A model generated the notes under the pieces. It worked only from the letters and a program-made list of their open reading frames with translations. It had not been told where the DNA came from and ran no database searches. DNA of 63,330 nt, counting the filler, from Hyphochytrium catenoides (taxonomy: Eukaryota > Protista > Hyphochytriomycota), in assembly GCA_900088475.1 (NCBI GenBank). It is 10 parts of 10 records of this genome, joined end to end, with 100 filler letters (N's around TTAATTAATTAA, not from the genome) between each part and the next. Parts side by side here need not be neighbours in the genome. Positions count along the whole stretch, not along the records: positions 1,658 to 18,760 come from FLMG01002696.1; 9 more parts are not named here. One strand, given 5' to 3'. A program made the position numbers and the translations under genes. Shown here one piece after another: positions 1-63,330 of the stretch (positions are counted from its first letter, which is position 1; each line of letters opens with the position of its first letter).

Positions 1-279
1 GAGAGAGAGAGAGAGAGAGAGACCGGAGAGAAAGGAAAGGAGAGAGATATTGAAGAGAGAGAAAAGAGGAACATGTTAGTGAGAAAAGAACGAGAAGAGA
101 GATACGACGCTTGGCGGCTTAGCTAGGGAAAGAAAAGAGCTCTACAAGGAACAAACAAAGAGAACATCACGAGAGAGACTCGAGACAGAGAGAGAGAGAA
201 GGAGAAAGTAAGGAGAGAAAATAGAAGAGAGAAGAGAAAGAGGGGAAGAGAGAGAGAGAGAGAAACAATAAAGCAATTA

Positions 280-590
280 CCTCTTCCCATAGTGTTGGGC
301 GTTATCGAGAAGCATGGGAAAAAGGGAATGTGCTTGTGACAAAGCTGTTTCCAGTTGGAGAGAGAGGGATGAAGCTGCAACTCTCTCTCTTCCCTTTCCA
401 TACTTTCTCCCTCGGGAAGANNNNNNNNNNNNNNNNNNNNNNNNNNNNNNNNNAGAGAGAGAGAGAGAGAAAGGAGAGAGAGAGAGAAAGTGTCAGACGG
501 GGAAGAGAGAGAGGGGTAGAGGGGAGAGAGACAGAGAGAGAGAGAGAGACAGAGGGAGAGAGAATGCTGTACGAGAGGATGAGAGAGGGT

Positions 591-630
<40 letters not shown>

Positions 631-817
631 CACACATAAGGAGGAAAGAAGCGGGGCGAGATAGAGTGAGGGAGAGAAACCACAGGTAGAAGAAGAAAGA
701 GACAGGAGAGAGAGAGAGAGATTGCGTGCCCCACCATCCGCGCGCAACCTCTTCCTTGTTCAAGAAAAGAAAGATCCCTGCGACCAGTTCTCCAGGTAAA
801 GCGTCGAGAGGGTCCAT
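280..817 (-). CDS. Possible F-box protein, fragment (multi-exon, gapped)
   Basis: ATG at 817 gives MDPLDALPGELVAGIFLFLNKEEVARG, resembling the F-box pattern L..LP.E....IF..L. A further probable exon at about 280-420 (HPSLSNWKQLCHKH) ends in a GTAATT donor. The rest of the gene is unresolved. Confidence 0.35.
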
Positions 818-1557
818 ACGTCTGCCGCCTTCTTCCGCCCAAGCAAGCGGAAGAGCCTCTCTCTCACGTTCTGAGGCCTGCTCTCTCTCTCTTTCTCTTC
901 TCTCTGTTCTCTCTTGCTCTCCACTTGTCTCTTCTCTCTCCTCTGGCCGTGGAGCCCAGTCCACGCTCTCTCTCCCGTCTGCTCCTGTCTCTTCGCTGAG
1001 TTTGAGTCTGGACTGGCCCCAGAAAGGCTCTCTTCTTCCGTTGTCCATCGTCCTTGAGAGAATCACGGAAAGAAATGCTCCCACGACTTGAACTCTCTTC
1101 TTTTCTCTCTCTCTCCCTGTGTCTCTCTCTTTTCTTCTCTCTCTCTCTCTCAGCCCACTCTTTCCTCTCTCTTTTCCTCTTTCTCTCCTCTTTGCCCAGC
1201 TTTGCGCTGCTTCCCCAGTTCCAAGCGTTATGTGTCCTTGATTCTCTGGACTGTTGAAGATCCAGGAGCTGCTTAAGGGGAGAGGCAAAAGGAGGAGAGA
1301 GAAACAGAAGAGAGAACGACGCCAGGCACAAAGCCTTACAGAACTTTGTGGCATGGGAGCGAGAGATAGTGAGAAAGGAGAGAGAAGAGAGATAAGAAGA
1401 GAGGGAAGGTAAGCCAAAGGGAGAAGACAATCTTTCTGATGGCAGATTACCATCCTCGTACCTTGTGCAACTATAAGAACTGATCAGACACAGGAAGAGG
1501 AAGAAGAGAGAACAGAGAAAGAGGGAAAGAAAGAAAGAGAGAGAGAGAGAGAGAGAG

Positions 1558-1657
1558 NNNNNNNNNNNNNNNNNNNNNNNNNNNNNNNNNNNNNNNNNNN
1601 NTTAATTAATTAANNNNNNNNNNNNNNNNNNNNNNNNNNNNNNNNNNNNNNNNNNNN
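1558..1657. other. Artificial contig spacer N44-TTAATTAATTAA-N44
   Basis: Exact 100-bp construct with a TAA-rich palindromic core, repeated identically nine times in the window. Confidence 0.97.
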
Positions 1658-1967
1658 GAAGGTGGGCAGAGTAGTGCCCCTTACGCCGGTGCTGCTGCTG
1701 CACTACTGACCGACCTTCCTTGAAGGGCAGCAGCTGGCGATAGGCAGTGTCATTGAAGCGTCTAGCCACTGCTAGAGGAGGCGGTGCTCGATAGTGCCTG
1801 TCTCCCGGAAGATCATACACTATCATCGTCTTAGGACAAGGTAGCGTGTGGGGGCAAGCTAGCGGAGGGTGGCATCGGGAAGGAAGATTAGCAGATCAGT
1901 ATATCTGCGGCGGGTGCTAAGAGGAACGCCCATTGTTACCGCACTGAGAGCAGGCATATAGTGAGGC

Positions 1968-4900
1968 ATGATTGTCATATCGGCGGACGATGCGAAAGGG
2001 ATTCGTGCATGGGACCTACGAGGAGAAGATGCTGGTAACAATAGTAGTAGCCTAAAGATTCTAGAAGGTAGCGCCCCTCAGCAGGGTATCATCCGGGTCC
2101 TCGCTATCTCCTCTGATGCGAGAACGCTTGTTTCTATTGACGATGCGACGATCCGCGTGTGGGATGTGGAAGTGTGGGAGTGCCACACCACCATCGAGAG
2201 CCAAAGTATCGCAAAGAATGGTGTATGGACCGTGGCAGTCTCGGCAGATTGCAAGTACCTCGTGTCAGGCTCTACCGCCAGGCAAGAGGATGGTGGGTTT
2301 CTTAGTGTCTGGGACCTTACAGCCCAGTATTGCGTCAGAACTTTCTGGGGTGAGGCGTCCACTCCTGTCTCCAAAGTGGCCATCTCTGCAGATTGTAAGA
2401 CGGTGGTAGCTTTAGGCTTCTTCTTAGATAACACCGCCTATGTCTGGGATATAGAGACCGGATCCTGTCGAAGAAAACTGGCGAACTTCGCACGTGGCGG
2501 AGTTAATCTGGCGCTCACACCTTGCGGCAAGCTGCTCTCATCATGCGACAAGTCCATCAGTCTCTGGAATTTGGGCGCTGGTAAGTGCGTCAAGACATTT
2601 GTAGGGCACAATGGACCGATCAATAGCATGGCGATCTCCAGCAATGGAAAGTATATGGTCTCCGGCTCTTTTGACCTGACTATTCGCGTGTGGGATCTGG
2701 AGTCGGGCGCCTGCCAAAAGACGCTCCAGGCCTACGAAAGTGGGCTTTGCAGCCTGTCAATTTCTCCTGATGGAAGTAGAGTGATTTCTAGCGCTCTCAA
2801 CGGAGCGATTCGTGCTTGGGATGTGCCAACCACGCTTTGCTTGAGGACCATCTTCACAGGAACAAGAGGCACCTGCCACTTAGCATTGGTTAGCTGGTCC
2901 CAACTTCCCCAGCAAGAGGTCTTCAGGACGGCGGCAGGGCCTACTTCTTCTGGAGGAAACAAGGAAGAAGATACTCATCGCCTGGCTGAGGCAGAAGAGC
3001 GGCGCAAAGCTCGCATGCTCTATTGGTCCCTGTTGAAGGATGGTACGCTACATCGAAATGCAGGTGGTGGTGCGGGATATGAGCCTCTTCTGACAACCAC
3101 GAAGGAGGTGCTCGAGAAGATAGAGGTAGCGGTATTAGTTCCAAGCCTCAGCAAGACTCTAGAGCAGATGACATTGCTCGAACGAAAGCTTGACAGCAAT
3201 GCAGCAGCTCTTTTGAAGCTCGATCGCCAAGTCGCGCGTTTGTCGGCGGTTTCTCGGAACTCCCCGAGAGCCCATGAGGTGCTTCAAGAGAGAAACGATA
3301 GACGCAACGAGCTCTTAAACTCTCTCCAAGAGCAGCTCGATATGCTTCAGTCAAAGAAAGAGCTGAATATGGGGAGGCGGCAAATCAGGAAAAAAGTGAA
3401 GTCAATGATATTGTCTTCTTCGCCCATCGCGGAAGGTCTCCTGCTTCCAGAGCACGAGGCTTCGAACAAGGAAGCGGTAGGCAATTTGCACCCTTTTTGA
3501 TTCTTTCAGATACTCTCAGACGGCGGTGAATAAGATGAGTCTAACAGCAGCCTGTACCTTTCTTCTGCTTCTGCTGTTCGCAGGACCCAACAGTTCGAGA
3601 CCTCGACGAGGACATAGTAGAGCCCTTTAATCGGCTGTTAGTCAACCTTGTCAAAAGTATACTTCCGAAGATTGAGACATTGACAGCTCTTTCTGAGGAG
3701 ATCAACGCCTGGCAGGAACGACAACCCAAACTGCAGGAATTTTCTTGGTACTCTTTGTTGCTGTCATTGCCGCCTGACTTGCTAAACATGTCGGAGACTG
3801 TTGTCCGTCACGAACGGCTCAACAAGGAATTGACTGAAGAGACTACTTCTTATCGAACGAGCCTCGAACTCACGCATGCAGCCATCAAAGCTTACCTCTT
3901 GAAGCTGCGTGAGGCTGTAGAAGCAGAGGACTTCCTCTTTGATCAAGGCCAGCTTGATGCTGAGATTATGGAGGTCCAGACCAGCATCCAGCACTGGAAA
4001 GACATAATAGCACTTGGAACTTCCGCTGTGCAAGCGAAGACAGAAAAGCGAGAGCTGGACGTGCAGATCAAGGCTGCGCGACATGCCTTGAAGCGCTTAA
4101 CCGTTGAGAAAGACATTGCAGAAGATAATGACGAAGATGGCTTGGCCAAGCGCCTTCAATCTCTCGAGTTAGAAAGGAAGACGGAGCTTAACGGTCTTTA
4201 TGACAGGGTAGCACCCTTACTGGAAGTTCTGTCTGACAAGAGGCTAGTCGAATATTTCCCGGAGCTGCTGATAGAAGACAAAAGCCCTGTTCATGCTTCT
4301 AGCGCGATCAATGGAGCTTCAAAGATCATTGACATGCACGTCCGCATCAAGGACTACGAAGCTGTAGAAGGCTTTCCTCTGCATCACAGTGCCAGTCATA
4401 CCAATGTCCAGATCATGAAGGACCCTGACGGCCAACTATGCGTTGTCAAGAAGCTTGTAGGGAGAAAGGAGTTCAGGAAGGAGGCAGAGAGGCTTCACTT
4501 ACTGCGCCATCCGCTCATCGTCCCTCTTCAGCGAATCTTTCTTGATGACAAGGACCCCGAGTCAATCTGCTACATTCAATTGCCATTCTTCAGTAAGGGT
4601 AACGTCCGTCCTTGGGTTTTGCGGATGCAGGACCATACTAGGCGCTTTGGCAAGTTCCAGGAAGGGGTCGAGTGGCTCGAAGTGCAGAATACCTTCCGCC
4701 AGCTTGTCCAGGCTTTGGCTCACATCCATGCCAAGGGAATTGTACACCGTGACCTTAAGCCTGAGAACATCTTGCTGGCAGACTCCGGAAGGATCGCGCT
4801 TTGCGACTTTGGAATCAGCTCAGACGTCGGTCATGTTTTTAGTGCAACCACAACGATGCGAGGGGCCATGACATTGGGCTATGGAGCTCCTGAAGTCTTT

Positions 4901-6631
4901 ACTGGTGGTTGGAGAGATCATCCCTTCGCTGTGGATATGTGGTCTTTGGGCTGTATGATGCTGGAGCTTCTCCTACCACTCCTGCGGACTCGCTTGCCAC
5001 ACATGTTTCGTGACGCAGTAGTGATGCTGGCTGTCGTAGACCCAGAGAGCATTAACTGGCACTCGTTGGCGGATTCTTTTGAAGACGTGCACATGAAGGC
5101 CTACGTGCGAGTATCTTCCCAGCTCTTGCATCTCAAGCCCGAAGAGCGCCCAACTGCTCAAGAGCTTCTGCAGGACGATCTGTTTACACAGGTGTATCCA
5201 AAGTATGACCCCTTGGCCAAGATCAACTCAATCATGAGAAACTTGTCGAAGTGTCGGAGAAAAGGTTCCCCTACTATCCGCGTAACCATTGGCAATGCCC
5301 ACCACCCAGAGGAGGCAAATCATGATGATGATGTTCTCTGCCGGAGTCTGTTGCAGGTCTTCTCCAGCTTAAAAGACGTCCACAGTGCTATTGAAGTTGT
5401 GGCTTCTGATGGTGTACGGCGGCCTTTAGCAGAGGTGATGGAGAGGTTTTTCAATCAGATCGTGCTTCCAAAGTACGGCCTCTTCACCCAAAGACTTTCT
5501 CCTGGAGACGCTAGCGAAAAGGAACCAGCGGAAGAAGGAATTGGGGCTGCTAGAGCCGACCATGCATACCTGCCCGCTCCTACTACCGGAAATCCTGATG
5601 ACTTTTATGCGGTAGGACTGATGATGGCCAAGTGCCTTCTAGAAGGGATCCGGATGCCCATCGTGCTAAATACGTCCTCCTTGGATTACCTCCTTGGCCA
5701 CACACAACAGCCTACGAGCGTAGATCTTTGCTTGGCTTATTTGTCCGAGACCGACAAGGACGAGACATCTCTCTACCGAAACATTCTGCGAGGCAGGCAG
5801 AATGCGATCGAGTACGCATACTCAGTTGGCGCACTGACGGGGTCAGAGTCCGAGCAATATCTCACTGACGAGAACAAGACGAGTGTCATACGTGAGGCGA
5901 TATGGAATAAGCTTGTACGAAGCAGAGCCGCCAGTTTGCAGAAGCTGCGAGAGGGCTTTGGAAAACTGGAAATGGCTGCGGAGCTGCAACTCGTGACAGG
6001 CAAAGAGCTGCACTTTCTCTTCTATGGGACTGACTTTCTTGATCTTAGTGAGCTTCGAAGCTCACTTCACTTCATCGAAGACACTTGGCCGGATAAGAAA
6101 GTGATGAAAAAGCTTCAAGCCTGGCTGAAAGAGTGGCTCTTCTACGTCTCGGATCTGACTTTGCGGCTCCTCGCCTTCAGGTCGTTTGGCCATCTGGTGA
6201 CTCAATGGTCCTCGGAACGCCACCGCATCTCTATCGTACCAAGCGCAGACGAACAGGTTCACTTTGTAGCTGAGGCGCAAGTGATTCAGCTTCCCGCTAC
6301 CTGTGCCTGTTATGAGGCCCTGGACATAAAGCTGCGAGATGAGCTGTTCATAGGCGAAGGAGGATTGAAGAGCTCCTTCGAGAGACGAGCTCAGGTCTCT
6401 CAAGAGGAAATAGCCAAAGTAGTGGCTGCTATGAGGTCGGAGATACGTGCTGGGGGCTGGTTCCGCTGTCCCAACGGCCACTTGTATGCAGTCGGGAACT
6501 GTGGTGCCCCAATAGAGCGGACCAAATGCCCTGAATGCCAGGCAAACATAGGAGGTCAAAGTCATAGAGCGGAAGCCGGTAATGTCCATGCCAATGTAGA
6601 TGAATCCACAGCTCCCGCCTATCCTCAGTAG
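1968..6631 (+). CDS. WD40 repeats + coiled coil + Ser/Thr protein kinase + HECT-like domain + RZ-type zinc finger (~1518 aa; exons 1968-3476 and 3584-6631)
   Basis: ORFs 1968..3500 and 3680..6631 join in frame through a 107-bp phase-0 intron at 3477-3583 (GTAGGC donor, CTAAC branch site at 3541, pyrimidine tract, CAG). WD40: FVGHNGPINSMAISSNGKYMVSGSFDLTIRVWD. Kinase: VVKK, HRDLKPEN, DFG, GYGAPE, DMWSLGC. HECT-like: FFNQIVLPKYGLF, FYAVGLMMAKCLLEG, LTDENK, LREGF, ELHFLFYG. RZ: WFRCPNGHLYAVGNCGAPIERTKCPECQANIGGQSH. The start codon is uncertain. Confidence 0.88.
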
Positions 6632-7440
6632 TAGCAGCCTTCTTCCTCCATCTTCCGATACACTTCTATTAATTGCACAGTAATAGCTGCTGCTGCAAAC
6701 ATTTGCTGCAGCTATTGGTGATCCTCCTCAGCATTATGGAGCCTCGCAGCTAATGAATATGCCTCGTCTACAAGTCGTTGCACTGCCCTACTAGCTTGCG
6801 TCGTGAGACCAGCAAATCACGTGTTCATGCTAAATCTGACAAACCAGGAGGAAGCTTAGAGCATTCCTGTCTAGAGATGGCCACCGCAAGGTTCGTGTGA
6901 AGAAGATCACAGGTGACAAACATGTTTGGACGGACCTTGTCTTAGCACTCGAACACTGCGGCCGCCTGTCTCTTCTGTTTAACAATCGCACTATAAACCT
7001 GGTCGTCAATCATTTGTGGCTATCTCCGCAGCGAGGACGCCCGATCGTAGATTATGAAGAACGTTTCCAAGAAGGGAAAGGGTAGAAAGGCACTGGCGAA
7101 CCTAGCAAACTACGCACTGACGGCCGAAGAGATAACCAAGGACATGACCTTCTCATACCGGTAGAGAGTAGGAGCGGGGAAGATTGATAAAGGAGAATTG
7201 ATACCTTGTAAGCACTAACTAATAAGCAGAGTCTAACTTGCAGAATATTGTTAACTCTCGCGTTTATTATTAGAAAAAGCTTTTGCTGAGACTCTGATCA
7301 CTAGTCTTACATATGAGAAAGGAATGCATGGAATGTCAGTCAGTAGTGGAGATGCTGTCTTCTTCTATCGTCAAACACATAGCATAGAGAGGGGGATAAG
7401 GTGTCTGTTGGTTTTGAAAAGATTGAGAAAGGATATACAC

Positions 7441-9452
<2,012 letters not shown>

Positions 9453-11040
9453 TATTTCTAGAGTCTGCAGGGATGAGCTGCGGTCCTAAAGCTCTGGAGC
9501 TTCCTGTCCGGTCGTGAGTTGAGGCAAGGAAATTGGATAATGAAGCTGAGATCTGAAGGCCCTACCTCTGACGCTGCGTGTAGGCGAGATGGAACAGGGA
9601 ACCGAGAAGGGAGAGGAAAGCAGAGACTAGTCGTGCTGGAAGCTGGAAACAACCTACACGCCGTAGCTGGGGCCATGTCTTTGACTTCCACGCCGTCGAG
9701 AGAGAGTAGAGATGTACCAAGACAGGAAAAGCCTGAGGACAGCGCACTATTGATGGCCAGCTGTCTTGTCATGATGTTTGACTACTGGATACCTTGCTGA
9801 CTCCTGGTATCAGAATGGAAGAGGGCGTGCACCGCTTCACTGGATTCTCTCTTAGGCGCACTCTAGTCATCAAACTGAGGAGGGAGCAGAGGACTGACAG
9901 AGGCACAAGCACGAGTCGCTTCCACGCTTTCTTTCTGGCCTTCTCCTGATCTTCGCAGTGTCAGCCCTTCACACAGCATTGGACTAGAGGCTCAGCCAGG
10001 CGAGCGAGCGGGGCGTTGAACTTGAACTTCAAGTGACCAAATAAACTTGTTGACCGCGCGGCCGCTGTGGGGCTGTGGCCCAGGACTCAGAGATCGTAAC
10101 ATAACTCTATCGGACATCAGGCTAACTAAGCCGAGGGAGGGAGAGAGAGAGAGGGGAGAGGCAGAGTGAGGAGACGTAGGAAAGAGCCTCAAGTGAGGCT
10201 CACAGTCACTGCAAATGAGTTTTCTTCGCCTGTCTCTCTTCCCTATGCTCTGTCTGTAGCGGCCACATCATTGCTCTTAGGCGTTCAAAGTGAAGCACTA
10301 ACCTTGTCTCTCTCTCTCTCTCCCTCTCTCTTGACTCTCTCTCCCTCTGTCTCTCACCCTCCTTCTTCTCGCCGTTCTTATTGGCTCTCTTAAACGTTTC
10401 TCCTCGATTATTTCTCTCTCTCCTCTCTCTCGCTCTCTCGCTCTCTCTCTCTCTCTCTCTTTCTCTCTTTCTCTCTTTCTCTCTCTCCTCTCGCCTCATC
10501 CTTCATAATAATACTCCCTTCGGTGCACGACCATTCTGCCTCTTTTCTCTATTGTCACCCTCGTCTTCCCAGGAAAGCTAAAGTAGTAGTAATAATTAAA
10601 GACCTATTTTCTCTTTTATTGGGCGGAGTTTGGTCCTTGACCTGTGCCCGCCATCCGGTTCTAAATCCTCTGGTACTAAACCTATGTCCAAATAGAACTG
10701 GTGGAACCATTATCTTCGGACATTATTTCAGGTGTGAGGTGGTCACGTTAGGCATATTACTATCACCAAACACCGTTTAGAACTATTGACAAACGCTTGA
10801 TATTTTGGGTACGGCTACTTCGGTATCTTAGGGCTAAGAATGACTAAGAAAGGCGATCTGGCCGCTGATTGGACGGGAAGTATCTTTTTGATTGACCAGC
10901 GCTGGAGCGTGCGCCGGTGCAGTGCACTGGAGAGAGGAGAAGAGAGAGAGACTGCGATTGGAGGATAGCAAGAGAGAGAAAGAGAGAGAAAAAGAGAGAA
11001 AGAGAGGGAGAGGGAGGGAGAGAGAGAGAGAAAGAGCGAA

Positions 11041-11074
<34 letters not shown>

Positions 11075-11626
11075 AGAGAGAGAGANNNNNNNNNNNNNNN
11101 NNNNNNNNNNNNNNNNNNNNNNNGCTGGGTGGGCACACAGAGACGGGTGGGTTAACAGGACTTGTAACTCCCAATTGTGCGTACGACGTCGTTTTTATCT
11201 GGACACAGGTAAACTATACTTGAACTCGGAGAGTTGTACCCCGAGGTACAATGCTGGTTACCGTAACTCGCCTTTTATCTCCTTTTTGAGCTTCAGTTCA
11301 AGGTACATCTTAGGGAATTCTACTCCCTCTCACAGTAAAAAAAGGGAATATGTCCGCTGGGTTTCACTTGGTCTTCTACCTCTCCGAAAGTAAAATCTAC
11401 ACTGCATCAGTTCGACGTAGGCAAATCAAGGGAACTGATAAGATACGGGAACGATGGGGTATCCTAGTTAATAAGTATACGCGTAGAATCTTCTACCTTC
11501 GGCAGAAAGTAAGTTTTCTTGCTGCTCGCGGGCAGATCCCTCAAATCTCGGTCTCTGACGTCTGGAAGACGATGCTGACAGAGATCTAACAGAGATTTAG
11601 TAGCATTTCTCAACATTATTGGCCCC

Positions 11627-11745
11627 AGCTATTAGTTTAGAGACTGGAGACGAGGCCGCCGCAAGCTATTATCTTAGAGTTCTCCAGACTGAAGACGAGG
11701 CCGCAAGCTATTACATTTGAGTTTTCTAGAGTGAGGACGAGGCCG
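11627..11745. repeat. Imperfect tandem repeat, about 3 units of ~40 bp
   Basis: AGCTATTA...AGAG...GACGAGGCCG recurs three times. Confidence 0.7.
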
Positions 11746-13825
11746 AGGAAGGGCCGATCCCTTGGTTCTAACGGCTCAAACAGACGCTGGAGATGTGTGG
11801 GCTCTGCAGGCTACCAGGCCCCTACTACGAGGCCTACATGCCCGTCTGCTGCTGCTGCTGCTGGGCTTGCTGTCCTCATCCAGCCGCCAGGAGAGAAGTT
11901 ACAAGCAACCAAATGACATGAGGACCAAGGTCGATGATCGATATAAGAGTCCTCCTTCAGCTTACTAAGTTCTTCTTCACTGTCAATACTCTCTCCTCTA
12001 TCACCATCCACGTCGATCTCAAGCTCAGTACTTTTGACCGCGTGTCGGGGCCCACCATGATGATGGATAACTATTTATGCCGGGTAGTGGAAGGGCACTT
12101 ACACCACAAAGTAATAGCATTGACAACTATAGTACGTTTTATAGACTTCGTTCAATGGCTCTTGTTTAGCGTCCGCGTCTGAATGATCTCTACTTCGATA
12201 TGCACGGCGTGTGCTCTCTAGACGGCACCGTAGGCGATATGAAGTCTAAGTGAAGTTAAAAATACCGTTGCCAAGATACTCCTAGGGATTGAAGCTCTAA
12301 AAATGTCTCTCGTGCCCCACGCTAGCGATGACCTTCTCCGTAAAGTGGGACAATTATGGGTAGACGTACCCCTTACTTTGAAGCCACGACCCACCCCATG
12401 TCCGGCACGCGCTTGACCACATTCAGATCACCTTCATATGGCCAATGGTGAGCGCACCACTGAGGAAAAAGAACGAAGCTGCGCGTCGAAGAAGCGGCCT
12501 TCGCCAGCAGCTCTCGAAGTCAAAGTCTGCTACGATAATATATGCGTGATCAAACTGATCAGGAGATAGAGGACACAAGCTTGGGAATGATGTTGCTGAT
12601 CTGGTGGTGCAACTATGTATGACAGTGAAAATCAACCAAATCTCTCTCACCCAGGAGGAGAACGAGCAATGAGAAGAGGAGAGAGGTGTTGAGAGGCACC
12701 ACTGAGAAGCGAGCACTAAGCTGCTGAGAAAGATGCACTGAGAACGTGGTGGAGAGATGTACGTCGAGGCGAGGCACTAAAGATAGAGATAAATGTAAGA
12801 ACTTGGTTGTGGGCTCCTCCGCCGTTCATCTGGTGTCTGCCGGTCCAGTTTTGAAGGCAAGGATCGGACAAATTATGCAGAGAGGAAGCGCAGCCACTTC
12901 TTGGTCGTTGCCGATGGCTTATAGAAGATGAGATGACATGCAGCCAACCTGCCTTCAGCAGCAGCATCCTATCCCACCTCAGCCGCATTCATCTTCCTAC
13001 TAATAAAACAGCTCTACAATGAAGAATTTGTCGCGGCGGAGACTCTCATTTCCTGTGCCATCATTAGCGGAGGTCGCGGAAGAAAGCTCCAAAATTCTTC
13101 AACCACGTGATCTAAGGGGAAATCTCTGAAAAGATAACTTTTCTTTGGGCCGTACTCTCTCCTCCTCTTTCCACTCCTGTGCGGAGGTATCTTTTGTTGA
13201 AGCAGCAGGACGCTTCTTCTGGCCAAGAGGGATGAAGGACTATGTGCTGCAAAAATCCATTATTGGCAGCGTAAGCGCAGATTGTTCTATTACGTGGTTC
13301 CTTCTTCCCTGTCTGTCCACGTTGCCAGAGCAAGACGTAGCTCTTTTCAGTAGACAGTTCTATCTTCCCTTCTATAGTCATCTTCCACCTAGCTCTTCGT
13401 CCTTCCCTCCTGCGCCTCCGCTACTTTGTATCTAGACTCTACGAAGGCTCACCCTCGGCAGGTCCTACCGCGCTACCCGTTACCTAGCAATCCTCCTCAC
13501 TCACTCCTTCATTATGTACTAGACAATTCCCATGTCCTCATCCTTTACTCTACGAGGTAAGCCAATCGCCAGCCACGCTCTGAGCTTTATCTGGCATCTG
13601 ATGGAAAGATCATCCACTGCTGCTATTGTCATGGTCACTTCTGTGGTTAGGCCGGGCCAGCTCTTTTAGCCTTTCAGTGGGTTTATTCTCCCATCACGGT
13701 CAGCCGAAGTGGCTTCTGCTCTTGGACCGATAAGAGAACATAGCTCTCTCTATGTTGTTGATGAGTGCTGGCTGTACCTGTTCCACCGCATCCCCTGATG
13801 CGTAAAGGCGGCCGCCATGCCTTCC

Positions 13826-16258
13826 TTACTCTGCCTCCTGACCACCTCTCTCCTTTACGTAGCAGGTCTCAAACTCAATTTCTGACGCCACCATGACCAG
13901 CTGGTTGGGTCGATGCAGCAGACTGAAGACGCTGCGCGCACTGTTAAACATCAAGGTGCCTAGAGTATCTAGGACCAGACTCAGTGGAGAGCGAATGATC
14001 CGCTGCAAGGGAGGAGAGGCAGCTGTTGACTGAACCTGGAGACCATTGACTAGCTCATGTTCTGACGACTTGGTTCCCAGGTTCTTGAGGACCACAAAGT
14101 AAACAACCCAGCTGACCTTCACCGCTAATAATGACAGGAAGTACCGAAGAAGCCACTTCTGTCGCACTGCCACTGGTTGAATGAGAGCGTCTTGGACGAG
14201 GAAAGCAGAGACAACGGTGGCAATGGTTGAGAGAAGCAGTAGGTACCTAAGGGCAAGAGAAGATAAGCATGACACTTCTTCCTAGAGTCAAGCAAGGAGA
14301 AGAATATTGATGAGGAAAAGCTTGATAGGCTGCAGCTTACCTTCCGTCCCACTGAAGAAGAAGCCCTCCAAACACTGAAAGTTGCACGGAAGCGAGAGAT
14401 ATGGTGAGGAACTCGAAAGAGTGGCTCACAAGAGAAAGAAGCTTCGTGGAGCTGCGCAGGAGGAGAACCGCGTTCACAGCAACATTAAAAGTGAGGAAGA
14501 GAACGTCCCAGGCCAACGTAGCATTCAGAGTTCGTAGCAGGGCATGAAGAAGCAGGGCAACAATCGTTCCAGCAGAGAGCGCAGAGTTCTCCAGCCACCG
14601 GGCTGCTTGTTTTTTCCTCTGCCCGTCCTTTTCCTCCCGCCGGGTACGATATTGTCCAGAGTCCAAGGCATCTTTTGCCTTCGACCGATTCTGAGGCGCT
14701 ACCTTGTCGTTAGATCGCGCATAGATTATTCTTCTTCTCAGGCAGTGGCTAAGGGTATCATCTTTCTCCACAGTCAGGGTGGTTAACAATGGTCTGAGTA
14801 CGAAGGCCTTGCGATAGCCCTCTCGCCTGTCAGACCCAAAGAGTGGAAGAGATGGCAGTATTATTAGTGGATACATTCTCACTGTCGTCGAACGGAGGAA
14901 GGAGAGATTGCGAACAAGCGAGGAGGTATTGCGTCTAGATTAGAGAAAGAGAGAAGCCGTTGCGGCTCTTTGTGATGGCAGAAGATCGAGCATGGGAAGA
15001 AAGAGTGGTGGGACTCCTTACTACCTAGTTCTGCTGATAAGCGCAGCGCCAGTTCCCGCAGTATCATGCCCAACTTCACCGCCGAGGATTGTCTGCGCTG
15101 CACCTGCATCTTTCAATTGGACTGGCCATCTCATGACAGTAAAGCGCGCGGCGCTCGGTCGCTTGGCACCTTTCCAAACCATGGCAGTGTACCGCCGGAG
15201 CAGCTGCAACATTAGAACGCCCATGGTCGCCATAGAATCAGCCGCCACTAACCATGGGCGGAGAGGAACATTGAAGACCACGAGCTCAAGCTGCTGCAGG
15301 TCTGGTGAGGTGTTCGAGTAGAGTGAACCTGCAAGCCTAGGAGGGCAACAGGGACAGCCAGCAGTCTTCATCAGTATTCAGGCTAAAGGACGAACAGAAG
15401 AGGAACTCTTTTGACATCATTAAGAGTGGGAGGAGACAAACGGCTTTACCAGAGCAGATAGAAGCCAGCGAACAAGCTGCCGCAAACTACTATCAGTGTT
15501 GCCGCCTTCGACGCCGCGATCTGGGGCGTGGCGTCCACAATGAAGATTGTGAAGATGCCGGAGATGGAACCTGTGATCAGTGCCGCGGACCGCGTGAAGT
15601 CTCTCCGGACGAAACCCTCATAGAGCATGAAATGCAGCAGAGGAGCAATGGAGTGGAAGACGAAGAACCAGCCCTGAAATTGCCTGAACAGTGTCTTCAA
15701 GAGGCGAACATGGGCTTCTGAGCAGAGAGATGTACCATAAAGGCCGAGAAGAATGGCGCTACAAGCCCTTAGACCCTGTGTTCCCCCGCCATAGAGCATC
15801 AAAGTGAACATCAACAGCCCAAGCGTCAAGGAGAGTCCGACCAAAGCTGTATACAAGCCTGACTGCCTTAGCGCACTATACCACGCCAGCAAGACTGAGG
15901 GGAGAGCAGCAATGGCAATAGTTTCTCTGGGGTTGAGCGCCGCGGGTAGGTAGTCTGGCACTGGCGAGATGGTCCAGCAGGACCCTACTACTACGGCCAT
16001 GATGATCAACAGAGAAGCCCCAGTCACCTGCCACGACTCGCAGTCATGCTGATGATGATGGAGAAGGGCAGGAAGAAGCTATAGAAGAGAGACAGAAAGG
16101 ACGCCAGCGCGTGCCAGATCTTGATAATGATGAGTCTTCTCCTTGTTCACCCCTGGGCTGCTGCTGCTGCCAGGCACTTGGTCTTTGAGGAGGAGGCGGG
16201 CGGCGTGCGCTGTGTCTCTTCTCCATGCACCTTCTTCTCCTCCTCCTCGCTGCTCCAT
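13826..16258 (-). CDS. Multi-pass membrane protein of unknown function with two similar modules
   Basis: Four hydrophobic ORFs splice in frame through phase-2 GT-AG introns: exons 16027-15450, 15336-15025, 14826-14341 and 14246-13826. The first exon (ATG 16258) is tentative, and the 3' end could be the stop at 13826 or a donor at 13829. Confidence 0.6.
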
Positions 16259-16700
16259 AGCTAATAGGAGGAGACAAGACTGAGGAGGGAGGAGAGTCCA
16301 TCCAAGCAGTAGTGCAGACTCTTTCTTTATCTCTTTCCTCTTTTCTCTGTTGCAGCGGCAGCAGCATCCATTGTGACGTCTGTGTAACGGATGCTGATAC
16401 ATTATCTTAGGGATGGTTTCCTACTCTGTCTGTTAGTCTTGAGGGAAGGTGGGGGGGGAAGGGGCCTCCTTCCTTTCAGAATCACGTCCTGTATTTCAGG
16501 AACTGTACGGTAAAGCCCGTCTGGATTCAGGAGCTGTCGAGTAACATTTATAATATGGGGAGGGTTTGGTTGTTTGGTTGGTCGAAGGGGAGGTGTGGGG
16601 GGTGCTTTGGGAGAGGGGGGCGTGTGGGGGGCTTCCTCTAGGGTTTCACTGCATAGATTCTTCTTCCTCTCTACAGGTACAGAGGGGTAATAACAGTAAA

Positions 16701-17082
16701 TAAGGGTTGTGCCACTATTTTGCCCAACCTAAGCAAGAGTAATTGGCGTCTGTTCCTACGACACCCCATGGACAAACCGTCTTGAGATCTGCTAGCCCTA
16801 AAGTTCAGGGGCAACATAATTTCAGGGGCACCTTCTAACTCCCAGCCGTCGAGGAGTTATGTCTACAATGGTGAAAGCTGTTTTTCTCCTCTCAAAAGAG
16901 CTGCTACTGTTTCGCCCATGAAGGACATTAGCACAGGATATTGTGACCTTTCAACTCTTTCATAGCTGGAGTAGTGCTCAGGCACACTGGATTCCCCCCA
17001 ACTTACACGTACTCGTAGTAGAGCAATATGTTAGGGGTGAGCATAATTGTAGCAGGGCAAAAAATGATGGCACAGCCCTTTA
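16701..17082. mobile_element. Putative MITE (~380 bp) with imperfect ~25-bp terminal inverted repeats
   Basis: AAGGGTTGTGCCACTATTTTGCCC (16702-16725) is an imperfect reverse complement of GGGCAAAAAATGATGGCACAGCCCTT (17055-17080). TA lies at or next to both ends, and there is no internal ORF. Confidence 0.5.
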
Positions 17083-17535
17083 GTTAAGCAGCAAGCCGGC
17101 TGTCGCGGTGCCGGTGTCGTCCTTGGCCGCCTTTTATTGAGAACTAAGGAAAAGTGTGTTGCGTGTGGTTTGGGGATATCGTGGTTCGCTGGGGAACCAG
17201 CGGATTATGGATCAACTTCGTTCTAAAGCTATTAGTTTATGGTCTAGTTTGGTCACTTTAAATCCCCTCAAGTTGCAAGGCTTCTCCTTCTCTTACAGTT
17301 TCAGTGGCAGGACTTTTCATTCTCCTTGCGCCTTTGGTGGTGGTGGGGCGGGCTTTGGCTGAGGGAGAATTTGCGCACTAATACTAGCTTGCAACCACAC
17401 TAATTATTTATAAAAGGTTGGAAGCCGCTATTAGTGCGGTGTGTGGAGCTTGTAGTGCGAGTCATGCGGGTCTCCAGGCTCGATAGCAGCTCTTCCTAGT
17501 GAGGGACCGAGTGTCCCATCATTCTGGGGCCTACT

Positions 17536-17597
17536 TAGCGGTAATTTTTGTTGAGGAGTGCTGGGTAGCGGTAATTTTTGTTGAGGAGTGCTGGGTA
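17536..17597. repeat. Perfect 30-bp tandem duplication
   Basis: TAGCGGTAATTTTTGTTGAGGAGTGCTGGG occurs twice in tandem. Confidence 0.9.
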
Positions 17598-17933
17598 TTA
17601 GTAAGTGTTCCTAGGAGTGGGTGGTGAGATGATGATGAGGGAGCAGTATATGAGAGGATAACAACACATATCCAGCGCTGTAATGCACAGATGGTGCGCA
17701 ATCGCCTTCCTTTGCCACGGGCAATTCGCGAGGATGTTCTACAGCAACAGCAACAACTGCAGCAGATCCGGCGATGGAGGAGAGGTGGAGCCGCAGTTCA
17801 GAGGTTTTAGTATAGACCTTAAGAGCTGGTACGTTTATTAACAGTAGGGTAGTATAGAGATTTGTAGTAGTACTCTTTTTTAATGCTTTCTAGTAGTAAG
17901 TTTCTAAAAGTGGTCAATAAAAAGTAGATAATG

Positions 17934-17981
17934 ACTGGAAGATTGAAGTATGTTGCCGCAACATTACTTCAACCTTCCAGT
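17934..17981. repeat. Near-perfect palindrome/hairpin, ~23-bp stem
   Basis: ACTGGAAGATTGAAGTATGTTGC-C-GCAACATTACTTCAACCTTCCAGT, with one mismatch and one bulge. Confidence 0.85.
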
Positions 17982-17999
17982 TCCTTCTCGTACTGTATA

Positions 18000-18256
18000 C
18001 AGTCGACTACCCGGTTGAGTTTACACGGGGTTGAGTTGTCACCCGGTGCCGTTGACATATTTTGGCTGGAACCATCTCATACTTCTACGTTCTGAAAAAG
18101 TATGGCTTTATTGCGGGGAATGAGTTCCCACGGCGTGAACATGCGAAAAGCAGCAAAAAGACATGTTTTGACGTCCTCTTCCTCCTGAGTGGTCACCCAC
18201 TTGAGTTGACAAAATTGGTCGGAAACGGCATGACAACTCAACCGGGTGGTCTACTG
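18000..18256. mobile_element. Tc1/mariner-pogo-type MITE (257 bp) with TA target-site duplication
   Basis: TA|CAGTCGACTACCCGGTTGAGTT ... AACTCAACCGGGTGGTCTACTG|TA gives 22-bp TIRs with 2 mismatches and CAGT termini. TTGAGTTG motifs recur internally. Confidence 0.8.
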
Positions 18257-18760
18257 TATACTAGTAGGCGTGAGTCTGTATAATAGCGTCTCGTCGCAGA
18301 TGCGATATGATGTGGGGTTGGAGTCGGTGTGAGAAGAGATGATGGTCCTTTTGTGGTTATCGAGAGGCGGCCGGTCCGTGACATGGCAATTATGGCTCTG
18401 AGTTCCGGCGAGGGATGCATCTTCTACTGTTTTGACGTTCTCTAAAGTAATAAGTTGAGACGATCTAAGTGATGATGATAAAGGCTGGCGTTTGGTTGGA
18501 TGGCAGCACAGTATTGGCTGTATCGACTGTTCGGCGATATGAATGGAGGAGGGAGCCTTCCGGCGGGATCTTGCGGCCGCCGGCGGTTGGGAAGATGATA
18601 GTCTTTCTTATGGGCGTAGTTGGTCGTGAAGAAGGGATGAGGATGGTGGGGTGTGGTTTCTTGTTGAAAAGGTTCTGGTTGTTGGCGTGGTTCTGGTGCA
18701 GTGTCGGCGGGTGCTGGAGGCTGGAAGAGAGGGAACGAGATGGGGGAGGTCCTCGTCCTC

Positions 18761-18860
18761 NNNNNNNNNNNNNNNNNNNNNNNNNNNNNNNNNNNNNNNN
18801 NNNNTTAATTAATTAANNNNNNNNNNNNNNNNNNNNNNNNNNNNNNNNNNNNNNNNNNNN
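18761..18860. other. Artificial contig spacer
   Basis: N44-TTAATTAATTAA-N44. Confidence 0.97.
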
Positions 18861-21841
18861 TGCACATAGACTGCTGAAGCCTTGGGAGAGAGAAAAGAGA
18901 GAGAGAGCGAGAGAGAGAGGAACGCGATATTTATGAGAGACGTACAAACCGAAGGTCAAAGAGATCAGAGAGAGAACAGTGGACCTTAGCTTGGAGAATG
19001 TTCTCCCAGAGACAGAAAGAGAGATCTAAAGAGAAGAGAGAGAGAGAAAAAGAGAGAGAGGAGAGGAGATGGAAAGAACAACCCTCCTTCCCCCACTGAA
19101 TTTCTCTCTCTTCGTCCGTCTCTCCTATACTTTAACCTAATCTTTGCTCTTCTCTCTCTGTTTTCCTCTCTTCATTCCCCTTTTCTCTTACTGAAAATCA
19201 GGTCTTTCCTGGCGCTGAGCTCCACAAACCGCAGAGCCAAGAGAAGCGTGTCCGGGGTCAGGAGCTGAGAGGCCCCATGAGGAACCACACAGAGAAGCAA
19301 GAGAGACGATATGAGAGGGAAAGGCGGGAGAGAGAGAGAGAGGATGAAGAGAGAGAGAGAGGATAAGAGAGAGAGAGAGAGGATGAAGAGAGAGAGAGGA
19401 GGGAGAGAGAGAGGAGAGAGAGAGACAGCAAGAGAGAGTGAAAGAGAGAGCGAGAGAGAAAGTGGGGCGGAGAGTGTGTGAGAGAGAGAGAGAGAGAAAG
19501 GGGAGAGCGGAGAAAGGAAAGAGAAAGAAAGAAAAATTGGGGAACTAGGGGGGACGAGAGAAAGAGAGTATGAGGTAGAAGAGAGAGGAGTAGGAGAGAG
19601 TCCTTTCTACCTGATGCAATCCATTTTGTCTGTATGGGACAAAGAGGAAGTGCCCCCGCAACTAATTGGAGAGGGAGAGAATCAAAGAAAGAGAGAGAGG
19701 CAAAGAAACAAGTAGGAGAGAGAGAGAGGAGAAGAGACAATAATGAGAAAGAGAGGAGGACAAAGATGAAGTGCAAAGGAAAGAAGTACAGGTTTAAGAG
19801 TAATAGTGAACGCTTTGGCCTGAAAGGGGAGAAGGAGGAGAGAGACGGAGGACCGACCATACATTACGGCAAACATAAAGGGGAAGAAACGAGAGACAGA
19901 GAGAGAGAGAGAGAGAAGAAAAAAGTGCTAGGACAGAAGAAAGGCTGGAACCACGCGGTAGAGACAGCCATCAGAATCATACGCAGAGACAGGGGAAGAG
20001 AGGCAGCAGAAAAACAGAGAGAGAAAGAAAGAGATAGAGAAAGAAAGAGAAAGAGAGAGAGAGAGAGAGAGCATGGAAGGGTAAAGAAGCTACCATGGGG
20101 GAGAGATTCACGATAACGCAGTTCTGTGCCTTTTTTTCCTTTGCCTCCAAGACTCTGGGCTGGTCCGCAGAGAAATCAAGCCGGAACAGGATTTCGTCGT
20201 CACTAAGGAGCAGGAGGACAACGAGAGAGAGAGGAAGAGAAGAGAAAGAGAGAGAGAGAGAGAAGAGATGATGTCATGGCGAGACCCAACAAAGGGTTGA
20301 AATACAGAGAAAGAGTAGGGAGAGGGAAGAGCGATACACCGAAGAGAAGAGAGTGGAACATGTGTCTGCCCGAGGACGGGAAGAGAAGAAGAATGAAAGA
20401 AAAATAGAAGTGAAGGAAGGTTGCAGACAGAGAGAGCGAGACAGAGAGAAGGAAGAACAGAGAGAGAGAGAATAAAAACCAGAGAAGGAGAGAGACTAAC
20501 TTTATCTTTGTAAAGTTGAAGTCTGCGGGGTTGAAAGGCATCTGCAGAGAGCGCGCCTGCACCCCGGGACGTTTCTGATAATATCATTAATGGAAGAGAG
20601 AGAGAGTGGAAAGAGAGAGAAGAATGTAGGTGAGGACAAGGTTGAAAGAGGAAGAAAAGAAAAAGAGGGGGAGGGGGAAGGCAAAAGGGCAGGCGGTTGA
20701 AAGAGAACGAGGCGATTGGCAAGAGAGAGAGAGCAAGACAGAGAAAGAGAGAAAGAGAGGGAGAGAGAGAGAGAGAGATGAGCTGTAGAAGGGCGATGAG
20801 GAATGCTACATTCTTCCTACGCAAGAGGATCGACGAAGAGAGAAACCTTAAAGAGATGTCAAAGAAGTAGTCGGGGAGTGGCAGAAAGAGGGGAGAGAAA
20901 GAGAGGGAGGCGGAGGTGGGGACAGATTTGGAGAGAAAGAGAAGAGAAGGAGTGAGGGGCAACTGAATTAGCACAAGCTTTCAAAGAAAGAAGGCGATGC
21001 CGGTTAAATCGACCAGAGGTGAACGGGCCAAGGCCACGCAAAGCATAGCTTTAGAAAGAGAAGCAGACAGAGAGAGCGAGAGAGAGAGAGAGAAAGAGAG
21101 AAAGAGAGAAAGAGAGAGAAGTCACAGAATTCTCACTGTTGACACTTGTGTCTCATCATACTGGACAATGAAGGCATGACCACCTGATGAGACGGGAAAG
21201 AGTGAAAGAAGGTAACAAAGGCAGCGTAAAGAATATAGTGGAGAAGAGATTGGGAAGCGAGAGAGAGAAAGAGAGAGAGAAAAAAACAAATAGAGAACAA
21301 GGAAAGCCAGAGGGAGAGAGCGAGAAAGAGAGAGAGGCGGTCAAGACAAGGTAAGATCGGTACCTTCAACGGTCCGCCGGCGCACCTTCTTCACATCACA
21401 GCGCAGAATGCCTATAAGTCGGAAGGAAAGGGAGAGAGGAGAAAGGAAAATTCAATTTTTAAAGAGAGAGAGAAAGGGAAAGAGAAGAGAGAAGCTGAGA
21501 GGGGAACCGGAGAGACAGAGGAAGCCAAGCGTTCGTCTCTCAGCGCGAAGGACGAAGAGAGAAACTCAGAGAGAAATTGGGCAACTAGAAAAAGGGAGAG
21601 AGAGAGTGAAGGAGAGAATAGGGGAGAGAGTGACCAGCAGGATAGTTAGAAGAACGATCGGCGCTTTGATAAGAAGCGAGAGAAGAGCGAGAGAGAGAGT
21701 GAAGGACAGAGAAAGAGAGAAATATGTGGACAGAGAGAGAGAGAGAGAGCGAGGGAGAGACAAATTGAAGTGGGGTTTGGAGAAGCGCGGACAACCTTGC
21801 TCTGCCTTCTGATCCCATAGAGAAAGAAGCTTCTCATCCAT
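18861..21841 (-). CDS. GDP-D-glucose phosphorylase 1 / GDP-L-galactose phosphorylase (GDPGP1/VTC2 family), 3' truncated by the contig end
   Basis: Small exons 21841-21796, 21411-21364, 21183-21137, 20574-20501, 20202-20094, 19661-19611, 19264-19192 and 18880-18861 splice in frame. They give MDEKLLSLWDQKAEQGILRCDVKKVRRRTVEGGHAFIVQYDETQVSTKRPGVQARSLQMPFNPADFNFTKINDDEILFRLD...NCVIVNLSPMLRGHFLFVP...QLLTPDTLLLAL...FSFSSLCA. This is collinear with the family motifs GLFRYDV, FVAQLN..R..KRP, FNFTK, INVSPI..GH and GYNSLGA. The 5' end may extend further. Confidence 0.82.
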
Positions 21842-22119
21842 GCTCTCTCTCTCTCTCTCTCTCTCTTCTCTTTCCTCTCCTTCCCTCCCCGTTTCCCTTC
21901 TCTTCCTTGACTGCCTGCCAGTCGGAAGTGCACTTTGCTCCTTTGCCGTTCTTCAGCTGGTGATCTGTCTCTTTCTCGGCTCTCTCCCTTTCTCTCCGTT
22001 TCTCTCCCTCCAGAGAAGAAAGAGGAGATAACGATGATGAAGCCTCGTGCTTGTCGGAGTACAGCTAGAAGAGTTATGATCTCTGTCTCTCTCTCCTCTC
22101 TCTAGGTCTCTCCCTCCGT

Positions 22120-22150
<31 letters not shown>

Positions 22151-23125
22151 GGCGCACGGTCGCTCACACGTCCTCTCCCTCTTTCCTCTCTCTCTCTTCT
22201 CTTTGTCTCTCTTTCCTTCTGTTTTCCTATTTTTTGGGTTGATGTGGGGGCAGAGCATCTCACAAGATTCACAGCATGTGGTATCCTGGGGAATGGGGTT
22301 TCAGTATTCTCGGTAAGATGCCTTTTCTTCGGATGCGTTCCTCAACCTCTTACTTCAATAGGCTCCAAGGTCCAGTCTGACATCAATTCTCGGATGGTAG
22401 GAATATTCAACTCCCGTTATGACTGTTTTTCAGGTACAAACCTAACAGGCCTCCAAGAAAAAGAGGAAGAGACACGCTGCTGCTCCTGTAACTCAAAAAG
22501 GCAGTAAACTCCTCTTTCTCTCGCTGTTTCTGTCTCTCTCTCTCTTCTCTCTCTCTCTCTCTCTCTCTCCCCCCCAAATTCTTTGTTCCTCTCTCTCTCT
22601 CTGTGTCTCTCTCTGTGTGTCTCTGTCTCTGTGTCTCTCTCTGAGCCTGTCTCTCTGTGTCTCTCTCTCTGTGTCTCCCCTTTTCTGTTTCTGCCTCTGT
22701 CTCTCTTTTTCTCTCTGTCTCTGTCTCTCTCCTGCTCTCTGTCTCTCTCTGTCTCTCTCTTTCTCTCTCTCTCTCTCTCCCTCTTTCTCTCTCTCTTCCT
22801 CGCCGCTCGCATCGTGTCTCCCTGTTCTGATACTCTTGGACATGACACTGAAGAAGATCATCACAGCTCGCTGAAGTGACGAGGAACAAAGGAAAGAGAA
22901 GAGAACCTAGGAGATGCCCAGTCTCTCTCTCTTCTCCGCCAACATTGCGTTTTTCTTCCTCGGCCCAGTGGTTATGTACAACCATTAGAATACTCTACAG
23001 ATCCCAACAACGGAGACAAAGCCGAGTGCCGTGAGGCCAAACTCTGGGAGAAAACCGAGATGTTGCTGGGAGACCAAGCGATAAGGATCCGCAGAGTCAG
23101 AACAAGAGAGAGAAAGAAGAGAGAG

Positions 23126-23166
<41 letters not shown>

Positions 23167-23181
23167 NNNNNNNNNNNNNNN

Positions 23182-23221
<40 letters not shown>

Positions 23222-23389
23222 TCTCTCTCTCTCTCTTCTTTCAAGATAGACTTATAAGACACAATCTCTCTTTCTTTGTCCTCCGTTTTGGGCCTTCCAG
23301 CCCTGTGCCGTGGAAGATGGTGACCTGGGGGACAGAGAAACAATGACATGCCTTCTTCCTCTCTCTTCTCGTCCTTCTCTCCCTTCCTT

Positions 23390-23497
23390 TTATTGTCCGA
23401 ATCTGTCTGCCTTGCTCAGAAACTCTCTCTCTTCCTCGGTGCTTTCTCTTCCCAACACCTCATTACGGTGAGGATACCGCCCGAACCGCTCAATAAC
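23390..23497 (-). CDS. Terminal exon of a DUF924-family protein
   Basis: After a TTGCAG acceptor the exon reads VIERFGRYPHRNEVLGRESTEEEREFLSKADRFGQ*, the DUF924 C-terminal signature FGRFPHRN..LGR.ST.EE..FL. Upstream exons were not found. Confidence 0.75.
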   Translation of the reverse strand, partial: VIERFGRYPHRNEVLGRESTEEEREFLSKADRFGQ

Positions 23498-23808
23498 CTG
23501 CAACGAGAGAGAGAGAGAGACAGAGAAAGAAAAGAGAGAGAGAGAGAAAGAAAAGAGAGAGAGACAGAAAAAGAAAAGAGACAGAGACGGGAAGGACAGA
23601 GAAAGAAAAGAGAGAGATAGAGAAAGAAAAGAGAGAGAGACAGAAAAAGAAAAGAGACAGAGAAGGGAAGGGTCAGGAGAGAGAACGTGACCTTATTTTG
23701 CCAGAGAGAGAGAGATCACGTGAGGGAGAAAGCGACATATAAGGAACATCAATAGAAAGATCAGACAACAAGAACGAAAAAGAGAAGAGGGAAGGGGAAT
23801 CGAGAGAC

Positions 23809-23849
<41 letters not shown>

Positions 23850-24196
23850 NNNNNNNNNNNNNNNNNNNNNNNNNNNNNNNNNNNNNNNNNNNNNNNNNNN
23901 NNNNNNNNNNNNNNNNNNNNNNNNNNNNNNNNNNNNNNNNNNNNNNNNNNNNNNNNNNNNNNNNNNNNNNNNNNNNNNNNNNNNNAGAGGTTAAAAAGAC
24001 GAAGGGCAGAGGGACGCGCCTTACGATAGAAAGATGTAAGAGGGAGAGATCAATACGTAGAACGATGTGACAGAGGGAGAAAAGGAGAGAGAAAGAAGAA
24101 TGGAAGGAGGGTTGAGCTTGATGCCAGAGACATGTAGGGGAAGATAGATAAACGCTAGAACAGAGAGGGGAGTGAGACACAGAGAGAGAGACAGAC

Positions 24197-24239
<43 letters not shown>

Positions 24240-24351
24240 AAGAGAGAGAGAGAGGAAAGAGACCAAAGAGGAAGAAAGAGAGGGAGGGGAGAGCGGTCAG
24301 GGCCGAAGGAGACTGAAGAGGAGAGAAGATGAAATAGTAGTGAGGCCACAC

Positions 24352-24443
24352 CTTCAGAGCTGTGATGGCCGTCGAAGGGTGGAGATGCCGCGACTGGATG
24401 AGTCTCATAAACACCTAGTAATAAAGCGGTAACACGGGAGAGA

Positions 24444-24526
<83 letters not shown>

Positions 24527-24948
24527 GAAGGAGAGAGAGGAAGGAGAGTGAGAGAGAGAGAGTGAGGTTCAAGGAGTGAAAGACAGCAAGACCGACAAAG
24601 CAAGAGAAGCTGCAAAGAGTGAAGCGAGAGAGACAAAGACAAAGAAAGCGAGAGACAAAGGGCTGACAGATGAGAAACAGACTGAAGAAAGGAATGGAGG
24701 AGGGAGGGGAGAGAGAAGAGGAGAGAGAGAAAGGGAACTAGAGGGAGAGAGCGAGACGGGAGAGAGAGAGAGAGGTAGCGGGGGTGAGAGAGAGAGAGAG
24801 AGACCTCATCGTAAATGTCAAAGACAGCTTCTGCATCTGCTTCTGAGATCTCTTTCTGGTCGCACATCTCCGTCAGCACAGTCGCCAGCGCTCTGCCAGC
24901 CTCACAGCGACGGAAATGATCCGCTTTGAACATCGAAGCGTGGTCCAT
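24352..24948 (-). CDS. TFIIA gamma subunit-like N-terminal helical domain, partial
   Basis: Exons 24948-24805 and 24414-24352 give FRRCEAGRALATVLTEMCDQKEISEADAEAVFDIYDEVFMRLI, resembling YR....G..L...LDEL.....I....A..VL..FD. The C-terminal barrel is not seen. Confidence 0.5.
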
Positions 24949-25469
24949 CTCTCTCTTCTATGTCTCTCTCTCTCTCTCTCTCTCCTGCCTCACTTATGTC
25001 CTTCTGTTTTCCTTTCTCTCTTCTTTCCTTGCGGTTTCTCAATCAAGAAGCTATGACGCTTGTCTCTGCCTCAAAGGGGAGAGAGAGAGACCTCAGANNN
25101 NNNNNNNNNNNNNNNNNNNNNNNNNNNNNNNNNNNNNAGAGAGAGAGAGAGAGAGAGGAAGAGGTTGGGGGACAAGAGGCAAGCTATGAAGAGACAGGAG
25201 CCTTAGTTGTATCCCTCGAACACCCTAAGATTGTCGCTTTATGAGCCACCATTCTATATTTCTACCTTTTATAAAATGCTTATGATATCGCTTTTACGAG
25301 ATGAAGGAAAGGATACCTCAAACATTAGCAACACTATCAAGAGAAGTGGCAGTTGCATTCCTGAGATTGTCGTAATATGTTATAGATTAATTCTGAAGAG
25401 ACAGGAGAGAGAGACACACACGGAGACGAGGCAGGAGAGGAACGGTCTCTTTCTGATCGTGATGGTGCA

Positions 25470-27205
25470 CTATCTGTAGGTCCTACGCTGGGAGTTAGAG
25501 TAGAGAGAGAGCTTCTGAGGCTTCTTTGCCCCTCCTCCTCCTCCTCCCGCCTTGCTATTCTTCCCACTGTGGCCCCAGACTCCTATGTCTCTCTCCTTCT
25601 CTCCTCCTCCTCGCGGCACAGTCTCGACGACTCCGCCATCGAGAGAGAAAGCAGCCACACTACCTTCAAGAGAGAGAGGAGAGGAAGACGTTGCCGCGCG
25701 GCCCCAAGCGTTCTTCGAGCTTGCAGGCGAGCGCTTCTTCTCTCCTTCAGATGCGGGGACGGCAGCGGATTGAGCCAGAGATGGATAATAGCCCATACGC
25801 TGCGTCACCTTCGCGAAGGAGTTCCAAGCTGAAGGAAGAGTAGGAGAGGAGGGGCCGAGAGAGGGAGACTTGGTCTCAAGTCTATCGCTCAATAGAGAGA
25901 GAGATGAAGCACCATGTCTGTCTTCCTCTTTCTCTTCCGCAGGCTCTTCACCTGCAGGAATAGCAGCAGTCGGAGAGAAATATTCTTCTCCCAGAGCAGG
26001 ACCCGAAAGATCCGGAAGCACTTCGTGCGGTCGAAGGAAGGGAGAGAGTGCAGAAGAGGAAGAGTCTCCTTCTCCCGCGCCCTTCGCCTCTGCCCGCTTC
26101 TTCCTAGCCTTCTCCCTCCTCTCAATATCGCCTGCGAATTGCTTCAAAACTGCCGGGGAGACCTGGCCTTCAAGGTCAAGTTCACAGAGGCGGATGTTAG
26201 AGTTTAATGGAATGTGGCCCATGAACCGGAACCTCTTCCTCAGTTGCTCTGTCATGGTAAGGCTCTCGATCTCTACCACTTTGCCAGAGAGAGACAAAGG
26301 GAGAAGAGAGAAGTCTCCATACTCAGCCACCAAGCACTTGATATTGAGAGGATGGAGAAAGATATTTTGCCCAGTTTCTCTCTGGAAAAAGTAATAAGTG
26401 TTGTCTGCAGAAGCTGTTCCTGCTTTCTTCGCATCTGCAGATTCTTTTTCAAAGATCATTGCGTCTTCAGATATGTGTGAATGCGATTTTCTTGGGCTGA
26501 TAGTAGGATGATGAGAGCGGGGAGGGTGGTACATGTCTCTCTCCCACTCTCTTCTCTCAGCTGCACTCTTGGCTTCATAGTCAGTTATCGAGCTCTGGAC
26601 TCGTTCTACTGCCTCCATAATGAAAGGAAGAGACTCCAAGTCATCGTCTTGCTTCAGCCTCTTCTTCCTCTTGTACAAGTCTTTCTTCTCTTCAAGAAGG
26701 AGATTGATAATGAACTGATAATCTGCTCTTCTTATCCTCGAGAACTTCCCATGCTCTTGAGAGACAAACGGTACCAAGCCCGACGGGGAGACAGCGACAG
26801 GCGGAGCTTTGCGAGGACTCACCTCCTTCGCTCCCACGCCATTCTCTTTCTCTCCCTCTCGTTTCCCTCTCTGGTCAGCCTTTGCCACCAGGCTGCGCTG
26901 CATCTCAGGAGAGATCGAGCCTTTCTTCCTCGCCAGAAGGACAAAAGAACACTCTCCCCCCACAATAGGCGGGGGACAGTAGCGGATCATAGCATTTCTC
27001 AGGTTCTCAAGCTTGACCGGATGGAAGCACATTGGACAGCGGCGATAGTTTCCTTCTCCGATGGAGAAGTAGCGTATGAGGCATGGGAGGCTGTCCGATG
27101 AAGAGGAGAGAATACAAACGGTTAGAATAACAGAATCTGTCCGTTCTGGAGGTCAGCACCTTGAGGAGGTTGAAAGGAAAGGCAGGGAGAAGGCGACTGA
27201 GAAGT

Positions 27206-27265
<60 letters not shown>

Positions 27266-28570
27266 TGTGAAGAGAGAGACGGAGAGAGGAGGGCAGGGAA
27301 CTACATAGGAACTAGATGGTCCTCGAGAAACTCAATGATTAAAGAGAGACAGCAGTGCAGATTGCTCGCTAAGGTAAGGTCTTTCTCTCCTACCAGAAGA
27401 CGTGCCCACATTGCGTGGCCCTAGGAACCTGCGGCGTCTCCAGGCAAATGGGGCACCTGAGCTCCTCATCCGTCAACATATCCACCAGCATCACCTTGTC
27501 CCCTAGCAAAGAAAGGGAACTACGCCTTAGAGAGAGAGAGAGAGAGAGAGAGAAAAAGAAGAAGAAGAAAGAACGCACCAGATGGAGCACGCTGAGATAA
27601 GTGAAAAGGGAAAGAGAAACCATTTCCCGTACAACTCAATAGAAGACAGCAAGGAGCAAGACAAAGCAAGAGGGACGTGATACTCCACACTTACAGTCGA
27701 CCACGAAGTCAGGGTCCAGAGCCGCAGCTCTGAGGTCTGTGTCCAAAGGCACAATAACATTGAACCTAGCAAAAACCGCAGGAATGGACGTTGTCAGTGG
27801 GAATGTCCCGGCTTCTCTGCTTCTCTTACAGAAAAGCATCAGTCTCAGTCTCTTTCTCTCTCTCTCTTTGCTGATATCGGCCACCCAATGTGCTTCTGTA
27901 TGGCCGTCTCTGGTCCAGTACCCTGCGCAAGCTCTCTCTCTCTTTCACTTTCTCTCTGCCTCCTCGTTTGTCGTGTTCTTCTACTGACAAGCTGCAAGAA
28001 AGCCTCTCCTCTCTCTTTCCTGGTCGCTCTATCTCGCAACTGTTCTTTCTACTGACATCGACTGCAAGAAAGCTTCCTTGTTGGGGCGGTGATAGACTGC
28101 TGAAGGTCTCCTGTTCCTTCGAGGATGAGAGAAGCGAGGTGGCGGCTCTCTTTCGGCGAGAGTGAAGTTCAGAAGATAGTTGGCGTTGGCCCGAGGAGTC
28201 TTTCTCCTCTCTTTCCTCCTCTCATGATGGGTTTCAGCCTGTCAGAGGTATCCCAAAGGGAAGGAGAGAACCGCAATAAGATCTTTTGGAGTGAGAGCTT
28301 CACAAGGCAGTTAGCCCCAACTCTATAGAGCTCAACCAAAGGTCAATGTCTAAGATAAGCGGAGAGAAAGAGATGAGAACGGTAAGGGCAGAAGCAAGAA
28401 AGCAAAAGCCAGAGAGATGATGAAAGAGAAGAGATGAAAGTCAGCTACTCGGCCGCTGGGGGAAGGCGACTAGCCCACCAGAGCTGTCGCTGACGGCAGA
28501 CGGAGCTGGCAAGGGCTCTAGCACAGAAAAGGCGAGGGAAAAACTCTACCTGCATCGTGGCCGGACTCAT
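25470..28570 (-). CDS. RNF10: RING finger protein 10 / Mag2-like E3 ubiquitin ligase
   Basis: Motifs ANYLLNF and DPDFVVDW, a spliced C3HC4 RING (CPICLETPQVPRATQCGHVFCLPCLIRY...CPMC), YYFFQRETGQNIFLHPLNIKCL and LRKRFRFMGHIPL. The first exon 28570-28550 (MSPATMQ) is tentative. Confidence 0.88.
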
Positions 28571-29266
28571 ACACTGAGATAGTAAAGTCAGAAAGGAAGA
28601 GATAAGAGAAGATAAAAGTTCGGACAAAGAGACAGGACGAGAAAGAAGCTGTGCTGGTGCACCCGATCGCGGGTGAGAATAAATAAGAAGAGTGTCTTTC
28701 AAATCATTGTTCTGAAGAAAGAGAGAGAACCCTATCCGTCGCGGCAAGAGGCGATGGATAGAGAGAGAGAGAAAGACCAGAAAGAGCTCTGGATTCTCTC
28801 TTCGCCTTGAACTGGTGACAACAGTCCCAGGTTCCGCCTTCTGTGGCTCCAACGGCAACGGGGATGGCGCACGGTCAAGCTAAAGCTGAGCACTAGCGAG
28901 GAAGAATGCTGGAGATCCAAAGCCTCAGTAAAGATTTACGTCCATAGACGGACAGGTCTCAAGGGGAGAAGAAACTTCTCCAATGATGAGGAGCAGCCCA
29001 AGGTGCAGCGCACTCAAAGATCCAGAAGAGAGAGTGGACACCAAAAAAAAGAACAGGAGAGAGAGAGGAGCTGCAGATTCCCCCAACGCGACAAAGATCT
29101 GGAAAGGCGAGAGAGAGGGAAAGAGAGAGAGACAGAGAGAGAGACACGGAGAGAGTGAGACATGGAGAGAGAGGCTGTCACAGAGAGAGAGAGNNNNNNN
29201 NNNNNNNNNNNNNNAGAGAGAGAGAGAGAGAAAAAAAAAAGAGAAAAGAGAGAGAGAGGCTGACAC

Positions 29267-29297
<31 letters not shown>

Positions 29298-30383
29298 GAG
29301 AAAGAGAAGAGAGAGAGAGAGAGAAAGAGGAGAGAGAGGAGCAAGGAGACCAGGACTTTGCCTCTCTCCCAACACAAAGCCAAAGAACACCCCACAAAAC
29401 CCGCTTTCTCCAAGGGGAGGTCAGGACTAAGGATCTCAGAGGTAGATTAATCTCCGATAATCAAAGGAGCCGAAACGTCAATTCTGAAGCTTTTGAAGCT
29501 GCGTTGCAGACAAGTTGCAGGCAGATCCTGAGCTGATAAGCATCTGTGGAAGATGCTGCAGGAGGCTTATCAGCGTGCGAGAATTGGGCTTTGGTCGCCC
29601 TTTGCCTTTGCTGGTTGAGGGATCCGTGTACATCCTACCTCCGCACCTTCTCTTTCCTTCTACCTTTTGGCGTCGAGTTTCTTGGGAAACCCTCGCCGTT
29701 CCTTTGGAGGCTGTCTTGGTACTCCATTCGCTCATGGTGCTACTGGATGGAAGCCAAAAGATCGCTGTCCTCTGCCACCATTTCTCAGAGGATTTGCGTG
29801 CCTTCAGTTCCTTCACTCAACGAAGAAAACGACCAAAATGGAGTTCATTTAGGGAGCAAGGTCCCCTTTGCTTCCCCTCTATCTCCTGACCAATCCACTT
29901 GCCCCCTCATTCATCCCTCACCTCTTAGCTCTTTCCCCCATGACTATATGGGTAGATCTCCCCTCAAGCTCCCTTTTACTGATAAGGAAGCACGCAATCA
30001 GAAGTGAATATGGGAGAGGATCTCTAGGTGGTGCAAGAAGCAGCCATGAGAAGCTGAGCCATTGTTTGCGCGAGGAGCGGAAGATCTAGGTGCTTCTGGC
30101 TTCGGCTTCTGCATGCAAAGGAACAGGCTGATCTCCAGAATACTAATGACTAACATTCTACCCTCTTTCTTTCAGTCGTCGGGGTCTCGAGAAGTAAGGA
30201 ATCAATCAACAATTGAAGTATGACCAGCCAAAATGGACAACGGGAACACAGTAAGTGCTAGTAAGGGCTGGTCACTTGAGAATCTTTTATTGGGCATTCA
30301 ATGAAGGGGTAAGCACCAGCCCGTGAGAGAGAGAGACACAAAGAGCCGGTCGCCTCAAGAGAGAGACGCGTAGCAAGAGCCAC

Positions 30384-30431
<48 letters not shown>

Positions 30432-30432
30432 A

Positions 30433-32305
30433 CTAGGCTTTTCCTGCTCCTTTGATCCTCTTCGCCGCAAGCTCTGCAATCTCTACTTTCCTTTGCCAGT
30501 CCTTGATGGCTTGCTGAAGGTCGTACATTCGCCCCTTTTGCATTACATAGTCAAGGGTCTAGAGAGAGAGAGGGATAAGGTAGGAAGCCGTGGTGAGAAA
30601 TAGCCAAAGGTAGATGGCAACTGGGTTAGACAGCAATCTTTAGGCCTCGGGGACAAAGAAGGCATCACCTTCCCCACACTGTGAAGGCCAACAGCGAGAG
30701 AGAGGGAAAGAGAGAAATATGGAGAAGAGGAGAGAAGGGTGTTACCTGTGGCACTTCTGATGGCTCGATGATCTGAGTCTGCAGCCGCTTTAGGGTTAAT
30801 CCCTCCTGCTTCACTTCTTCTGCCACTCTCGTCCCTTCCTCCTTCAGTCTTCCCGTCAGCTCCTTCCGGGCATGAATCTCCTTCCGTAGTGCTGCACTCT
30901 CTTCTTCCAGCTGTGAGAGCTCTTTCTTTAGGTTATTTAACTTCTGCAACGTGTTCCCCGTTGTAAGCTTGAGTCTCAGAAGCTCAGCGTTCTTCTCTTC
31001 TATCTTCTGCATAAACTGCTTGTTCTCAATCTGGAGCTGATGGAAGTCAATGTAATGCAATACGTCGCCCATATCTTCTTTCTGCCTCAGCTGACCCTCT
31101 AGCTTGTGCACATGGGACTTCATGGCGGTGTGCTTTAGCCTAAGCTTCTCTATCAAGGCATCCTTTTGCCGCAGTTTCTCCTCCATATAACGAACAAGCT
31201 TCTCGGCCATAATGACGCCTGTTCGGACGTTCTCGGCACCAATGACGATATCTCTTTTGAACTCATACGCATCTTTCTTGAGCTCCGTTATCCGGAGCTC
31301 CGTCTCTTCCAAGATCCCCTGCAAGAGGCGGAATGTCAACATGGAAGACAATAAAGGCATGGAGCTGAGGAACAGCGCGAGACAGCATAACGGAGGAGAG
31401 ACGATCAACTTCTCACATACCAACAGCGAGGGAAGCCATTGGCAGTTATGAGGAAAGGCAAGAGAAAGGAAAGTAAGTATAGCCGCCTATGAGGGCCAGC
31501 AAGAGTGAGGAGAGTGTGGAAACGGGACGGGCTAAGTGCTTCTTACTTTCAACGTCTCCAGAACTTTATCGCCGTTTTTCTTCGTCTTCTCCATCTCCTG
31601 CTGGACGGTCTCAACCATAGAGCAGGCGATATCATACTTTTGCTCTAATGAGCGGCCGCACATGAAAAGATAGCAGAGACAGAAGATAAACTTAGTCACA
31701 TAAGAGAGATATGTGAGGGATCGTAGGAGAAAGAGAGAAAGTGCGGAGTACCGAGAGAGAAAGATTGCAGACTGCTGGTCCCCTTCAAGAGAGTGACAAG
31801 AGCTTTTTCCTCTGCAGAAAGGTCTCGAGCCAGAAGACACCCTTATCATCACTCTTCCTGACCTCGCTTCCCCGGTAACTTCTCTCTGAGCTCTATCTCT
31901 CCTCCACTCATCTTACTGCACTCTGTCTCAGCCTTTTGTGTCCCTTTCCCTCCTAACGATCAGCCACTCACCTACTCGCAACGTGCGCTGCTTTGGTTTC
32001 CCCCTCTTCTTCTTATCTTGGTTGTCATCCTGGTCGTGAACTCCTGGCTTGAAGTTGTGCTGGACGTAGAGTTGGAGAAGCGTGTTCTCCTTCTCCAATT
32101 GAGCATTCTGGGCCAGGAGAGTTTGAAGCTAGTGGTACGAAGAGGGGCAGGTCAGACAAAGAATGAAGGCTTAAGATAGAGACGGGAAGATGGAAAGATC
32201 ATTCAGAAATTCGTAGGACGCATTCAATGCGAGATCCCCTCCACCTGCAATGATCTCATCATCAGACCTTACCTCGGCCTCTGGCTCCATCACTGCACCA
32301 GCCAT
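30433..32305 (-). CDS. CCDC113: Coiled-coil domain-containing protein 113 (CFAP263, DUF4201), ciliary
   Basis: Motifs LEKEN, LEQKYDIA, ELKKDAYEFKRDIV, EKLRLK and LRQKEDMGDVLHYIDFHQLQIEN. The last exon TLDYVMQK...WQRKVEIAELA ends at TAG 30435-30433. The start is tentative. Confidence 0.85.
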
Positions 32306-33248
32306 CCTCTGCCTATTTCTCTGCTATGGTCAGCAAGTGGTACTTTGTGAGCAGGCGTCGTGTAGCCTTCAGTTCCAAGGGCAAGGCAAAGGAGGGATAC
32401 AAGAGGAGGAGCTGACTTGTGGAGCTGATCTCAAATGGCCGTTCCAATAGCAGATGGCCGTCCTATAGATCTAGTGGTCAGATGAACAGGAACACACGGA
32501 TGTGAGGATTGCAATGCCGGGGGTTCCCAAGGATTCTGCTCATGTCAATGCATGAGAATAGGCATGAAAGACTGGACGGGCAGGATTGCCGAGGAAATCG
32601 ATAGCCGATGATCGGAGAGGAAAGGAGGATGAAGGGCAGGCAGCACAGATTACATTGGAGCCACCGAGAAACGAGAAGGAACGAAGGGACATATCGAACT
32701 ATCTGGCACTGCGCTGTGAACTAAAGGAGAGATCCAGAGAGGCAAAGAAAGAGAGAGTAGGGGAGAGAGAGAGAGAGAATGAGCGAGCGAGAGAGAGAGA
32801 GGGAGAGGAGAGAGAGAGAGGTAGGATGAAGGGCAATGACCCTGTCAAATTCTATTCTGTTGATCACTTTTGTCCTTTCACTTCCTGCCTGTTGGTTACA
32901 TGACCCATTCCATAATAGCCGCTAACGGTCTTCCCAGCTTGCAAATATTCCGAATAACCTAGGAATATCCTTGATCGACATAATTCATTCCAGATAAAAC
33001 AGGCCTGGCGGATATTCCTCATATGTCTTTGCTGGGGTGTTATATCCTGATTACGTCTCCCGTTATCCTCGATAGTAAGGCTCGGAAGGTAAGTAATCAG
33101 AAAGGCCGATGAAGAAGCTGCAGAAAGCGCAAGCGCCAGACTGTCTGCCAGAGACACAACGAATTCTGCAGCTTCAGCTTCTGAGCAGTTCCTTAGGGCG
33201 ACCCGGACAGAGGCTATAGAGAGACAGATATAAGCTTCAAAGAGAATC

Positions 33249-34550
33249 ATGGCGAGAAGACTGAATAAGGTAACGTGGGAGGTGATACGTGGCCGGGTTT
33301 GGCAGGTGGCTGATGTGGTCATGATGATGCTTCTCCTAGGAGCGGGCAGACTTCGAGAAACAAAACCTGGATTGGTGCAGCGTGCACTGTGTAGACGATG
33401 ACCTCATGCACTGGAACGCCAGCATTGCGGGGCCGGTAAGGCAGCCCTTGCACCGTCTCGTTTGCGACTGTTGGCTTCCATAAGATTGACAATCCAGTGC
33501 TTACAGTTGCGTTGCCCCCTTCCAGGAAAGTTCACCATACAAAGGCGGAGTCTTCAATATTGACCTGCAATTTCCTACTGAGTACCCCTTCAAAGCACCC
33601 AAGGTAGTAAGAGCGTGACGGGCCTCTCAAAAAAATTCTCTTCTGGCTAGCTAGAAGCTCAGGGGTTACGTTAGTTGTTGGAGAGGGAGGGCAGAACTCA
33701 ATGAGTAAAGTCTTGAGCTCTATGATTTCTGTGTATGGGCAACCTATCTCGTCTATTGCCCTGTAGCTCTCTTTCATGATGCCGTTTTCTATTTTGAGCT
33801 TTCGTTCTCTTCTCCTTTCAATCTACTCAAAGGAATTGTCATAGGTCTTCTTCTTTATCTCGTTATCGCGTACTCTCTCTTGACTCCATATCTTTTCTTT
33901 CCCCTTCGTCAATGTTCTAGATCAAGTTTGTCACAAAAGTCTATCATCCCAATGTAAAGTCAGCCACAGGCGAGCTGTGCGCTGATATCATCAACGAGGT
34001 AGGACGGAGTAGAGACATGAGATCTCCCATAGTCCTAACTCTGAGCCCCGCTCTCGCTCTCTCTCTCTTCTATTCTTGCTCTGTTTCTCAATCTGTGACA
34101 TCTTGACAGAACTGGGCTCCAACCCTGAATGTACTCTACTGCCTCAATGCTATTAGACAGGTAAGGACCGCACGTGACCGAGGACCTTAAAATTTTAAAT
34201 TTTTTTGGGATCGCCGCACCGCGTTAGTCAACCAGGAAGATTGTAGAGATAGAGGGAAAGATCCAGTCTCGTAGGGGAGAAGATTCTAGCAGAGAGAGGG
34301 AGAGAGACAGAGGCGGGAATGCAGAGACAGGAAAATGCAGCGGTGATCGACGCTCGACGCTAGGGATCTAACAATGAGGCTCTGCCGCTAACTTCTCTTG
34401 ATTCCCATCTTTGTTCTTTCGGTTCCCCAGATGCTGGAGGAGCCCAACCCTGACAATCCTTTGGAGCCAGAGATCGCCAGACAGATGCAGGAAGACAGAG
34501 CTGCCTTTGATAGCACAGTTCAGAAGTGGGTCCAAGACTATGCCCAGTGA
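33249..34550 (+). CDS. Ubiquitin-conjugating enzyme E2 (147 aa, 6 exons; absent from the ORF track)
   Basis: Exons 33249-33269, 33340-33435, 33526-33603, 33921-33998, 34110-34160 and 34431-34550, all phase 0. Translation: MARRLNKE...W...IAGPESSPYKGGVF...FPTEYPFKAPK...YHPNV...GELCADII.ENWAP...PNPDNPL. Confidence 0.93.
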
Positions 34551-34778
34551 GCAAAAAAAAGATTCGATTGGGAGCGAGCGCTGAGTAGGATGGTGTACTA
34601 TGCGGAGACCAAGTACAGAGCGAGGTGAAGGCTTCATGGACGACCTCTTGACTGCAAAGACAGAGAAAAGAGAGACAGAGAGAGAGTAAGAGGAGATGAA
34701 GATAGCCTTTATTATGTCTGCCGTGAAGGTTCGCCTCTATGGAGAGGCAGAGAAAATAAATACGGAAAGTAAGACACT

Positions 34779-35489
34779 CTACTCCCAGAGCACCAGATAT
34801 CCATCTTTGTCGCATGAGGCGACCTGACGCCCGTCTGACCGCCATGCCACGCTCGTGATTCCCGATCTGACAATCAAAAGAGTGCGTGTAAGAGAGAGAG
34901 AGAGAGAGTAGCCCTTTGCTCAAACCACTGCGAAGGAGATAAAGACAGCTGCAGAATGACTGGCAGGATATTATTGAGGAACTACGGGGAAAAGAGAGAG
35001 AGCAAAAACCAATCCAACTCACCGATGAGTGGAGTGTATGGCCTGAGGTTTGTGCTCGTCAAGGACACTCCAGACCAATAGAGACCCGGTGGCGCTCCCC
35101 ACAGCCACATACCGGCCGTCAGGGCTAATGGACAAACCACAAGAGAAGAGGATTAACCCGAGAAGCGCACCACAGATGGTCCAATAGGCGAGATGACAGC
35201 CAGAAGATTCACTCCGTCACACACACAAGCAAAAGAATAGCCCCTACGCTATTCTAGAAAGATGACGTTCCAGATGTGAATGGCAGCAAGCAAACAGACG
35301 ACTAGGAGAATTCCTAAGAGTTTTTGAGTTCGCCGAGTGACAGAAACGGTAAGACACATGAGCAGCTTAGCCGTCCTGCTGTACCTGAAGCAGGCATTTC
35401 CCCAGTTGACGTGGCTTCTTAGCTCCGCATGGCTTACGGACAGCAAAAGGGGGGTGAGAGAGAGAGAGAAAAAAAATTAAAAAAAAAGA

Positions 35490-35533
<44 letters not shown>

Positions 35534-36536
35534 GTATGTAAGCGTTACGACTTGACGCGGGTCCTAGAAGAAAAATAAGAGAAAGCACATAATGCGCTAA
35601 ACACCGCGAGACAGGAATTGAAGAGAGAAAGACGACGATACGGGCGATAAGGGAAGTAGGAAACACGACCGCGGAAGAAAAATGTATAAGAAAGACATTG
35701 CAGGTCAAGCTTACGAGAAGGTCTTTAGGACTTCTAAGGTTCGTGCATCTACTAGGCGGAGCAGGTGGTCCCGTCCAAATGTTAGAATCTCGTTCCCGCC
35801 TTCCGCTTGGGGAGCGAGAGAAAAAGAGAGAGGAGAAGAAAATAGTCAATAGAAGAGACTCATAAAGATATAAAGAGCAGAGAGGTTAACTAAAGAGAGA
35901 GGGAGAGAGCGCTGATAGATAGACTCCTACCAAGACTAAAGAGAAGAGAGAGAGAGAGTGAAGAGAGCGAAGGAGAGAGACACAGAAGGACTTTCAAAGA
36001 TAGAGCAAGTGGGACGACAGCAAGATATCCACCAGACAGAGAGCACAATGAGTGCAAATAGAGGTCCAGGCAGGCCAGAGTGACAAGAGGAGAGAGTGTT
36101 TGTCGATCTGGGATCTTACAAAGTGAAGAGAAGGCCACTGAAGAGATGCCTGACGAGTGCAGATTGGGCAGCTCTCCTGTCTTGCTGGCAGAACGCAGAT
36201 CCCAAAACTTCAGGGATCCATCCTGGCGAGCAGAAAAAAAGAGAGAGAGACAGTGAGAGACAGCGAGAGAGACCGATAAGGAAGGGGAACTTCGGGACCG
36301 AAGAGTTGGAAGGATTCAAACCTATCCAGTTCTGATGGACCTCGGGTCCTGTCTTCTCTCTCGCGCTTTCTCTTGCTGCCTCTCTGGCTCTCTGGCTCTA
36401 TCTTATTCTCTTTCTCTCTCTCCTTTTTTCTGTCAGCGTGCCTCCTCGCATCTCACCTGATGCCCTGTGACCACTCGGTCTGCATCACTGACGTCTATCG
36501 AGTTACATGTAGAGGCGCAACCGAGAGTCTTGCTAC
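34779..36536 (-). CDS. ATG16L-like C-terminal WD40 region, 5' truncated
   Basis: Spliced exons give KTLGCASTCNSIDV...VVTGHQDGSLKFWDLRS...ILTFGRDHLLRLVDART...NWGNACFSPDGRYVAVGSATGSLLVWSV...ITSVAWRSDGRQVASCDKDGYLVLWE*. This is collinear with the last WD40 blades of ATG16L1/TipD. The ATG16 coiled coil is not in the contig. Confidence 0.75.
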
Positions 36537-36781
36537 CTATAAGGATGCATAGCAGATACGACGAAGTGCAGCGCCTTGGTCAGAGAGCGGGCTCAGACAA
36601 GCTCCAGAGAAGGAAGGAAGACGATGGTAGCAGTCGCCTAGGGGATAACAGCTTGCAAGGAGTGGAAGCTGTACTGAGAAGATCTCTAGGATAGGCGAAA
36701 TCCAGAGTGAAGGTTAGGCTCAGGACGCGTGTAAAGTTATTCAAAAAGAGGTTAGGAAGAGCGTAGAGAGTGAGAACAACC

Positions 36782-36816
<35 letters not shown>

Positions 36817-36843
36817 CAGAGACAGAGAGAGAGAGAGAGAGAG

Positions 36844-36943
36844 NNNNNNNNNNNNNNNNNNNNNNNNNNNNNNNNNNNNNNNNNNNNTTAATTAATTAAN
36901 NNNNNNNNNNNNNNNNNNNNNNNNNNNNNNNNNNNNNNNNNNN
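36844..36943. other. Artificial contig spacer
   Basis: N44-TTAATTAATTAA-N44. Confidence 0.97.
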
Positions 36944-37723
36944 GAGAGAGAGAGAGAGAGGACAACGCCATAGAGTGGCAAGACAGAGTGTGAGAGAAAG
37001 GGTAAAGGGAGAATAACCAGAAAGCGCAGAGAGAGAGAGAAACACAAAGAGAGAAAGAGGGAAGAAAGAGAGAGAGAGAGCGGAAGAGAGAGAGAGAGAT
37101 CAAGGAAGATTGAGGAAGAGATATGCCTAGAGGGAAGCAAAACAGAGAGACAAGGAGAGACAGAGAGAGGGGAGACAGATAGAGAGAGCGTAAGAAGTCA
37201 TTTTGCTTCCATTTCGTACCCATTCCGAAAGCAACACCATAGGAAAAGTTAGGACCAGCACTCCTCGCAGATGAAATATTTCACATAATTTCGGCCAGCT
37301 TCAGTATAAATATTACGCCCTAGGGAAAGATTTCATCTTTTGTACCCTTTGCTTCTCATGCCTCCATTACCCTTTTCCAACCTAGCTATATTCCAGATAA
37401 TAGCAATATATTTCACTAATACCTCTAACCTAGAATCTATAATTGGTTATTAAAGGTGGATAACTCAAACTCAGTCTTCTAACGCATAAAAACTTGGTTC
37501 TGTGTGGAGGATCGAGAGTGGAGAGAGAAGGGATGATGGGTAAATTTGACCTGAAGAATCAGTGAGAACGAGACAGAGTGACAACAGAGAGAGGAAGTCC
37601 ATGAGACAAAGGGCTTTGGCTGAGAGACAGAGTAGGAAGAATATATAGTCTTCTTACGGTATGAAGGAGAGAGAGATGGTTTGGGGAGGGAGTCAGAGAG
37701 GGAAGAGAGACAAATGGAGGAGG

Positions 37724-37825
<102 letters not shown>

Positions 37826-38528
37826 AGAGAGAGAGAGAGAGACGGCGTAAAAGGTAAGAAGAAACGACATTTTCCTCTTTTACAGCTTCAACTCGCACTC
37901 TCTCTCCCCCTCCCTCTTTCCCCCACTAAGAACTGTCTCTCTTGGTGTATCTCACTTGCGGGCTCTCTTCTTGAGTGTTAAGTGTCTCTCTCCTACTCGA
38001 TGCTCCGCTCTGTTCCTTCAATCTGAGTCTCTATCATCAGGACATCAGGACGCGCCTCTCGCCTAGAAAAGCAACTCCACTCACATTCTCCGACGCTCCA
38101 GGCTCGATGCAAAAGCTTCAGAAGTGAAAGACTCATTCCTCTGATCGCTAACGCTTGGAGTTGCTCGTGAAGTCGCCTGAGCACAGCGCCACACTTGGTC
38201 GCGGATTTCTTAGAAGTAGAAAAGTCTGTCAATAGCTGGAGGCGTCATCTCTTGACTGCTCCTGGAGTTCAATGCTTACACTTCTCCCAAGGCTTGGATA
38301 GCATCTGTCAGTGGCTGTGCCTGGCAGGATTGGCGCCATGAGTGCGGCCTCTGGTACGAGGAGCCTTTCCTCTTTGCTTACACGGCGGTTCTGCTCTTCT
38401 TACGACTGTCGCCCACACTACCTGTGAGCTTCCCTCGGGAAGTTAACGACATCGTTCAAACTTAATGTTCTCAAGCTACCTCGCTCTTCAGAGCAATCGC
38501 GATTCTCTCTCTCTCTCTCTTTCTCTCT

Positions 38529-38628
38529 NNNNNNNNNNNNNNNNNNNNNNNNNNNNNNNNNNNNNNNNNNNNTTAATTAATTAANNNNNNNNNNNNNNNN
38601 NNNNNNNNNNNNNNNNNNNNNNNNNNNN
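38529..38628. other. Artificial contig spacer
   Basis: N44-TTAATTAATTAA-N44. Confidence 0.97.
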
Positions 38629-39334
38629 TCTCTCTCTCTCTCTCACACACACTCTCTCACTAACTCTGTCTCTATCTCTCTCACACACTCTCTCTCTCTC
38701 TCTCACTCTCTCTTTCTCTCTCTCTCTCTCTTACACTCTCACTAACTCTCTCTCTCTAGTATATAACTCTCTCGTAGAATCTTATTTATAAATTTCTGAT
38801 TCTGACGTATCCCTGGATCCTTGGCTTCGTTGTAGTAGTACCTTGGCACTCTGTTTTACCTAAACTAAATTCGCTGTACACCCTAACTACAGAAGCGAAG
38901 ACCGTTAGCGGCTTATGGAGACATTCTGACTTGTTGTTGCCAGTTTACTACCGTTACCGGTCATATAATCCGTTACTGGTGCAGCATCAACTCTGATAAG
39001 AGAAGCTCTTGTGCCTTTGACGAGTGTGGACGGAAGTGCACAGCAGAGCTTGTCACCTTATTATGGTTTGGCCCCAAGGAAGAAGTGTAGCTTCGAGGGA
39101 CTCGTGATCTCATGGGAGAGCAGCCGCATCCTTGCATTGAGGGCCTGCGGTCTAAAAGGACGAACTATAGCTTGTACGGTGTCATATTTATGCTCACATT
39201 CTAGGGAATGAGAAAGTACTCATGAACTGTTAGCTGATGGCTGAGACGGCCATAAATATCTGAAGTGCAGGAGAGATGGCAACGAACGTACAAATGTCTC
39301 ACGATAATGCCGTCCCCGAAGCCGCACTTGTTGT

Positions 39335-42300
39335 TCAGCTTTCCACCTTAACCGACACAGGGGAAGACTCCACGAGAACATAGGGCGCTACAGCGTCTCG
39401 CCCTGGTTCATGGACCTCTACAGGTACTAGCGCTTCTTTCTCCACCGTTATGGGGCCTGGAGCTGGACGTCCTCCTGGGTGGCCCTCGGATGCTGCCGCT
39501 CGCGTCGGGGAGCTCCTCGACTGTCGAAAAACTCTGAGGGCTTGTAGCTGGGTTCTTAAACGTCGGAGACCTCGGGTCCACAGGACCTCGCCCTTTGCTT
39601 GACCTCCAGAAGGATAGGATCTGATGGCTTTCATCCACTTTGGCAACAAGCGTTTGCCGGCCAAGCGGAAGAGGAAGCCAGCGGGTATGCTATACATGCC
39701 AAAGAGCACATAGCGGCCGATGTCAGACGGTACTAGAAGGAAGAACATCATTGAACCCCCACCTGCTGAAGCCTATCGCGACACAAGCTAAGTATTGTTC
39801 TGCAGACAATGCGACACAGTTAAAAGCCCTTCCTCCAAAGGTGACGACGATAATCTGCGTGATTTGCTGGAAAATCCAAACGTAGACAAAAGGATAGTTC
39901 TCTCGCAGTCCAGCAAAGATATTAAGCTCATCGTGAACCTTCCGAGAGTTCAGCTCGTTCCAGAGAGTGAACTGCACGAACGTATTATAGACTAGAGTGT
40001 AATGGACACTGCCTTCCTCCTCTCTCAGCACATCATCGCTAAGGATTATGTCACCGCGCTCAACGCCAAACAACTCATGACCTACAAAGATAAGGACAAA
40101 GAGGACTGCGGCACGAGATAAGATAATGTTGTCTATGGGTCTCAATCACCCTCTTACCGCATAGCTGTAAAGCCCCTTGGCCCAAGATGTGCTTGAACAT
40201 CTTCCGCGAAATGAGTGGCTTGGTTCGCGGGTACGGCCTTCGGCGCAGAAGCTCTTCTTGGGGCTTTTCAGTTGCAAAAGCCCATGAAGCCACAGGATCG
40301 GTCACCAGGTTGATCCACAGAAGCTGAATCGGCGTGAGCACTGAGAACTGGACTACACAGGCAGAGACTACCGCCACGACAACTGCAACAAGGTTCACTG
40401 TGAGTTGGAACTGGACAAATTTCGCGACGCTGTCGTAGGTGTTACGACCCCACGCAATTGCACTGACTATAGATGCGAAGTCATCGTCCATTAAGACGAT
40501 GTCGGACGCATCTCTTGCCACTGATGTACCACATTTCCCCATAGCAAAGCCGACGTCGGCTGCAGATAGAGCTGGTCTGTGTGAAGCAGATTTGGGAAGA
40601 AGACTCAGCCGACAGGCAGAGGAGGAAATCGAAGGCATTAACTTACGCATCATTAGTCCCATCTCCTGTCACAGCCACCACCTGGGGACCTTGAGAGGCC
40701 AGGGTGGAGCCCTTGATGCCAGTCACTAAGTGGAACTTATCTTGAGGCGTAGACCTAGCCAACACTCGTAGATTGGGCCATATCGTGTCGAAAGCGTCTC
40801 TATCAAGGCTCCCATCGCTGAGATGGTCACGAGAACGGAGGCCATTTGACAGCGTTAGTCCACGTCTAGACCACGATGACAGCCACCGCGCAGCTCTTAA
40901 ACTTTACCTGCGTAACACTTTCGATCGGAAAGTCGCTCCCTCCATTGCTACGGCCTCAACAGCGTCGCAGGAGGCGTCAATGATGCCACACTTCTTGGCT
41001 ATCGCAACCGCGGTCTCAAGCTTATCGCCTGTGACCATGCGCACAGTTATCCCAGCCTCTTTGCACTTAGTTATGGCTGGAGGAACCTCAGGCCGCACTG
41101 GATCTTCAATGCCAACTATTGCCAACAGCGTCAGCTTAGACTCCACATCCGTCACGCTGGCCGTGTCATTAGGGACTTCGATGTTCTTATATGCCAAAGC
41201 TAGTGTCCTCAGCCCCTCGCGCGCCAATGAGAGGATGACGTCTGTCGGACGAGGATCCACTTAGTCTCTACCATATAAACCCAAGCACGCCATATGGGGC
41301 CTTCAACTAGGACATGCTGACTGAAACAAGGGAAGATCGCCTCCAAATAACTGCAAGCATGCGGGACGTGGCGGACATACCATTTGTGAGCCGCTCTTTG
41401 TCTGTCTCGAGTAGCGCTTCCACGCGTCCATCAGGATGGTAGATAGAAGAACACAGCTTCAAAACAACCTCCGCAGCTCCCTAGGATATCAAAGAAGAAG
41501 CGTCCCTCTCTTGAGATCATACCCATTGAGCCTGTCATATGTAATATGTATGAGGTTTGGTCGCTACCTTGGTGAAGGCAAGAGACTTCCCTTGCTCATC
41601 GACCAACACGGACATCGTCTTTCGTTTGGAGTCAAAGGTAAACATACGCTTAACGGGTGCACCTGGGAACAAAAGGCGTAGGTCAGCGAACACTAAACAG
41701 TAGTAAGGACCTTCCGTCGGATGGATGCCCTTACCATCGCGAAGGGATCGATAGTTAGCTCCACTATCACTCAGTAGACGCAAGAGAGCGCATTCAGTCC
41801 GACTTCCGCTTAGCTGAACCGCTCCGTTCACAATTGTTAGGTCGGCTGTGGAGTTCACAGCTATAGACTTGAAAAGAGTGTCTCGAAAGGCATCACCGAC
41901 GCTCTGGCAACAGGCATGGCATGGTCAGCGCATTGCCGGTATATCTGCTATAGGGCATCGTCGGCGTGATAAGCTATCTTCTGACAATCCTACCTTGACA
42001 TTCTCTGGAGGAATCAAAGATCCAGCCCAAACCCTAGTGACTGTCATTGAGTTCGTGGTCAGCGTTCCTGTCTTGTCGGAACAGATCGTGGTTGCGCTCC
42101 CCATTGTCTCGCAGGCAGTGAGATGGCGCACAAGGTTACGGTCCTGCAACATCTTCTTGACGGAAACAGACAGAGAGATCGTGACAGCTAACGGGAGGCC
42201 CTCCGGAATCGCGGCTATGACAATCGTAAGGGACGTTATGAAGACGTCCATAAGCTCCTCAACAGCGCAACGTGCGTCGCAGCTTGCCACCTGTGGAGCT

Positions 42301-43908
42301 GGTGCATTAGTCATTGCGACTTCTAACGCTGACCCACAGAGCTCGTCGACCTTACCCTATAGTTGTCCCATACATAGTTCTCAAGGCAAAACCTAATCGT
42401 CATTATAATTAGCGTAAGAGCTCCCGCCAGGATGCCAGCCTTCCCAACCCAGATAGTTAGCTGGTTGAGCTTGGACTGCAGAGGTGATAGCTCCTCCTCC
42501 TGCATCATAAGTGGTAAACTCACTGTCAAACAAAGAAAGGTGAAACGTGAGAGCAACACGGTATGTACCTCCTCTTCTTCCTCTTGAGACATTCCTGGCT
42601 TGACTAGCTTCGAAGCAGAAGCTGGGTCGTCGACAGGGTTTTGTGGGACAGGAATTTGCTTGTTTATGAGCTGACGGATAATGCCTGCTTGGGACCGGGG
42701 CCCAACGGCTAGAACCAGTACATGTCCAAAGCCAGACATAACCTGTTGCACGGGACACAGCATCAGATCCACGTCCCTGCAGTACCAAAAGCAAACGTGT
42801 CTACCTTTGTGCCAGAGAGACAGATCGGGTTCTTGACAAAATCCTTCTCCACAAGATCTGCCTCTCCAGTCATCGCGCTCTCATCAATTTGTATGTTGTT
42901 GCCTTGAAGCATGAAGACATCGGCAGGCAGAATATCCCCCGTCTGCAGCGAGAGGTGTCCAGTGCGAGCTGTTCTTAGCTCAAAAACTTTTGGAGGAGCA
43001 GTGAGGAGACGGAGTACGGTTACCTCTATGATAAGAATGTCCCCAACCAATAGCTTCAGCTTTGATATCTCTACTGTGGAGCCATCTCTAACGACCTTCA
43101 CTGGCTCGTCATTGCTCACAGCATACAGACTCTCGAACTGTATGGATAGGGAAAAAGAAGGACCGTCAGCCTTTGATGCAGGAAAGAAGCCCGGGAAGAG
43201 CTGACAAATGGGCCCACCTGCTTCTCTTTCCTATAGTCGTTGATAGCATCCGCCAAGACCACGATAAGAACAGCGACGAGTACCGCCAACCCTGCAGAGA
43301 TACTTGCTTAAAGTGCAATTTATAGAGTCGATGCTAAAGGTAAGCCCAAACCTTCGATCCATTCGATCTCTGGATGCGTGCCGAAGACGCTTCCCACTAC
43401 AATGGACGCCACACCCGCCACAGTCAGGCTCTTCAGGGTAATATCATCATAGGCATCCCACATGAGCTTCCAGAAGGGATCTCGCTTGCGTTCGGGAATG
43501 CGGTTGACGCCGAAGACGGTCTCCCGACTAAAGGCAAGAAGGGTACAACAGGTTAGCTACATACAGCTCCATTGTGCATCTCGAGGACGCGTCTCTCACC
43601 TATGGAGGTCCTCAGCATTGTCCGCGGCTAATCCGTCGTGCCCATCCACATTTAGGGCCCTCAATAAACCCTCAACCCCTCCAAACTCTGCCTTGATAAC
43701 GTCATGGACTGGTGTCGGAGTAAGAAGGTGTGATATGCAATGTTAGTCCGTACAATCATGGTGGTTTAGTTCCAGCTAGTGGCCAAGAGACGTCTGTTCC
43801 TGCTGCCTTGTACTCACCATCCTCAGAACCAGCTTGGACCAGATGTTGGAGCCGTTCCGGACCTACATTAAACCTTTTTGGCGGTGCGGATAACGACATG
43901 CTTGCCAT
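39335..43908 (-). CDS. P-type IIB (PMCA-type) Ca2+-transporting ATPase, many short introns
   Basis: Motifs [34 protein letters not shown] (phospho-Asp), [60 protein letters not shown] and WNELNSRK. The start is tentative. Confidence 0.93.
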
Positions 43909-46494
43909 GGCCAGCTCTTTGCTAAGGCCGACGCAGGCAAAGTTCAAGAAAAGACGGTGGGGGGGCTCCGAATTGGCATTAGCGGAGGAGCTCTACTACC
44001 CTCAGCTGCCGAGCTCAACAAGAAAGGTGGGCGCAGAGTAGTAGGATGAGGCAGCAAAAGTGACAGTGGCTCGAGTCACCAAAGCAAGCGGGCTTATGGC
44101 GCGATGCTCTGCCAGATTGTTCGGGCATCAAGCGCTACCTGTTGCTCATTAGCCGCGAGAGCAATGCTCTCTCTCAATCGCGCTGGCAGATGCTAGCGCT
44201 CGTACGATGGGCGCACCTAGACCCTTAGTCTCTTTAGCCTGTCTCCCACGCGCTCTTAGTCAGAGGCCGCCAGCCAGCCCAGACGCCTGGGCTTGGTTGC
44301 CATCACCATCCTGTGCGGGCAGAGAGAGAGGCTGGGACGAGCTCCCCGTGGACCTTTTCCGTCTCAGCTACCAGTATCAATCAGAATAAGCCATCGATAA
44401 CTTTAGACTCAGAGATGAGTGCGGCCGGTCCGAATAGACAGGTTCAATTGGGCTTGTAACGGACGTCCCCATAAATTCGATTGTTTTCTTCTTAGGCCGC
44501 CGTGCCGAGCGCGGGCAGATGTGGTCAGCGCGATGGCAGAAGTATCCAGCAGATCAGAGCCATCAATCAGTTGGTCAGGCAGAGCTGATGACTGCTTCTT
44601 CTTTCCTTTGTAACGTTCGAAAGCTTCACTCACGCCACGCCTAGTACTGAAGGTTGAGCTCTTTTTCTGCTACTGATATCTTTGCATGAGGGTGGGAGGA
44701 AGGGCGAGAAGCGATCGCCGGTCATCAGATGACGATGATTTCAATCATTAATATCAAGCAGAAGATCTGCCAGCAGATTTCTCTACTAGCTTGCTTCATC
44801 TCGTCGACACTTAGATTGTGTTGTTGAGTATCAATATGATGAGAATCTCGGGCAGAATGAGTGGAGAACCAATGATGACGATCAGCAGCAGGTCGGCAAC
44901 TTGATAGCTGTTGGGAGCGGCGCGGGTTCCGGAGGGAGGGCGGAAAGCTTGAGTGATTAACTTTAAGCTTGAGAAAGGGCCTTAGGGTGGGAGGAAAGAG
45001 TAGGATGGTATGAAGTGAAGATTATTATGTCCGATCCCCCATCACCAGTTAGTGCATTGTCTTAGTTAAGGCAACAAGTACTGGCCTGTGAGTCTTCTCA
45101 GAACTGAAGTTCGTCGTGGTGTCAGCATTTGCGCTGTTTCTTTCCGTTAGAAAGAGTTGCTCTGGGGTGGTGACTGTTGCTCTAGGCAAGAGATGGCCTA
45201 GCAACCATCAGGATAATACGGAGCATTCATTGTAATAATGATTTAGGTCTCTGGCAGAGGATGTTCTCCTAATAAATTAACACAGCCACCGGCTGCCGTT
45301 AGGTACATTACATCTTCTGAACCACAATAGGAGCACGACAGTACCATCATTCATCGTCATTGAAGGGCAGGTGCATGCAGCACGGAAAAGAAGCCCGTGT
45401 ATCATCGCTGAAACCCGTCGTGCTGTTGCGGATGCTGCAACAGAAGCCAGTTCCTGAATGTGGGCTAGGCTACTGGCACTTCTCCGTTCGCTTATTAGTC
45501 TTCCATGGCCCAATTTTCCGATGAACTGATTTAGGTGTCTTGGTGGTTGGTGATGGTTTATCTTCGCGGTGACCGGCGCACTCACAAGCAAGTAGAGGAA
45601 CACTTATGTCCAGTGCACTTCTCCAAGATTCATTAAAATAATAACGATGTACGGAAACAACCACTCCTCCTCATAATACGTGAACTGAAGACGTTTACTT
45701 CTGCTGCTCGGTGCTGCTCCCTTCAATCGGAGTGGGAGTGATGATATTATCTTGCTGCTTGTTGATCTCTTAGTAGTCTTGAGGAACTGAAGTAAGAACT
45801 GACGATCAGCAGTCCATGCCTCCTGCCGCGGGACGAAGATCAACCACCACTAGGGAGGAGGAGACCACCCTGATAAACCCAAGAAGAAGAAAGTGCTCTG
45901 TAGGTACGATGTAGCTTGTACACAGGTCTGGACTCCAGGGGTACATCTGGAAGACGTAGGTATGGGTTTGAAGTGAGAAGCTTTTCCCGCGCAAAACGGT
46001 CTTGCTCCGTCTGTCCCACAGAAGCTTCGGCGCTTTGGCTCTTTGCCCTCCCTCTCCTCTCTCACGGTCTCTCTCCTGGCTCTGGCTCTCCCTGTCTCTC
46101 CGTGTCTCTCCCTTTCTCTCTCCTAACCCCCGTTCCCGCTAAAGTCTGGCGCTGATTGGTGCGGCGGATAGCTGGTTGTTTCTCAAGTCCAGACTATAGA
46201 AAGGCTTGGAAAGAAGAGAAGGTTGCACAGCTCTGGATGCGAAGTCCTGCTGCTCTCCCGCTACCTCGTCTCTTCCTTTCCGGGTTGATGCCTTAGTGAC
46301 GGTTCTTGCCTATTCCCTTCCCTGAAGTTTCGAACCGCCAGAGCAGCAAACGCTATCATTGCTGTCCAGAGCCCTGTCTAACCGGTGGTCCTGTCCCGAC
46401 CCTCAAGAAAAGAAGCCTCTCCTTTCTTCAGCTCACAGAGAGGCCTAACTCCTTCACTTTCCCTTGTTTCCTCTCTCACTTGTTTGAAGGGTAC

Positions 46495-49400
46495 ATGCCC
46501 CCTACCTTGAGGCCCCGTAGGAGCAGAGAGCCCCTCTCTCCTTTGGGCGCTAAGGCCTCGTCCATATCCTCATCCGGACGGAAGAGAAAGCATGTAGAGA
46601 CGGCGAACCAAGCTTTAGCTCCAAACCACAGGGATCCGGAGAACAGAGGGAAAGACACAGCAACTCCTAGGTGCATTGAGAGTCTGTGTCCGATACTGAA
46701 GGACAGAGAAGAGGTACAGCAAGGGAGACAGCAGAATGCAGAGCAAAAAGAAGCCCGAGGCAAGGTGAAAGCAGAAGCCGTTGACATCGAAGACTTGGCT
46801 TCTGCCTTCAGCTATCTCCAGCACACCCAGGAGTACCATGAGATATCTTCGATAGAGGTAGAGGAGGTGCGGAGGTCGCTTCTCTCTTGGTATGAAGAGA
46901 ATCGTCGTCTTCTGCCTTGGCGAGGCGACCATCCTCCGTACCTCAGCGCTAAGGAGCTCAGGGAGAGACACATGATCAACAAAGAAGAGCGAAAGAGGAA
47001 GGAAGGCGCACAAGGGCACAAGCTGCTGACGGCGTATTTCTCCTCTTCTGCTAAGAATGAAAAGACAGATAAGGAAGTCCTGTCTACCTCATCTCCCAGT
47101 AGCATCGAAGAGAGGAGCTTTGACATTTCTAGAGATAGGAGAGAGGTATCTGCATATGCGACCTGGGTGTCTGAAATTATGCTCCAGCAGACGCGAGTGG
47201 AGACAGTCATTGGCTATTATGAGCGCTGGATGGACAGGTTTCCGACAGTGCAGGCGCTAGCGGAAGCGAGCGAAGAGGTATGACAGCATTAGCGAGCTCA
47301 CAGGCTCCGAACTTGACTAGACGGAATATTATCTGCCATTATCTGCCTTCCATGTCAGCCTCTAGCCTACGCCTTACATGATGTTATAATCTGACTTCCC
47401 ACCATTTACCTCCCTTCAATGTGCTTCTTCTTGCCAACCCTGCAGCTTAAGGACTCTGCGTACTCGTCCTCCACCCTGCCCTGCCCTGTCATCTCTCCAG
47501 AGTTTTCTCTCTTACGTTGAACTCTGACCGTCCACGCCTTGGCAGGACGTCAACTCTCTTTGGGCGGGGCTGGGCTACTATCGACGAGCGCGTATGTTGC
47601 ACCAGGGCGCCAAATACGTGCTGGAGAAGCTGAACGGCGAGCTGCCGAGGAGTTCCCATGAATTGCAAGCCATTCCTGGAATTGGGCCGTACACTGCAGG
47701 TGGGAACAGATTTGCTTCTCTCACGTTCTCTATCACATTCGTGAAGCTGTTTTGTATGATGGCACCTCTTGCAGTTTTGTTTAACCCGCCTTCTCTCTTT
47801 CGCTCTCTGTCATTTTTGCGGCCTTGCTCTCTATCGCTCTCCTGTAAGGTCCTCCCTAACCCTTGGTTCCTCATAGGGGCCATTGCTTCCATAGCGTTTG
47901 GACAACCGACGGCGCTCGTTGACGGCAATGTCATTAGAGTCCTCTCTCGTCTCAGAGCTCTAGGATCCGACGCGAAGAATAATAAGCTTATCAAGCACTG
48001 CTGGTAACTAAGCCTTGTCTTGCACACTCCGGTCGCATCTCTGTGTTGCTGCACCTTGCTCTTCTGTCTTTTCGCGGTATTCACATTCACCTGGAAGGCT
48101 TATGGATCTTGATTTGTGGCTAAAGGCTTCTTGGATGCTGACCTGTACACATCCTCAAACCTCTGATCATTCTTCTTTGACACCACTGGTGCAAACCCGC
48201 ATGGTGCCCGTTACCATCTTCTCTTGGCTGTCAAAACAAAAGGACACTCGCGGACCAGCTTGTAGATCCTGAGAAGCCTGGAAGTTTCAATCAGGGGCTC
48301 ATGGAGCTCGGCGCTACCGTGTGTACAGCCAAGGTGAGCTCTTGGGCCCTCATCATCCTTCCCTGCTCTTTTAATGTGTCTCCTTTGTGCCTGCACCCTA
48401 GCTGACGGTTTCCTCTTTAGTGCTGCGTAGCTTGCTCATTCTATCATAGGGAGACTTTCGGTCCAAATTTTATCGCGGCTGACTTTCCCGTTTGAATGCT
48501 CTACTCTGCTAGACTCCTCAGTGTGGCCGCTGCCCTCTTCTTGCACACTGTCACGCCTACAAGGAAGTACAGAGCTACAAGCGCTTTCCTCACGGCTCCT
48601 TGACTATCCGCAATAGGGAGGATCCGTCTTGCGAGGTCTGTACTAAGAGGGAAGCTGCAGGCGACGAAAAAGAGGATGGCTCCGCTAACATCACGAAAGA
48701 GGTAAGGAAGCGACCAAAGCAAAGTCTCACCCTCAATAGCAAAGTGCTCGGATTTAAGGCTGCACATCGTCCTTTCTTTTCCTCTTGCAATTGTCACTGT
48801 CTCTTGACCCATCGTCGCCTCTTTACGCTAAAGCTGCCTTTGATCTTCGCCTGTTGATTTCTGTCTGAAGTACCTGAGTATGATTCCGTCAAGCTCTTGG
48901 TGCCAGAGCGTTCTTACGTTCAGAACTTCGGCATTTGCCTCAGCGAAGTCTAATTTTGCCACGCTAGGTAACCAAATATCCTCTCCCGACCCTTAAGAAG
49001 GAGGTTCCGGAAGAGACATTGAATGTCTGTCTCCTCCGTGTGGGTGGCCACAGTGAGAACGGAAGCCGAAAGGCCGCGGAGGACAACTTTCTAATGGTCC
49101 GAAGGCCAGCAAAGGGTCTATTAGCGGGTCAATGGGAATTTCCAAGTATTAAGGTTAGTCGTTCGAACAGCTGTAGCGGGCAAAGTGCGAAAGAAGCTGT
49201 GCAAGTGATACAGAATGCGTGGGTCAAAGACAGGGGGACATCAATCCTGACTTGAATTTAGTTGCTTGCTGGTCTACTAAGAGTTCTCTCAGCTGTCCAC
49301 AGGGAAAGGGGCTCCGCCACTGGAGAAGGAGACTGTGAAGGCCCTCAGTCTTCAACTCAGCGGCATTCTAAAGCGACCGCCAACGCTCTCGAAGACTATG

Positions 49401-49613
49401 ACGTCTTTGGGCCTTCTGGTCCATGTCTTCTCTCATGTTAAGCATAACATGTGGCTGCACCTCCTCTCGCTGGATACTGAGAGAGAGGTACTGACCACTG
49501 GAGCAAAAGAAGTTAGGTGGATGACCAGACAAGAGATGAAAAAGGTGGGCATCACTGCTAGCGTGAAGAAGGCCCTGCATATTCTAGATAAGCACCTGGC
49601 ACGAAATGAGTAA
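46495..49613 (+). CDS. MUTYH: A/G-specific adenine DNA glycosylase (MutY homolog), 7 exons
   Basis: Motifs [28 protein letters not shown], Hh[29 protein letters not shown] and [13 protein letters not shown]. The 4Fe-4S motif is [17 protein letters not shown] and the linker carries CEVC. The C-terminal domain has [10 protein letters not shown] and HVFSH. Confidence 0.94.
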
Positions 49614-50059
49614 TATGGAAAAAAAGCTGTTGCTTGGACTTCGAAACTTCGAAAGACCAGACGATCGTCAAACGAGACGTGAAGGAGCGGTTCAGTTCTT
49701 GGCAAGCGGAGTTCAATCAAGACTTGGCTAAGGATCGTCGTGGACGGCGTTGCTTCGATAAAGTTCTCCAGTCTTTCTGTCTCCTTTCTGCCCGCAGGTA
49801 CTCCGAAGTGGAATTCTCCTCTGGCTCCGTGATTCCCGTTGCGCTGCCCTTGGTCCTCGAAGTCAAGATTAGACGATGCCAAGGATTGGTGCACCCCTCA
49901 CCAATTGCGGTTTTTTCCTTCTTCACTTCTTCCATCTCTAATCCACATCATTCCGACCATCTTTCCTGATTCACTCGTCCGTCACTCTCTCTTTTTCTCT
50001 CTCTCCCCCCTTCCCTCTCTCTCTCTCCCCTTCCCTCTCTCTCTCTCTCCCCTTCCCTC

Positions 50060-50159
50060 NNNNNNNNNNNNNNNNNNNNNNNNNNNNNNNNNNNNNNNNN
50101 NNNTTAATTAATTAANNNNNNNNNNNNNNNNNNNNNNNNNNNNNNNNNNNNNNNNNNNN
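50060..50159. other. Artificial contig spacer
   Basis: N44-TTAATTAATTAA-N44. Confidence 0.97.
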
Positions 50160-50406
50160 ACTAGCCCCAGTTACTACTTCTTGACGTCATATGATGACTT
50201 ACCTGATGATAAAAACCTAATTATCATAACTCTGAAACACTTTGTTTTGTGCCTTCTTCCTCTTGTCAGATAGAGCCTGGAATTGTGAGCCTTTTAGAGC
50301 TCTTGTCAGCTTCTGCTCTCAACACCATAAGCCCTTCATACTCACTCTGAGCATATCAGTAGACCACGTAACCTAAATAAGAGTCTCTTCAAAATCCAAT
50401 ACATTA
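50160..50406. mobile_element. 3' part of a ~400-bp repeat element with ~80-bp terminal inverted repeats (copy 1)
   Basis: 50160-50225 is a diverged direct repeat of 52537-52602, and 50325-50406 is an inverted repeat of 52390-52470. Confidence 0.65.
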
Positions 50407-50703
50407 TTGCGAGCCCGAAGGGCGAGCCTCAATTTCAACCCACAGGGGCTTCAGCACAAATGGACTTTTTCGGGTTGTTGTCTGTGTGTCTGTCTGTCTG
50501 TCTGTCTGTGAGCAAAATTTCACTATTTGGTTATTCACTAATCACTGTTTGGGCTTTCTCCTTTGGTTAGGGTCTGGATGTAATTTGGGTACATATAAAG
50601 GGGTTACAGTATAAGCGAAAGGGGTTTATGAAACTAACTCGAATTTGTAACGCGAGACGTATCACTATAAACCGAGGCACATCGCGTGCGTCCACGCAAT
50701 TTT
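50404..50703 (+). mobile_element. Possible Helentron-associated (HINE/DINE-like) non-autonomous element
   Basis: Begins TTATTGCGA followed by the hairpin GCCC-GAA-GGGC, carries a (TGTC)n tract at about 50478-50509, and ends with the hairpin GCAC-ATCGC-GTGC then CGCAATTTT, which is complementary to the start. Confidence 0.4.
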
Positions 50704-50959
50704 GTGTTGTATCCTCATTCTACCTGAGACGCATCACCTCCTATCCTGTATATTTAGCTTTAGGAGCTGATTGGAGAGGTGACACGTCACGCGACTCCTG
50801 CAGCAGTCGAGAGTTGAGAAAGTTTCACCCTCCTTCACTCACTCAGTCACTCTCGATGCATGCTCCTCGCTTCAGGACTTCCGCACAACTTGTGGGCGGA
50901 AGCACTGAAGACGGCAGTCCACATCAACAACAAGACCCCTATATCTGCTTGAGGTTGAC

Positions 50960-52388
50960 TGACACCGCATGAAAGTGGTTTGGTAGACCGCCAGATATTG
51001 GATATCTTCGCGTTTTCGGCTGTGTCTCGTTTGGTCTTGTCCCAAAGCGGGACCGCCGTAAGCTGGATCGGAAGGCGAAGAAATACGCTCTCGTGGGTTA
51101 TGGTTCTCCCTCAAAAGCATATCGGCTCTACGATTTTGGGACTCAGACTGTCATCGAGCGTCGAGATGTTGTCTTTGATGAAGCAACCGCAGCGAGTGGG
51201 ACGGATCACGCTGGGTCTACTGAGAGCGACTCAGTGCTGTATGATATTTTTGAAGAGCTTGGGGAGAACTCTGACAACCCCGACCCAAATGATATCCCGG
51301 GGAATACCGTGGGGAATCAGTCCCAGGAAGCAGAACCCAAAATTCATCCTTCCGTAGGAACGCACCAAGCAAGTGATCAGGTCCAAGCCTCCAAACCGCA
51401 GTGATTATTCAAACAGTGAAGAGTCCTCTGAAGACTCGGATGACCAATCCTCGGAACCATCGGAGGAGGCATCAGACCCTGCAACCGCAGTAGACGCAGA
51501 TACAAGCTTGGAAGTCGACGAGTATGAGGACTGTGGTGAAACACTTGATCTCAGCTCTGTACCCCACTCATCCTTGGCACAGAGGTACTCCCAGCAGGAC
51601 TCGCTCTGAATGCGAGCGGGAAGTCTCAATCTGTTGGATGTTCAGGAACCAGCGACCTTAGAGGACGCGTTGGCCTCTCCTCAGGCAGTGGAGTGGCAAG
51701 AGGCAATCTCCAGCAAGCTAAATTCCATGGAGCAGCACGGGGTATGGGAACTGGTTCCCCGCCTTCCTGGAGCTAACATCGTAGGATGCCCCTGGGCCTT
51801 TAAGGTCAAGACCCACGCTGATGGGACCGTAGAAAGGTACAAGGCAAGATTAGTGGCACAAGGTTTCTGGCAGAAGGAGGGAATCGATTATCAAGAAGTG
51901 TTTGCTCCGACCGTCGGACATGAGTCCATTCGGTGCATCTTGTCATTGACGGCATCTTTCGACATGGAGATTCATCATATGGAGAACAAGACTGCTTTTT
52001 TGCACGGGGAGCTGGAAGAACGGTGTATATGAAGCAGCCTCCGGGATTTTCGCCCGTGCTGGTTCTCAAGATCATGTCTGCAAGCTAAAGAGGAGCATCT
52101 ACGGCCTGAAGCAGAGCCCACGACAGTGGAACAAGGTGATTGACGGGTATCTGAAGAAGCATGGATTCCATCCCAGCAATGTGAGCCTTGCGTGTACATC
52201 CAAAACCGCACTCAGACAGACTCCAAGCTGCCCGAGATCATCACTCTATCTGTAGACGGGTTGCTTTTGATCGGAGAGTCAATGGATCTAGTGAAAGGCA
52301 TGAAGAAGATGCTCTCGGATAGGTTCTTGGAGAGTTCACCTATTTCCTCGGGATTAAGGTACGTCGGGACAGGACAGCACGGACCTGT
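50960..52388 (+). mobile_element. Decayed Ty1/copia pol fragment (post-integrase SH3-like region and reverse transcriptase)
   Basis: Motifs LRVFGC...RRKLDRKAKK..LVGY...KAYRLYD...RDVVFDE, EPATLEDAL, VWELVP, RYKARLVAQGF.QKEGIDYQEVFAP, KTAFLHGELEE, YMKQPPGF and SIYGLKQSPRQWN. It has frameshifts and stops, and the catalytic YVDD reads SVDG. Confidence 0.93.
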
Positions 52389-52389
52389 T

Positions 52390-52602
52390 ATGATGTATGG
52401 GATTGAAGACACTCTTATTTAGGTTATGTGGTCTATTGATATGCTCAGGGTGAGTATGAAGGGCTTATGGGACCCTATTTCCTAGTTATCAAGTTGTCTA
52501 GTTGTTGCAGCAGAGTAACTGTGTCTCGTATAAACTACTAGACCCAGCTACTACTTGTTGGCGTCACATGATGACTTACCTAATGATAATAACCTACTTA
52601 TC
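52390..52602. mobile_element. 5' part of the same ~400-bp TIR element (copy 2), interrupting the copia RT
   Basis: Starts TGATGTATGGGATTGAAGAC after TA, exactly where RT homology stops. Confidence 0.65.
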
Positions 52603-52702
52603 NNNNNNNNNNNNNNNNNNNNNNNNNNNNNNNNNNNNNNNNNNNNTTAATTAATTAANNNNNNNNNNNNNNNNNNNNNNNNNNNNNNNNNNNNNNNNNN
52701 NN
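52603..52702. other. Artificial contig spacer
   Basis: N44-TTAATTAATTAA-N44. Confidence 0.97.
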
Positions 52703-53819
52703 ATAGAAGAAAGGCCACAATGCAACATTCTTCTCCTCATCAGAAACAAAGACCAAGAAAGCAATGAAAGAAGAGATGACGACAAGACCATCGCCGTATT
52801 CAGACTGATGTCGATTTTATAATCAACAAAGAGGAAGAAGGAGGAAGTAGCAGATAGCGGCCACGGAGGGAGGAAACCGTAGGTAAAAAGCATGGACTTT
52901 TTGATGTTGATGATAATAAAAAAAGGGCATGACAAAGAGAGAATAAAAAGTAATCAGTTACAATTTTGATTATCTATCGCAGCCTTTGATCTATCTTCTT
53001 CAATCTTATGGTTGTGATAACTACAAACGTCAACTGCATACAAATACAGCACAACTGCCATCTCCCAAGCCAAATACAGCCGGTAAAGGTCTCACAGCCG
53101 CAAAACCCACCATTGGGCAAAGTCACATACTATTATGAATCTCACAGGTAGTTACAACTTCAAATGCAGTATTACTATGCCAGAAATCGTGGATCTTTCT
53201 CCCACCCTGGTGGTAACTTGTGGCCCCATGAGAGGCGAGCTACCCATGATAAAACCAAAACGATGTGGTACACCGCTTCACAGTTGCAGCTAAGTCGCAA
53301 GGGGTACAAGATAGAATGGGATGGAAGCTTCTAGAGCGTAAAAGAGGGACGAAATTGAGTGACGAAGGCATAAAATGACGGGCTTCTGAGGGTTATCAGA
53401 AGAGACAGACTGAATGTGCAAAAGAGAGCGAGCGTCAGCAACGCCAAGAAAGAGAGCCATCAAAAAAGTCAGAGTAGCCAAGAACTAAGATAAGTCACTG
53501 TTGGCTATGAAAGAGATACAGGTCGGTGGAGAGAGAGAGCCCAAGCAGGGGAAGAGATAAGGGAAGCCAGCGCAATCCGCAGCGCGAAGCTGAAGCTCTG
53601 CGGGCACGGCGCCACCAGCAAATAGACAGCACAGTCTGCCTTTGTAGGTCTCTGTGACAACGCTGAACAAAGAGAGAGAAAGGCTTGCCTCTCTTCCGTC
53701 TCGATAAAGAGCCCCTCTTGTCTTCACCTGAAAGGTCTCGCATTGGTGTCTTTCTCTAAGTTCTATTCGGGACGGCAAGGATAAGAGAGAGCGTGCTTCT
53801 CTCTTTTCAGTGTAGATAG

Positions 53820-54301
<482 letters not shown>

Positions 54302-54401
54302 NNNNNNNNNNNNNNNNNNNNNNNNNNNNNNNNNNNNNNNNNNNNTTAATTAATTAANNNNNNNNNNNNNNNNNNNNNNNNNNNNNNNNNNNNNNNNNNN
54401 N
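54302..54401. other. Artificial contig spacer
   Basis: N44-TTAATTAATTAA-N44. Confidence 0.97.
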
Positions 54402-54618
54402 CTCCCGCACTTCTTTTCTCTCCTTCTCTCTCTACCTCCACCTTCATCTGACAACCCACGAGGCTTTCTTCAAAGTCTAACGTGGAAGGTGGCTCATAGC
54501 GCTTCAGGTTCAGGGCCGCGTGGAACCAGAATCGAGTCTACTTAAAAGGATGGCAGAAGAGAGAAGGGACGGGAGGACCACAACGAAATAGAGTGAGATG
54601 GAAGGAGCATGAAATGAA

Positions 54619-54671
<53 letters not shown>

Positions 54672-55567
54672 GAGAGAGAGAGTGAGTGAGAGAGACAGAG
54701 ACAGAGAGAGAGAGAGAGGATTGGAGCACAGCGACAGTAGACAGCGTCCTATCAGCTAACTCTGTAGAAAGAGGAACATAAAATAGACCCGTAAGGAGGA
54801 GAGAGCTACCTGTCTCTCCTCATCCCGGAACTCTTCCCAGCCATCCACCACCACCTCCGTCCTGGAGGACAGGCCATACCGAGAGAGAGAATAAGAAAGA
54901 GAGGGAGGATTGGAGATTTGGGCTAACTCTGGGAAAAGGACTGCACAGGTGGCCTTCTCTCGCTCTCTCTCTCTTTCTCTCTTCCGTCTGTCTCTCTTTC
55001 CCTGTCTCTCTCACTCGTTTGATCACTCCGTCTCTGCTTCAAATATCTCTTACCTATTCGACTCTCTCGCTCTCGCTCTCGCGCTCCCTCTCACTCTCCC
55101 CCTCCTTTGCTCTTTCTCTCTCCCTTCCTCTCTCCCTTTCTTCCACCCTGTCTTTCTCCATCTCTTTCCCTCCTTCCTCGTCTCTCTCTGTCTCTCTTTC
55201 CATCAACCTCTCTCTCATATCTCTTTCCACTCCTTTCTCTCTCTCTCTCTTTACTCTCTCTTCTCTTTCTCTCTTTGCGTGAACTCACCTCTTCTTCAGC
55301 TCCAATTCCTCTTCTCCGGTGGAAGTGCTGGGCAGCGCGTCAAACTTTCCTTGGATAAATTCCTCTCTCAGCTTCTCAAAGGGAAGAGAAATCCGTCGGC
55401 CTTCGTTCAGCCGATCTACTGTCCGCTTCTGCTCTTTAGACCGCTTCACGGCTAGAGCCTCGCGGAGGAAGTCGAACCTTAAAGGAACAACAGCGGAGAA
55501 GGAGAGAATGAGAGACAAGAGAGAGAGGGACGAAAGATGCAGAGAGAGAAGGGGGCGGGGTCCACAC

Positions 55568-55608
<41 letters not shown>

Positions 55609-56287
55609 AATCAGAGAGGGACGAGAGAGACAGAGTGTGTGGGAGAAGGTAACAACGAGAGGTAGGAAGGCGAGAGAAATGAGAGAGAAGAGAGACAACA
55701 GAGGCGCAGACTTGGAGGAGAGACGGCGAAGAAGGAAGAGAGAACGAAAGCTTTTGACAAAGTGGACTGATCTATCTCCAGTGGTCTGAGCGAGGATAAA
55801 GATACGGAGATAGCAGAGGTCAAAAGAGAGAGACAGAGAGACAGAAAGAGAGAGACAGAGAGAGAGAAAGAGAGAGAAGACACGACGAACTTTATCTCCC
55901 TCCAGTGCTTTACTTCTTTCCCTCGCCAAATTTTCTGGATCTTCGTCACCATTGCCTCTTTCTCTCTCTCTTCCGCACGCAAGGCGGCCAGACGCAATCG
56001 CGCTATACGGCTCCTTTGCGCCTTCTGGATCGTCAAGGCCGCCGCCTTCCTCTTTCGTAGCGCTCTTTGTGCGCTGATGCGCCACCGGACGAGGCGACAG
56101 GCATTGAGAGCTCGCTGTAAGTTTCTATGGAGGAGACGCTGCCGTCTCAGCGTGAGAAAAGCTTGGTGACGCATCTCCGCGTGCAGCCTCCGGGCCAAGA
56201 AGGCGCGGCAGTGCTTCTGAATTATGATCGCCGCAGTTCTGGCAAATGAGGGAACCGAGAGAGAGAGTGTGTGAGAGAGAGAGAGAG

Positions 56288-56332
<45 letters not shown>

Positions 56333-56653
56333 TGAGGTCCTAAGGAGAGGCACGGTCGAGGGGAAGGCAGGGAGACGAAAAGAGCAGAGGGAGAGCCTTG
56401 ATGTAGAAAGGACTATTGTAGACTCAGGAGAGTCGCGTGGCGAGAGAGGAGAGGAAGACCGACAGACACACACACAAACATAGAAAACAAGAGAGAGAGA
56501 GAGAGAGAACTGGGAGCTCAGGCCAAGGAGGCGAGACAACTTGACAGTGAGCCACAGACGGATGCTGAGGGAGAGAAAGAAACTCGGAAAGAAGAAAAGG
56601 AGAGACCAACAGGCTGAGACAGAGAGAAGGGGAGAAAGGGCGAATGAGTGAGA

Positions 56654-56692
<39 letters not shown>

Positions 56693-57933
56693 AAGAGAGA
56701 GAGAGAAAAGAGAGAGAGAGAGAGACAGAGAGAGGGATGATATGAGGGGAGAAAGGAGAAGATTAAGACCTTCGTAGGGCTGCAATTCGTTTGGTTTCCT
56801 TCTTGAGCTCCTCAATGAATCTCTTCGTGTTCGCCATCTTGACGCTTAACTGGAGTCGGACGGCCACTGCAGTCTCTGTCTCTTGCAGTCTCTCCTCCCG
56901 CAGCTGCTGGAGCTGCTGCCGCACAATTCTATAGCGTTTTCGAGTCGCCCAGCCTTTATAGAGACTGTGCAGACGTCTGCAGACGAATTCTGAAGCTTTT
57001 GTTCTGGCGATGTGCTGCTTGTACGCCTTGAAGCGCAGATAAGCGAGGAACATTCGCACCGAGGCTTGAAGCTTCTTCGCAGCTTCCCTCTCTCTCTTCT
57101 CTCTCTTCAAGCGGATGGCTCGAAGGCGGGCAAGGAAGATTCTCCCTAGCCGCTGCAAAAGAGAAGCCGCCCAGTGCATTCTCTTCAGCTTTTGAAGTCG
57201 CGCCAGTCGCTTCCTTACCTTGTACCCGCGATAAAGGCTTTGGACGCAGATCGCGGCACTGCAGCGGACAGTACGCTCTTGAGCCTTTGACATTTTATAA
57301 ATGTGATAAAGGAGAAGACGAGCGGAAGGGAGAAGAAGGGAAGGGAAAGAGAGACACAGAAAGAGAGAGAAGATGAAGGTGGAAGAGGCAAGGACCAGAT
57401 AGAGTCGGAAGAGCCGGGAAGGAAGAGAGAAAGAGAATCGTGCATGTAAGATAGTAAATCGAGAGAGCCAGAGAGAGGGAAAGAGAGAGTGAGAGAAGGA
57501 GATGTACAGAGAGAGAGAGACATACAGAGGCAGGGAAGAGAAAATGTCTCTCGAAACTGAGAACGGAGGCTGATCTAGGATAAAGCAGGAAAGGGGAGAC
57601 AAGTCAAGTCATGCCAGGAGGCCGTGGGACAGAGAGAGAGAGAAAGAGAGACAGAAAAAGAGACGAGACGAGAGAAAGTGAGGGACAGGGGGAGAGATGG
57701 GCAGACATCATACAGAAAGAAATAGACAGAGAACAGAAGATAGCAACCTTCAATTTTGCCTTGGCTCCGTCTGTCTTGGGTTTGAAGCCAAAGTAGCTGG
57801 TCGCGGTCTCAATGTAGGGAAGGCCCAATGCCATCTCCTCCAGTCCTTTCTGCGTGATCCTTGAGCACCCGTTCATGTTGAGAATCTAAAGAGCACAGAG
57901 CAGGAGAGCGGGAAAGAGAGAGAAGTAGAGAAA

Positions 57934-57973
<40 letters not shown>

Positions 57974-58024
57974 GAGAGAGAGACAAATTGAGAGAGAGAG
58001 AGAGACAGAGACGGAGTGACAGGA

Positions 58025-58056
<32 letters not shown>

Positions 58057-59030
58057 TGAGAGACAGAGAGAGGAGAGAGAGGAGCAGGAGTCCAACAGAG
58101 TGAACGGTGGAGCAAGAATGGGCTCGTCAGAATCACCTTCAAGAGTTAAGAGCTCGAGATAGAAGACATAAAAGCATCGTAGAGACAAGGAGAGAGAAGG
58201 ATGGAGAGAGAACCATTGAGAAGAAACGTCGATGGAAAGAGACCTGAAAGATCTTTTGCTTGCCGACCAGGTGGCTCGCTATGAGTAACCAACCATAAGA
58301 AGAATGCGGAATAAGAAAGAACGAAAGGCAAGGAAGACAGAGAGAGACAGAGAGAGAGAGAGAGAGAAAGAGAGAGTCGTGAAAATTAGCGGGTAGAAAG
58401 AGAGAGAGAGAAGAGCACCTGAATCCTCGGACATCGCCTCAGCACCTCAAAGACGCCTGCCTCCGTTACCTCCGCGCAACCCGCGATGTTCAGACTCTGA
58501 AGAAGAGGACAGCCAATCGCCAGATGCCGAATGCCTTCGTCTGTGATGTTGGTGCATCTGAAGAGAGAGAGGGAGATAGAGAGCAAAAGAGAGACAGGGA
58601 GAGAGAGACAGAGAGAGAGAGAGACAGGGACAGTGAGAAGACGATGGGGCGCAGGAAAGGAGAGACAGGGGTAAACAAGAAGGAGACGCAGAGAGAGTGA
58701 GAAATACAGAGCAAGCCACGAAGGGAGAGAGAAAACAAAACCGTCGCTGAGAGGCACAGAAGGAGAGAAAAAGTAGGGAAGGTTGTCAAGAGACGATAAG
58801 ATTGAAGGGGAAGCCGGCAAGCGGGACGGAGAAATCGGGAGAGAGAGTGCTCACTGACCGGACGGAAACAGAGAGACCGAGAGAGAGCAAATCACGGATG
58901 AGAGAGAAACAGAGAAGAGACAAGTATCTGTGTGTCAGAGAGAGAGAGAAAGAAAAGAAACCTGCTGAGATTGAGACTCTGCAATTCATGGCAGTGCTTC
59001 CCAAGGGCCTGCAGGGCCTTATCTCCGAGC
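54402..59030 (-). CDS. Cys-containing LRR (FBXL/AMN1-type) + multiple IQ motifs + WW-like protein, partial at both ends
   Basis: LRR exons: LGDKALQALGKHCHELQSLNLS, CTNITDEGIRHLAIGCPLLQSLNIAGCAEVT, NMNGCSRIT. IQ motifs: VQSLYRGYKVRK, LQRLGRIFLAR, LQASVRMFLA, IQKHCRAFLAR, IQKIWRGKEVK. Later exons splice to GWEEFRDEERQTRFWFHAALNLKRYEPP. Confidence 0.75.
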
Positions 59031-59130
59031 NNNNNNNNNNNNNNNNNNNNNNNNNNNNNNNNNNNNNNNNNNNNTTAATTAATTAANNNNNNNNNNNNNN
59101 NNNNNNNNNNNNNNNNNNNNNNNNNNNNNN
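59031..59130. other. Artificial contig spacer
   Basis: N44-TTAATTAATTAA-N44. Confidence 0.97.
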
Positions 59131-60326
59131 GTCTGCTGTGACTATTTCCTACCCCATACTCGTATGTTATCCGTAGCAGATAAAACAACCATCGATCTTC
59201 AATCAGGCAACAGTGTTGATGTTGAGGCAAGAGAAACAGAGAGAGACACAGCTTTGAAAAGAGAAGAAAGAGAGAGAGTTAGTGAGAGGGAGAGAGAAAG
59301 AGACGATATAGGAGGGCAAGAGAGAAGAGAAAGAGGAACAGCGAGGAAGAGAGGATGCCATGGGAACAAGTAGCCAGGCTGTGGATCAGAAAGAGAGAGA
59401 GAGAAAGAGAGAGAGACACACATTTGACGTGATGGGAAGAAGTCATCAACTGACAATGTTATCAGAATAAGAAGATCCGAACCTCCAACAAAAGATAGGA
59501 AACAGTAGTTCTACTTAGTTGTCCAAAAGTAAATAGCTTCTATGGAAAGGTGAGAGTGAGAGAGAGTTGTGAGGAAAGTGTAAAAACGGAACCCAGAGAA
59601 ATGAGGGAGAGAGACAGAGAGAGAGAGAGAGAGAAAGAGAGAGAAAGAGAGAGAAAGANNNNNNNNNNNNNNNNNNNNNNNNNNNNNNNNNNNNNNNNNN
59701 NNNNNNNNNNNNNNNNNNNNNNNNNNNNNNGAGAGAGAGAGAGAGAAAGAGGATAAAGATGAAGTTGCACTTCTTGTTTCTTTTAGTCCAATTTTGAGAA
59801 AAACAGAAACCTTACTAGAGGGGACAGTAATGTTGTCATTCAAATTCTGCCTAAGAGTTAACCAAATTTACAATACGTAAATCCGTCTCTCTATATATTA
59901 CTGATAGTATGGTAGGGTGTAGGCTAAAACATCTTTGGTAGGGGTTGAATAAGAAAAGCTGTACATATGCATGGATCTTTATTGCTTTTATGAAATTCGT
60001 AATACTTGTCAATCCTCGGTAAGCCCAAAACTTGTGCATTCTCTTAAAATAACAAAGGCTTCATTTTACAGCTACAGTATATTCGGCTTTGCCCCAAACT
60101 ATACTGGTCAGCTATGACGTTATCTTCGTGTGTGGATGGGGTTTTCAAGAGTGACAAGGCAATCAACGCCTTTTTTGGCCTGCCCAAGCAAGTCCTGTCT
60201 CTCCTGCTTATAAAAAGAGGGCAAAGGGCCTACAAAAATTCACTTCTAGGAAAAAGTTGCGGATCTGGGCCTCCAGGAATATTAACTATGGGAGTTCGGA
60301 TGAGAAAAACTCCCAGCGTTCGTTTT

Positions 60327-60426
60327 NNNNNNNNNNNNNNNNNNNNNNNNNNNNNNNNNNNNNNNNNNNNTTAATTAATTAANNNNNNNNNNNNNNNNNN
60401 NNNNNNNNNNNNNNNNNNNNNNNNNN
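60327..60426. other. Artificial contig spacer
   Basis: N44-TTAATTAATTAA-N44. Confidence 0.97.
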
Positions 60427-60695
60427 GAGAGAGAGAGAGAGGTAGGTAGAAAGATTGATAGAGAGAGAGAGAGAGAGACTTGAGAGAGAGAGAAGCATGT
60501 GAAATGAAGGGGATAGACAAAAGCAGAGATTGAGAGAGACGACGTTAGAACTATAAACAGAGGGAAGATAGAGAAGAGGGACGCCACAGGGAGATAGAAG
60601 GCAAACAAGCGGACCACACATCCTCCAGTAGTAAATTCTGGGCCAACAATTATAACAAATATAGGTGTTCAATATATCTCGGTCAACATGAAACC

Positions 60696-60767
60696 GGGCT
60701 TTTGGCGCAGTGGTAGCGCGTCTGCTTTGCACGCAGAAGGCCGGGGGTTCAATCCCCCCAAAGTCCA
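60696..60767 (+). tRNA. tRNA-Ala(TGC)
   Basis: Full cloverleaf: acceptor stem GGGCTTT/AAAGTCC with the G3:U70 Ala identity pair, D arm GCGC/GCGC, anticodon arm TCTGC-TTTGCAC-GCAGA (TGC at 60728-60730), and T arm GGGGG-TTCAATC-CCCCC. A downstream T-run fits a Pol III terminator. Confidence 0.96.
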
Positions 60768-63330
60768 TTCTTTTTTCTTTTCTCCCACTGTTCAGAACTC
60801 CCCCGCGACAAGTCCTTGCACAAAAAGATTGACCTTTTGCACGATCTGCAGAAGAGCTTCAAGAAGAAGAGAGCGCTGGTTCGACGAAGGATGGCTGGCT
60901 TCCTGTTGCAGATGATGATCGTCCGTAGGTTCTAAAGCTTTCGTCAGACTTTCTAGCCGATGAGGAGCGTGGACGAAGATGACAGGGCAGCCTCCCTACC
61001 GATAGACGCATTGCCCTGTTGTGAAGCATCTTATATACTTGTCCTTCGATGCTCTACCTCACGAGAATGAATGAGTCTAGTCTCAAGTTTGGTCTTGGAT
61101 AATGAGTTGCCTACGTACAATAGCCCATTAGAAGACGTGGTGGTACCTCAGCGAACGATATATGCCTCCTGGTCGGTCCATCTTTCTTTTTCTTCCGCCC
61201 CAGCCCCCGCCCTTAGACGACGAAGCCCAGCAACTGCTGTCGCCCGCGCCCAGACAATGGAGCAAAAGGATCATATTGTAGTAATAGCAGCACGCAGCTG
61301 ATCATCACAGCAGGCGATGTGAATAATAAGTGAGGCAGCATGGATTGACGGCGACGCTTCTTCTCGATCACCTGGTTGCTGATAAGAACAGACAACCGAG
61401 GAAGAAGTCGGACGGGCGAAAGAGCAACCAGGAGAAGAGAGATATTATGTGAGCCGCCGCCAAAGACTACTACAGCTCCATCTTGATCTAGTATCTTTTT
61501 TCTATCAGGAACTGAAGCTACTTAGTAGGTTGAGACCTCAACCAAGAGAGCTAGTTGTGCTCTAACTATATAAAGTAGTGGTAACAAGCATCATCTTCAA
61601 TCACTTATGATGGTTCGTCCGCCTTCTGCTAGCGACTACCATTATTTCTCAACAAGGCCCGCTGCACTTGTCAGAGACATGAAGAAGGACCAGAGTCTTG
61701 CCAGATAGAGTATAGAATTCCCAGCCCCCAAAACAGGGAAAATAGGACTGCAGATTGAGGATTAGAAATTTGCCTGGCACCATAATGAGGAAGCACGACG
61801 GAGGCGCTAGAACGGTACAGTCATCAAAGGATAGACAAAGTGACAAGCAGAGGCCTCCTGAAGGAGCTACTTAACTACAGCGATAACACCAGGTGTAACA
61901 TACTAAAGGACGAGGAGAGATTCGGTGGCCTTATAACCAACGACAGCTGCAGATGCTAATAATAGACTCCTTGGATTCGGCGAGACAGGGGACAGGAGGC
62001 ACGCAGAATAGAAGAGTAATGACAAGATGGGGATGAAGGATAAATAAAGTTGCGATGCGAGTCGACTGAGGCCATGATGGAGCGGACAGGAAGCTGCAGC
62101 AGGGAAATGTGTAACTGTTATCCCAGAGTATTAGCATCTGTGCCTAGACAGGGAACTATGCGAGCAACAGGAGGAGGGCAAAAAGAGAAGGAGGAGCGTT
62201 GCATGCTCTCGACCTGATAAGGGACGAAGAGGAGGTGGATCAGAATAATAAGCACCACGACTAGTAACAGAAGATAGTCGCGGTATGAGGGAGAAGAGGA
62301 GCCAAACAAACTACAAAGACAGAGCGACGCTTTGATAATGCCTAATGAGTAATATCAGAAAGGGCTTGGCTGTTGTTAGATAGCGTTTCCGCAAAGCTTC
62401 TCCTCATCTTCCTCGCACTCTTTCTTCTCTCTCCTCCTCCTCCTCCATTACTGTTGCTGAATCTCTGTCACCGACTCGCTCTTTCTCTCTCGCTCTGTGT
62501 TCTCTTTTGTCAATAAGACTACTCCCGTCTGATACACGATCTTACCTTCACTTTTACAGCTCAACTCCCTGCTACCGCACCGCACTCTTAGGAACTACTA
62601 CTCCCTTTTTGTTCCGTTCTCGGTCTTCCCGCTCATTTCCGCCCTTCTTCCCTCTCTTGGCTTCTTGTGTCGGCCGTTTGCTCTACTTCTTCCTCTCATC
62701 CTTCGCTCAGCTCTACGTTTTCACCTCCCCATATCTCTGCCACACAACATCATAGACCTCCAGAATTGCCCCTTGTGGTCACACACCAAGCTGCAAGCAG
62801 CAGTTTCCTCATCATCCAGCTTTGTCCCTGTTTGTCTCTGGTTGTTGTTGGCAGTGGGTCGTTCGTCCTTCCTTGTTTCGCAGGTTGTTCTTCTGCCAGG
62901 GCTTCCTACTGCTAGGCATTCGTGACCCTACTGGCCACTGTCAAACTGCAAGCAGTGCATTTCTTCTTCCGGCTGTTCTATCTTTATCCTCCTCTTTCTT
63001 CTGCTTCTTGCTTCGATGATGATGGATCATCCTCGCGATCGTGGTGATGACCGGCTCGCCATCACTTCTCCCACATTGAGGAGTTACACCCACCACTCAT
63101 AAGATGTTCAGTTACCACACTGTTTGATTCTTCTTTGATTCTTATCACTTTGAAACCTCTACAAGCATCTGTATAATGGGGCCGACAGGGAAAGGGATAG
63201 TCGTTAATGTGGGTGTGGTCCTGTTCGAGAGGGTCTGTAACCTCTTGCAGTTGGATTGTGACTGAAAGGTTTCATTCTGCCCCTTTGCAGGTCCTCTGAC
63301 ACCATTTAACCCGTCTCTCTCTCTCTCTCT

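What the first reader, a model, noticed from the sequence alone, without database searches (positions are those of the whole stretch)
1968..6631. Single-chain WD40 - coiled coil - kinase - HECT-like - RZ-finger protein: candidate protist immune sensor and ubiquitin ligase
Seen: two ORFs join through one clean intron into a ~1518-aa protein. It has about 6-7 WD40 blades, a long coiled-coil-like region, a kinase (~4355-5185), a HECT-like domain (~5438-6350) and a terminal RZ finger. Established: RZ fingers characterise the animal defence ligases RNF213 (ubiquitylates bacterial LPS) and ZNFX1 (antiviral), and WD40 propellers are the ligand sensors of fungal HET/NWD receptors. Inference: a sensor, oligomerisation, phosphorylation and ubiquitylation module in one chain, possibly for cell-autonomous defence. 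I do not recognise this architecture from any characterised protein.
Basis: partly seen in the sequence, partly recalled or inferred. Interest (0 to 1): 0.88.

Follow-up and report, generated by a model that had tools for sequence, protein, structure and literature searches.

The report
WD40 kinase–HECT–RZ ubiquitin ligase gene
This is a real gene from a soil eukaryote for a 1518-residue protein that joins a WD40 propeller, a long helical linker, a protein kinase, a HECT-fold domain without the usual catalytic cysteine, and a complete RZ zinc finger; it belongs to a little-noticed, uncharacterised family whose ubiquitin-transfer site probably sits in the RZ finger.

Summary
Two ORFs (1968-3476, 3584-6631) join across a 107-nt GT..AG intron into a 1518-aa protein. 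It has a 7-bladed WD40 propeller, about 480 aa of helical linker, a Ser/Thr kinase, a bilobal HECT fold and a C-terminal RZ finger. All Pfam hits exceed their cut-offs and two AlphaFold models are confident.

No RNA data cover the splice. Intron signals, neighbouring GH1 introns of the same style, and coding statistics favour one gene.

The architecture is not unique. Pkinase-HECT-RZ is an invariant core in more than 20 relatives: Mesostigma viride (at least six loci), Myrmecia bisecta, and many metagenome fragments. Lagenidium giganteum and Amoeboaphelidium occidentale entries show kinase and HECT only. N-termini vary (ankyrin, WD40, none). A 2013 HECT survey noted divergent HECTs with "unusual protein kinase domains".

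What looks new:
- The HECT domain has Glu (E1400) at the canonical catalytic-Cys position.
- The RZ finger keeps all six RNF213 catalytic and zinc residues at exact spacing.

Best reading: a kinase-coupled, RZ-type transthiolating E3 that uses a pseudo-HECT scaffold. The immune-sensor idea is untested, and the WD40 repeats do not resemble fungal NWD/HET-E repeats.

The parts
1968..3476 (+). Exon 1 (503 codons): start ATG, WD40 propeller and the first part of the helical linker
   Evidence: ORF. An in-frame TGA lies at 1962-1964. The upstream stretch 1660-1965 scores non-coding in all frames.
1968..2891 (+). Seven-bladed WD40 propeller (aa 1-308)
   Evidence: Pfam WD40, 6 stretches, 1.3e-33. 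WD-like dipeptides at aa 15, 65, 115, 159, 199, 241 and 283. The AlphaFold model has 28 strands, and the last strand (304-308) could complete blade 1. Repeats are 20-54% alike with no DNA tandem repeat.
2961..3434 (+). Long helices of the linker (aa 332-357, 378-431, 433-483)
   Evidence: DSSP of the AlphaFold model, pLDDT 77-91 over aa 391-480.
3477..3583 (+). Proposed intron, 107 nt: GTAGGC donor, CTAAC at 3541-3545, pyrimidine tract, CAG acceptor
   Evidence: Sequence. It scores non-coding. GH1 introns 8775-8702 and 7935-7848 on the minus strand have the same style. Not confirmed by RNA.
3584..6631 (+). Exon 2 (1015 codons plus TAG stop)
   Evidence: The frame is open from 3545, and the first in-frame ATG is only at 3788. 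The stretch 3584-3787 scores as coding in frame. The C-terminus ends where homologues end.
3584..4354 (+). Second part of the linker; lineage-specific except for its last third
   Evidence: No homologue for aa 1-290 of exon 2 in the 5.8-billion-protein search. Residues 151-290 (nt 4034-4453) align to Mesostigma P0160 residues 628-762 at E 4e-8, including the conserved FPELL motif.
4355..5185 (+). Ser/Thr protein kinase domain without a glycine-rich loop
   Evidence: Pfam Pkinase 1.8e-36, profile positions 43-263. K792 (nt 4448), E803, H891-R892-D893 (nt 4745-4753), N898, D911-F912-G913 (nt 4805-4813) and A938-P939-E940 are present and conserved in the family. No GxGxxG is present. The best solved relative is a MAP2K-like protein, 9gmp, at E 3e-20.
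5261..6346 (+). Bilobal HECT-fold domain (aa 1063-1424)
   Evidence: Pfam HECT 2.6e-14. AlphaFold pLDDT is mostly above 90. Foldseek matches HUWE1, NEDD4, E6AP and UBR5 at E about 1e-13 and AFDB HECT clusters over query residues 1-362. In the profile search UBR5 is the best hit, at E 1e-14.
6272..6274 (+). Codon at the position of the canonical HECT catalytic cysteine: GAG, Glu1400
   Evidence: In the HMMER alignment to UBR5, Cys2768 falls in an insertion with no family column. The spacing between the two LP motifs places position 6 at E1400. The family has E/D/S/N/R/G or a gap there.
6302..6304 (+). Family-specific cysteine C1410 (LPxxC), at the N-cap of the last C-lobe helix
   Evidence: Cys in 18 of 21 aligned sequences. 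It is the only conserved Cys in the C-lobe. DSSP places it between strand 341-344 and helix 351-361 of the model.
6434..6586 (+). RZ zinc finger with a complete catalytic set
   Evidence: Pfam ZnF_RZ-type 3.4e-21. The residues are C1465, H1469, C1476 (nt 6500), C1485, C1488 and H1497. Their spacing is C-x3-H-x6-C-x8-C-x2-C-x8-H, identical to human RNF213 C4505, H4509, C4516, C4525, C4528 and H4537. In the family they are kept in 19, 16, 18, 20, 20 and 18 of 20 sequences. The profile matches RNF213 structures at E 4e-11.

Best explanation
One spliced gene encodes a 1518-aa kinase-coupled ubiquitin ligase of a conserved but uncharacterised Pkinase-HECT-RZ family.

Proposed mechanism:
- The N-terminal 7-bladed WD40 propeller binds the target. 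In relatives this slot holds ankyrin repeats or nothing (inferred).
- The roughly 480-aa helical linker spaces or oligomerises the protein (inferred).
- The kinase has every catalytic residue but no glycine-rich loop. It phosphorylates the target or the ligase itself and so gates ubiquitylation (inferred).
- The HECT-fold domain has lost the canonical nucleophile (shown). It serves as the scaffold that docks E2~ubiquitin (inferred).
- The C-terminal RZ finger keeps the zinc ligands, the nucleophile Cys and the general-base His of RNF213 and ZNFX1 (shown). It accepts ubiquitin by transthiolation and passes it to the substrate (inferred).
For: Gene and domains.

One gene rather than two:
- Intron signals match those of two neighbouring GH1 introns.
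- Coding score is 0.165 for 3584-3787, which lies before any in-frame ATG. Non-coding controls reach at most 0.132.
- Mesostigma relatives have the same layout: a repeat domain, a linker of about 460 aa, then the kinase (P0160: ankyrin 43-307, kinase from 767).

Family: every sufficiently long relative carries Pkinase, HECT and RZ in that order.

HECT fold.

Canonical Cys absent:
- UBR5 Cys2768 has no counterpart column in the family profile.
- The ungapped LP..LP spacing puts Glu, Asn, Arg or Gly there.

RZ finger complete, with exact spacing.

Literature on RZ fingers:
- The RZ Cys is the transthiolation nucleophile in RNF213 (bioRxiv 10.1101/2021.05.10.443411; PMC11549300) and in ZNFX1 (bioRxiv 10.1101/2025.09.05.674436).
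- In both proteins a separate module docks the E2: the CTD in RNF213 and the Z-RING in ZNFX1.
- In both, a nucleotide-binding module in the same chain controls activity.

Precedent for a dead HECT beside an active zinc finger: G2E3 (PMC3673628).

Kinase residues are conserved across the family.
Against: - No transcript data exist, so the splice, and therefore the WD40 fusion, is unproven.
- No biochemical data exist for any family member.
- A family-specific Cys (C1410, 18 of 21) sits in the C-lobe and could be an alternative or relay nucleophile.
- Five relatives have a Cys within three residues of the canonical position.
- The RZ finger is modelled with low confidence (pLDDT 40-65), and no coordinates were available to judge its position relative to the N-lobe.
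- E2 binding by the N-lobe was not tested.
- Lack of a glycine-rich loop is common in pseudokinases.
Confidence: 0.55

Rival explanations
1. The HECT domain is itself the active ligase. It would use the family-specific cysteine C1410 (LPxxC) as nucleophile, or relay ubiquitin between C1476 of the RZ finger and C1410 as MYCBP2 does. In the first case the RZ finger would serve mainly in substrate or E2 recognition.
For: C1410 is conserved in 18 of 21 sequences and is the only conserved C-lobe cysteine. The HECT fold, including the C-lobe, is kept with pLDDT above 90 across very distant taxa, which argues for a constrained function. Cysteine relay in MYCBP2 is established knowledge (mentioned).
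Against: C1410 lies at the strand-to-helix turn at the far end of the strand from the canonical hairpin tip. Three family members lack it while keeping the RZ hexad. In RNF213 and ZNFX1 the RZ cysteine alone is the mapped nucleophile.
Confidence: 0.2
2. There are two adjacent genes, not one: a 510-aa WD40-plus-helices protein (1968-3500) and a 947-aa helical-kinase-HECT-RZ protein starting at ATG 3788. The 'clean intron' would be a coincidence.
For: 31 GT..AG pairs keep the frame, so an in-frame join is expected by chance. Several relatives (P0016, P0022) have no recognisable N-terminal repeat domain and are about 1060 aa long. No RNA evidence is available. No orthologue with WD40 upstream was found.
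Against: The stretch 3584-3787 upstream of the first ATG scores as coding in the right frame, while the intron does not. The intron has donor, CTAAC branch, pyrimidine tract and acceptor like the two verified GH1 introns nearby. Only 288 nt would separate the stop from the next start. Mesostigma relatives show the same plan of repeat domain, linker of about 460 aa and kinase.
Confidence: 0.2
3. This is the first reader's reading: a cell-autonomous immune sensor. The WD40 propeller would detect a pathogen ligand, the coiled coil would oligomerise, and the kinase and ligase would signal or tag the invader, as RNF213 does with LPS.
For: Both characterised RZ proteins act in innate defence. N-terminal repeat domains are swapped within the family (WD40, ankyrin, clathrin-propeller plus ankyrin), and Mesostigma has at least six loci. 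Such variation and expansion are frequent in immune gene families (inference).
Against: There is no STAND NTPase, TIR, death-fold or other immune signalling domain. The WD repeats are diverged and not tandem-homogenised. The kinase resembles MAP2K, GSK3 and CIPK types rather than IRAK or RIPK. Repeat domains ahead of HECT domains are ordinary substrate receptors. No expression or infection data exist.
Confidence: 0.15

Closest known systems
RNF213 and ZNFX1 (RZ-finger transthiolating E3 ligases of animals)
   Same: The RZ finger has the CHCC zinc site, the loop cysteine and the downstream histidine at identical spacing. In both animal proteins the RZ finger works together with a separate E2-docking module and a nucleotide-binding module in the same chain.
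   Different: There is no dynein-like AAA core, RING, CTD or CBM20 (RNF213), and no SF1 helicase, NFX1 fingers or Z-RING (ZNFX1). Here the neighbours are a HECT fold and a protein kinase. It shares a domain with these proteins and is not an orthologue of either.
HECT E3 ligases, especially class IV (UBR5; G2E3 and the 'GL-Bikonta' group of Grau-Bove et al. 2013, PMC3673628)
   Same: It has the bilobal HECT fold. UBR5 is the best profile hit. GL-Bikonta members of Naegleria and Ectocarpus were reported with 'unusual protein kinase domains', and G2E3 has a non-functional HECT next to active zinc fingers.
   Different: The canonical Cys of the LPxAHTC loop is replaced by Glu. The C-terminal tail is replaced by a linker and an RZ finger.
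Uncharacterised Pkinase-HECT-RZ proteins: Mesostigma viride EP00899 P007084, P019273, P017184, P007931/P007938 and P026981, and Myrmecia bisecta KAK9810317.1. Lagenidium giganteum DBA03693.1 and Amoeboaphelidium occidentale KAI3655530.1 (partial) show kinase and HECT only.
   Same: Kinase and HECT lie in the same order in all of these, and the RZ finger follows in the Mesostigma and Myrmecia proteins. Identity is 31-47% in the HECT-RZ part and up to 53% in the kinase. The pre-kinase FPELL segment is shared.
   Different: Their N-termini carry ankyrin repeats, clathrin-propeller plus ankyrin, a USP7-like fusion, or nothing recognisable. None found so far has a WD40 propeller.
Fungal HET-E/NWD STAND receptors with WD40 sensors
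   Same: They have a WD40 propeller at one end of a multidomain protein.
   Different: There is no NACHT/NB-ARC domain. The propeller is N-terminal rather than C-terminal. The repeats are not highly similar tandem copies.

Membership tests
HECT-type E3 ligase | Bilobal HECT fold (N-lobe plus C-lobe) | tested here: met
   Pfam HECT 54 bits against a cut-off of 23.9. AlphaFold pLDDT 82. Foldseek E about 1e-13 to HUWE1, NEDD4 and E6AP over about 400 columns.
HECT-type E3 ligase | Catalytic cysteine in the LPxAHTC hairpin of the C-lobe | tested here: not met
   UBR5 Cys2768 aligns to an insertion with no family column. The position is Glu1400 in the window and E/D/S/N/R/G or a gap in relatives.
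HECT-type E3 ligase | E2 binding by the N-lobe and thioester formation | not testable with these tools
   This needs biochemistry or a complex model. No coordinates or multimer prediction were available.
RZ-type transthiolating E3 (RNF213/ZNFX1 finger) | ZnF_RZ profile match | tested here: met
   PF20173, 75.1 bits against a cut-off of 27. The family profile hits RNF213 structures at E 4e-11.
RZ-type transthiolating E3 (RNF213/ZNFX1 finger) | CHCC zinc ligands, loop nucleophile Cys and general-base His at RNF213 spacing | tested here: met
   C1465, H1469, C1476, C1485, C1488 and H1497 have offsets 0, 4, 11, 20, 23 and 32. These equal the offsets of RNF213 residues 4505, 4509, 4516, 4525, 4528 and 4537. 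They are conserved in 16-20 of 20 relatives.
RZ-type transthiolating E3 (RNF213/ZNFX1 finger) | Demonstrated E2-to-E3 transthiolation | not testable with these tools
   Biochemical assay required.
RNF213 or ZNFX1 orthologue | AAA/dynein-like core (RNF213) or SF1 helicase with NFX1 fingers (ZNFX1) | tested here: not met
   No such Pfam hits at E up to 1 in either exon product.
Eukaryotic protein kinase (active) | VAIK Lys, alpha-C Glu, HRD, catalytic Asn, DFG and APE | tested here: met
   K792, E803, H891-R892-D893, N898, D911-F912-G913 and A938-P939-E940. Pfam Pkinase 126 bits.
Eukaryotic protein kinase (active) | Glycine-rich loop GxGxxG | tested here: not met
   The Pfam match starts at profile position 43. 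No conserved glycine motif precedes the VAIK Lys in any of the 18 aligned family members.
WD40 beta-propeller | Seven four-stranded blades | tested here: met
   Seven WD-like motifs. The AlphaFold model has 28 strands, with pLDDT mostly above 85 over aa 40-300.
Fungal NWD/HET-E type STAND receptor | NACHT/NB-ARC NTPase and highly similar tandem WD repeats | tested here: not met
   No NTPase hit. Repeats are 20-54% identical, and TRF finds no repeat array.
GL-Bikonta divergent HECT group (Grau-Bove 2013) | Highly divergent HECT related to UBR5/G2E3, some members with kinase domains | tested here: inconclusive
   UBR5 is the top profile hit (57 against about 50 bits for other HECTs) and a kinase is present. 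The Naegleria and Ectocarpus sequences of that study were not available for comparison.

The most novel reading that the evidence does not exclude
The Pkinase-HECT-RZ triad could be a distinct, ancient class of RZ-type transthiolating E3. In it a catalytically dead HECT scaffold docks the E2, taking the role of the RNF213 CTD or the ZNFX1 Z-RING. The RZ finger carries the thioester, possibly relaying through the conserved C-lobe cysteine. A fused protein kinase provides nucleotide-dependent control, taking the role of the AAA or helicase modules. Interchangeable N-terminal receptors (WD40 here, ankyrin in Mesostigma) would aim it at lineage-specific targets, which could include invaders.
Probability: 0.3. 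Interest if true: 0.8.

Novelty: new variant of a known kind. Interest (0 to 1): 0.6.

Why it matters
RZ fingers have been worked out in only two proteins, both animal immune ligases. In each, the finger depends on a different E2-docking module and on a nucleotide-binding engine.

A family spread over green algae, with kinase-HECT relatives in an oomycete and an aphelid, would show two things if the proposed mechanism holds. First, the RZ finger is a portable catalytic module that is much older than animal immunity. Second, a HECT fold can be reused as a non-catalytic E2 dock. It would also provide a compact, expressible system of about 790 aa for studying RZ catalysis and kinase-ubiquitin coupling in one chain.

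If the HECT cysteine variant (C1410) proves active instead, that would be a new HECT active-site geometry. Either result is directly testable with standard assays.

Tried and rejected
- **RNA evidence:** no RNA run was listed for 1700-6700. The only RNA-labelled run holds a 239-nt contig at 6279-6517 and a generic kinase match, and shows no joint.
- **Orthologues with the same N-terminus:** the linker (exon 2, aa 1-290) found nothing. Exon 1 found only generic WD40 proteins at 25-39% identity. The Atlas search of exon 1 was also generic.
- **Metagenome contig scan:** returned only generic kinase matches at 27-39% identity.
- **Contexts of the closest relatives (P0003, P0004):** no DNA was available. 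The P0002 contig starts inside the gene.
- **Single-sequence search of a relative's HECT against the PDB:** found nothing, so only the profile works.
- **Upstream exon (1795-1840 spliced to 1966):** considered, then rejected. It would duplicate a propeller strand, the region scores non-coding, and the model already has 28 strands.
- **NWD/HET-E analogy:** rejected.
- **Organism:** could not be named. Run labels are coded, and the closest named relative of the kinase is the aphelid Amoeboaphelidium occidentale at 53% identity, which is not decisive.
- **Literature:** searches for kinase-HECT, HECT-RZ and similar terms found no paper.

Full report
**1. Gene model**

The piece 1658-18760 has two long plus-strand ORFs, 1968..3500 and 3680..6631.
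- Exon 1 (1968-3476) is exactly 503 codons.
- GT lies at 3477-3478 and AG at 3582-3583.
- Exon 2 (3584-6631) continues in frame for 1015 codons to a TAG stop.
- The product is 1518 aa.

The join itself is weak evidence, because 31 GT..AG pairs in this region keep the frame. Three observations favour the proposed intron.
- It has a GTAGGC donor, a CTAAC branch at 3541-3545 (38 nt before the acceptor), a pyrimidine tract and a CAG acceptor.
- Two introns of the neighbouring GH1 gene are fixed by conserved GH1 motifs (LFER|FGDRVKYW and TENG|CSVP). They are built the same way: 8775-8702 (74 nt, GTAAGA, CTAAC) and 7935-7848 (88 nt, GTACGA, TTAAC).
- A codon-usage log-odds score trained on the rest of the gene gives 0.165 for 3584-3787. 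That stretch lies between the acceptor and the first in-frame ATG at 3788. In-frame windows average 0.215 (sd 0.079), and non-coding controls reach at most 0.132. The intron scores -0.08.

The 5' end is plausible as it stands.
- The 310 nt upstream of the ATG score non-coding in all frames.
- An in-frame TGA lies 6 nt upstream of the ATG.
- The propeller model is complete without further residues.

No RNA evidence could be obtained. DNA runs of the coded "organism A" cover the locus with two haplotypes. One contig runs 948 nt beyond the left edge of the piece. A soil metagenome holds an identical 251-nt fragment. I put about 0.75-0.8 on a single spliced gene.

**2. Domains**

Pfam gives the following, all above the curated cut-offs:

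| Domain | E-value | Residues |
|---|---|---|
| WD40 (6 stretches) | 1.3e-33 | exon 1 |
| Pkinase | 1.8e-36 | exon-2 aa 295-534 |
| HECT | 2.6e-14 | exon-2 aa 623-851 (profile 4-226 of 306) |
| ZnF_RZ-type | 3.4e-21 | exon-2 aa 951-1001 |

- **Propeller and linker.** An AlphaFold model of exon 1 with a WD40 alignment has pLDDT 80.6. It shows 28 strands, which makes seven blades. The last strand (304-308) is available to close the first blade. Three long helices follow, at 332-357, 378-431 and 433-483. The roughly 480-aa linker is rich in Leu, Glu, Ala, Ser, Lys and Arg.
- **Kinase.** It keeps K792, E803, HRD 891-893, N898, DFG 911-913 and APE 938-940, but no glycine-rich loop. This pattern holds in all 18 aligned family members. 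Its nearest solved relatives are MAP2K-like, GSK3 and CIPK kinases.
- **HECT-RZ part.** An AlphaFold model built on 21 family sequences has pLDDT 82 and pTM 0.77. Foldseek matches entire HECT domains in the PDB and in AFDB clusters at E about 1e-13 to 1e-14. These matches cover model residues 1-362 and so both lobes.

**3. A conserved family**

An exhaustive HMMER search with the HECT-RZ part found about 30 representative clusters that cover the HECT region. Many more hits matched the RZ finger only.

Every relative long enough to judge carries Pkinase, HECT and RZ in that order.

Named sources:
- Mesostigma viride, at least six loci.
- Myrmecia bisecta.
- Lagenidium giganteum: the entry shows kinase and HECT only.
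- Amoeboaphelidium occidentale: a partial entry with kinase and HECT only, 53% identical in the kinase and the closest named relative.

An ESM Atlas cluster of 71 mostly streptophyte Pkinase-plus-HECT proteins is the nearest cluster by features.

N-termini differ among relatives: ankyrin repeats, clathrin-propeller plus ankyrin, a USP7-like fusion, or nothing recognisable. No other WD40 member was found.

The conserved core extends about 100 aa upstream of the kinase and includes an FPELL motif. Mesostigma P0160 has ankyrin at 43-307 and its kinase from 767. The window has WD40 at 1-308 and its kinase from about 770-798. The overall plan is therefore shared.

**4. The HECT domain lacks its canonical nucleophile**

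The family profile aligns best to UBR5. In that alignment UBR5 reads LPTANTC-ISRLYVPLY, and its Cys2768 falls in an insertion with no family column.

Canonical HECTs have 12 residues between the two LP motifs (LPxAHTCFNxLxLP). Mesostigma paralogues keep both LP motifs at that spacing with no gap, and have Glu, Asn, Arg or Gly at the Cys position. In the window the position is Glu1400, codon GAG at 6272.

A different cysteine, C1410 in LPxxC, is kept in 18 of 21 sequences. It lies after the following strand, at the N-cap of the last helix.

**5. The RZ finger is complete**

C1465, H1469, C1476, C1485, C1488 and H1497 have offsets 0, 4, 11, 20, 23 and 32. These equal the offsets of human RNF213 C4505, H4509, C4516, C4525, C4528 and H4537.

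Across 20 family sequences they are kept in 19, 16, 18, 20, 20 and 18.

What the literature shows:
- In RNF213 the CHCC residues bind zinc, and the loop Cys accepts ubiquitin from the E2, which docks on the separate CTD. ATP binding to the AAA core activates the enzyme (bioRxiv 10.1101/2021.05.10.443411; PMC11549300).
- In ZNFX1 the equivalent Cys1860 is the mapped nucleophile, and the E2 docks on a Z-RING. The authors point to nucleotide-dependent modules as a shared feature of RZ ligases (bioRxiv 10.1101/2025.09.05.674436).

**6. Most likely mechanism**

Shown here:
- a HECT fold without the canonical Cys;
- a catalytically complete RZ finger about 55 residues downstream of that fold;
- a kinase with intact catalytic residues, always fused upstream.

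Inferred:
- The pseudo-HECT domain docks E2~Ub.
- The RZ loop cysteine takes the thioester and the histidine assists transfer.
- The kinase gates or primes the reaction.
- The WD40 propeller selects the target.
- The helical linker spaces or oligomerises the protein.

G2E3, which has a non-functional HECT next to active zinc fingers, is a precedent (PMC3673628).

Rivals:
- C1410 acts as an alternative or relay nucleophile.
- There are two separate genes.
- The protein has a defence role.

The defence idea has only analogy behind it.
- No STAND NTPase or other immune signalling domain is present.
- The WD repeats are 20-54% alike, with no tandem DNA repeat.

**7. Comparison with what is known, and novelty**

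The protein shares a domain with RNF213 and ZNFX1 but is not an orthologue of either. It has the HECT fold but fails the catalytic-Cys criterion.

Grau-Bove et al. [quoted passage not shown] UBR5 being the best profile hit fits that group. Identity with it could not be tested.

No paper in the searchable library describes a kinase-HECT-RZ architecture.

My assessment is that the family is known to databases, was glimpsed once in the literature, and is uncharacterised. Three points appear to be new:
- the WD40-bearing member;
- the recognition that the triad is invariant;
- the pairing of a missing HECT cysteine with a complete RZ finger.

I rate it a new variant of a known kind, with interest 0.6.

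Noticed in passing
window 7600-9452, minus strand: This is a multi-exon glycoside hydrolase family 1 (beta-glucosidase) gene with a likely N-terminal signal peptide ([22 protein letters not shown]). It lies convergent with the ligase gene. Two of its introns (8775-8702 and 7935-7848) could be placed exactly from conserved GH1 motifs, and they define the local intron style (short, with a CTAAC or TTAAC branch).
   Followed up: partly
window 10160-11400: This region is rich in CT/GA microsatellite and contains an assembly gap (N run 11086-11123). It produces spurious Ser/Leu- and Arg/Glu-rich ORFs on both strands.
   Followed up: no
window 13826-16027, minus strand: Several hydrophobic ORFs (149, 181 and 193 aa) look like exons of a multi-pass membrane protein. 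They have no Pfam hit, and the Atlas search gave only generic membrane-protein neighbours.
   Followed up: partly
window 1660-6700: The DNA runs of the source organism carry two haplotypes. Paired contigs show 0 versus 4-9 differences at 2813-2961 and 6573-6695, and there are many single-base variants plus a 3-nt insertion after 3774 and a 3-nt deletion at 5017, both in frame. The organism is therefore heterozygous, or the sample is mixed. An identical 251-nt fragment occurs in a soil metagenome.
   Followed up: partly
window 4734-4778: The HRDLKPEN-coding stretch of the kinase attracts contigs from other loci and other organisms (loose ends on both sides in X1, X2 and X6). This points to further kinase genes sharing the motif. 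The depth bump there is not a sign of copy number.
   Followed up: no
P0012 / P0161 (Mesostigma viride Mv25119): One Mesostigma family member is predicted as a fusion of a complete USP7-like deubiquitinase (MATH, UCH, USP7 C-terminal domains) with the kinase-HECT-RZ core. This is either a remarkable writer-eraser fusion or a merged gene model.
   Followed up: no

Follow-up and report, generated by a model that had tools for sequence, protein, structure and literature searches.

The RZ-type ubiquitin ligases characterised so far are RNF213 and ZNFX1 only, and both are active E3s that work through a Cys and a His of the RZ finger (PMC12075652). The roles of the RZ residues of RNF213 (Zn ligands, thioester Cys and general base) have been published (PMC11549300, PMC12075652), and the counterparts of the Cys/His pair in ZNFX1 are Cys1860 and His1881. 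The two ligases dock the E2 through different and unusual modules, which are the CTD for RNF213 and the Z-RING for ZNFX1 (PMC12075652). For the HECT ligases, T656 and F690 of E6AP are E2-interface residues (PMC8635412 for F690). The pairing of RZ ligases with nucleotide-using enzymes is also a published observation. RBR ligases (RING/HECT hybrids) and the MYCBP2 RCR ligase follow a common logic, in which E2~Ub docking and the catalytic Cys are assigned to two different domains, the second of them zinc-binding. A His base accompanies the catalytic Cys of RBRs, and the MYCBP2 RCR ligase is a two-cysteine relay.

Analysis of the window (the whole stretch of 63,330 nucleotides of Hyphochytrium catenoides DNA, filler included) showed a gene at 1968-6631 on the + strand with a single predicted intron of 107 nt. 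The domain order of the product was WD40 repeats, coiled coil, Ser/Thr kinase, complete bilobed HECT fold and C-terminal RZ finger, and the coordinates of the features are shown in Table 1. The Pfam results for HECT, ZnF_RZ-type and Pkinase are given in residues of the ORF 3680-6628. The WD40 region of exon A was matched in 6 stretches (Pfam E 1.5e-33). In-frame stops preceded the ATG at 1968 in the upstream frames that were checked, and because the protein starts mid-repeat, an additional exon upstream of 1968, outside the piece of genome that carries the gene, is possible. Removal of the predicted intron fused a 510-aa ORF and a 983-aa ORF in frame into a 1518-aa product with 0 internal stops. 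The prediction of 3477-3583 as an intron is based on sequence logic and on the DNA differences between strains: in run X2, the sole 1-nt indel relative to the window (3513) and 4 of the 19 substitutions were inside these 107 nt, and both coding indels were of 3 nt. A search for RNA runs of this organism found none. Long charged regions equivalent to the one at the start of exon B were also present upstream of the kinase in relatives. The kinase domain contained HRDLKPEN (4745-4768), DFG (4805-4813), APE (4886-4894) and the beta-3 Lys in VVKKL (4442-4456), and with the Pkinase fold these motifs place it among the Ser/Thr kinases. A canonical glycine-rich loop was not matched by the Pfam Pkinase search, since the match begins at profile position 43.

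Table 1. Coordinates of the gene features along the window
Feature	Position	Strand	Description and basis
Exon A	1968..3476	+	WD40 beta-propeller (>=6 repeats), then coiled-coil start
Predicted spliceosomal intron	3477..3583	+	GT..AG, 107 nt, phase 0
Exon B start	3584..4465	+	Charged helical linker of coiled-coil type, WD40 to kinase; translation
Ser/Thr protein kinase domain	4466..5185	+	Pfam Pkinase E 1.7e-36, profile 43-263 of 263
HECT N-lobe (large and small subdomains)	5255..6037	+	AF2 model, superposition
HECT C-lobe, diverged, without catalytic Cys	6038..6349	+	Profile-to-PDB alignment, structural alignment
Glu codon GAG at canonical HECT catalytic Cys position	6272..6274	+	Family profile alignment
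First Cys of LPATCAC	6302..6304	+	Aligns with Tyr of canonical LPxY
Helical linker, C-lobe to RZ	6374..6430	+	AF2 helix 374-392; conserved across family alignment
RZ-type zinc finger	6434..6586	+	Pfam PF20173 E 3.2e-21
Short conserved C-terminal tail, N-x-D-x-S-x-x-P-A-[WY], with stop 6629-6631	6587..6631	+	Family alignment

An earlier note made from the sequence alone had read the region as a HECT scaffold, and Pfam, the family profile and the superposition of an AF2 model agreed on a full bilobed HECT fold. The Pfam HECT match (E 2.4e-14, ORF residues 591-819) covered profile positions 4-226 of 306 only. A family profile built from 24 HECT regions and aligned to the HECT domains of solved structures matched both lobes of HUWE1, E6AP and NEDD4 with E values of 1e-11 to 3e-13 (3e-13 for HUWE1), and the match to E6AP (1c4z) covered profile positions 16-340. 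The confident AF2 model (md7e3402815ad; pLDDT 86.4, pTM 0.79) was built on a 19-sequence family alignment, while a 3-sequence alignment gave a pLDDT of 42 and was unusable. Foldseek and VIA-align of this model returned HECT domains only (Z 17-19.5). Against the N-lobe and C-lobe of NEDD4, HUWE1 and E6AP the Z was 17.7-19.5 (about 19 for NEDD4 and HUWE1), with model residues about 1-365 equivalent to NEDD4 537-891. When superposed by itself, the N-lobe fitted HUWE1 7jq9 over 222 residues with an rmsd of 3.3 A (Z 18.8) and E6AP 8gcr over 220 residues with an rmsd of 2.8 A. The feature and shape searches of the ESM Atlas returned canonical HECT clusters only. The motifs shared with canonical HECTs were the domain start, GR..AK, T..NK, a C-lobe L..F.TG-like helix and the LP strand.

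Three features set the domain apart from canonical HECTs: it is not C-terminal, its catalytic Cys is replaced by Glu, and its small subdomain has diverged. As the note had stated, the domain does not end the protein; about 94 residues (linker helix, RZ finger and tail) follow the C-lobe, and there is no free tail at an extreme C-terminus. The translation of 5438-6600 was as the note had quoted it, with the Cys-less motif EQVHFVAEAQVIQLP at 6251-6295 where HECTs have the catalytic Cys in a C-lobe loop. The family profile aligned the HUWE1 catalytic Cys (HTCFN; LPTAHTCFNQLDLP) with a non-conserved position that is Glu 6272-6274 in the window, which is the same column that had been proposed for the missing Cys. 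None of the 24 family representatives had a Cys at this column. The loss is old, because it extends across 24 relatives including Mesostigma viride, Myrmecia bisecta and Amoeboaphelidium occidentale, and the retention of the HECT fold despite this old loss argues for a retained non-catalytic function.

The RZ finger showed the exact spacing C-x3-H-x6-C-x8-C-x2-C-x8-H (6467, 6479, 6500, 6527, 6536 and 6563), and the likeness to human RNF213 proposed in the earlier note held without a gap over C4505, H4509, C4516, C4525, C4528 and H4537. Pfam ZnF_RZ-type scored 75.1 bits against a cut-off of 27 (ORF residues 919-969), and RNF213 PDB chains were matched at 3.6e-07. The predicted Zn ligands are Cys 6467-6469, His 6479-6481, Cys 6527-6529 and Cys 6536-6538 (RNF213 C4505, H4509, C4525 and C4528, respectively), the predicted nucleophile is Cys 6500-6502 in GNCG (human C4516, mouse C4462), and the predicted general base is His 6563-6565 in GGQSH (human H4537, mouse H4483). 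The stretch 3400-6602 was also carried by two DNA runs of this organism, with 0 differences on the HECT-motif and RZ residues.

Search with a word-indexed protein database tool gave three close relatives only, and an exhaustive representative search revealed the family. Its members were found in a streptophyte alga, a chlorophyte alga, an aphelid and many uncultured eukaryotes, and RZ-less HECT-like variants occurred in another chlorophyte and an oomycete. A large proportion of the family members (22 of 25) had Pkinase, while the N-termini varied, with WD40 here and ankyrin in algal paralogues. Co-occurrence of the HECT Cys loss with the RZ finger, a point raised in the earlier note, was borne out: the HECT Cys was absent from 24/24, and the RZ Cys/His pair was kept in 18 of the 21 relatives with an RZ region. 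The remaining three (P0032, P0053 and P0070) had lost both residues together. A literature search found no paper describing a protein with HECT and RZ, and a HECT fold without its Cys joined to an RZ finger is, as predicted from sequence, an undescribed ubiquitin-ligase layout that is conserved in algae, an aphelid and uncultured eukaryotes. The Mesostigma viride genome contained at least 5 loci of the family, and a few of the Mesostigma paralogues had a Cys 2-3 residues past the canonical HECT position, which was not conserved even among the paralogues of this alga.

With a HECT fold whose Cys is absent throughout the family, an RZ finger in which the six functional residues are intact, and conserved co-occurrence with a kinase, the protein is, on balance, probably an RZ-type transthiolating E3 in which a HECT-derived scaffold docks E2~Ub. 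The bilobed domain, its own thioester Cys permanently lost, would be kept as an E2~ubiquitin platform through its N-lobe, and its C-lobe possibly cradles the donor ubiquitin. The RZ finger, tethered at the C-terminus through a helix of about 20 residues, would contribute the GNCG Cys as nucleophile and the GGQSH His as general base, in the manner of RNF213 and ZNFX1, and the kinase or the WD40 sensor repeats may be coupled to the ligase activity. By analogy, a third docking module of HECT type would fit the pattern that each known RZ ligase docks its E2 differently.

The comparison with RNF213 showed the identical ligand spacing and Cys/His pair, a catalytic zinc finger separate from the E2-docking element, and a nucleotide-binding enzyme domain on the same polypeptide, which is a protein kinase here. 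In contrast to RNF213, the Hyphochytrium protein has no dynein-like AAA core, RING, E3-shell or CTD E2-binding domain, its RZ finger lies at the extreme C-terminus behind the HECT fold, and its length is about 1,500 aa (1518) against 5,207 aa. With ZNFX1, an SF1 helicase, it shares an RZ finger near the C-terminus after a helical linker. ZNFX1-like helicases accounted for 22 of the 39 other long RZ proteins and were the commonest context of the most similar RZ fingers. ZNFX1 has a RING-like Z-RING that docks E2 and a helicase core, whereas the Hyphochytrium protein has a kinase and a HECT fold lacking the Cys in their place. The division of labour resembles that of RBR and RCR ligases, but the proposed docking domain is HECT-derived and not a RING, and the finger is RZ and not Rcat or TC. 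No RBR or RCR homology was detected in the protein of the window.

The part of the favoured reading that concerns E2 docking depends on the N-lobe. A profile restricted to the opening 215 residues of the HECT fold, which lie in the first part of the N-lobe, gave E values of about 1e-3 only, and its strongest matches were to UBR5 and ended before the E2-binding small subdomain. Of the whole fold, this subdomain had the lowest sequence similarity to canonical HECTs, which is consistent with an alternative that places the active site in the RZ finger and makes the HECT fold a ubiquitin- or substrate-binding scaffold or a regulatory spacer between kinase and RZ, with the E2 recruited elsewhere or by a partner. 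This alternative is considered unlikely. The N-lobe superposes with its small subdomain included, with an rmsd of 2.8-3.3 A for about 220 residues, and the Pfam search found no other E2-binding domain (RING, U-box or RNF213-type CTD) in the 1518-aa product. The Tyr of HUWE1 NKKEYV was taken by us, through the NKxE[YF]V motif, as the equivalent of E6AP F690. At this column, the one position compared and that through HUWE1, an aliphatic residue (Val, Ile, Leu or Met) was kept in 20 of 22 family rows. Recruitment elsewhere is also favoured by a Lagenidium relative that has a Cys-rich region in place of the RZ finger; this region gave a weak match of IBR type and might include a RING. The non-covalent ubiquitin exosite that canonical HECT N-lobes also carry (PMC8635412) agrees with that alternative too.

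The conservation of the RZ pair bears on a second alternative, that ubiquitin is transferred by neither of the two domains, HECT-like or RZ, and that together they serve an active kinase as a regulatory tail that binds ubiquitin, zinc or a ligand. The absence of the HECT Cys from every family member agrees with it, and the three relatives that keep the HECT-like domain without the RZ Cys/His pair show that the module can persist without RZ catalysis. The within-species differences (about 15 non-synonymous against 8 synonymous) point the same way, although this high non-synonymous share is compatible with relaxed constraint or with fast adaptive change. Against it, the non-ligand Cys and the distal His were kept in 18/21 over deep divergence and lost only together, a pattern not expected of a purely structural zinc finger, and the two RZ proteins characterised to date work as E3s by means of exactly these residues (PMC12075652). 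The regulatory-tail explanation is therefore held to be quite improbable.

The two Cys of LPATCAC had been suggested in the earlier note as alternative nucleophiles, and this suggestion was weakened. The first aligned with the Tyr of LPxY and was replaced by Val, Tyr, Ala or Asp in P0004, P0016, P0015 and P0012, and it is probably structural. It is very doubtful that the HECT nucleophile has moved to this first Cys, acting alone or in a MYCBP2-like two-Cys relay with the RZ Cys: a Cys occupies the LPxxC column in 20 of 24 family members and lies in the C-lobe just past the strand after the former catalytic loop (AF2 model), but P0004, P0016 and P0015 lack it and keep an intact RZ finger, the second TCAC Cys was present in this protein only (1/24), and the Cys near the canonical position in a few Mesostigma paralogues is not conserved even there.

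If E2~Ub docking on the HECT-derived scaffold with transfer through the RZ finger is true, the RZ finger would be a portable active site that can be transplanted onto another ligase scaffold. The HECT-RZ module of about 460 residues would offer a compact system for the partner-domain needs of the RZ finger, which are hard to address with RNF213 because of its size, and it would be a natural experiment on the role of the HECT fold apart from the thioester. The kinase fusion extends the published pairing of RZ ligases with nucleotide-using enzymes, and the phyletic spread takes RZ biology well beyond animals.

A wider proposal is put forward tentatively and is possible at most: a third, independent RZ-ligase design, in which an ancient HECT gave up its own Cys and came to serve a portable RZ finger as E2~ubiquitin receptor, and the module was hard-wired to a kinase and variable sensor repeats, would serve kinase-coupled cell-autonomous defence in microbial eukaryotes, possibly on non-protein targets. 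The multiple Mesostigma loci, the variable N-termini and the high non-synonymous share are reminiscent of the immune roles played by RNF213 and ZNFX1, so the family could be a defence ligase; a non-protein substrate for the HECT-RZ protein is speculation.

The RZ finger was replaced by other Cys-rich C-termini in Lagenidium giganteum (P0012) and Cymbomonas tetramitiformis (P0122). An RBR reading of P0012 was sub-threshold and is a lead only, with 20.5 bits for IBR_1 against a cut-off of 27 and E 0.68 for 1wd2, an Ariadne-1/HHARI chain which we take to be RING2. The IBR-like region of P0012 could, as judged from its sequence, bring its own E2-binding RING. The C-terminal tail listed in Table 1 was also present in other RZ proteins.

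The co-occurrence of a HECT domain lacking its cysteine with an RZ finger in the window protein is real and far beyond chance, and the protein is predicted to combine a kinase with an RZ-type E3 built on a HECT-derived scaffold; its biochemical mechanism is likewise predicted, and any non-protein substrate is hypothetical. Such an E3 clearly deserves the attention of ubiquitin enzymologists. The part bearing the gene is eukaryotic DNA with about 51% G+C, and an in-frame splice of the predicted intron gave a 1518-aa product. The HRD, DFG and APE motifs of the kinase were all present, and its glycine-rich loop was unmatched.

Features of the window gene and of the adjacent glycoside hydrolase gene
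Feature	Position	Strand	Evidence
Long ORF	1968-3500	+	ORF scan
Long ORF	3680-6631	+	ORF scan
Predicted intron (GT..AG, 107 nt, phase 0)	3477-3583	+	In-frame join of the two long ORFs
WD40 repeats	exon A	+	Pfam
Ser/Thr kinase	exon B	+	Pfam, E 1.7e-36
HECT	exon B	+	Pfam, E 2.4e-14, profile positions 4-226 of 306 only
RZ-type zinc finger	exon B	+	Pfam, E 3.2e-21, 75 bits (cut-off 27)
Family-1 glycoside hydrolase (beta-glucosidase) gene, next to window gene, split by short introns	7910-9089	-
Exon-like ORFs of that gene	8772-9089, 8287-8676, 7910-8347	-

In each of two DNA runs of the same organism (X1 and X2), one contig spanned 3400-6602, differing by 12 substitutions in one run and 17 in the other. 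The sole 1-nt indel fell within the predicted intron, both coding indels (run X2) were of 3 nt, and 4 of the 19 listed substitutions of run X2 sat in the intron, a pattern which supports the predicted intron and reading frame. The differences from X1 and X2 spared every functional residue; among them were I-to-V/M within the RZ finger (6512, 6514) and, in the C-terminal tail, two further changes. Each run also had two alternative 123-nt contigs for 6573-6695, which suggests two haplotypes. Two soil metagenomes yielded short contigs that match stretches of the gene with full identity. A search for RNA runs of the organism found none.

A word-indexed protein search returned three close relatives, while an exhaustive search returned about 25 representative clusters matching the entire HECT-like and RZ module. 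A profile (A2) built from 24 HECT-like regions of the family matched solved HECT domains across both lobes, namely HUWE1 (3e-13), E6AP 1c4z (3.5e-12, profile positions 16-340) and NEDD4 (1e-11). The HUWE1 stretch LPTAHTCFNQLDLP-EY aligned on the family consensus l-p-r-f-e-s-e-s-g-v-l-e-L-p-a-n-c, so that the catalytic cysteine falls at a non-conserved family position; this column holds Glu (6272-6274) in the window protein and Cys in none of the 24 members, and the earlier note had placed the loss correctly. An AlphaFold2 model from a 19-sequence alignment (pLDDT 86.4, pTM 0.79) was matched by Foldseek and VIA-align to HECT domains only. NEDD4 2xbf reached a Z of 19.5, with its residues 537-891 corresponding to 2-365 of the model, and the N-lobe alone superposed at an rmsd of 2.8-3.3 Å over about 220 residues. 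By this model the region forms the whole HECT fold with both of its lobes but lacks the active-site cysteine, and the fold on which the earlier proposal hinged is adopted. The domain is also, as had been claimed, not C-terminal, because more protein follows the C-lobe.

The two cysteines of LPATCAC, just downstream, had been offered as alternative nucleophiles, a role that the family alignment argues against. The first (6302-6304) was present in 20 of 24 members and looks like a core position: its counterpart in the canonical LPxY is the Tyr, and three members with an intact RZ finger have Val, Tyr or Ala instead. The second was found in the window protein only. A few Mesostigma paralogues had a Cys two or three residues past the canonical place; the other Mesostigma paralogues had none.

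The RZ spacing that the earlier note gave for RNF213, C-x3-H-x6-C-x8-C-x2-C-x8-H, was exact in the window protein, and the finger aligned with human RNF213 without gaps. In human RNF213, zinc is bound by C4505, H4509, C4525 and C4528, ubiquitin is accepted by the nucleophile C4516, and H4537 serves as general base (PMC11549300); the equivalents are C4462 and H4483 in mouse RNF213 (PMC12075652) and Cys1860 and His1881 in ZNFX1 (bioRxiv 2025.09.05.674436). Among the 21 family members with an RZ region, the first zinc ligand was kept in all, and the nucleophile Cys and distal His in 18 each, both being lost in P0032, P0053 and P0070 with the zinc ligands kept. That two residues with no part in zinc binding are kept together or lost together is as predicted for a catalytic pair, and the co-occurrence of the RZ finger with the absent HECT cysteine supports active-site replacement. 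These three proteins, a metagenomic sub-lineage, retained the kinase, the HECT-like domain and all four RZ zinc ligands, and carried a Pro/Gly-rich insert in place of the nucleophile loop, an apparent pseudo-RZ.

The evidence best supports a hybrid transthiolating E3, in which E2~Ub would dock on the HECT-derived scaffold and the Cys/His pair would come from the tethered RZ finger. RZ fingers are modular in published ligases, the E2 receptor being the CTD in RNF213 (PMC12075652) or the Z-RING in ZNFX1 (bioRxiv 2025.09.05.674436). Each of these also carries a nucleotide-using enzyme (same sources), a feature shared by the window protein, where it is the kinase. The docking step is one that we only infer, because, in sequence, the domain departs most from a canonical HECT in the small E2-binding subdomain, and one interface position was compared, aliphatic in 20 of 22 family rows where HUWE1 has Tyr (E6AP F690, we presume, is its equivalent). 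Further reasons are the three relatives without the RZ pair, the two with other Cys-rich tails (one sub-threshold IBR-like), and about 15 non-synonymous against 8 synonymous differences from X1 and X2 in 3400-6631, between strains or alleles. The same observations keep alive two alternatives, a HECT fold acting as a non-docking scaffold and a module that is a pseudo-ligase.

Pfam scanning of 25 family proteins found HECT in 24, Pkinase in 22 and RZ in 20, with variable N-termini (ankyrin repeats in 6, USP7-like MATH and UCH in 2, clathrin propeller in 2; WD40 in the window protein), some of which may be artefactual fusions created by the gene models. The named sources were Mesostigma viride, Myrmecia bisecta and Amoeboaphelidium occidentale, with RZ-less variants in Cymbomonas tetramitiformis and the oomycete Lagenidium giganteum; all other members were metagenomic. 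Mesostigma viride alone carried the kinase, HECT-like and RZ module at five or more loci (P0007-P0011 and isoforms), which differed in N-termini across all three fused types, and P0009 continued about 1,400 residues beyond RZ; some of these architectures may be gene-model fusions. The proteins from L. giganteum (P0012, 530-891) and C. tetramitiformis (P0122, 330-571) had a Cys-less HECT-like domain followed by non-RZ Cys-rich regions. P0012 gave a sub-threshold IBR_1 match (20.5 bits) and a weak match to the Ariadne-1 (HHARI) chain 1wd2, its RING2, a hint that zinc-finger active sites of different kinds may have been exchanged on a common HECT-like scaffold.

ZNFX1-like helicases made up 22 of 39 other long proteins with an RZ finger resembling that of the window, and HECT was absent among the 25 of 41 families listed for those 39. 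No large cluster of this architecture was found in the ESM Atlas, and the literature search found RNF213 and ZNFX1 as the sole RZ ligases discussed and no HECT and RZ protein. The gene of the relative P0003 neighbours a Peroxidase_2 (heme-thiolate peroxidase family) gene (contig L002, 2413-3030, minus strand); such peroxidases are typically fungal or oomycete, a hint as to what sort of organism the close relatives come from.

In the window, the glycoside hydrolase gene scored 0.96 against Glyco_hydro_1 clusters in an ESM Atlas feature search. The region 10206-11393 held an assembly gap (N run 11086-11123) between purine/pyrimidine-rich low-complexity flanks, and its ORFs are probably not genes because the translation consists of RE/SL repeats in several frames. 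On the minus strand of 13826-16027, several strongly hydrophobic, membrane-protein-like ORFs of 149-193 aa (e.g. 15446-16027) may be exons of a gene for a multi-pass membrane protein.
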